Assembly: GCA_040954595.2 (NCBI GenBank)
Contig: CM082578.2
Coordinates: 6,743,519 to 6,807,518, forward strand
Reading direction: 5' to 3'
DNA: 64,000 nt
DNA from: Balanoglossus misakiensis
Lineage: Eukaryota > Animalia > Hemichordata
The stretch's first letter is position 1, and each line of letters opens with the position of its first letter. The notes beneath the pieces are model-generated. The model saw only the letters and a program-made list of their open reading frames with translations, had not been told where the DNA came from and made no database searches. Shown here one piece after another: positions 1 through 64,000 of this stretch. A program made the translations under genes and the position numbers.

Positions 1-1307
1 AACGACCTCTTGTCATCTAATGTCCTAGAGGGATCATTAAAATAGTGTAGCAGGGCATTTAAGATGTTTATTTTTATTTTGCAAAAGCTTTGAAGGGATG
101 GCTTAGCAGATAACAACCTCAAATTGGTATCTCTGATTGTATAGTAAAGATTCAGACAGGTGGAGTCATCTATCGTTCAGTACTACTATTGGACCAGTGC
201 ACATTTATGTTCCAAAGAGCAAAATGTTTTTAGAAATCACTTATCATACAACTGTGCACATTCAGAATTTTCTGTTTTTCATAAATTATGAGCACCAGGA
301 AGAGCACAGTATGTGTCTGTGTCTCTGCCTTTGTAAGTATGTATGGTATGTACATAAATATGTCTGTGTGTGTTACAAATAGTCCTACTTCCAAGTTTCA
401 TCATACCATGTATGAAACAATGTCATTATTTAAAGCGTAATGGCAAGAACTTCGCTGATGTATTTGACCTATAGGTGAACTCAGTAGGAATCCTATCTAT
501 GGCAGCTGATAAGAGCTAGTATAAGCATGTATTTGGTGCATATGATTTATATCAGTGTTTATGCAATAATTTTTAAAACAAATGTTTGTAAAATGAGTTA
601 TGCCAGCTAAAGTATCAGATAAATCACCAGATTACTGGTGATCTTGCTGAATGACTGGCTGTTTTGTTAGTCTTGTCACCACATGACAGCATGAAACGTT
701 ATTGGAATCAATGTAAATTTATTGTTATGATAACGCCACTTTGAAATAGGAACATAACCCTATTTATAATTATGATCATACAGATTTTGAGAAGTATATT
801 GAGTTTAATATTAATGATTAGCTCAATTTGCAATACAAGTGTATTCACCCTCCAGACATCTGTATTTATGGATACTTAACTGTGTGTGTGACTATGTTTG
901 TCAGTGTGTGCATAGATGAATAAAGAATAGGTACACTACAAGGCAGTATCATCAACTAGACAAAGTAGTTAAAACACAATGGTATTGCATATGGGTAGTC
1001 CCTATTCACTGTTTAGTGTTACTACAGAAATGAAATTCCCTTTGGGAAAAATGTCAGTGACTGAGACCACTTAGTGACTTTATTTATTTTTTTATAGTTG
1101 AATGTTTCTTGGACCTGGTAATTTGGGAGTTTTCCCTCAATATCATAGCTGCATGATTACAGTAAATGGGTTTCAATGAACCAAGTTGATTTTATGAAAA
1201 TATTTGATCACGAAAATTGAATTATTATCATACAAAAAACATGAGTTCCAACTGAGATGTTCTGTTTTGTTTGTCTTCTCTCAGCCGAAGCAAGTGATTT
1301 ACCAGCT

Positions 1308-4295
1308 ATGGAAACCCCAAAGAAGACAAAATACATACCCCACGCTTTAACCATAGACACCAACACTTCACACTTTGAGGAGCCGTCAACCACAATAAAG
1401 GAAGGTGCCAACACACGCGTGTCAGGTCTCTCACCAACATCGAGCAGTGAAGAGATGGAGGGTGGTGTCGGTCACAGCCAACCGTCGAATATGAACTGGC
1501 TAACAGAGTTAGCAATCATTGCAACAAGTCCACAAAGTCCTTTACTTCAGAAGACATCTCTTTCAAGGTAAGCTTCCAGTTCCACAGAGGGGAAACTTAT
1601 AATATCATTCTGTTCCATCACGTCCCTAAGCCTTGAAATTCTCTGATGGTGACTGCTCACTTCTTTCACCATTCAATCATTAGGGTATGCCCATATTACA
1701 TTGAATGGATTACCAGTCAGCCTCTTTTGATCTTTAACCCTTTCACCCCCAGATCCCTCTGTATAGTTCAAATCTTACCATAGAAAACAATGGGTCTGGA
1801 CTTAACCATGGTGGTGAAAGGGTTAAAATCGTATACTCTCCGCTGTTTATTAACGTAGAACAAATGCATTGTACTTAGGCCAGAATAATTATGTAAATTA
1901 TTGAACAATTTCTGTTGCCATTTCAGAAGTTCATCTTCCACTGTTGATAGATCTTTACACAGCTACGCAAAGCCTCCAAGATCGCCAAGTCCACCACCGG
2001 CTCTTATCGATCACTGTGAAGTCATCTACTCCTCATCATCAATACCCCCAAGCAATGAAGTGTTTGTGGAGGATGAGGCCAGGGTCACGTCATCATCACC
2101 ATTTCCAGCATCTCCGAAACTCAGTGAAAGTTCATGCGGCACTTGGTCCCATTCCTGGCCGACTGCTGTGTGGCAGTGTTTTCTAAAAGGTACTTTTCTC
2201 GGTAGATTTTCCAAACCTCAAAATATACCTCTGATGTTTTTCGAATTTGGCAAAAATTATAACAGCCTCTATCTATATGTCACTGCACCCCCTCATGGCC
2301 ATTAGCACTTTCACCCCTTGTTCTCTCTATAGAGGTCCAACCTTACTGTAGGTTTGGACTGAACTGGTGAAGGGGTTCAAACGATATGTCTAGCGGCTAG
2401 CCTAATTCACAGAATTCTGATATGTCTGATTTCTGTTTATATATTTCAAAAAGTAGTCATTCTGGCTGTTAATGACAACTTTTTTGACACACAGGTCTTT
2501 TCACTGAAACATTAGTGTATGATAAACTGCGTGAATCTGATTCTGATGCCTGTCCAATAAATTGTTCCTTCTCTCCAAACCCTGATGCCCACATTTCCTT
2601 TCTTCTAAATTCCCAGGAACAAAAGTCCATTTCACATCGGGGCCAAAGACTGACTGGCGATTGGCTGAAGACATCGGCAACAACGAACTGTTGGCGGCCC
2701 AAGCCAATCAGCAGCAAGACAGTGAGGGCAGAGGTCAGTCTTCAACCTCAGGGTATGCACCAAATGGCTTGCGCGTCATCAAGATCGAGGAGCCTGAAAC
2801 AGAGTCTAAGAAGGACAGTGTACTCACGCTTGCACTGACTCCAGATTTACTTGATCAGCCCAACCTTATAGCAGAGTGCGAGCTGGAACATCCATTCTAC
2901 GTAAAAGATAAAGGTAAGGTTGAAACTTTAATAGTAGGGAATTATTTTTGCTCGCTTCATAAAAAATCAAAGGATCTCTCAGAACGTTCTCATATAAGGT
3001 TATCTGTTTATTCAAAATACTGGCATCTGACAGAGTGTACAAAACTTAAGTCTTAAACGCTTACTTGACACTATTTGTGTTATTTTCCTTCTCTAGGCTG
3101 GTCATCTTACAACCCGTCTTTGACAGTGGAGAAGTACGGCATTCCATGCTGTGAGTTGGAATGTGGTGATGTGTGTCTGGCGCCCTCACACCCTGAAGCT
3201 ATTAGTTTTCTAGACACTGAAGTCTTTGAAAGCTTTAAAAGGTAATCAATCGCATGGTTACATAGTTTTCCAAATCACTCAAAGGGGACAAAAGGAAGAA
3301 CAAAGTCTTTATTACCATTCCATTCCCTTGTACCCCAATACGCGTACACATTGACTTTGATATACCATTGTTGCAAAAGAAAAAAAAATCAGTATCTCTC
3401 TACATTCCTAACACAGTCATGCAATTATTACATTGACAGCTTTGACTTCACTCCAATGGACTCATCAGCTGTCCTGGCGCTCAGTAGCATGGCTAGACAC
3501 AGGAGAGATTTGGAGACAAGTCCCAAATCGCCTACCAAGTCTGGTGCCCCAGTTTCGCCCAACAGACAGAAGAAGTACAAGGCGGAGCCAAGCCGTGGCA
3601 AGAGACCCATGAATGCTTTTATGCTCTTTGCTAAGAAGTTTAGATTGGAGTATACACAGTTGTACCCAGGGAAGGACAACAGGTGAGATTTTGCCTTGGC
3701 ACTCAACATACAGATCTTGATTTACTTGCATTCTGAAAAATAAACACTAGCACACTTTAGAGGGCGCTCTTGATGTACTGACTGAATCACTGTTTTGCAC
3801 GTGGCAGGGCAATCAGCGTCATACTTGGCGATCGCTGGAAGAAAATGAAAGTGGAAGAACGGAGGGTGTATGCTCAGGAAGCCAAACTGCTTGCCGAAGA
3901 ACACAAAAAGATACACCCAGATTGCTGGAAGAGGAAAAGATCCAGCTCCACGGTGAGTATGCAAGGAATTCTTGTCAACTGTAATGAGTTTCATTTTCAG
4001 CAATCATGCTCTCTGCATGCTAGCTTTTGTTTCATGAATTCTGGGTGTCGTTAATGCCCCGGGTGAAATTGGATGGGATACCTATGTTGATGAGTCTGTT
4101 TCGGTTTTCCTTGCCGTGTTGGTATTTCAGTGCTCTTTCCAGAACAATTACTTTATTTTGGGGGAAAACAATAGAAACTCATTATCATAACAATTAACCA
4201 TATTATTATGCAAATTAGCCAATACTGTATCCGAAATGATTGTATTCCTTTGACCAACCTCTTCTGCATTCTCTTTCACATTTCAGTCACTTTGA
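1308..4295 (+). CDS. HBP1: HMG box-containing protein 1 (AXH domain + Sin3-interaction motif + HMG box); possibly 5'-partial
   Basis: Exons 1285(ATG 1308)-1567, 1927-2189, 2617-2913, 3097-3241, 3440-3682, 3808-3952 and 4287-4295 all have GT-AG ends and stay in frame (1362 nt, 453 aa from ATG 1308). HBP1 hallmarks: WLTELAIIATSPQSPLLQ, SLHSYAKPP, AXH domain (WPTAVWQCFLKG...EHPFYVKDKGWSSYNPSLTVEKYGIPCCELECGDVCL), Sin3-binding-like DFTPMDSSAVLALSSMAR, and HMG box KRPMNAFMLFAKKFRLEYTQLYPGKDNRAISVILGDRWKKM. The frame is open to the 1285 acceptor, so upstream coding exons may exist. The last 9-nt exon (SL*) is the least certain. Confidence 0.93.
1734..1826. mobile_element. ~90-bp piggyBac-like MITE (family A, copy 1)
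   Basis: TTAA-CCCTTTCACC ... GGTGAAAGGG-TTAA terminal inverted repeats with TTAA on both sides; the interior is shared with other copies in the window. Confidence 0.75.
2302..2380. mobile_element. Family A MITE, degenerate copy 2
   Basis: ctttcacccc...agaggtccaaccttac...tttggactgaactggtgaaggggtt aligns with copy 1. Confidence 0.6.
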
Positions 4296-5264
4296 CACCA
4301 GAGAAATAGCCAAGGCTCAACAACCACCACCACCATCACTCCATAACACCCACAGTGATCCTGGGACGTGGTTTATAGAGCCCTGAATGGCCAGGGCCCA
4401 ATTTACCTGATAAGGTGCTGATCACCAAAGTTGTATTGATGTATTATGTTATTTTGTACAAAGATAAGGACTGTATATTGTAAATAGAAACCTACAGGGT
4501 CCGGCACCATGATGTCATAACCCTTTTGAAAAACAGTGTTGCAAAATACAGTGTAAAATATTTATTGATACAGTACTATATTTTACTTTGCAACATCTAT
4601 TTGTATAAAATAATAATAATTATACTGTGTGCCTTGAATAATATGAGTACAGTTTTAAATACTAATATTGTTTTTTTGGAAAGTTTGTAAAATTTGAATT
4701 GTATATTATAAATTCTGGCTGCGTGAAACAAATGCTTTTAACATATAAAACTTATCTATGCAGGTGTTTTTATTTTAATTGGTCGTTGTCGTGGTCTGTT
4801 TTTATCCCTGCATCTTGTCAACCCATGAATCTTGGTATTGGTGGATCTCAAAATATCTGTTGTCAAATGAATTTTGTTTGAAAAGAAGTCATTCACTTCC
4901 TTGCGTTTTTCTCCTTCATCTTGAAAACAAGATTAGAGCATCGTTTCTGTCTTAGCAACTAAATCCTTATGCTATTCTGTGCAGTATAGTAGGCAATTAG
5001 CTTGACAAAGCTAGGAGTTTGTTCTGAAAGTACATATCATTTTATGTATTAAAAGTCGGTGTTGTTTGATTCTGGAAGCATGTTAATTCAAGAGATGAGC
5101 ATCAGAAACACTGTGGGAAAGCAGTGATTCTTGAAGCCCTCCACTGAAACCAAATTCCAAGGTTTTTAAATTGACTTGTCATCAAAGTCCCCCCCCCCTC
5201 CCCCATTCCTATGACGTCAGCAGTCAGTGACTGTTTGAAGGATTCGTTATTTGACCCATAGTAC

Positions 5265-5445
5265 CTGTGGTTCCATAGCTTTACTGGGTCATTTTGGCAG
5301 TTTCTTTGCTCCAGACCTTTAAATGTGTTGATTTAGCATGTCAAGGATATTTCCAGCACTAAAAGTCTTGCCAATAGCAAGATCAGCACATGAAAAGGAC
5401 ATCTAAAGCTGCCAAAATGATACCAGTGGAGCTATGGACCCACAG
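5265..5445 (+). repeat. ~180-bp imperfect inverted repeat (fold-back) in the putative HBP1 3'UTR
   Basis: ctgtggttccatagctttactgggtcattttggcagttt is the near reverse complement of aagctgccaaaatgataccagtggagctatggacccacag; inner arms atgtgttgatt / gatcagcacat. Confidence 0.75.
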
Positions 5446-7237
5446 CAGACTCATAAGTGGTCTTTTAGTCTTATAGTTGTAGAATTTATGTTTTACAAAA
5501 TCATGTGTGTTGTGATTTTCTACAAAATCTGTGCATTCGTTACAAACTGCAAGTACTTGTTAAATCATTTTAGATCGAAAGCTTTGTGTACAGTGTAAAT
5601 ATAAAATAGTTCTACATTAGAACAGTGATTTTATAGATGTTGTGCACTTTATATGATAGTGAATGTTTTCATTTTAGTCAGAGCAGTGAAATTTTATGGT
5701 TTCAAGCTAATACCGTGACACAGGCCACCACGTCAATCCACACCTGTATTTTGTCTGGGGTTTATTTTGCTGTTGTTTGTTTGTTTGTTTGTTTGTTGTT
5801 CTTGCTTGTCTTCTGGAGAGAAGTTAGCTTTGCCAAAATTTGATCAGAATCAGCATGTATTTTCTCAAGTGTTTCACCAGCCAGCATTGAGAATGTGTAG
5901 TGTACGCAGTGTGATACAAAGAGCCACTTCACTGTCATGGTTCATGCTTTGTTTTATTGTTATGATGTCGCTGCTTGCAAACCTAGGAGTTGAAACTCAT
6001 GCACAACAAAATCAAGCCGCTATCTAGCAAGAAAATATTTCCCAAAAGTTACATGTTGCAGCTAGCTATGTTATTTTTTAAAACGCTACATTTGTGTTTG
6101 CCATAGTTGGGCTTGTCTGAATGTCACTGACTGTGAATGCTTTAGCTGTTACAATACAACACATCCTATTTCTAAACAGATCCAAAATTCTGAAATAAGC
6201 AAATGATTTTTAATATCTCTCTATTCTTATATGAAGTTTGTGATTTTTAAAACGAAATGAAACTACATATCCGGCTTTTCTTTATAAATACTGTATAAAA
6301 ATGTGTAGTGATAGTGGTGTAGTCTTGATAGGATGTATTGATCATGTTTCATTCTAGAAATTGCAAGAATCAATGTAAATACAGTTACAGTTTACAGTTT
6401 ACCTGCGAAATTCCGTGCATTCCTGTTTAATTATTATGAATGCCCATCTGGCTGGTGTCTGCTCACACCAGCTCAGATTGATTCAACAGTCTTCCAACTT
6501 CCCAAGATATTCAGTACCAAATATACAGAAGCATCCTAAATTGTTGCTTGTAACCAGCAGAATCTTCAACAACCTCCGACTTGGAAAAAAACCAAGAACA
6601 AAGCTTGGTTCTATAATTTTTCAACTTAGAAAATAATCACAGCTTGATTTTATAAAATAAATCAATTCTCCTAAACAGTCGAAGTCGTATAAAAGTGAGA
6701 TGAGAATCTGTATACAGAGATAATCTCTGTAATAAGTTCGTTAAACTAGAACATTAAGAAAAGAGTTTGTTGTATAAGGCATGGGTGTATGGTATCTGGC
6801 TGCTTCATAAAATTCTTTGGCACTGGAAGGAGACTTGTTCAATATCAAAATCGCAACATGCAATATTGCACATCCAATTCATATGCAGGCAGTCAGCGTT
6901 TAATTCCTAACATCTTTTGACCTCTGTCACCATTGTGACAAATGCTGGTATTAAACTTGCCCCAGAATCCAGGTGCTAATTTTTTTCAAGAAATGCTTTA
7001 AAAGGGTTTGAATAAGGATTACAAATATTCTATGCAAATTCAGTCTCTTTTTCTAGCTCTGCAAGATAATTGTGTGAAATTAAATCATGTTTTCTTTTAA
7101 CAAGTTTCTAAGCAGTATTCCACCTTGGATTGTTGAATTTGTTGTTTGGTACAGTATTTATTTGTTAACAGTTTCCCCGACTGCTGTGAATATTTTATCA
7201 ATGTGCCATGCAATGGTACTTGTGTGATTTGCCATGT

Positions 7238-7243
7238 AATAAA
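7238..7243 (+). terminator. Candidate HBP1 polyadenylation signal
   Basis: AATAAA preceded by TGTA and followed by a GT/T-rich tract; ends a ~3-kb AT-rich, TGTA-rich 3'UTR-like region. Confidence 0.45.
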
Positions 7244-7402
7244 TACGAGGGTGGTCTTTAAATTATATATGTTGTGAGTTTACATTTATATTGAATGATA
7301 GATGGTTTTAAATATGTGCGTGTGTGTGTGTGTGTATTACCATAAAAAAGTAGAAGGGAGATTGAACAGAAATCAAAGCGATCTCAGAGTCCATACTTAT
7401 TG

Positions 7403-7408
7403 TTTATT
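7403..7408 (-). terminator. Candidate NFYB polyadenylation signal
   Basis: TTTATT on + (AATAAA on -), about 1.56 kb downstream of the NFYB stop codon. Confidence 0.4.
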
Positions 7409-7489
7409 GCCATGAAATCAAAGCCAATGAAGACTGAATACAATCGTCAAAATTATGCTAATGAATTCACATTCTGCCAAAAGTAGGCT

Positions 7490-7553
7490 TGTATGTATGT
7501 ATGTGTGTGTGTGTATGTATGTGTGTGTGTATGTATGGATGTATGTATGTATA
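7490..7553. repeat. (GTAT)n/(GT)n compound microsatellite
   Basis: gtatgtatgtatgtgtgtgtgtgtatgtatgtgtgtgtgtatgtatgg...; a (GT)n run also lies at ~7314-7335. Confidence 0.85.
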
Positions 7554-8024
7554 CGTCACTCCAAACAGGTGGCTGTGATAGATACACGACAAGCAGAAAT
7601 CCCGCTCAAGATTTCAATAAAACAACACAAATTGCAAAATTTCAAACTATTTTTTTTTATTCAAAGCAGAAAACTACGTAGCAGTTCTTAGTAATAAATA
7701 CATCCCACTTTTAACAAGTGATTTCACAAAAACATTACAACTATCATCAATGGTATCCGAATAAAGCTCTGCACAAAGCCGTTCTATGACTTCAATATAA
7801 ACTATTGCTTAAAATTAATTTGTTTGTCAGGCTATGAATGTTGGTAGTGCCCTTACAGGGTTATTGCAGGATATTTGATGTTTAAGTAATCAAATCATTG
7901 AAATATTTGACTTGTGGCATAAAAAAACTTGTCAACAAGAAGTGGAAAGTGTCAAAACTGAAACAACTAACAAGTAGGCAGAGGAGTGGAAAAAGTTTTG
8001 GTTGAGACAGGTTTTACTAAATTT

Positions 8025-8123
8025 TTAACCCTTTCACCCCACCCCACCCCAACTGGGACAGAGGTCCAACTTTACTATAGAAACCACTGGATTTGGACCA
8101 AACCATAGTGGTGAAGGGGTTGA
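8025..8123. mobile_element. Family A MITE, copy 3
   Basis: ttaaccctttcacccc...gaggtccaactttactatagaaacc...tttggaccaaaccatagtggtgaaggggttga. Confidence 0.7.
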
Positions 8124-8967
8124 AGTTTGGGTTGGAGATTCTCAATATGAGATTTGGCAGAATAACCATTTATTCCCACTTGCAAGGAAATAGGACTTAT
8201 ATCACATCAAAATGAGACACAAAGCTTCATCTTATTATGGTCACTATGTCTGACGTCAAAAATGCATCTTTCCAACTGTGATAGAGACAGGCTATCATAT
8301 AAAGCAACTTTATCACTTAATACTGACATCCAATTCACCTACAATAAAAATGGCCTAAGATATAATTGTTTTCTGCAAATTCCTTGAAGTATCATTATTA
8401 TGTCATTGTATAAAAAAAAAATGTACGATTGAGCCCAATATGGGGGGTATGCTCCAAGGATGTGTGGCCGTGACTTTAATATTCCAGTTACACAGTATAG
8501 AGTAAGACTATCAAATCAACAACCCAAACAGTCAACAAAATAACATACAGGAGACTACAAGTTAATCACAGACAGGACGTAGAACGATTTTTTTCAAAAA
8601 TACATTTCCAGTGTTCATAGATGAACAGTAAGTAAAGATCTCATGACAAATTTAATTTAGCCATTTTCATAATGTCTTCATCTCAATTATGTACTGGGGG
8701 GGGGGGGCCATAAAAAAAGCACTGATTGACATCAAATGTTATTCATTCCATTTTAAATTTGTTTGATGGTGATTAAATTTGCATATTATTGACACATTTC
8801 AAATGTACGGTGACATACATTTTTAACTACAGATCTTCCACATGGGGGTGGGGAATGGGGGGGGGGGGTACCATAATGGAATGAATACGGTATGTTACCA
8901 TCGTCAATGACAATATAGAAATAAAATATGACGGATCTTCACATACACAAAGAAATGTTTCCCTTCC

Positions 8968-11518
8968 TCAGGTGAACTGAAGTGACTGTCCAATCTGGGT
9001 GGGAAAAAAACATAAAGGGTTTGGGTTATTATTCAGGTTTTTTTTGTATAATCAGATGAATTTGTCACAGAGACATTTACAGGTATACAGTCACCTCCAA
9101 TTTACATACGCCCATATATGGCTGAAATGGCGTATTTGAGTGTTCTAAAGAACATATGGTGGTGCTCTTTTTTTCATGTGTGCCGCCCACTGAAAAGCTA
9201 TGATTAGCTAAGTGGCAGTTTTACCATGGTAACTGAAGCTATATTTGCATAGGTGATTGTATACCTTTAATTTTATATGAACTATATTCATCAAAAGGTT
9301 TGTTTTCCACAACATCACCATCTGTAGTGGCTGTGTCAATGATTCATTACTTGAACTCACAGATTGAGATTGGAGAATTATCTGTTCTACAACATCATAC
9401 AATTTGTACCTCAGAACTAACTTACCGGACCCTGATATGTAGTTGCATAGGTGATTCCCTGCTGAGCTGCCTGTGGGTCGATCAGATTTGTTGCTGCTAA
9501 GGTGTGCGCTGCTGCAAAGACAAAAACAATGCAATGAAATTGAAATCTAATTCAAGAAATGAATCACATGGGCAGTTGGGTCAACTTTAGACGTGGAAAA
9601 ATCTACTCATTTTCTTCTATTCATTGACGTCATTGACACACATCAAAAAGCATCAGAAATGCCAGAACTCAGTCCAGTACATCAACGGAACAGAGGCATC
9701 CACACATTACACTTTAAGCTCTGAAATATCTCACAACTTCTGCATCATCAATCAGATTCACACCAATAACCTGTTTGCAGACGCTCCTGACAAGCTCTGT
9801 AACATCACAAATATAATTTACTTTACTGCGAAATTAGGTGCATACATCAATACTTACAGAACTGATCTTCTTCTAACTCGTCTGGCAGTCGTTCAGTTCC
9901 ACTCGTGCCTAATGATTTCTCTCCCTTCATGGACTGACCAACAAGAGACAAAGACACTTCATTATTTCTGACATAGTTTACCACTTTGCAATCATATAAC
10001 AAGTAGCACTGCTGATAGACTATCTAACGCTACGATTGAGAGGGTGTACATCAGAGCCTATGGCAAGCCCAAAAAAGACAAGTTATTTTGTCTTTTCCAA
10101 CCATCTACTTTTTTCCCAGGAACACTCCCACCTATTTCACTATCTCTTTACCACTGGCTTTTGTGAATTTTCACTGACGACTTATATGCTTAGCTACCCC
10201 CCCCCCCCCCCCCCCCCAGCAAGACACAATAGTTCTCACCTCTCTGTATTTTTGAAGGTACATTTTCAGGGGTTCAACGTAATTGTCGAAACCCAACGTG
10301 GACATCGCAAACAGAATGTCTTCTCCGTTGATCGTCTTCCTCTTCTCTTGGTGACAACGCTCGCTGGCTCTGAGGAGAGTCTGGGTTAAGGTTCAAGTAC
10401 TATGAAAATTATGCAGCTTTGATTGGGCATTGTGAACCACTGAAACGTGTGATGAGAAGCTTAGCACCTTGGGAAATAAGAAGACGGAGACCTGATGGTA
10501 AATTGTACTGAAACTGGATACAGTGTACCGTACTTCTAAGTTCTTATACCAGTGAGACACAAGTGTTAACAACCAGTGTGCTCTCAAACAAACATAATTT
10601 TTTTACAAACTTTGAGTAAATTTGAAATTTAAATTTGTAGTGAATTCAAATGACAGACAACTTGTCACCAATGTCTTTTATATACATTTGCAGCTCCAGA
10701 GCCAACCGACAGACAATCATGAAATGACACCAATGCAACCAATAGATAGCAATAGCAGCCAATAAACAGCATGGCAAGATTTGAAAGGATACTCGCTGGT
10801 TATGAAACTGATAAACTCCGAGACACACTCTTGCACACATTCTTTGGCGTCCTTGGCAATCTGAAATCAAAGATGAATTCGTTGAAAAGTGTAATCAGCA
10901 AGATTTTCAGGAAGATTTAATGATTATGTCCTACCCACTTCATAGTACAAAGTACATTCTACCTTAAAAATAAATGAATACACACATCCACATTAGTAGC
11001 CATAGTATCCCTAACTTTAAAAACTTACAGAAAACAAAGTTTTGCAATATATACAATCATTATGAATTTCCAGGAAAGACAATGATAGACAGCTTCATCT
11101 TAATTTATCCAGATGAAACTATCTCAAGCTTGCTGGTATACCTTGCCAGTTTTCGGGATGGACTTTTTCATAATTCTGTTGACATTGGCAATGGGGAGAA
11201 ATCTATCTTGTTCCCTCAAAGGAGAGCTGCCTCCTTTCTCTATATCGTCGCCTTCAGCGCCAGCACTGTGTATACTTTCATCACCAGCATTACCCCCTGC
11301 AAGAGATGCATAGAGAAAAAAAATTGTCACCATCCTATCTATATGTCAAATTTGTATATTTCACATGTAAATATTTCATAATAACAATAAAAAATATTTA
11401 AAAAACAACAACAAATCTGTGACATACCATCAGGATTTGATTGTACGTATAAATTGTAATCATTTGATATTCCAAGACCAGCTGCATCGCCATGATCTGC
11501 GCCTTCTATAACAGCCAT
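8968..11518 (-). CDS. NFYB: Nuclear transcription factor Y subunit beta (histone-fold CCAAT-binding factor subunit)
   Basis: Minus-strand exons 11518-11428, 11296-11142, 10860-10793, 10369-10240, 9933-9858, 9511-9426 and 8994-8968 join in frame (633 nt, 210 aa). Protein: [21 protein letters not shown]...[98 protein letters not shown]...IGQSLQFT*. The core is essentially the canonical NF-YB core. Confidence 0.96.
10370..10792 (-). other. U12-type (minor spliceosome) GT-AG intron in NFYB
   Basis: 5' splice site GTATCCTTTC (10792-10783) matches RTATCCTTT. Branch point CCTTAAC (10391-10385) lies ~17 nt before the AG, with only a short pyrimidine stretch. Confidence 0.88.
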
Positions 11519-11778
11519 GCTGTAACATTAACAATAATAACAATGATTATTTATACAAACGGCAGTTTATTTAGGTTTTCTAGACTGGGAACAGGTAAGG
11601 CTTACATTTGCCCACTCTTTGTTAACTCTCCCAATCACTCAAAAGCCATGATTACCATCACGGTCGTTCAATAAGGAATTTTCAGATTGTGCATCAGAGG
11701 ATGTACTTCACAGTTCTTTCAAAATGTTTGTCCTAACTTAAACATCAGACATCTGAACTGGTTTTAGAAATGAAAGTT

Positions 11779-12016
11779 TTAATTGTCCACTATCGGTAAC
11801 TTTTGGCTATTTTTTTCAGCATTTTTATTTTGTGTATCAACCATGGTTTCTTGTTCAGCTCTCTGAGTAGTTTTCACCATATCAAATGCATTTGTCAACA
11901 ATAACAATCAACAATTCATACACACTACTTGTTGACAAGCAGTACAATTGGTGTGTTGGGATACTGGACGAAAATATTGAAAAAATAGCCAGAAGTGACA
12001 GATAGTGGCCCTTTAA
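11779..12016. mobile_element. Kolobok/T2-like MITE (family B) upstream of the first NFYB coding exon
   Basis: Inverted ends ccactatcggtaacttttggctatttttttcagcattttt / aaaatattgaaaaaatagccagaagtgacagatagtgg; terminates in ccctTTAA; related copy at ~58129-58448. Confidence 0.6.
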
Positions 12017-13475
12017 TGACAACTCTAAATTGTTTTATAGGTGATATATGGACACAATGTCATTACTGACAAAACAAACCATCCAGAGTTTTTGTCAAGG
12101 ATTGATTGACTGAAACAATGAGATCATCTATCTATGGAACTTACTCGAGTCCTTCTGCCCCTTCAGCATGTGCATCTGTTGCTTGTGACAGAGCTGTTGG
12201 GTCTTCGACAGTATTATCCGTGCCTTCCATCTATAAGCTGCAGAAAATAATTGGATACAGCCAACACACATGAAAAAGACATTCACCACCAGAAAAAAAG
12301 GACGACCACAACAGCCATACATTCATGGAGCTACAGATCTAGCTAGGCTGCAAGATTTGTGCTATTAATTTGGCAAGCACCAGGCCCTGTCCATAAGACC
12401 ATGGACGTCCATTATAAGACCAACAGGGGAGGTCCTTGTCTTGATAGAATGATAGTGTTAAAGGGGAAGTTCAGTCGGGCTGCTTTTTATGTGTGTGCTA
12501 GTTATGGGTTCAGTTATTCGGAAAAAGCCATTTTCACCATGTATAACTCAGGCAAATAGTTTTTAATACACACAGACAAAAATAGTGGTACTGAAGCTGC
12601 ATTCTAGGGCTTCACAACTTACTGCATATTGAAACATGGGGGAGGGGAAGTGCCTAACTTGATGCTTGTGAGAATGTAAAATATAACATTTTCTTGGTAT
12701 TAGCAAAAGAACATCTGTGCAATGAATATTAAATGAAAATAATAAAGCAAATTAATAAAAAAAAGTCAATTTCATTAGACTATTTATTAACCAAACCATC
12801 GTTTTCGATCTATTAATTTAAAAACTTTCCCCTGATATGATAACTGATGAATGGGGATTCACGCATTTCCACACAGACACATACACAAAGTATTGACAAT
12901 AAATCTACTGTCATGTTATTCTTATGGGTTATTATTTTTCAATGTGCTATGCATTGCCTCACTTCATTCTGAAGTCACATTCAAGCTTGCTGAAACAAGT
13001 AATTGAAATATTGGCATGCGAAAGAAAAAAATATTGATAATTTCCTGGCCTCTTACATGCATTTGCCAGCTTTACTTTCACTTTCATAAAAAATAAAATA
13101 CTCCAGTCCATTGTGGAAATGTTTCATGCATGTCATGTGGCCAACTGTTTATACATGTAGTACGTCTTGCAATACTAGTGATCGATCGATCTCTTCGCCT
13201 TCATTCCTCCTTTCCCCAAAGAATCGTTGTGATGAAAAGATAGTTTATGGTAAAATTCAACAGTCTGAAAACGCTTGTGATCAACACTAGCCCCTGCATC
13301 CTGCGTCAGTTTCCGATGGTACACGTACATTGTAAGGCGACGGAACGGGTAAATGCTTGTCAACAATGAGCAACACTGGCCAAGAACAAAAGTGATGCGA
13401 GACGCGGGAGGAGCACTTTGCATCGCCCCAGCCTCCGCCGCAAAATCTTTAAATTTGGAGCTCAAAAGAACTCAC

Positions 13476-14335
13476 CGTAACTATTGGAGAAGAATGACAA
13501 GGCCTTGATGACTGTTGATCTACAAGTTGGTTGGCTGGATTGGGTATTTTAACAAGACAAACTGTCAGCCAGTAAGCAGCAAGTATGACACCATTGAAGA
13601 ACGCTAATGGCTGGCTGTGAAGGTGGGAAACAAAAGCCATCAGATTTGCCATTACTGCTACTGATACGCTTCCCCGTCAAAAACAGACAGGCGAACGAAC
13701 GGACATGAACGTCTATGAAGAAAATTCGCCCACTTTTATTTACCACATTGAGGAGTGAAAGCCCATTTCATTGCCAATTTATACATGAGAGATAGCCGAA
13801 GAAGACCAACAGGATACAGTTGAAGATTTTCCGGACAGGTGTCCTTTATAGTAAAACTAGTAATCTTCTAAATCATTTTATGGAGAAAGTTTAGGTGATC
13901 CAGAGCACTCATGAATTGGGGGAGTGAATCGTGTGAATGGAACTGCCAAAGCCTCCCAACTCGATCGGAATGTTCGATTTGGCACGGCAGAAATACTCAA
14001 TCAATGGTACAGAAAGCGCTCATCCAGACAAATGTGTGAATTTTTACGTTTAAAGAAGAAATAATGTATCGAACAGTGACGTAGTCCGGTTGATACAACA
14101 TCCATTCAAAACCTTTCAGAAATACAAAAACTTTCCCATCGATCGCGAACGCGTCATGCACTTTGACCTCAGACATGTTTTGACCTGGTCGCCAGAGGGC
14201 GGTAATATTTCCGGGTTGGTCGCCATCTTCCGATGAAATTGTTAGACTTTGTACCACAGAAGCGAAACTTGACCGAGTGATTGTTTCCCCCCTTTCGTCC
14301 AGGTTGTGAGCGATCGCGGAAGAAGTTGAGCAATT
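13476..14335. promoter_or_regulatory. CpG-rich bidirectional promoter region between NFYB (-) and UBL4A (+)
   Basis: Local CpG enrichment in otherwise CpG-poor DNA. CTCF-like TGGTCGCCAGAGGGCGGTA at 14186-14204, ETS-like TTCCGG, YY1-like CGCCATCTT at 14221-14229. A minus-strand donor ACG|GTGAGT at 13476/13475 marks a likely NFYB 5'UTR exon. Confidence 0.6.
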
Positions 14336-16156
14336 ATGTTAATAACGGTGAAGATACTCCAAGCCCAAGGAAAAGAATGTAGTATAGAGGTTTGTTGAAA
14401 CGAGATTCCGTACACGTATCCGTATTTCAATTTGTTCCACAACTTACGTACGACCTTACTTTCTTTATGGTCGAAAGTTGCCCCTAATCCTAGATATCTG
14501 GGCTTGCAGGGAAGATTGTTTCCCTTCAACTTCACATTCTAGTCGAATTTTCGAGCTCCTAGGTTTCATACAAAGTACTTTATGTTTAACATATCCAGTC
14601 GCCAGATCAATTTCTTCTATCGAATGATGATGATTACCTGTAATGATACATGGGCATGCAGTGACTAGTGTTACTAGTACATTCTAGTGCAGTGTGCAAG
14701 CTTTGTCCATAATATCATGTAGTCTCTGTAAAACGGAGCTGATTACTTAAGGAAATTGAATCAAATCCTGTTCACAAAGTTTCATTCAGTCATATGGCGA
14801 ACGAGCTATAAAAAATAGGTTAGCTTATTCGTTGGCCTTTTATTTGACATAAAATTAACCAGCTGTAGCTGAATTCCGACGGATCCTCTGCAACTGGTAA
14901 CCAAAGTGTTAACGTTTTTGTTGCATACACTTTATCTTGATGGTACGAAACAGTTTTTAAACAATTGTTTGTTATACATTGTACTGCTAATAGTCTGTTG
15001 TCACTTAGGTCACATCTTCACATTAACAAGGATACAATGAGGGGAACGTAACAATTAATTTCTAAATTGATGAAAATTAGACACCACAAATTCCTGGATA
15101 GAGAACAATGCTATAACTTCAACTTTTTCCACTGCAATCTTGCAGGTTACAGCAACAGATTCAATTTCGGCAGTCAAAGAACTAATATCAAGAGAATTAG
15201 ATGTTCCCGTAGATCAACAGAGATTAGTATTCAGAGGGAAAACGTTATCAGGTGAGTGTACTGACGACAAAGATTTGCAGTGTTACTGTCAGATCGCCGT
15301 CGTAATCTTGAAATCTGAATTAAATTTTAATCCGGACTTGAAATCAGTTTTTAACAATAAGACGGCTGTCTGCACAAACCACAGGGTGCATTGACAAACC
15401 AAATGCAGTTACCACTAAATGCCTCGTAACTATAGTCACATGTTTTCTCTCTTTTTGGAAAAAAAGATGGGCAAAGTCTCGGGGACTACAACATTGGACC
15501 CGGCACAAAACTTCACTTGGTCGTCAAGAGAACTCAGGATGAAAAGTCGGGAAGTTTTCAGAAATTGCCACCACAGACAACTGCGCTGTGGGATCAGCTG
15601 AGGCCAGTTCTTAGTAAACATTTCAAAACAGAAGATGTTGACAAAGTTATACACCATTTTCAAAAGGTACGGGCCGGTTTTGCAAAGTTTTGTACACATT
15701 TTTGGTCATTTCTTTGCTGTAGAAATGTCATTGTCTAATATCATCTTCCAAAAAAAAGTTTTTTTAAATTCATTAAAAATATAGAACAACAGTTACTATA
15801 CTCAACCTACTATTTCAAGGAGAAACTGTCAACCTACTATTTCAAGGAGAAACTGTCCACCCCTATTTCCATGTATAGAAGTCCGGCACTGCCATTGAGA
15901 AACATGGAGGTGGACCAAACCATGGTGGTGACAGGGTCAAGCTTGATGTACCAGCCTCAGAGTGTTAAACATTCAGAAAACTTCTGCGCTATATATTCTA
16001 GTTTTAAACTTCTATTTTAATTTTTGCTTTTTTCTCCCCCGACAGGAGTTTGAGTCGAGCATTTCAAATTTAAGCCTGGATGATTTAGAAAGGATCGCCA
16101 TCTATAACCTTGAGAGAAGGCAGCAAGGCCATGATTCTGCATCAAGTAGCAGCTAG
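14336..16156 (+). CDS. UBL4A: Ubiquitin-like protein 4A (Get5/BAG6-complex subunit)
   Basis: Exons 14336-14389, 15146-15251, 15467-15666 and 16046-16156 join in frame (471 nt, 156 aa). N-terminal UBL domain MLITVKILQAQGKECSIEVTATDSISAVKELISRELDVPVDQQRLVFRGKTLSDGQSLGDYNIGPGTKLHLVVKR, plus C-terminal LSLDDLERIA motif typical of UBL4A. Confidence 0.9.
15855..15940. mobile_element. Family A MITE, degenerate copy 4
   Basis: ...gtccggcactgccattgagaaacatggaggtggaccaaaccatggtggtgacagggtcaa; preceded by a 28-bp direct duplication (caacctactatttcaaggagaaactgtc x2). Confidence 0.5.
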
Positions 16157-17019
16157 TCAACAGAAAACCTTACAGACATTTCTGAGGAAACCCACAAGGA
16201 TTCTACAGAGACTTTCAATCTGCAGGGATTCTATCTATAGAAGTCCTACAGAGAGACCCTATAAACCCACCAGGGGATCGATCATATTGCAACAATGCCT
16301 TACTATATGCAAGGAATGGACAGACTCTTGTTGTTTGAGTGGGACCTGCACGTCATAAACCTGTGGGATTCCCCTTGTAATAGTAAACGGCCTCAACACA
16401 CCATATTCTCTGTCGTCATAAGCAACGAAGCACTCTCGGTTCAGAATACAATAAAGTGTGCACAAGGGTGCGTCTGCAGCATTGTTTAAATTCATACCGG
16501 CTGTCGGCCAACCTTTAATACTTAATGATTTACCAGCGTTTTCATGCTATGCCACGATCTCTGCGCTCCAGTTTGTAAATACATCAAACAGTGGGAGTGC
16601 CAACTACGCAGAATTAACGTCTACACAGACTTGCACAACACACCTACAAGGACCCTTTAGAGGGCAAATCGGTGGTGGGTGCTTCAGTCGCAGTTTGCTG
16701 TTTTTTAATTTCTCCTGAGAGAGTATTGATGTTTCCTAAATGAAGTTTGATATAAATAAACAACTGCACAATTCATATCCAGGCCACATTAGAAATCATT
16801 GTAAGAGGTTCGGCTATCAAACTGGTGCAGATTGGCTACAAATTCGGGACACCGCAGTCGTCTACTGACCAGTCAACTTAAACTTGATGACAACCTCAGA
16901 CATTACAGAGAGAGTCATGGGTCACAGTTTTCACACCTAGTCCTGCTTATTGTTACAGCTTTGCTTGCCAAAATATACCTTTGTACATGCACGTACAGAG
17001 CAAATAGATCCAGGCTGCT

Positions 17020-17115
17020 TTAACCCTTTCACCCTCAGTTCCTGCCTCTTCAGAGGTCCAACTTTACCATAGGAAACAGTGGGTTTGGACTGAACCATGG
17101 TGGTGAGAGGGTTAA
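17020..17115. mobile_element. Family A MITE, copy 5
   Basis: ttaaccctttcacc...agaggtccaactttaccataggaaacagtgggtttggactgaaccatggtggtgagagggttaa, with TTAA intact at both ends. Confidence 0.75.
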
Positions 17116-19960
17116 CCCAATCTTTGAAATCTCTTGCGTGATTCCAGTGACAACCAGATTCAAATCACTTGAAAATACTTGTGGTTGATTGCCAAGTGCA
17201 GTAATACAGATAGAATGTGCAAAATGCCAGAGAGAAGGAAAAATTGCTGTGGTCCAGAGTTGCAAATTAACGAATGAGGTATGGGAAAAAATTTCAGCTG
17301 TTTTTTTAAAACATAGATGGTGCAACCAGCCTCAGAAATAGGTCATGTGATAGTTACATTTTAACAGTTGCTTGTGTTGCACAGAAGAGGAAACACGTTT
17401 CAAAGCAATCGATTTTCTACAATGTGTTAATGTCAAGTTATACAGAGTTGTGTTTTGTTGCTAAGGTGGTTGTGTAATTTGTTTTTATTTCAAAGATATG
17501 TTGCCTATTAAAGACAATATGGAAACTCGTACATGTAAATTTCATATGCTCAGCAGCTCCAACAAATTTTGCCATTTTTGTGTTTCTTTTATGATTTGAA
17601 ATAAATATTGATTTTTCATTTTAAAATCATTTCCAAAATAGTGTAGATTCTTCAGTGGATGTAACTGTAAATGTTCATTGTGAGTGAAATGAACTCGCAC
17701 AGAGGTTGGGAAATAACTTTCCAGTTAGGGGCGGTGCATGGCTGTAACTTTGTTATGTTTCCAGGCTGTGTATCCACTGCAGTTTCTTGTTCTACTCCCT
17801 TCGTCCCATCATTGTTCATCACAGCCTATATATATGTAGGACCACAAATGCTATTGTTGTCGATTTAATTTTGGTCTGGACTAAAGTTTGAATGTGAACA
17901 ATAACTCCTGTGTACACATTCTCTAACAAGCTTAATACTTGGGAATAAACAATATTTCACAAACCAAAACTTAAAATCATCTAGGGTTACAGTTTACTCA
18001 GTCTCTTAAATTGACAAAATAAATCTACCTGGTTTATTTTGAAGGACATGATACCAAACTTATCAACTTTATCTATCCATCAAGTCTTTTTTTTCCTCTT
18101 GTACATGGTGTACACGCACTGATAGTTTTCAACTTTCTGAAACTCTACTTCAGTTGAGGTTTCATATCGTTTCTGATGCATCGTGTAGTCATAAAATAAC
18201 CAAATCATACAAGGTGGATTCCCTGCCTTCAAAATTAAAAGCGATTTTTCATAAAGAGGGAGGGAGGGGGGGTTTTGTAAAAGTAGCTGTACATTTACAC
18301 ATTGTGAATAATAATAAATTTTTGAGCTTTCACTATCAAACAAGTTTGTTCTCTATGTTCAACCCTTTCACCCCAATAAAGGTCGAGTTTAGGAAAGCCC
18401 CCGGACTGGCTGCTATAGACAAGTTTGGCTGTGCCATTAATAATGCTAGCTGACATATAGCACACCTAACAATCTGTGCTCAAGGCAATTCACACATACT
18501 TGTACCAAGTTCCAGTCTGTCGGTATCCGAGAATCAGTACAGTCAACACACAAAAATGGACAAAACGCACAAAAAGTTTCCTGTCAATAGTGCAATTGTT
18601 TATTCTATCAATGCAAAATTCAACACACAACAAGTTTCAAAGAATGGTCGTCCCTGCACATGTAGACCGAGAAACCCCAACACCTGAGACTGGAGGAGCA
18701 CAGTGAGCGACGGGGTTCCCAGTCTAATGCACATGAAGGCTGAATAATTTTATTTGCTGTGCGTAATAGATGCGTGAAAAAACAAGGACCTTGAGGGGTC
18801 TGGTGGATTTGGAAATGGGCAGTTTTCTACAGCTGCCGGTATTACCATACAATTCCTTATTGAAGCCCAAATCCAAATAAATTCCACCACCCTGACTTCG
18901 AGGACCTTGTTGTAGAAACAATTTTTGCAACTTGAGATTTCCAAAAATTGCCCTCTCAAATTTCCTATGCTTGCCTACAATGGAATATACTAAGTAAGTG
19001 AATACTGACAAAGGTGTGCTAATAGGATTTCTTACTGAAACCACTCACTGTTTCTCATAGGAATTCTATAGTATTTCTGTGTGCATGCATAAACGCACTG
19101 CTACTGGAATACTGTAGCCAGGGGGCCTCAAAACCTGTTATTATTTATATTATACTCTTCACAGTCAATATCAGGCTAATAACGGGTAAAGAACAAATTA
19201 TGATGTTAAAAAGGGTGAAAACAATTTATGGTACACTTAGGCTTATGAGGAAAAGTAAGAGACCATATTCTGAAAATACGCATCAACAAACCTTGATGAA
19301 AGTTGCCTTTTCTAGTGATGGTATTTTCGACAAAGATAAGTTGTCATAAGAAACACCCGATATGAAATAATATGACAAAATATAACTTTTCTAAACTGCC
19401 TATTGTTGAAAAAGTATTCTACTATCAGTAAAGTAGGTGAAGTATGTTGGGGCTCAACAACAGCTGTCATGTCATGATAAAATGTTTCAAATTGAGGAAT
19501 GGCCGATGTACCGTCCCTCCGGATGATCATGAAAATGACAACTGCTCTCGGTGTTTTTTTTAAAGCAGACACTCAGGTCTCTTTGGGGAATTATATGGGC
19601 ACTGTTGCCCAATTTTAAATAAAATATACTGAATTTGCATGTCACTGGAGATAAATGGAACAAGTGATGGGAAACACGCATTTTTTTTACAGACAGTGCC
19701 TGTAGAATTTTCCCTCAGTAAACTACATTCGAGGGTGTTTATTTTTGTCAGCAGATATTCTGAAAGTTTCGTAGACAAAGGCTCCATTTTATTACCAAAC
19801 TTCCAGCATGACATGTAAGAATAAGTTCTCACTATATACTGTTAACATAAATGCGAATAAACCCATGCTATCCTATCCCTACGTTAAGACGAGATAATCT
19901 CAGCACCAAATTAACAACGTTCATTTATCTCCAGCAACACACAAACTACACGCGAACTGA

Positions 19961-20031
19961 TCTGTGGAGTTATCAAGTCCCCACCCACTCAACAGCGGAG
20001 TTTTCAGTGGAAACCGTCATTCTTACACATT
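19961..20031 (-). promoter_or_regulatory. SECIS element (type II) in the TXNRD/TGR 3'UTR
   Basis: Minus strand reads UGUG-uaaga-AUGA-c-GGUUUCCACU-g-AAA-ACUC-cgcuguu-GAGU-g-GGUGGGACU-UGAU-aacuc-CACA. It has the AUGA/UGA core, a ~10-bp helix II with one bulge, unpaired AAA, an apical mini-stem and a short helix I, and lies ~530 nt after the Sec codon. Confidence 0.82.
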
Positions 20032-20551
20032 CCGTGTACTCAGACATCACAGTTCTCATCCTCGTCAATTCTCTCCCTGCTGTTGACTACCCAGAAATCA
20101 CACCGTCTCTCTGTCTCCATATTGGCTACTGCAGTCTCTTTGGACATGACGCGAACGACAGGCAACATCACAATGAGTTCACACATTGTCAAAAAAAAAA
20201 TGTTTATATTTTGAATTCGCACATTGTCAATTTTGTTTTTATATTTGTATTTTCATGATTGGGTAAAACAAATGTATCTCAAAACTAGATTTAACACAAT
20301 GTAATGATCAATTCATGCTGTTTAAGTTTACTGTGGTTATTGCTTCTCTGCGATGCTGCCTGGACTTAGTCCTATTCAAAACCTCCACTCATAGGAAGTT
20401 GTGTGCCACATTCAAATTGTGAAATCTATTACAGCGCACATGTCTATTGATATAGACGACTGCAGCAAGCAATGATTTTTTATGTGTGTGTGCAAGGTAT
20501 CTTTTTCTAGAGACAAGACATCAGTTTTCTGGGTAGTGAACTAGCAGGGAG

Positions 20552-31543
<10,992 letters not shown>

Positions 31544-31695
31544 GTTGGACGGTTTCTTCAACCCCGGAGGGGAATTTCCGGGAGAGAGTTGTCGCTTTAT
31601 GTTGGCGATTTAGTGAATCTAGTTATATAATATAGAACAAATGCTTTTAAATGAATCAATACTGATGAGCGAGAGTCTCTTCAGTTCCAGCCACG

Positions 31696-31706
31696 ATGAC
31701 TAAGCA
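31696..31706 (+). promoter_or_regulatory. Antioxidant response element (Nrf2/CNC-sMaf site) upstream of TXNRD
   Basis: ATGACTAAGCA followed by AAA fits RTGAYNNNGCA with the AT-rich flank; ~150 bp upstream of the TXNRD ATG, next to a TATA-like tract at ~31622-31634. Confidence 0.6.
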
Positions 31707-32925
31707 AAACCCGGCTGAGCAAAGCTGACAAGATATTTCACCCTGGCCCTGCGTCTGTCACATGGCCTGTCCATGCACACGTGAGTGATGTAATATATGG
31801 CCCCTGCGTCATATCACTCCCATACCCAATCAACAGAGATTTCCCATCATCCACCATGGAGCTACCTTCGGGCATTGATTCCCAGTGCCAAGCGCAAAGC
31901 ATGTCGGTTGTTTTTCTCCACCAGAAAGTTCAAGGTAAAATCAGCATGAGTCGGGAGATTTCCACTCGGGGGGTGGGTCAATTCGAGCGGGTATTTTGAA
32001 TCAAATAGGCAGGCGCACATATAGTAAGGTCCGATATCTATAATGACATCATTCTATCTTTTTTAAAGTTCTAAAAACTACATAAAGCGGAATAGATGGT
32101 ATGTAGTACTAGACACAGTCCCTCGTGGGGGCTGGGGCTGTGATGTCTGCAATAGATGCGAATCAGAAATTTATTTAGGCCTACCATTTGATATCAAGGA
32201 GATTGGGGATTTTCAAGAGAGAAAAAAATCTTGCCAGCCAACTTTAGATGAAAAGTTGGTCTCTCCAAAACTTTAATATTGCTGGGAATGTGATGCATTC
32301 CACTGGCTGACATGCATGCTCTTCAAGCCTGCATGCTCTTTAGCTTCACGGACTGCTGCCACCAACGGCAGCATTTACAAATTTTATAATTTTCCTTTCT
32401 GACTCAGTGTCGCCGCGCGCGCCCAGAGCACGCGCCTCTGGCTGCCGCGGCGCAAACCAAAGCAGTTTCATAAAAATGACTCCAGCGCTTAAAATTTGTG
32501 ATGTAAACGCAGAAACCAAAATTATATTCACAATTTCAATGGGAAAATATTTCGTTTCACGTAATTCGAATTCGTTAACGTTACTGTTGCTTGTTCAAAC
32601 GACGACTCGCTGTGCGCGCGCTCGTCGAAGAATACCGTAGCAGTAACGGAACTGTGTAGGCTACAGTTTTGAATTTTATTCCACTGTGGGTAATATTTGC
32701 AAGATAATACAGATCTGCAAGTCTGTGGTGATTTTTTTGCCGCTCGGTTATTAACTTTTATTTGTAACCTACTCAAAACAGTAATGAGAGCGTATATATA
32801 AAACTCTGACAGATGGACCACGTGACGCTTTGAAAGCACTATTCGAAAGTTGCACCAGCGCTGTTTCTTCTGTCTGAGCGGGATCTCGGTTAGACAGTGT
32901 GCTTCACAACGCCCCAACGGCCAAA

Positions 32926-34405
32926 ATGAAACACAACAATTGGTTTTCAGTCGCAAGCAGACTTCAATTGCTCTTTCTAATTGCCGTGTGTGTATACGTC
33001 TTGCTACATTGTAGTAGGCCTATTCTGCAGAGGAGGATGACACATCTCTTGCAGCGAGGTGAGATGATTGTGATTGTGTGCATCGTATGGGTCTATCTGT
33101 CATCAAAATGTAAATTTAATCGTAAGCTTATGTGTTGCACAATATTGGAACAATTAATCCAAATTATACGATGTGTCTTTGCAGGGAAACACAAAAGTGG
33201 CAGAACTGAACCAGGCCAGTCTCCAAGAGGAGCCACGTGTCCACATCAGGGGCAAGACAGGAACGTTTCTGAAGAGACGGTAACTCACATCTTGTTGAAC
33301 TTTGTTGAACATCACAAACTTCCATGAGATTGATCTGTCAGTCATACTCAACGTGAATGCATATCGTACTCTGGATTGTCGGTTTTGTGTCATTCCATAT
33401 ACATTGTCCAATATTTACTGTTCAACCTGAAGTGACAACTATATATATATTTAGCTTTTCTGTCTCTCCACGTAGGATGTGAAAGAACTGAGACACCAAC
33501 TTGTTGCCGAAAGTTACACGATTATGCGAAATTCCACAGCATTGGACGGTTATGACGCAATCACAACTCAGCAAAAACGACAGGATTTGATGAGGAAGGT
33601 ATGTGATCAGAGAAACGACAACTCCATCACGCGGGATGACGAGCAGTACGCCAATGTATTCGTTGTCGACGAATACAAATTCATGTATTGCGCCGTCCGG
33701 AAAGTGGCGTCGATGACATGGAGTCACGTGATCGACGACTTGAGGCAACACGCGGCGGGGAGAGGCGCAGAAGTGAAGAAGAGGCTTCTGTCTTCTTACA
33801 CGGACGAAGAGATCGCGCAGAGACTGAAAAGCTACAAGAAGTTTATGTTCGTTCGCGAACCACTGCAGAGGGTTTTCTCCGCTTGGAACGACAAGTTCAG
33901 AAACACCCACGCGTTGATGAAGTCTGAGTTTGAACGCTTGATAGGCCCGCACATAATCGGGAATGTAAGACCCCGGGACGACAACGTTCCGACCGACACC
34001 GAAAGACTACCGCCGCCAGCGGCGGGGTCCAATCTGAACCTGACATTCGTCGAATTTGTGAGATATCTGACGGATGTTGTCACCGACATTGAGCAAGAAG
34101 ACATGCACTGGAATCCGTACCACCACAGGTGTCACCCATGTCACGTCCGGTACGATTTCATCGGCCATTACGAGACTCTAAAAGCGGACGCAGACGAACT
34201 TCTGCGGGAGCTGTGCATCGCCCACCTTGTGAAGTTTCCGTCGAGTCAGTCGGCGTCCTCCCCGCTGGCTGCCCAGTACTTTTCCGGGATAGACGACCAG
34301 ACCGTGTACCGCTTGGGAGAATTATACCGACAAGACTACGAAATGTTCGGTTACTCTATCAAAGATTCCATCGATCTATTAAAATATACAGATCTGAAAA
34401 ACTAG
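32926..34405 (+). CDS. Carbohydrate sulfotransferase, CHST11/CHST13-like (Sulfotransfer_2 family, type II Golgi membrane protein)
   Basis: Exons 32926-33058, 33185-33279 and 33476-34405 join in frame (1158 nt, 385 aa). N-terminal TM anchor LQLLFLIAVCVYVLL, 5'-PSB YCAVRKVASMTW, 3'-PB KFMFVREPLQRVFSAWNDKF, HW...CHPCHVRYDFIGHYETLKADA, LYRQDYEMFGY. Confidence 0.9.
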
Positions 34406-37400
34406 CTATTTTAATTTTTAAAAGCACCAATCGAAGCTGTTTAACGCCGGATTTTTTTATAGATGATATGAACTACAATAGCCAGCGTTTGCGAGCTGAC
34501 ATCCCGTATACCAAGGGAAATGCACTGGGACAATTTCGACAACACCATGATTCTTACTTCTGCGTGTATTTCCGTTTGTTGCTCTAGTTCTCCCTTGACT
34601 TCTTTTGGTTCTTGGTCTTGTCTTATTGTACGGTTTTCTTCAAATCGTTTTATTTCCTCTACATAAAATTGTTGGATTTTAAAGCAATATTCACGCATTC
34701 AGGTACATTGTACTTACAATTAAAAAGTTGCATATCATCTTTCAGTATTTAAAGAAAACCTCGAAATCCCCTTATCGCCCATCTGCGACTCTCGTATTAT
34801 ACTTTTGTAGTAGCCGAAGTGGGCAATCATAGATTATACCCCAAAATTTTCTGAATTTAGTTTGATTTTTGTCACCGGAGAGAAATCAAAGAATAAAACT
34901 GTTAAGAAGTCCGAGGGCGCTCTTGCACAACCCTGCTGATGGTGAACCAACATTTCATCAGCGGAGGCTGTGAGACCAAGTCATTTCCAGGATATGGACT
35001 TTCACACAAAGGACATGAAACAAAAACAAAACAGAATTTTTGGCGAAAATCTGAAACAAACCAACCATCCCTTGCGCGCATCTGCTCAGACGGCCGGCTA
35101 TAACCAGGGTCAAAGTGTTCCAATCATTTCTCTCTCAGTTTCACTGAAAAAGAAAGAGAACACGGAGGCGAACTTTGACCTTTCCCAGGGATGCGACTGG
35201 GAAACGAGGAATCTCCGCTGATCAGAGCTAATGATAAATGCAACATTAGAACGATAATCTAAGGAGGCGAAATTGACAATATACCTTCCATTAAATCAAT
35301 TCTTCATGCTGGCTGAGCAGACAGTGACAGTGTCAAAGGAGATTCCACTCTCTGTCTGCTCGGTGCGCGTGCCGTCGTCATCTGTCGCGCGCTCTATCCC
35401 CCAACCAAAATGAGCCGTTAACGGGACAGAATTGGCGAACCACTTCGACGGCTCCCCGACAATCGTGTTCGTTCAACAGCGGAACTCGTAACGCCTAATA
35501 CACTCGCTATCTTTGCACGATTAGCCGAGATTACGCGGGGTTTACTGGCTAAATCTGAGGGCTCAAAATATTGTCATTCCGTGGGGAAAATATTTTTCTG
35601 CCGGCGCACGCCGATATTCCCAAGCGAGTTAACCATCCGTTTATCAGTCAAGCGATCATTAAGAAAAATCATCGGCCCCACAAGCTAGGACTTGGAACGC
35701 GCACAATTTCGCTATTGAGGGGGGTGGGGTGGAGGTAGTGAGAGGGGACGGCAGCAAAGGGGGGTTAGGTGTTCTCCAATGGTCCGCATGCTATTGATAT
35801 ATCGAAAATCTTTAAAAAGATGTGACTAAGCAAATCCGGCGTGAGAACAAATAGTCTTGTTTTTTTTAATCTACTTTCATAAAAAATGTCAGAGATGAGG
35901 TGGGACTGTGCCGGAAGGAAGTGTATATAAATGGACCGGTATGCACTTGAGTCTTGGTAAAATATTAAGTATCATTTTGCCAATACTCAATATCAATCGA
36001 GCCCTGGGGTGACTTTCGTGAGCACCTGTCATAAAGCTTATACAAGACACTCCAGCGGGGAAAATGTTGGCAATCCCCGTAACACACCCACTGATCCGGA
36101 TGCTTGGACGCATAGCTGGACCACACCGCGTTTTGGAATTGACAAGATCGAGCACTAAGAAACCTCGCTAAATTACTAAGTACATATTAGCGCTGGACAT
36201 TCCGGAGATGTACCGGCCAAATTCGAATCAACTAGCACACTGAAGATGAAAAATCAAAGCCGCCAAGCAATTGCACAAGACCGATGTTTAGGCCATTTGG
36301 GCGTTCAGAAACAAAAAAATTATGATCGCAATCTCATACACAATTACGCATACTTCAACCACAAAACTTGAAATTCGTTTCACAATTTAAGATCATCATC
36401 GTGATTACGACACTGTCGGACACGCAATAAACAGGTGCATGGATGTTTTCTCGAGGAAAGTTTAACAAATATGAACTACGAGATAAACAGTAACAATTCA
36501 GTTTCGTTGAAAAGTTTATTCGGATCCTGTTTCCTGCGCTGAGTTTGATTAACGGTTGCGAAATAAAAAAACACACACGAAATTCTAATGATAAAAATCT
36601 GGCAAGTGCCTGCTTTCTACGGGCCTCAGTTTTGACGTGTCTACTGATAAGGGTAAATTAACTGTGCAATATATTTCGCTGGTGGGACAGAACAGCAGTT
36701 CTTTTAAAATTAATTGATCAATGGGAAATGGCAAGTGAATGTGCAACGAGACAACGTAGTGTACAATTCGGTTTATTTAACTCATCCTATATTTTGTGGA
36801 GAAAAATCCCCCCTGACTTCTGCTACATAAGAATCCATGACAATCACGGCTTTGTCTGTCGACGGACTTGTACATGTACGAGTTGGTGCTGCAGAAGCCA
36901 CGGCTACAATAATGATCTCGGGTCCACTGGATTTCATCAATAAAAGCACAGTTCGGCACATCCGACCACTTCTGTCGCTAGGAGAACAGTCCTTGGTACA
37001 TGGTGAACGCACGAGGTATGGTTTTCACGACTCGGGACTGCATGTGGCTGCCAAAACAGCACGTCTAGCGGAACGTTTATCTGATCCACGTCGTGTTTTA
37101 AAGGATTCTACACATCTTCGAGGGGACGACTAATTTCCTTTTTCGAGTAATCTTCTCGCCGATTTAATATTTTTTTTTCTTCAAATGTACGTTTCCGAGC
37201 TAGGATCTTCGGTGTCCAAACATGATATATCTGAAATGAGAAACGTGGAAATATCACTGAAGATTATGTGATGATATAAACGCTAATGTAAAAATTCAGC
37301 CAGGCGAGCGCCATGGCAGAAAAACATCATGGCGGACGACCGATATATATTTTGTTAATTTTTACACAGTACGCAGTAATCTTTGAATTGTTTTTTTTTC

Positions 37401-38023
37401 ACAAAAAATCTTGTATCAGTTTGATAAGAAAATTTTCCTTTGTTTAGAATGTTGGAAATAAACGATACCCAAATTCTGAGACAATATTTTGCAATAATTT
37501 CTCCAGAGATAATTCCACCCTGTAAAGAAACTGTCTTATGATGGCATTCATTAAAATTGTTAGAGTAAATATAGACCTATTATGAATATTAGTGTCCAAA
37601 AGCTGAAATAATTCGAAAAAAATCTCAGTGTCTGTATATAAATGTACCATTGTATAAAACCCCGGTTTTAAGAGCATTCCTACATTAATAAGTTTCAATA
37701 TTTATTGCGACACTAGTAATGATTGTTCCGTCGATGATAGTTTTAAAAGTTGTTGATATCCTGTGACTTTGCATTATTTATGACGGATAACCATTTTGTG
37801 GCGTGCCGTAAACGAGAGACAGAAAAGAAAATGGCGGGATCGATTGTCGGTTGCACCCGCCCGAGTTCTCAATCGCCGCGAAATAGCTTCGCGGGGACAC
37901 TCGGTTCGGTCAGTCAGCAGTGACGCCGATAGAAGACACAGAAAAACGAACAAGACCAAAAGAAGGCGCAAACAGTGTTGCTTGGTGTACTAAACATCTC
38001 CCGGGCCATAGTAGTGTCGTATG

Positions 38024-38116
38024 ATGCCACACGCTGTACTTGGCAAAATTAGAACCACTGACGTCATGTCGGTTACAGTGTGAATTCTAACTATTGCCAA
38101 ATACAGTCAGCGGCAG
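38024..38116 (-). ncRNA. mir-182: pre-miR-182 hairpin; mature 5p at ~38101-38077
   Basis: Minus-strand 5p UUUGGCAAUAGUUAGAAUUCACACU (miR-182 seed UUGGCAA) pairs with 3p AGUGGUUCUAAUUUUGCCAAGUA; lower stem cugua/uacag and ugcc/ggca. Confidence 0.93.
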
Positions 38117-38652
38117 CCAAGTGGCAGACAGGCAAATTCGACTACCCGTAAGCTAAAATATGGCATTTGCGTGTCGTTAGATCCAAAAGAAAAATCGACG
38201 TTTGCGAATTCGGCGTCACGTCTAGGGAGAACATACGTGTAGATTCAAGAGCATAAGGCTTACTTATAAAACAGAAAAGCTTCAAAATCAGACCAGAGCC
38301 GTACACCAACATGTTCGATAATCAAGGGAAATAACTAAATCCTTTAAATAAGTTAACTGTTCCTGGATGTTGTGAACACGAAAAAATTGACCCAAAAATA
38401 GAAAGCAATACAAAATGATAATCATAATGGTGTTAAAAAATACTTGCGCGTAGAGTCCAAGTTTTGGCGCGACACATCCGAAAATCCGTTCACGTATCGC
38501 ATGAGACCGACAGTGGTACGCATGTATGGTGGGACGGTAAAGACGACGCAAGCGATATGCCTAACGACTTTAAAGTGATGGCGTACTGATTCGTCTAAAT
38601 TCTGACAACGCCAGAATAAGTAACGGGCTGAGTGGCCCGGATGAAGGATAAC

Positions 38653-38728
38653 CACGCCCTCCTTGCCACTAGCATACTTTCGCTGACTGAAATAACAGCA
38701 AAATGTGCTAGTGCCAAAGAGGAAGTGA
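38653..38728 (-). ncRNA. mir-96: pre-miR-96 hairpin; mature 5p at ~38718-38697
   Basis: Minus-strand 5p UUUGGCACUAGCACAUUUUGCU (canonical miR-96 sequence) pairs with 3p AGCGAAAGUAUGCUAGUGGCAAGGA; lower stem ccuc/gagg. Confidence 0.95.
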
Positions 38729-39071
38729 CCGTGAACTATTCTTGCATAAATCACCATAAATTACCATAATAATTGGATTTCAAGCTTACCCACGTGATGA
38801 AAATTACCGCAATGCTTAAAAGGGACCCCTTAACGAGTTGTTTTAATGACAAACACACAATTCAGAAGTTGCAATAAAGGTCAATTTAAACATCTCCTTA
38901 ATGCTAGAATAATTACTCAAAAGGAAGCAAGGCACAGTTCTGATTTGCAAGCACGGCTAAGGCTCGGTGCAGCGACAGAAGCATGATTAATGATGTACAC
39001 ACACACACATATACACACACACACAGCCAGGGAAATGATGCAAGCATGTTGCAGGGATGTAAAAGCTCTCA

Positions 39072-39148
39072 GCTTTGTACATGGCACCATCGACTCCACT
39101 GAACAAAGATATGGGCGACAGTGAATTCTATAGTGCCATATACAATGC
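39072..39148 (-). ncRNA. mir-183: pre-miR-183 hairpin; mature 5p at ~39140-39119
   Basis: Minus-strand 5p UAUGGCACUAUAGAAUUCACUG (miR-183/263 family, seed AUGGCAC) pairs with 3p AGUGGAGUCGAUGGUGCCAUGUA; lower stem uugua/uacaa. Confidence 0.94.
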
Positions 39149-42093
39149 AAAGCAAAGCAAAGCGAAACAAAACAAGAAAAACCCAGCCAAAACAAAATTC
39201 CAGCGTTCATGGCAGCATAAAACGACGGATAGAGCGAGGTGTGCGAAGCTTGCAGGTGGTTTACTTGCTCGGGTGCAGGTGTAACTGGTTGTCGGGACAC
39301 TGGGAGCACAGAGAACGCCGGGAGTACACGTACTAACGGAAATAAAGTGCAGCGGGGTCACAGGTCACTCAGTGGACAAAGAGGATCGACGAAGTCACAT
39401 TTAGTATTCGGGTGCAATAGAGGTGACTAATAAGTCGACATCACTTTGGCATTGACAGCCACACATACACTTCACACATAGGATGACGTGACAATGAAAC
39501 TAAATGAGGGACAGACGGCAGAGGTCAGGCAAGACTAGAACAAATTATTAGAACTCATTTAATACAACTCTCTCCCATTGCTTGTCGTCTCAACTGCAGT
39601 AAAAGCCGGTGATAGGAAATAAGGCCAAAGTCTTCCCCCACCCCCCAAAAAAACACACCTATTGACAACAATTCTAGATATTAAAGTACCTTTTCACAGA
39701 GGCACCGATCAGCACAAAGGATTTTCCCACCGATACTGTTTGCATATCGTGATTACTCAGGTATATTTCCTGACCATTCCAATCTGGACCTCAGCCGTAA
39801 TGGAATAGTCATATCACACGCTGTCATCTCGCTGAATTGACAAACACTGTTTTTTCCCCTCTCTTGGGTGCATCGTCTGAAATAAAAAAAACACAAGATA
39901 TTGAAGCTGATTTATTTTAAACCATCGTTATCGGTTTAAGTGACATCTGCATAAAAGGCCATTTCGCCATCATGGCTGTGGAGTGTATACCCTGGTCGCA
40001 CGGCGTAATACAATTAATCACAGCTCAGGTATAAATAAGGCGCCCAGAAGGAATTCTCGTTTTTATTGACCACTTTGAAATCACAACCGCTAACGTCACT
40101 TTATCGAACACATAAGCAATCACACCTATTTTTCGCACCTATTTAAAAACAACAAAAAAACAATTCAATTTTATTTTAATTTGCCAATCTTACTTCATGA
40201 TACACAATTTAGCCGCCTCGGTACTGTCCCACCTATAACGCCGACATAATTTTGTACTGCCTCCCAGTTGACATTTCCTACGTACGCGGATTGAGTAGAT
40301 ATGTCAAAGGTCATCATAACGCACCAACAGATAAAAGGAACCGATTAAAACCGGCGGCCTGTTATGCTACGCTTCTAAAACATATTTAAAAAATTAAACT
40401 AATAATCGAAATCTTGAAGCTCGTCCAAGAATGAACAGGAAGTAATAAAGAAAACGTCCCCTTTACAAATCTGACGAGATGAACTTTACAATGGTTTTAG
40501 GTTAACTGGTTTTATGTTGATAAACCACACAATTTTATGAACCTTTTGAGAAATTTTGAATATCTTCTTTTGATATTAATGGGTCTGATACAACCATACA
40601 ATATATAACAGAGGCGCTGTGGACCAGTTGCGGGGGTATCGAACTTGCTATTGGAGATAGTGATTTGTCAACCCCTATTCGTCCATTGGAATCACGTCAT
40701 TCAAAATAATTTATAATGAAATTTATTTCAATCCTTTAACCATTAATACTAAGAGGTTAGTGAAATCTAAAAGTAGAAAGAAAACAAATGATTAAATGCC
40801 AGATACGACCCGCACGAGTTAGTATTCCCGCGCTGAGAAACGATTTATTTTGTTTTAATTCAGGTCAATGCTAAAAATCAATAAAGACGTTAGGTTTTGC
40901 CTGTCGGTCAACAGCGAGGGCAATTTACTGCGTAATGTCGAGCGTCTGCCGTTTTTTTCAATTTCTTATTTCTTTTCCTTCGATAAGCCCCGAATGATAG
41001 CAATTAATCTTGTGGGGAGACAGTTTTGTTCTATATTTATTTCTCCGGTAATACCCACGGGGATTTTTGTCAAGGCCAGCAGACTGAATGATGCCACTCG
41101 GGATAATATTGTCAAGTCATAACCTCAAAAGTAAATTCTTGGAGTATCAATCTGAATTGTTTATCGTCTAGAAAGAACACTGCGTCATTTTTTTGTTTTA
41201 TCTTAAGACTGCCAAAGAATAACAACAAAAAAAAACAGACGCGAAAAAACATGATATGGATCACGTGAATTAAACCATATGTATAAACTGCTAAAGATAC
41301 CGTTTACACGCACATTTCAACTAAAAGTACTACGGTAGCGAAAAGGCAAATACATTGTATATCGCAAACGTTGCTCATACGTTACAATCGCGTCACCACG
41401 GTAGCATCTTCAGAGGTCTCAGTGCCCGATTTGTTCGATGTAACCATAGGTGGAAAAATATAAATATTCATATTTCCACGATTCCCGCCCCATGTCAAAT
41501 ATGAAGATTTTTATGACAGCGATACCCCGGTATACCCTGGATCAATCTGATCTGACAGTCCGTGGAGCTGTTGTAACACACACCACGCGATAATCACTCT
41601 TGAAATCAACAACAGCAAGTGAAAACCAAATTAAAAGATTATGGGGTACGTTTCGCAGCTATGATAGCGCTAATTGAAAGAATAAAAAGCAAGGATTACG
41701 CTTTGCTGTGGTGGGGGGGGGGGGTCGATGAACACAGTGTCACCATATATTTAAAAAAAGATACTTTTTTGTTTATTTCAAATTTCTCCGGCGTGCAGAA
41801 ATAATCAAATAAAAAAAAAGGTTAAAACACGAAGACTGTGTTGATGAAGACGGCAATGCGTGATTTACTTCCTTTTGAAATCAAACTGTGCGGAGAAAAC
41901 GTCACTAATGTTCACCTTTTCCCCCATTTCTTTCTGAGTCCATACATCTAAGTGCATCCCACATACGCAGTGCTCTAACGTGGCACTTTTCTTCAGACAG
42001 ACTCGGTGATTAATATCTCATCTTACTCTTAACAAGTCGTCTGATTTGATCTCCGCATGTCACTTTCAAGATGAATGCGGCTCCTGGGCTTTG

Positions 42094-42561
42094 GTCGCCA
42101 TGGCAGCAAAAACATGGCAGCATCCTCAGCTGGAGCAGTCGGTAATGCTGGCGCGGTGTAGATAAGAACAGGCGATGCGCGTCCAAGGACGGGGATGAAC
42201 AGCGCGCGCGCGTGTGCGTTCGCGTGCGGCTGGACTGGGTCAGTTTCAAATGGCACAAAGTACGCCCTCCACAGTTTTCAACACGGGGGCAGTTTCCAAG
42301 CGGATGCTGCATGTAAGCACCGACGGACAGAAAATATATGAACGAACGAAGGGGGACTCGGAAACAGCAACCGTAAAAATGCAGATTTTCGCTTCAAATA
42401 CATTTTCTAAAACTTTTATGCAGGTCGGCGCCATGACGCTTGGTCGACGAAACAGCTGGGCTCGTCAATTTCCCCTGCATTTCCACGATATGCTTCTTCT
42501 GAAGTGCAAGTGAACACGCATGGATGAACCAGCCGGTGGTTTTATACAATCCACCGGAAGT
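42094..42561 (-). promoter_or_regulatory. Candidate core promoter region for the pri-miR-183/96/182 transcript
   Basis: Minus-strand TATAAAA at 42546-42540 with Inr-like TCACTT ~35 nt downstream, ETS ACCGGAAGT at 42553-42561, X-box-like GTCGCCATGGCAGC at 42094-42107, in GC/CpG-rich surroundings; ~3.4 kb upstream of miR-183. Confidence 0.3.
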
Positions 42562-45197
42562 AGGACGGGAAAATACGGGTCTCTACACACACGACACGTG
42601 CACAAAAAACAACGTTCAAAAGCTATAACGCGTGTGCACCATTTGAATCTAGGAACGCGTTTCCAAGACAGAAATTTCGCGCTTTCGAGCCTATGCAACG
42701 AAAAAGTGGAAAGAAAACTGCATTTTTTGCTATTCTTGTTTAAATAATGGCAGGAAATGAGAACAATACATGGGATTTGACATTTTTATTAATGTCCTAG
42801 CTTTTTCCACCCTCCTGTCTCGCTTAAATGTTTAAAAATGGCAAATTCAGTAATCGATGAGTTTTTTTTCCTACTTTCCTGGTCTGAAGTGAAAAGTGTT
42901 CTTTTCGAACCAGGTGAAATGTGAACAATAGCTTCATCTTGTCGATTTCGTCATGCTGGGAAATTCTTGTTGATTTCATTAGTTCCATTTGGTGCAAGAA
43001 GAATGGGCTTCAGAAGCGGACCATACTTTTAATGTTATTAAACTTGCTCTTAATGACTAATTACATCTTTAACCATTGTTACGTATGTCGACATAATATC
43101 AACCTAATCGCGGGACCTCATTTTTCAAATTTGAAAAGTACCCTTTGACGTACGTTATGGATCGAGACGACGGCGAAGTGGCACATTTAGGAAAAGTATC
43201 GCCGAGACGGTTTGTCTATTCCGGAAGTCGATTGTGCAGACAAAAAAGGGCCCGGCCTATTGTTACTCTGACTTCTGTGAAATGTATGAATGGATGTGCG
43301 CGTCCGAAAAGCATTTTCGAGGTCGCTTATCAGGGCCAGAATTATTTCAACCAGCGTCACACGCCCAGTCGACGTGATCCTTATGTATTATTTGCGATAA
43401 TTTCATGTAGACGGTGTGTGTAGCAAAATCGCGTTTAGTTCTGCACTGTTACAGGACCAACAAGTAAAAAAAAACAAGGAAAAGCCCCAGAACAGATCGT
43501 GAGTGCGGTAAAAGCCGGTGGAAAAAAAATTCTTATCAGTTATAGTCACAGCGCAAAGAATACTAGAAGCTTAGCCTACCCCCACCTTGAAAAAAAATCA
43601 TTTTTCCAACAAGATGGCCGAAGAGAACTGGCAATCTTATGCCCATTTTTTTTCTTCGAAAAACAACCTGCCCGGTAAGAATTTAAATTAATGTTTCCAG
43701 CAATATGCCTAGACCTGGACAGTGCTTTTTTCACAGTGTGTACATTTGACGGTAGTGAAAACACGGCTTCTGTTACTGAATAATTAATAAGGTTTGGCTG
43801 CGGGAGCCGCCAGCCATGGCGATACACTCGATCGTGGGATGGCTACCGTTGCTCGCTTTGTTATCAACTGTTCCCAATTCATATATAGACTAAAGCGGTG
43901 CACGATATAAAAGTCTTTTGCCCAATGCACTTGACATCGTATCAAACCGAACAGTTGGGCTAAAATATCATTGAATGAATGTCGACTGCATCGAGCAGTT
44001 TCGATGGAGGTTTCCCCGTTCTGGTGGCGTTATAAACTCGATGGAAGCACATAGCCATTCTTAGAACGTTCTATGGATGGATGGTAAATTTGTGGGATAG
44101 AGCGTTTAGCCTGAAATTGGAAATCGTCATATTTGTTGCCGAAGGTTGGTAGTAAGGTGTAAAACACTTGAGGGAAATCGATAAACAAAGTAACACGTGT
44201 GATGTTATGAATTTATGTCGTGGTTTTACTCTGTGGGTTGATAGTGTCTTTTCTATTTGTCTGTGGTGTAAACACAATTTAAATTTGTCGCAATATCGGG
44301 TAGAAATGCTCAGACAAATACTCGCCCTGCATGTCCGGAGAATCGTTACGACTCGGAGTTTTTAAAGCACTAGCGAGTATGACGCGACCTTTGCGGAGTG
44401 CAAGATCTGTATCACTGTGTCCGCGACGCATTTCATGTCCAGGTTACTACACAATATTGAACGCCCAATTTGTCGATGTATGGTTATAACAGGATCAGTA
44501 CAATCTGTGGTCGTTAAGTAAACTTTTAACCATGAGCTCAGAAACAGAGATAGTCGATAGTAAAGCTGGTTCATGCATTATAATGGCTGCAAAACATGCG
44601 TTCGCGAAACCAAGGACAGTCATGCAGGCATTATAGGCAGACGACATTTAGCAAATCTGAAATATAACATGACAGACTAGAGCAACCGACCGACGGGCGC
44701 GACTGACACAAGGAGACCGGTTGACGGAGATACAGGTGCCCGGTGGCGTTACTCGGTGTAATTATAACCTTACCGTGCGACAGAATGATGATTACTTTAA
44801 GCTAGATACGGGGAGGAATCATCCGAAAATTCCGGCTTGCTAATCGCCACTTGATACATCCGATTTTGTGCAGGATATTGGGGAATCGGTCGAAATCATC
44901 TCGCACTAAAATAACACTTTCGACGATGTCATCAGCAAGCGTCGGCCTTTGTCAGAGTCAGAGAGGAGCCCACTTGACTTTGACCTCTTCTTTCAAAGCC
45001 AATGAACCGAAATTTAATTTGTCAAATTATGTAGTTTTGATATACTGCTAATTGAAATTCAGCTGGTGCCGCCGCCCGTAATTCCGACCACTGTACGTCC
45101 CGTGCATAAGCAATGGCCCGTATCCAAATTCTATTTAAAAGCTCGCGCAGCTAGTCTACGTCAGCCAGGTGTTGTGACTGATAAGTGGGTGTTTCGC

Positions 45198-45211
45198 GTT
45201 GCCATGGATAC
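45198..45211. promoter_or_regulatory. RFX X-box motif
   Basis: GTTGCCATGGATAC, a close match to the palindromic X-box GTTGCCATGGCAAC; CAGCTG E-box at 45216-45221. Confidence 0.45.
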
Positions 45212-48200
45212 AGACCAGCTGTTTCCAGGGAGATGCCTGAAAATTTCGACACGAGCCCTCCAAGCTGTATCTTTCTAGTGTGTATCGCGCCGTGGAATTT
45301 CGTCCGGTCGAAACACACTTTTGTCGCTTACCGAGCGAGAAGGCACTGGCGCGTCGTCGAGTGACATTTGCCTGGCAATTCGCCCGATTGAATAAATGGC
45401 GTCTCCTGACAGTAGAGTAAAAGGCCAGTGAGGCTATAAAAGCCGGATGAGATTCTCAAAAGCATCAATATCTAAACTCATCCGATGCATTTTTACAGTT
45501 CCATGTCAATAGTTTTGACATCGGATTCTCTCACCTTGCCGTCTACAATAAAGACGAAATGAATGCCGACGTGAAAATCTCTACTTCATTCTCATAATTC
45601 CCAGTGACATGGTTTTATTATTCATTGCCACGCGCGCGTTTGTTTGGGGGCTACTCCGCTGACTGTGGATGGACAACTCAGCACAAACGAATGCATCTCT
45701 CGTTCCATTCGGTCTGTGTCTGAGGCCCGCGTTTTATCTCCAGATAACGGCGAAATATTTTGTTCCCTGCGTGAACAAAATAAGTCTTATCCTTTCGAAG
45801 AAGGTCCGCCATTCCCGCGGAGTACAGTCGCTGCGTTGATTTTTTTTTCAAGGACCTTGGTGAGGGGACACACTTCGAATAAAAGTGCACAGGTGAACGC
45901 ACACAGATTTCGTTTCTCGCAGCGAAGAAATTTACGAGGGTGGCTCGTTGTAATGAGGCGGCCGGATAAGGGACGTGACCTGGGTTGTCAATAGTTTCGT
46001 GTTGAAGTATTTCCCCGTTCTTCAACCATAAAGACAGAGATCAAGACCCTTTACGTGCGAACACAGGTTGTCATGTTCCTATTGTTGTTATTTGTGTCTG
46101 TTTTTGGAGGGGTTTATTGCGGGCCTGTCGTGAACACTTTAAGAAGGGGAATAAACCAGTGTTGGGTGAACTCGGAAACACTCTATCACGTCACTACCCA
46201 GGACAACATCACAACGCATATGCGCAACACATAAACTTATTTTCTCGAGGGGAAACTTTCGAATCACACTTCTGAAATTGAAAACAAAGTCGATCCGCTG
46301 TGCGGCGCGAATCTGTTGCCAGAACAAAGGCGTGTCAATATGAAAACTATTGTTTAGCCCGACATTAATATCTTGCTTGAATCAAGTAATCTAATTGTTT
46401 GAAGTTCTTAAACCCGTCGGGGTTACTTTGAATACCTCAATTAAGTCCTCGATTTCATTGCTGTCGGCTGCAGTTTTCATGACAGCCAAACCAGGCAAGG
46501 TTTTGATGTAATATAAAGCTATTTTAAGCTTGCTGAGGTTTCATAGAATATTTCGCTTCTTCCATGGGAAGTTTTCAGGATCAGATATATACACGTACCA
46601 AGATGTCAAAGAAATGACAATGTACTGTAATTTTTCAACTGCTGAGAAATGTCATCTTTGCAACAGATAAATCATACCTGTTCAAAGTAAAAATTACGGT
46701 GGTCGTTTCCTTTTCTCTGAAATCGACCAAAACCTGAAGTGGTCTCAATCCGTGATGCAGCGACTTACCTATATAAAAGGGATTACAATGAAATATCGGC
46801 TTTATAACTACCTCCTAGCGGCGATACATTTGTCAGACACATAAAAGGCATACATACTCCGCGTTGCTGTACATCCGTCTGCGAAAATGCTCGTGTGAGC
46901 CGCGTATGCAGTATTGCTATACGCCGCGTGGCCGTCAATCAACCGACGCACGTTGACAAACTATGACATCGTGTTGTTGACTCATATCCGTTGTCAGACG
47001 TGTCTCCAAACCTTAACTACATTTTAAGTTTCGAATTTTCCATGTTGTCATATGCAGTTACATGACATGACGCGATGTGATGATGAAGAAGATGACGACG
47101 ACGACAACAACAACAACAACAACGTCCGAAGATTGACGGAAATTTAGCAAAGAAAATCAAGACAGTTGTGAAACAATACCTGTCGAATCGTCAAACTGAA
47201 TACTCTAACACAATTTAATTTTCAAATTTTCAAGTGTGCTTTATGGATGGGAAGTGTCATCCGCAGTGTACTAAATGCAATATCTGATGGTATACACTGA
47301 ATTTGACTTTTTTAAATGAAAAATACGACGTCATTTGTTAACATGTCATAGTAGTCTTCAACACGGTGACGTGAACAAAATGTGTTATTTATTGGGTTTA
47401 ATTCTGGTGCGTTGGTTGCTGAGAACACACTGACATCTGACAAGGACACTGATGTTTTAATCGTTTTATCTGAGTTGCGCCCCACAGGAATTTTTCCACC
47501 TGTTATTGCGAAGATTGATAATCGACTACCTCACTTAGTCACTGCAAATCTTAAACGCGGAATATAAATTATTAATCTCTCTAAATAAACCCAGGCCACA
47601 CTTCTTAAATCGGTTGCCGCCTATCTCCTTCTATACCCGACTGCCGCGGCGGCGCGCGCAACCACTCGGAGTCATGTGACTTCACCCCCCCCCCCCTCCG
47701 CCTGAAAAGCCAAAATCAATATTGTATCATTTGCATATCTCCTAGCAATCGGTGGGATATAAATCACTCCAGAAGTCGCATTTGAATCGAGGCTGGACGT
47801 CCCTTGAAAGTAAAGTACGGCGTGCACGGGGGAACGCCATGAGTGGTCAAACCTGACTTCCTCCCCTGGCGACAAATTTGTGACTCGCGTCTAGTCTGTC
47901 GCCGTCCACTTTTAAATTAATGCAATTCATGCATGCAAGGGCTGCCCTTGTTTTTGTGTATTTTTGTTGCGTTTGTTTTGTTTTGTTTTTTAAATTGAAA
48001 AAAGGGTTAGGCTGTGCTACAAGATTTCCGCCTTTCTTGTTTTAATACTGTACATCGTAAATAACGGTTTTGATTTCCTGAAATATTGGTCACGTAACGC
48101 ACGGACATGATTACCTTGAACTGTGTTATAATTTAAAAAAATAAACCAGGAGAAGCTCAACTGAGGGTTCACTGACAGCCTGTCCAGAACAACCACCCGC

Positions 48201-51200
48201 GCGTCTTATTTATGGGAATTATCTGATACAAGTGAACGTTTCTCAAAAACGTAGCCCACGTTCGGGTGTAATGAGTGACGTGTGTGCGAGTTCCGCACAC
48301 CCCCGCATCTCCCGACAACAGGCTGGAAAATGGCGGCGGTGCATCTGCGGGCTCCGATTATCGGGGAAATCTGAAAACGTGTCGCTCTTAGTGACCGCCG
48401 TAACGCGTCTGATATACTGGCGATAGCGACCGTGTTTTATACATAGAAAGTGGTGGGACTATACTCTCTTGAGGCTTAACAGGAATAAAACGGTCACTCT
48501 GACGTGTTTTTTTTCTATTCCCTCTCACTAAGCTGTGAGCTCAGTTACAGCACATACTATCCCTTAAAGAGTCAAAAGTTTTACAAGGAGAGCGCGCTTA
48601 TGACACACTTCCCTGTCTTAAGATAGAGTGGTCTCCAAGTGCCGACAATTCAGAACGCTGACGTCAGCAGAACGATATACTAGTCTAGTAAGGTCTTCTC
48701 TCTATTGTCCATGTGTGTTTTCACTGAAGGGACAGCTTCATCGTCGTTTTGACAATGAAACCTCTTTTTTATATATTTTCTTTGAAGTTGCATTTTTCTA
48801 ACCCCCAGAGACATGCTAAATCGTCGATTTTCAACACCACAGATGCATGCGCATGGAATCATATTGTCATTCAATGTAGAATGCAAAACAATCAATGTGA
48901 TTTCTTGTACGAAGCATACATTTTGTCGTCTAATAATGTGTACGGTTACATTAACTAGCCAGGGTGGCACGTTTGGAACACAAAATACCAAATATTCTAC
49001 ACGTTTTGATTTCTAGCAAACAAAAACAGCAGATAGCGAAGTATTTATATACGGTGGTCAATGAAGGCTTCTCGGATGATATTACTCAGTGACCCCCATC
49101 ACACAGATTGCACATTGACGGGATCAGACAGTTTGTATGCCCTGCGGCCAATCCAAGCCGAAGTTGAGAGAGCGCCCGCCTTAGTCCCTACGTGGTGTCG
49201 TCTGACTATTAATAAAACCCCGTTGAAGAAACGGCATGAAAAATCGAGATATCGAGACAAGAACTCACCGGTGTTTCAAGGTGGCGGGTCCGGGGTCGAC
49301 ATTCGGCGCACCTGACACGTCTTTCCTCCCGGCCGTGATGTGGGTTAGTGTCCGATCCATTTTTGGTGCACGCAGCCTGAAAAGCGGCAGAATTCGCCGC
49401 GCCCAGTCGCCTGGATCCACGCAGTCTGTGTGAGCCCCAGCGTTACAAATTAACCTGGAATCAACCTGTAATGGAAATTAAAGGAATAAAACGGAAATAT
49501 CAATCGGTGGCATGCAAAGCACAGAGTCTGAAAAAAGCGCTTGGCGACAGGTGCATGGTTTGGCGATTTGATTCGCTTCCTTCACTTTCTTGCAACTACA
49601 AAGTGTTAATGTAAATGTTGTCCTAAATACGTCTGTCGAATTTTGGATCTTTCCAAGCTGAGGACAGATGGCACAGAAAATGAAAAAAAAATGCACGGGG
49701 GACATTGGTTCCCATTACAAATTAGTCAAGCAGCAATTCAGCAGAAAGTGTTATTTTGACGCAACTATTTATGTCCAAGCTGGCATTATAGTTTTCCCCA
49801 AGTACCCTTTATTTCAGAATTAAGAATATCTTATCCCGTGACAATTTGCATTGTATTTGAAGAGTGGTCCGGACGAGAATTTGACTTTTGATGAGAAAGG
49901 AAAATCGACTCTTCATTTATACTAATCTCAGTTTCTTCCAGCAACTAACGCCATGCTACCTTTACCTTCAAATTCTCGTTGCAACAGTTATGAGCGATTG
50001 AGATGCGCCAAATAACAATGCCGTGGAACGTTTTTTATGTGCGGGCTTTTCAAATGAATTGGGTGGCCCTTCACTCACACAACATCATTACACCTTTCCG
50101 TCCGAGCATAAAGAACACGCAGTTGACACCGTTACGTAATCAAATGTCAGTCAGGAACGCGGTATGGTCACTTCTCAGCCGCTGTGACCAGCAACACTTC
50201 AAAGCTGAATATTCATGACTTGACTTTTTTTAGAAAATTAGATTCGTATAACCGATCCTCGGTTTAACGCGGGTACCTGACAGAGCGCGCGCGCGTCACT
50301 ATCGCGCCATTTAGGTGTGAGAAGTTTGATTTGAGCGGGAAGCTAATACGGGTTATCTACGAGTGTTAAACAGGGATGATATGAGCATCGAAGGCGCCAA
50401 TTTAATTGGAACATTTATTCTCTAGTTCTTGGGAAGGGCGATAATATCATAAATAATTACGCTATGGCGGTTCGTGTTACAGATACTCGAATATCATCAA
50501 AGTCTAACATGTTAGCGTTAAATGAAGGGTTAGGTGTTAAGCTTGTCCTGCGGTAATTTTACAATTAAGATATTGGATAATTTACTGGCTTGGCCGCCTA
50601 ACATATTGCAATGGTTTGAAACGAATGCTATCTCATGATTTGGCGCAATGGGTTATAATACTACGATATTAACATTTGCGGCATTTTGGTTGTGAAATTC
50701 GGGAGTAGTCTATGGTGCGCTGTAGAATAGCAACGGACCACTGAAGTAATAGCAAATGTCGGTTACTTCTTAGCGGGCTGACATTTAAATCGAAGTACGT
50801 TAGCGACAAACCAACGAAAGGAGAGACTTCAAACGAAAACTGCTTTTTTAATAGCGGATACCGTTGGCAGGACGGACAAGAGGGCGAATATACAAGAGTC
50901 AACTGTTGGCAGATCCGAAACAGACGGCGATCCAATCTAAAACTGTCGACCACACAGAGGGAAAAAAAGACCCGCATTATATTCAGACAACTTAAATATT
51001 TTTCATTCATGAATTTCCTTTTTATCATAATGATGAATACGAGTAGGACAGAATAATCCAGATGTGTTGCTAGTCAACTTTCGCGCCTTTTCTGTAGGCG
51101 TCACCACCCGTCCGTCTATGTTTCAGTCATTAACATGGTGTTTGCTCTTTTTATTAGTAAATGGGGGTATAAATACATTTTTCTTATAATATCGCGCGAA

Positions 51201-54200
51201 ACGATCAATCAAACATGCTGTACTGGATAATTTTTACAAATCGGGGCAAACGGAAGGCAGAGTTCAACAATATGAGACCTTTCTTAGGGGGAAATGAAAT
51301 TCCAATCTCGTTTGTGTATTTAGTGTATGACTAGACAAGACGAGGATCGAAGATTTAGTAGGCAATATGGCAAAGTGAGCATAGATGCATTTTAATGCAC
51401 AAGTTCAAGGTCGCCGCTGCACGGAAAATTAAGCCCATAAATCAAGCTATAAAAGTGAAATAAAACCAGCGCTTCTCGATTCCCGATCGCGGGTTAATCT
51501 GCGCGACGCGAAAACGTCGACACAGTCAACTCGTGTCGACGTTTACGCGAAGACACTACGGTTCCTGTGCGAACTGAAAAATCTGTTGGCGGCAAACCGA
51601 TCGATTTCTTGTTTGTGACCTTCACAGATCCGCGGTTTGTTAATTAGCATTGAACCGCGGACGCTTGTTTTTTGAGAAGACGTGGAGTCCGTTTAACAAT
51701 TGATGACGACGCTGTTTGACTTTAACGTTCCCTCCGAACCGATCCATCGCGGGATTTGTGTTTCGCTATACAGATTTTGACGGGCGCAAACATCGAAGAC
51801 GTGCGCGACTTCCGTGCGAGAAATGATTTAAAATAGCACGCGCGCGCATGTACATGCCAAATCCCTACAGCTGCCGCGAAAATCGCCACAACTGCTGCAA
51901 CGCTTGGGGTTCCAAAAATATCGATCGAGTGTGGCCAACCAGAAAATAATAAAGCAAATAAACCCGACACTTCAGTTGGTATTCACCCGCCGAAAAACAC
52001 GGGGATGGTGTTTACACTGGAGACATTATACTGTGGATCGGAACACAACCTACCTCACCGAGCTGTCTAATACAGCACATGACATCACAACAAACTGGGC
52101 GATTTTGCCCTCAAAGCTTAACAAATGCAGAAATACAAATTAAGTTTCAAATATTACACAGTTTGCATAATAACAATAGGGGTGTACAAAAGACGACACA
52201 ATAAAAAGGTAATTACAACAATATGGCGTCCACCTAATACGGCCTATGCGTTTGTCGTCATTTTTAATTATTCAAATAGATTAACATAATGGTGGGGGAG
52301 AAACTGTGGGGGTACACCGTTTGCGAATATTGAAACTGTACAATATGCCTTTTCATTGTACTACGCGAAAATGTCAGAATAGTAAGACTAATCTTGGTCC
52401 ATTGGCTTCCAGCGGTCTTGACAAACTTGATTGGAAACATTTGAAAACAGTTATCGATGAAAGGCCGGTCATACCATAAACTACAGTTGTGTATAATCGC
52501 GCCATCTTCTTACGGTACAGAAACGGAAAATAAATGTTACCACAGCGACGAAACCAACGACATACTTTGCGTTTAACTTCGGCGAAATGAAATGCTCCAT
52601 GGACCACCAGAAAGCATGGCTACCCCCTTCGAATTCTCTGCCCTTTATGCACGGTATAGCAAGTTGTCTCCAATTTTTTTCAAGACCATCGGAAACGTCC
52701 GGTCTATATTACATACTGTTACATGTGAAATGAGTATTAGCGGGCAAATACAAGAGTACATTTGTGTGCTTTTGTCACCGACAGTACTCCCGGCACTCAT
52801 ATAGCAAGTGTTTGTGAATTACTACTCGGTGAATTTCAACCACTTTCTCTGCCAGACGACTGTGTCGGACAAGTGCAGAAGGGTTGTCGTGTTCTTGATT
52901 CAGATTCTTTTCTTTGTGTTGATACCTTAAGACACGTGAGGCAACGTGAGGGATCGAGTGAAAGGGACATAAAAAACAGATTGATGCCTTTATGTCAGTT
53001 CTGAAGGTCAAGCGGTGAATGTTACCTTGCCGCTTACGGGCGAGGATGAAGAAACGCCACACCATGCAATGTTTTCAAAAAATGCTAAATGACTTCTAAT
53101 GGTATGTTTTCTTCCATAACCGATTTTCTTGGATTGCAAACTTCCTTTGAAAAGAATACATATCAGTCTCCGTCCCTCAGTCAGTCTCTCTCACCCTCCC
53201 TCCTCTCTCCTCCTCCTGTTTCTCTCTCTCTCTCTTAACACATTAATACGAGGGTTTGGAAAAAAGGGTTGCATTTATAATACATGTAGTTGATTAAATG
53301 ATTTGATATGATCAAATATGCAAATACACACTGAAGGAAAACAAAGATTTGTTGCAATACATTATCCTGGCAACGTTTTAAAACAAACAACTAACTGCAA
53401 GCCTGTAGAGATGCTAATGTTTTATTGTTCATATTTCCTTGTCGTTGGGGCTAGGGGCCTGCCGAGTTGAATGCGCCTAAGCGTTGATGTTCACTTTTGA
53501 GAAAATACCATTTCCATTGATATTAGATTTTCGTCAAAAACTCTTGCAGAAAAGATTATTTGAAAATAAAAGCATATGATTAGTACCAACTCCGACATGT
53601 CCACCCAAATGCATTGCAACGGCTGGTGCATGTAATACATGTAGTTGGACTATACTGGACAATAAAATACTACGTTATGCATTGTACTTGGGAGTTAGAA
53701 TACCAGAGAAAAAACAGCTCATAAAATATTATTACATGTATTCAGTTTAAATTTGATCTTAAGTATATGGGTTTTTGTAATTTGTAAACGTTGGAGTAGT
53801 TTATTATCGTGTTTTTGGAATATAACAATTACAAAAAAAAATGTTTCAAAACAGGAACAGAGCTCTGAGGGCAATTGAGGGAAATGGTCATAAAATGTAT
53901 GTTGATGAGTTATGTTTTTAGTTATCTCACAGACATGGGTGTGATTTTTACGACGAGGATAATCTATGGGGAAAGTTTATTTCCCTGTACATACTAGTAT
54001 ATAGTCTGACACCATGCGGGCCTATGATCTCGGGGAAACCGTTACAGGTGTCTCCAAACACTTGACGAGGAAATCAACACTTCTGGCGTTGCGATGCATT
54101 TTTGTATTTTGGGGGGCAATTACGGTTTTCACGTGAACTTTTTTGGTCTTTATCGGTGCATTTGCTTTGACCAAAGGCAAAGACGGGGGGGCTTCGGGAA

Positions 54201-57200
54201 TGAAGGTGCGAGCTGCGTGTACATAGAAAAATAGCGTATAGCAACACGGGGAACTCATTGCTCTATTGCGTGTTTAGCGAAGGGTGGGCCGTACGTTGTA
54301 GTACCGTGGCCATTGGTTGAATGCGCATATTAATGAAACTGGCAGCATTTGCCCGCGGGGTTCAAGTTGTCAACACTTGGGTATAAATAGGAGCCAGGAC
54401 ACAGTGCTAAAACATTGGCTTGTTTTCCCGCGGCGTCCAGTCACGGGGCGCGTCATTCGCGGAGCTTCGCCGGCGGGGTGTCATTCTCTCACGCGGCTGT
54501 ACATGTTGGAACGCCCAGCGCGTAATTGTTGGGCTCCCGCCATGTTTCTCTCCACAGCCCTGCCAGCCAGTTATGCAAACTGGGCAAAGCTATGCATTGT
54601 CTTTGCATACCACGGGAGTTGTATGACAAGCTGCTTCAACAGGAGATTACGGGCGAAAAAGCGTCAAATTGAAACGCTATGTTTACTGTCCCGGCGGCGA
54701 GTGAAGTAGGTCGAGCATGATGGAATCACTGCTACCTGTATTACGCACTCTGTTCCTCGCTGCCTCGATCCATGCACAAACGCGTTTAATTTGCGGAAGA
54801 GTTTCGTCGCGTTTCGTTATTTCCCCCCGTGCAGTTTTGACAGTGACTCGCACTCGGGTAATCACTTCAATTTTGAATAAAAGCAAAAAGGGGATAGAAT
54901 TGCTTCCCTTTGACGAAAACAATAGACCGCTGAATAAGCGTAGCATTCCAGCGCTGACTGCGCCGATTTTTTTAGGGACCGTGTTTGAATCGACGGCCAG
55001 GCTTTCCTCGGATTGCCACGGTAGATTTGCTTCGCTTATCGTCTTTCAGACTCGCTATACACTTATTCATTCAGTTCAATATAGTTTACAGAAAATCTAA
55101 TCACAGATGCCTTTCCCCCTAATTTGTAAAGATAACAAAATTTGACGGCAGTGTATTCAAAATTCAAATTAAAAACGGCAACACGCATGCAAAGCTACAA
55201 GCTGACTCCGCGATGGCCACTCAAAATTCATTGTCGAATTTCGATGTCCGCCGATGTATAATCATGTTTTCCCGGTCTGGTTGGGGCAATTTTGTGAAAA
55301 TTCCTTCTTGTGGGTGATAATACATAGGAAATGAAGGACGCCCATGTCGAGTGGAAATCCCAGACCACGGGAATGTCAACCACGGTAACGAATTCAAATA
55401 GCTGGATGCCGCGTGGAATCCATCAGTTCTTATATCATTTCAAAATTGGAATACCGTCTCTACTTTTCCTCTTAAGCTTGAGGTCACCAAAAAGACGTCA
55501 AAATGTATAATTTTATCTCGCCGCTCAGTGACATGGTCTGTCAGTGGGTCATTTCTACACCTGGTCGAGTTTTGGTTCGGATACCGCGGCGTGAAAGGCA
55601 TGCGGCACACGGTCGAATTTTGTAGCGATATTATATTTCATCATACCGTTTAAGTATATCGTTAAACATATACGATTTGTTACATAGAGTTTCCATGGCA
55701 GCAGAAAGAGGAGAGAAAATGTATCACTGATGCGGGAGCCTTCAATCTGGGAGGCCAAGAGGACAGCGTGGCATCAGCCTCGTCACTGTCACCGTTTTCT
55801 AGGTCAGTCGGGCGACCGACAGAAACGGAGAAATGCGCCGGTTTTTTGCAACTGAATAAACCGCGCTCGGAGACCAGGGCGTGACGTTCTGACCCGTGAT
55901 TACAGTCTCACAATGTGCTCGAGATGTCCTCCATGAACTGCTCGGAGTGTGGAGTTCTCTTCTAACCGGGGGTTAAATAAATAAGGTGCTGACCTATGCA
56001 AAGGAGATGCCGTTATGCGTTAGCCAGCCGTGATGGACACGGTGAAGAGCGGATTACAACGCGACCTCTTACCTGTTACGGCTTGACTATACTTGGCACT
56101 TCATCTCTTGTTCCGAGGATTCACACCATCCGTGGATATATGTCCATCTCCTGGCGACGCACCCTTTCTTCGGAGTGCGGCTTTCAATAGACGGCTCTCT
56201 CTGCGGAAAGAAAAACGGAAGCCCCACAAATGCAGCCGCCATGACGGACAGCACAGGGCTTCCCATCACGCTATCTGAACAGCTGTATCGGACAACGTGG
56301 CAGATCTGCCTCCTGTGCACATGTACGGGAATCGCGGCCTCCACGTTGAAACGCGCCTGCCTGCCACCACAGTGCTACCGTGTTACGCGTTCCACTGGAA
56401 ACTCCCTTTGATTGGGCAAAGGGATCTCTCGGCGGCCCGTTGCCCATTTGATTTTGTTGCTGTTGCCAATCGCCTGGAAGGTTGAAACAGTGTCTTCTGG
56501 AGCGACCTAGGGGGGATACAGCGCATCACAATGCCACTAACGAATTTTTAAATAGCATAAGCTAATGCCAGCGCGCCGGTGATATATATTTACACCGCGC
56601 GTTCATTTGCATGTGCGGATGCCAGTTGATGCCGTGCTTGCGCGTGATTGTATTGGGGGGTTACATAAAAAGGTGAATCGCCACATACGAACCAATTGCC
56701 TGCTCTTATTGGACAACACTTTGGCGCCATCGTGGGTTAAATTTGACTGAACTGGCTCGTAAAAAAGGGGGGCGAAAATCCTGACATCAGCCCCGGTTCA
56801 TCAGACAATGAACCCCTGCGAATGACTTCATAGATTATACATGCGGCCTTTGCATTTTGATACAATGGGCCATCACACCCGAATTGACCAATTCAAGTGT
56901 GACGTTTGCCCCGGCCCATTCACTGCTAAGCTAAAGCAACAGGGCCCCATACAAATGTTTATTCCGATCTTTTTTGCCGTCAGACTAAAATAAGCAAAAG
57001 ACTCATGCGTGTTCAACAAACACAAGTGCCGGTACAGGTTACTAGAGTAAATAAAAGGCCCCGTGCATAAAGCATACTCCAAATTGATTCCAGCTCTCCA
57101 GCGAATTTTTTTTCACGTTAAACACATTACGCCCATTGTCTTTATGATAAATTAGGTACCTCAGCTTTCTTTGAGACTAATCGTTAGCAATTGTCTCCTG

Positions 57201-58128
57201 TCCCTTTGTCAGTTTTTCGCGATTTTAAATATTTGAAGCACCCCATGCTGAGGGGGGCATTTCCCTCGTCAATGGGGGGGGGGGGGATTGCTACCCACTC
57301 ACACGGTCCACGATACCAACTGCAAAACCGACTCGCGCGCAACAAGGGGTTAGGGCTTCCTCCCCCGACCTGGTTAAACCGTTAAGGGTAATTTCTCTTG
57401 GTCCTCCCTGACACGACGAGATTGACTGGGATGTAAAAAAGTTACTTTTATCAACATTAAACAAAACGATATTCATTCAATATTTATCCGAGTTTTCACA
57501 AAGGAGGAAAAACTCTCCTAATGGAGGCCTGCATGAAAAGCGTGGATGATTCATATCGTACGATTAAAAGCACAGCGGAAGTTTCCAGACAGGTGCCGCA
57601 AAATCGGCTCACCGCAAAAAATTTCGCGCCAACCGTGTGGCAGCTGCGGGCATTTCACCCGACTAACCCCCACGATTTCTGACAATTATACAAAATTAAT
57701 TGATCGCGCCTATGATTCTACTTAGATAATTGTTGAAAATGCAACTTTCCATCAGTGTTTTTTTTTCTCCCCACTTTTAATACAAAACTTCTGTTTTCCT
57801 GTTATTTCACTGTTTGCCCTGCCATGTCTCAGCCCTCGAAGTTTTCCCTTTGATCACAGAATGTCCACTTTCTGCGACGTTCATCGATTCCAATCTCAAC
57901 ATCGACCAAACCCCGACATAACCGAGATAAATTAGCAACCGCTTTCTGAACGCAGCGATTTCGATTGTTGACCGAAGAAAAGCGGGAGGTATAAATGGCG
58001 CCATTATCGCGACCAGTCCATCGTTTTCGAAGAGCCGCTTTGTTTCTTAATATCACCCACCAGAAAGTAAATATGCATTTTCCCGCCAAAATCGGCGGAC
58101 TAAATGAAAAGCTAAGTACATGTCGCGA

Positions 58129-58448
58129 TAAGGGCCGGTATTTGTAATTTTTGTAATATTTCCCATTTTAATCTGTTCTGTAAATCTACCGTGGATTCTG
58201 CTTCGTCTTCCCAACATAGCCCATGTATGAATAATTGTGATTGTTGAAAAAAGGACTCAAGTCCGGACTTGAATGAATTTGTCAACAATAACAACGGTCA
58301 CAACACGTATATATGACTTGTCGATGAACGGAAAACTGAATATTTGGCGTACTACAGGGAGGTGTTCAAGAAATTGCACTTGGATTTGGAACACAAAACA
58401 AATAATACTGAAAATAGCCAGAAGTTAAAGATACCACCTGTCCTTTAA
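58129..58448. mobile_element. Kolobok/T2-like MITE (family B, second copy)
   Basis: Shares tttgtcaacaataacaa and gaaaatagccagaagt...cctttaa with 11779-12016; left end taagggccggtatttgtaatttttg. Confidence 0.5.
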
Positions 58449-61400
58449 AACGAAAGTGTGCCTTTCCTCACTGAGCTACTTGCAATAGGCGGGACACTAT
58501 TGTCGGACAAAAAAAAAGGAATTTGGCATTCCACTGAGGCTGACCATGGTCCGGATGTTATCAGCTTTCCCTGATTAAATTTAACTCCAATCGGACGAAT
58601 TGATGCCAGTTGAAATTTTTAAGGATAGGGTTCTTAAAAATGGCAGAATGTCATTTGGATCCTATCAGCTGTCGTTGACAACTTCTGATATTTAGGGACA
58701 ATTATTATCCCAGTAAAAATGAGCTAAAATAATAAACGGTATTTTTCACCCTTCTCTGAGCTACAGGTGATTTTTTTTGCAATTGTATTGCCGGCTGACT
58801 ATATTAATTTGCATATTACGTACACAAGCCGAAAGAACCCATTGCGTCATCGTATTAGTTCATTTAGAGGGTTAATTTTGTTTGCCTTTCGTTTTTTTGT
58901 ACATGCAAGCGTGTAGTACTAATCACTTCAATAATAAAATTAAACTAGAAGAAATCATAATTTTCCCAATGAGACACTAGCTCATTAAGCAAAATGCTTT
59001 TAGATTTTTTTGGAGGGATAATGGATATAAGGTTCGGCGGCACAGATTCCATACGTTGGAAAATCAGTCTGACTCGAGCGTTGGCTCGATCGTTGTGTGA
59101 GTTTTTCATTAGATGATACGTTTTATTGTATCGCTATTATAGGTTGGGGTTGTAACCGCTGGAAAGCCAAACTTGCATATGCGTGTCATGAATCGCATTT
59201 TTTAAAATGAATTAATTGACTGCGGCTATAAATTATTCATGTCGCCCGATGCCCCGGCTTCTGCGCAGCTACTGAAAGTGCGCACGTTCGCATCTACATG
59301 TTTCGCGGCGCGAGGAATGCCATGGCGACTGACGCAGTGTTCGCCAATCTGGGTCGCCTTGGCGACGGGAGTCGGGTCCGGAATCCAGATGGACGCACGC
59401 GCAAGAGCTTGAATGCTAAGTTGAAAGTTGGCGCCCAGATTCAGGCGGAGCTGATGCTGCCGCGATAAATGAAGTGTCGTCAGAATAAGAAAACATATCA
59501 ACAAAACTGATCTCAAAATTATCAACTATTTTTAATATGACGCCCGGCCCCCTTTTTAATAAATAAAAAATCCTCCACCGATTCATAGCTACTCTCTCCG
59601 CGATCCTCACCCTGTCTTACACCACTGTCTCTACCTGCACTGATCTCACCCCCGACCCCGGTCACGGAGGGGCAGGTAAATACTAGCCTTGTAATTGAGT
59701 GAATAAACGTTCAGAAGACACGGAGGGATGAGCCAAATAATAAAACAGACACGGGGGATAAAATGTACATCTCTGGCCATGTTATGGCGTGAGCGATGGT
59801 AACATTAATATTACAACTGGAAATCCTAACGGTGCTCGGTCGTCATTACCTCTGATCAAGGCACGTGATTGATGATCTGAGAGCTTTATGTGACTCGTAA
59901 GATCGCGTGAAAACGCAGTAATGGCCCAATATAAACCAAGCATATGGTGGCAGTACCAAAAACATTACGACTATCCATCCATTCCTTCCGTGTCGCAATC
60001 GGCGCGCGGACGGCCGCCGATGCTGTGCACGTCACGTCAGCGGGCCCCCGGAAGCCGCACAAACCACAAGCGTGCCACGTCGATAAACGAGATTCGTTTT
60101 TGTCTTCTACAATTAGTCCAATGAAAGGGACTGGAGACTAATGTCTGGGAAAATATGTCTGCCCGATGATGCGAGCGTCCATTCGCATCTTACCATTAAT
60201 TATGAATTTACCGTAGCCGAAAATTCACATTTAATGTTTGGAGGTTTTATATGATGTTCGACAGAAACAAGAGAGACAGATAGATATCTAGACAGACGGA
60301 CAGACAGACAGATACAGAGAGAGGGAGACAGAGAGAGAAATGGAGACAAAGAACGATATTAGTCACTGATAAAAAGATGACAGCCCAGAGAAAGATTTTA
60401 ACCAGGCATTTGAACTGTTTGATGTGCATGGTGAACAGATAAAGGCAGAGCGGCGATTATCAGATAACTAATATTAGATGAAAACGCAGGAAACGAAGAG
60501 AATTCATAACGCTGTGCGGTATAGACAGTCAGGTGAAACATACCGGGAATAAAAGCTACGTCTATCGGTGAGCGCACCCTCTTATTAAGTGGATGGTATG
60601 GAGCGTTTACTGAGATGGGCGAGAAGAGAAACAAACGGCTCGTGGTGATCCCTCCTCCGATTGCCGGTGGCAACGCGCCTGGCACGCGGCTCTGCAAGAA
60701 ATCCCGAACGCGGAAGCTTTCCACCCAACCGCTAACTAATTAATGAATGCACTCTCTGTAAATTGGAATAATTGCCAGGCAGGGCACGCTGGAGCTATAA
60801 AAAACACACAAGCGTCAATATCGTCGGTGTGGTGTGACTCGGCATGGCATGGCATGCGCGGGGTCATCACGTGGTGATTCTGTAGTCTTGCGTGGAGGGA
60901 AGACAAACGGATATGACAGTCAACAGCTGCGAGACGCGGCGTTGTCGATGCATCACCGAGGTTCGTCATCATCATCCCCGGCGGCGCGGTGGTGCATGCA
61001 CGCCCCCTGGGTACAAAATAAACCGAAACAGGTACACGTCATCGTGTATTCACGAACTGCACTAGCTCGAAAGTCTCCCATGACCGATACCGAGTGACAC
61101 ACGGCCTCCCCTGGGTACGGCGCCCACCTGTAAACCCAGACCGCCGGACAGAACGTGCCGAACGCGAGAGAACTTTACATTTACGTGAAAAAAAAATGGG
61201 AATCAGCAGCCATCATGTCCGCATACATGCATTTTGAAGTACATGGGTATGATTTTCAATCGAGGGTTGGGGCTCGCTGGAATTTTCATTCACCCGGTTG
61301 CCTACAATCAGTATCATAAAATTATTAGACAAACATTTGGAAATGGTTGTCGTGTGTGTATTTGAGTTCTTCGCTTGTTTCCCAAGGAAAAATACAGAAC

Positions 61401-63592
61401 ATCGTTATTTGTTTTTAATTATTAATATTTCTTGTTGGGGCTACAAGCGTAAAATAGGTAGAAACGTTTTCTCTCGACAGTAACAGCCTTGTACGTTCTA
61501 TGGTGACACTTCTAGAGGACAGAGAAATCTCGATCACATCACGGAGAGCAACTTCTTTTGAAAGTCAAGGAGTGCAAACTACGAACACCTTGCAAATTAT
61601 CACATTGTTCTGTGGCATGTAAGCTTTGCATAAAGCACTCTAACAAACGCTAGTCAAAATTCCTGAAATACTAAACTGTTCCGTAGCCGTTGTCGCTTGA
61701 TTTGCATACAGTGAGGTCTTTTTTCGTCCTTTCCCAAGAATTGATTTAACACTACACCCCAAACATGTGTCAGTGATGGTACCTGATATTTGTTTCTCTT
61801 GGAAGACATCTTGCGGTCGTCTTTAATGTTGACTTCCCGCCAAGGACCAAGGTGATACTAGAACCGCAATATATAAATGTGGGAATTCTGACGCCTCTAG
61901 CCTTATCATCAGAAAATTCACCACTTCTTTATATGTTTTTACTCTAATGGTGAAAGCCCGTTGAGAAACTATAAGGAACAAAGTCTTCGGGGGCGTCCAA
62001 TTGACTTGTCTTCTTACATTGTCTTATAATATTTAAGAGACTGCAGATCTTTTTAAAAAATCCCAAGAAGCCGTTCTTTATTGCCTGTAGTCTCTTAGTG
62101 CTCAATGTTTTCACAGAATTGCCTTTCTCACGGGAAATAAACAAAATGTTGAATATGTCGAGAGGTTTTATCTCAGATTATTAATGTGAAAGAAAGACAT
62201 TGCAGACCTGAATTACCGGTGTACCGGTGTGATTTTAATCCCCACTTTGATTTTTGTGTCTCTCTATACGAATAAGGTTGCATACGCTTTGTTTGATATC
62301 CAAAATATACGAGCGTGTAAAGACAATATGTCGACATAATCCAATGTTCGTTTAGTTTCGTTGTAATTTTGTTTAGTCACAAGAAATTTTACAAAGAAGT
62401 GATTCGATAGTAACTCATCAAAGAAAAGTTATACATGTACTGAAAAAGAATCACCAGGGAAAATATGCAGACGTTTATACTTTTTTTTGTAAAGATTCTT
62501 ATTGGAATCTAGTAAAGAGTGTACAAAAAATCGCATGTTACAATTTGCCAATGTTGAGACAGACACTGAGGAAATATCTCACGTCACTGCAAAAGTTAAA
62601 AGCAACAAACTATACGGTGTTTAAAACTATTATGATTTGATAACAGCAGTATCATGTTTTATTTTACTGGTCGATATTCCTCTTCGAACAACAAGACGAA
62701 AACGCGAACAAAGAACCACAGAGCGAAAAAGCGAATTTTTGTACAGCATAAAGGGATTACAGGTGCGTGGAGACAAAACACGCCGAGATGTCGTCTCGAT
62801 CTCGCGCGCGCGGCAAGTCGGGATTGCAAAAGGCCGCGAAGATAGTGAGGACTGGACAAACCTTTGCCGCCTTGGATAAGTGCCCGATCATCTAATTCAA
62901 TCAGCGATAATAGGCGGTCTTCGTCTGTGGCGGAAACACTACTGTACGCGTCAAATACAAGTTGAATTGTGTTGGATTCCGTTGGAACGGCGCATCGGAA
63001 GTGTCTAATGACGCCCTGGCATCTAAAAAGTAGCCTAATAATACTCGCGTCGGTTTCCGAAATGTTTGGGACAGACGAAATACTAGTAACTAAAGGGTGG
63101 TTATGCCAGAACAACATAGCAATGTTCTTTGTTTGCTGCCTTCTTATCGATGCCTGTCGTCAGACAGCCTATACATATTGTAGCTCTGGTACATTTTTTT
63201 TATCTCCGAGTATGGACGGTTTCTTTCTTCCATGTTTTAAACATGGTTAGCTGCAGCTAGCTTTTCTTAGATATTTCCCTCCAAATGTTCTTTCCTCGGC
63301 CCGCGGGAGAAATGATACTGTACAAGGTACAAGCGAACAATCACCGATAATCAGAAGCTTTCAACATTTCCAGGTTTGTAGCAACAAGGCACTTGAACCA
63401 GAAACACAGAGGTGCAAGATGTTTTCGTATTTCTGTCCCCGGACCCAAAGGCTTTCAGTAGTGTAGGGTTCAACCTGTTGAAATCAGACGACTGCAGTGA
63501 CCACGCTGTGCAAATTCTGGTCACTTTTCGCGCCAAAACCTACCGTGTTAACGAATATATTTGCAGCAAATGATCGCATTTATAAACTAGTA

Positions 63593-63617
63593 CATATATA
63601 TATATATATATATATAT
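63593..63617. repeat. (TA)n microsatellite
   Basis: catatatatatatatatatatatat. Confidence 0.9.
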
Positions 63618-64000
63618 TTGCACGACGTATACTTTCTCATTTTACAGTTGAAAACGACGAGAAGCCTTACATCATTTCTCTAGACGAATAATCCTAAAAA
63701 TTCGCTGTTTCCTAACAAAAAAATACGCGCACACGTTACCCCATTTGCTGCCCAATTGATACTGAAGCAACGTCGCCAGTAATTTCCCAAATGAATGACT
63801 CCCACTGAGCTTATACTTGATTACCGATAGCATTTGAAGCGACGGCAGGTGAGCATTTGTTGCGTCCATGCTGTCAAACATGGAAACGCGTAATCGAGTC
63901 CGATTTTCAATGCACGGCGAATATTATGAAAACACGGATCTAGGAACACAATGGCCGCGGGGCACAGATATATATTTTCGACATCGACATGGCAATTCAT

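What the first reader, a model, noticed from the sequence alone, without database searches (positions are those of the whole stretch)
38024..39148. Complete miR-183/96/182 sensory microRNA cluster hidden in an apparent gene desert
Seen: three pre-miRNA hairpins on the minus strand within 1.1 kb, in the order 183, 96, 182. Mature arms are UAUGGCACUAUAGAAUUCACUG, UUUGGCACUAGCACAUUUUGCU and UUUGGCAAUAGUUAGAAUUCACACU, and none is visible in the ORF track. Established: this bilaterian family is a polycistron expressed in ciliated sensory neurons, hair cells and photoreceptors, and has the same order in vertebrates. Inference: all three come from one pri-miRNA. The UAUAG middle of miR-183 resembles the echinoderm/hemichordate form as I recall it.
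Basis: partly seen in the sequence, partly recalled or inferred. Interest (0 to 1): 0.85.

Follow-up and report, generated by a model that had tools for sequence, protein, structure and literature searches.

The report
Acorn worm miR-183/96/182 microRNA cluster

Summary
Confirmed and ordinary. Three minus-strand hairpins start their 5' arms at 39140, 38718 and 38101. Each folds as one stem-loop (z -5.5 to -7.0). Each hits a MIR-96-family Rfam model, below the curated cut-offs. The arms match published mature microRNAs: miR-96 21 of 21 to sea urchin, sea star and Saccoglossus; miR-183 22 of 22 to sea urchin; miR-182 22 of 23 to Saccoglossus and sea star. The neighbouring sulfotransferase is closest to Ptychodera and Saccoglossus, so the host is likely an acorn worm. 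A contig of a second species holds all three hairpins in the same order and strand, with unalignable spacers. All 12 placed substitutions avoid the paired duplex. The order is reported as conserved in deuterostomes, with linkage in Saccoglossus (PMC4551935, PMC3145563). One primary transcript and sensory expression are inferred from orthologues; no small-RNA data were available. Small lineage changes at miR-183 position 10 and miR-182 position 12 lie outside the seeds.

The parts
39078..39140 (-). predicted pre-miR-183 (63 nt); 5p mature arm 39140-39119, predicted star 39099-39078; extended stem about 39152-39066
   Evidence: 22 of 22 to sea-urchin miR-183; fold z -5.56; Rfam mir-263 (clan CL00093, shared with mir-182) E 3.6e-08; duplex geometry; present in second species
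38660..38718 (-). predicted pre-miR-96 (59 nt); 5p mature arm 38718-38697, predicted star 38682-38660; extended stem about 38732-38646
   Evidence: 21 of 21 to miR-96 of sea urchin, sea star and Saccoglossus; fold z -6.95; Rfam mir-96 E 0.0011; no difference listed in the second species across the precursor
38037..38101 (-). predicted pre-miR-182 (65 nt); 5p mature arm from 38101 (23 nt to 38079 or 25 nt to 38077), predicted star 38058-38037; extended stem about 38113-38025
   Evidence: 22 of 23 to Saccoglossus and sea-star miR-182; fold z -5.50; Rfam mir-182 E 1.3e-08; second species differs at 3 positions, all in the loop
38629..38763 (-). block around pre-miR-96 conserved in a second species, about 30 nt beyond the star and 45 nt before the mature arm; holds the lower stem and a CNNC motif
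   Evidence: contig of run X3 aligns over 38629-38763 with 6 other letters and 1 gap; motif position
38025..39152 (-). whole cluster, inferred to lie in one primary transcript whose start and end are unknown; 5' arm spacings 422 and 617 nt
   Evidence: same strand and order; co-transcription inferred from orthologues (PMC4551935 passages)
33476..34405 (+). nearest protein-coding neighbour, not part of the cluster: carbohydrate sulfotransferase exon, convergent with the cluster; used to place the host
   Evidence: Pfam Sulfotransfer_2 E 2e-46; best relatives Ptychodera flava 64%, Saccoglossus kowalevskii 52%, all others 42% or less

Best explanation
[quoted passage not shown] Shown: sequence, order, strand, fold, and conservation of the duplexes in a second species. 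Inferred: RNA polymerase II makes one minus-strand transcript starting somewhere above 39152. Microprocessor cuts out precursors of about 63, 59 and 65 nt, helped by basal UG, apical UGU and 3' CNNC motifs. The 5p arms load into Argonaute. Their seeds (positions 2-8: AUGGCAC, UUGGCAC, UUGGCAA) repress overlapping but distinct sets of 3' UTRs during the maturation of sensory neurons and photoreceptors. Odds: orthology about 0.97, processed to mature microRNAs about 0.93, single transcript about 0.85, sensory-enriched expression about 0.75.
For: Arms match published mature microRNAs with 0-1 mismatch and no chance matches. Single stem-loops with 19-20 paired positions in the 22-23 nt mature arms, and star arms of 22-23 nt at a 2-nt offset. 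Basal UG at -14/-13 in 2 of 3, UGU at the arm-loop junction in 3 of 3, CNNC starting 17-19 nt past the 3p end in 3 of 3; background rates 0.07, 0.12 and 0.17 (motifs described in PMC11701709 passages, positions recalled). A 3103-nt contig of a second species carries 182, 96 and 183 at record positions 1652-1731, 2240-2375 and 2610-2712 on one strand; the spacer between 182 and 96 is 508 letters against 519 here and does not align at 80%. 12 of 12 placed substitutions fall outside the paired duplex (66 of 165 testable positions; hypergeometric P 9e-6), and the two in the miR-183 star hit exactly its two mismatch positions. Order conserved in deuterostomes and single transcript mapped by RACE in mouse (PMC4551935). 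Linkage and neurosensory miR-183 expression reported in Saccoglossus (PMC3145563).
Against: No small-RNA reads and no transcript for this species were available, so processing and expression are not shown. All three Rfam hits are below the curated cut-offs; the best model for the first hairpin is mir-263, and mir-2011 nearly ties mir-96 on the middle one (29 vs 30.2 bits). pre-miR-96 lacks the basal UG, the miR-183 CNNC starts at +19, the edge of the recalled window, and the second species loses the miR-183 junction UGU. Three of the 12 differences in the second species' miR-183 piece and all 6 around miR-96 are not placed by the tool, and most of mature miR-183 lay outside the range where differences are listed; a second run shows 1 unplaced difference in 39119-39152. 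Secondary start sites for miR-182 are reported in mammals. miR-183 is highly expressed in whole sea-urchin embryos (PMC3247247), so expression may be broader than sensory cells.
Confidence: 0.88

Rival explanations
1. The three microRNA genes are real, but miR-182 has its own promoter in the 96-182 spacer, or the three are regulated separately.
For: Secondary start sites upstream of miR-182 are described in mammals (PMC4551935). A 34-nt piece of the 96-182 spacer (38326-38359) matches a short contig in run X3 with 4 differences, probably by chance.
Against: Precursors are only about 360 and 560 nt apart on one strand. No TATA-like or AATAAA motif lies between them on the minus strand; the first AATAAA downstream is at 37706. 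The spacer does not align in the second species.
Confidence: 0.1
2. The cluster is real but in this animal serves mainly larval ciliary-band or general embryonic regulation, not sensory-cell maturation.
For: miR-183 is among the highly expressed microRNAs of sea-urchin embryos (PMC3247247 passages). No expression data for this species.
Against: Sensory-cell expression of miR-183 is reported in Saccoglossus and amphioxus (PMC3145563) and in Platynereis larvae (PMC3939940). The seeds are unchanged from those relatives apart from position 1 of Saccoglossus miR-183.
Confidence: 0.15
3. The hairpins lie in an intron of a long protein-coding host gene with short exons on the minus strand and are co-expressed with it.
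For: The frame scan only covered stop-to-stop frames of 62 aa or more, and no whole genome or RNA run was available.
Against: 0 of 156 such frames in 34.4-64 kb reach a Pfam cut-off. CpG observed/expected is 1.12 over 30-64 kb against 0.49 over the gene-dense 1-30 kb, which argues against a methylated, constitutively transcribed gene body here (inference from invertebrate gene-body methylation, recalled). The sulfotransferase 3.6 kb downstream is on the other strand.
Confidence: 0.06
4. The hairpins are chance stem-loops or dead copies.
For: Stem-loops of similar energy are common in the window (35 pass a loose filter). Rfam scores are below curated cut-offs.
Against: Exact or near-exact 21-23 nt matches to three related published microRNAs in the known order, none in shuffles. 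Substitutions in a second species avoid the duplex.
Confidence: 0.01

Closest known systems
miR-183/miR-96/miR-182 of the hemichordate Saccoglossus kowalevskii (mature sequences in PMC3247247 Figure S7; linkage and sensory expression as cited in PMC3145563)
   Same: miR-96 identical over 21 nt; miR-182 22 of 23; same seeds at positions 2-8; reported linked in the genome
   Different: miR-183 here starts with U, has A at position 10 and lacks one base in the middle relative to Saccoglossus; miR-182 has U, not A, at position 12. Saccoglossus spacing was not seen.
Sea urchin (Strongylocentrotus purpuratus) and sea star (Patiria miniata) miR-183/96/182 (PMC3247247 supplements; PMC4551935)
   Same: miR-183 identical to sea urchin over 22 nt; miR-96 identical to both; same gene order reported
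   Different: Cluster spans 1104 nt here against 5122 bp in sea urchin (PMC4551935); miR-182 differs from sea urchin at positions 10 and 12 and from sea star at 12; miR-183 differs from sea star at 10
Vertebrate miR-183/96/182 sensory-organ cluster (MirGeneDB MIR-96 cluster; Rfam RF00702 mir-182, RF00669 mir-96, RF00706 mir-263)
   Same: Order 183-96-182, one strand, same seeds, 5p mature arms
   Different: 96-182 gap about 0.56 kb here against 4.2 kb in human and 3.6 kb in mouse (PMC4551935); central bases of 183 and 182 differ; Rfam scores below curated cut-offs; the human neighbours NRF1 and UBE2H (recalled) were not recognised in this window

Membership tests
MIR-96 family (miR-183/96/182) cluster | Mature 5p arms and seeds homologous to miR-183, miR-96, miR-182 | tested here: met
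   22/22, 21/21 and 22/23 to published ambulacrarian sequences; seeds
MIR-96 family (miR-183/96/182) cluster | Three genes on one strand in the order 183, 96, 182 within a few kb | tested here: met
   1104 nt span on the minus strand; same order on one contig of a second species
MIR-96 family (miR-183/96/182) cluster | Reaches the Rfam curated score of the family models | tested here: inconclusive
   Hits with E 1.3e-08, 3.6e-08 and 0.0011 but 45.7 of 71, 40.8 of 51.3 and 30.2 of 65 bits. A database threshold, not a biological criterion; the models' taxonomic make-up was not checked.
MIR-96 family (miR-183/96/182) cluster | Co-transcription as one primary transcript | not testable with these tools
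   No run on record as RNA holds the stretch, and only contigs were available
MIR-96 family (miR-183/96/182) cluster | Expression in ciliated sensory cells and photoreceptors | not testable with these tools
   Reported for Saccoglossus, amphioxus and Platynereis; not tested in this species
Canonical animal microRNA gene | Single stem-loop, at least 16 paired bases between two 20-26 nt arms, loop of 8 nt or more (criteria recalled) | tested here: met
   19-20 paired of 22-23; 14-20 nt between the arms
Canonical animal microRNA gene | Reads from both arms with homogeneous 5' ends and 2-nt 3' overhangs | not testable with these tools
   Geometry is compatible, but the star ends were derived by assuming the offset; no small-RNA reads were available
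Canonical animal microRNA gene | Conservation pattern: arms fixed, loop and flanks drift | tested here: met
   12 of 12 placed substitutions outside the paired duplex; spacers unalignable at 80%; one comparison species only
Canonical animal microRNA gene | Microprocessor motifs (basal UG, apical UGU/GUG, CNNC); common, not required | tested here: met
   UG 2 of 3, UGU 3 of 3, CNNC 3 of 3 at +17 to +19; expected positions recalled

The most novel reading that the evidence does not exclude
The cluster is the sole target of a CpG-rich, probably unmethylated regulatory desert of 30 kb or more, and is switched on directly by the ciliogenesis factor RFX through the X-box-like site at 42107-42094, 3 kb upstream. 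That would wire the sensory microRNA cluster straight into the cilium-building programme in an acorn worm. In addition, miR-183 position 10 changed from G to A twice, in sea urchins and in this lineage, because the base faces a U in the star arm and both G-U and A-U pair.
Probability: 0.08. Interest if true: 0.45.

Novelty: new member of a known kind. Interest (0 to 1): 0.12.

Why it matters
Modest. It supplies a correct annotation that protein-based tracks and Rfam cut-offs both miss. It adds a compact (1.1 kb) hemichordate data point to a cluster already known to be conserved across deuterostomes. It offers ready probes for marking sensory cells in an acorn worm. It does not change what is known about the family. 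The two central substitutions are outside the seeds and are predicted to have little effect on targeting.

Tried and rejected
Rfam at curated thresholds: 0 hits in 64 kb. Sequencing runs: no RNA holder listed; contigs only, so ends, strand and level of RNA cannot be read. Runs X10 and X2 laid nothing on the miR-183 stretch; the tool says this can be false. A fourth family member in the window: the seed-like 9-mer occurs 4 times on both strands, and the fourth (6816, plus) folds at only -12.2 kcal/mol; no further MIR-96-family Rfam hit. Antisense microRNAs from the plus strand: the folds are 10-15 kcal/mol weaker; not supported. Overlapping frames 38920-39357 and 38425-38760 (minus): no Pfam hit; treated as incidental. 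RFX control: a relaxed X-box pattern matches 21 times in the window (some are the two strands of one site) against a shuffle mean of 9.8 and maximum of 19. The strict pattern matches 3 times, none within 10 kb upstream of the cluster. None of the 20 listed of 43 papers mentions miR-183. Kept only as a weak lead. Allelic variation in run X1: 0 of 37 placed variant sites lie in the hairpins (binomial P 0.004; 4 more sites unplaced), but the 96-183 spacer is also invariant and variants cluster, so this was given little weight. Two weak Pfam hits (DUF4271, Ornatin; E 0.006-0.009, below cut-off) were taken as noise. Pierce et al. 2008 is not held and Campo-Paysaa et al. 2011 was seen only as a citation. 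MirGeneDB 2.1 and 3.0 passages gave no hemichordate detail. MirGeneDB and miRBase themselves could not be queried.

Full report
Observation. Each 97-101 nt segment folds as one unbranched stem-loop at -40.3, -42.3 and -43.5 kcal/mol, z -5.56, -6.95 and -5.50, with 0 of 200 shuffles as stable. The plus-strand versions are 10-15 kcal/mol weaker. Rfam gives no hit at curated thresholds anywhere in the window. At E-value threshold the three best hits in the 2.5 kb around the finding are these hairpins: mir-182 (E 1.3e-08), mir-263 (E 3.6e-08, same clan as mir-182) and mir-96 (E 0.0011). Folding alone would not single them out, since 35 distinct 80-nt stem-loops pass a loose filter in the window.

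Identity. I compared the arms with mature sequences in the supplements of PMC3247247 (rows seen). miR-96 is identical over 21 nt to sea urchin, sea star and Saccoglossus. miR-183 is identical over 22 nt to sea urchin, differs from sea star at position 10, and differs from Saccoglossus at positions 1 and 10 plus a one-base indel. miR-182 differs from Saccoglossus and sea star only at position 12, and from sea urchin at positions 10 and 12. Each published pattern matches once in the window, and none of 100 shuffles gives a match at up to 3 mismatches.

Host. The nearest gene is a carbohydrate sulfotransferase exon at 33476-34405 on the plus strand (Pfam E 2e-46). Of 85 relatives found, the best are Ptychodera flava (64%) and Saccoglossus kowalevskii (52%); all others are at 42% or less. 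The host is thus likely an enteropneust hemichordate, perhaps a ptychoderid. This rests on one protein from a multi-copy family. An unreviewed note on another piece of this genome also calls it an acorn worm; I did not count it as independent evidence.

Anatomy. Assuming a 2-nt offset, the precursors are 63 nt (39140-39078), 59 nt (38718-38660) and 65 nt (38101-38037), with 19-20 paired positions in the 22-23 nt mature arms and stars of 22-23 nt. Basal UG at -14/-13 is present in 183 and 182 but not 96. UGU lies at the arm-loop junction in all three. A CNNC starts 19, 17 and 18 nt past the predicted 3p ends. Local background rates are 0.07, 0.12 and 0.17. These motifs are described in PMC11701709 (passages); their expected positions are recalled. 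Seeds at positions 2-8 are AUGGCAC, UUGGCAC and UUGGCAA. The 5' arms are 422 and 617 nt apart and the precursors span 1104 nt. There is no fourth family member in the window.

Conservation. Sixteen runs were listed, none on record as RNA. I laid 6 of them in two calls. A 3103-nt contig of run X3 (coded organism B) carries the 182 hairpin at record positions 1652-1731 and the 96 block at 2240-2375. A contig of the same length and depth, taken to be the same one, carries the 183 hairpin at 2610-2712. Order and strand are as in the window. Run X6, from another study, shows the same 182-96 arrangement with 508 letters between the pieces against 519 here, and that spacer does not align at 80%. All 3 differences in the 182 hairpin are in the loop. 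None is listed across pre-miR-96. Of 9 placed in the 183 hairpin, 7 are between the arms and 2 fall on the two mismatch positions of the star. In all, 12 of 12 placed substitutions avoid the paired duplex, which covers 99 of 165 testable positions (hypergeometric P 9e-6, positions treated as independent). Limits: differences within about 30 nt of a piece's end are not listed (inferred from the tables), so 3 differences in the 183 piece and 6 around 96 are unplaced, and most of mature miR-183 was outside the testable range; X6 shows 1 unplaced difference in 39119-39152. This is one comparison species. X10 and X2 laid nothing on the 183 stretch.

Surroundings. I scanned 182 of the 183 stop-to-stop frames of 62 aa or more beyond 28.4 kb against Pfam (the other is the sulfotransferase). 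None reaches a cut-off, including the 156 between 34.4 and 64 kb. Short exons would be missed. CpG observed/expected is 0.49 over 1-30 kb, which holds an AXH-domain gene, a ubiquitin-like gene and a thioredoxin reductase, and 1.12 over 30-64 kb. In invertebrates with gene-body methylation (recalled) this suggests the cluster sits in an unmethylated, non-housekeeping region; this is inference. No TATA-like or AATAAA motif lies between the hairpins on the minus strand. AATAAA occurs downstream at 37706, 36777 and 36520. One relaxed X-box match lies at 42107, but such matches are common.

Mechanism. Most likely one polymerase II transcript carries the three hairpins; Drosha/DGCR8 and Dicer release three 5p microRNAs; and their near-identical seeds repress overlapping target sets in maturing sensory cells. 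Sequence, fold, order and selective constraint are shown. Transcription, processing and cell type are inferred from orthologues. PMC4551935 (passages) reports the order as conserved in deuterostomes, RACE mapping of the mouse primary transcript, a 5122-bp span in sea urchin, and secondary start sites for miR-182 in mammals. PMC3145563 (passages) cites linkage in Saccoglossus, sea urchin and amphioxus (written there as miR-182/miR-9/miR-183, apparently a misprint for 96) and miR-183 in potential neurosensory cells of Saccoglossus. PMC5054118 (passages) instead reports miR-182 as absent from the amphioxus cluster. PMC7785829 (passages) summarises the multi-sensory defects of the mouse knockout. 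PMC3939940 (passages) reports miR-183 in putative mechanosensory cells of Platynereis larvae. PMC10177187 (passages) notes the conserved order and the Saccoglossus 5' A. PMC3247247 (passages) reports high miR-183 in sea-urchin embryos, which leaves broader expression open.

Lineage changes. miR-183 has A at position 10, as in sea urchin, whereas sea star, Saccoglossus and the Rfam mir-263 consensus have G. In the fold this base faces a U of the star, so G-U and A-U both pair. Parallel change in two lineages is a plausible reading of four taxa, not a tested one. miR-182 has U at position 12, pairing with an A of the star, where the three published forms have A. The second species shares it. Both changes are outside the seed.

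Novelty. The cluster is a textbook conserved one and is already reported in a hemichordate. A table in PMC6713912 (passage) shows that MirGeneDB held 83 entries each for Ptychodera flava and Saccoglossus, so close orthologues are probably catalogued, but I could not view them. In the listings of searches, no title or abstract describes the cluster in a ptychoderid; most subscription papers are outside that library, and I read only passages of 11 papers. The scan's own index has no note near this place or on look-alike DNA. Verdict: real, correctly identified, a new species-level member of a known kind; interest 0.12.

Noticed in passing
window 19960-27731 (minus): Thioredoxin reductase gene with an N-terminal glutaredoxin exon (Pfam). 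The last exon ends Gly-Cys, in-frame TGA at about 20560, Gly, stop, and a SECIS-like element lies at 19960-20030 (Rfam 30.2 bits, cut-off 35): likely a selenoprotein of the thioredoxin-glutathione reductase type.
   Followed up: partly
window 20.5-34.4 kb: Thioredoxin reductase and carbohydrate sulfotransferase are neighbours, head to head. CHST11 is a consistent neighbour of TXNRD1 in vertebrates (PMC13134290 passage) and CHST13 lies near TXNRD3 in human (recalled): possibly an old deuterostome microsynteny. Orthology of this sulfotransferase was not tested.
   Followed up: partly
window about 30000: Sharp step in CpG observed/expected from 0.49 (1-30 kb) to 1.12 (30-64 kb), suggesting a boundary between methylated housekeeping gene bodies and an unmethylated region of 34 kb or more.
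   Followed up: partly
window 30153-30315, 30440-30535, 22485-22666: Near-perfect inverted repeats, the strongest stem-loops in the window; they look like MITE-type elements and give spurious weak Rfam microRNA hits (MIR821, mir-203).
   Followed up: no
window 38651-38729: The miR-96 hairpin also scores 29 bits against Rfam mir-2011 (cut-off 80), the similarity running along both arms. Chance, or a hint that mir-2011 (an ambulacrarian family, recalled) is a remote relative using the other arm.
   Followed up: no
window 42220-42094 (minus): G+C-rich stretch with a CGCG run and an X-box-like palindrome at 42107-42094, 3 kb upstream of miR-183; a candidate promoter or enhancer, not above chance by itself.
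   Followed up: partly
window 38599-38628 and 38739-38770: Flanks beyond the aligned miR-96 block still resemble the second species' loose ends by eye, so conservation extends further around miR-96 than the stem needs.
   Followed up: no
window 1245-3686 and 15074-15738 (plus): Exons of an AXH-domain gene with an HMG-box-like start (HBP1-like; Pfam AXH, name recalled) and of a ubiquitin-like gene (UBL4A-like, name recalled).
   Followed up: no
window 37700-38550: Run X1 shows two very different haplotypes in the spacers, for example 11 substitutions and 6 gaps in 185 nt: high heterozygosity.
   Followed up: partly
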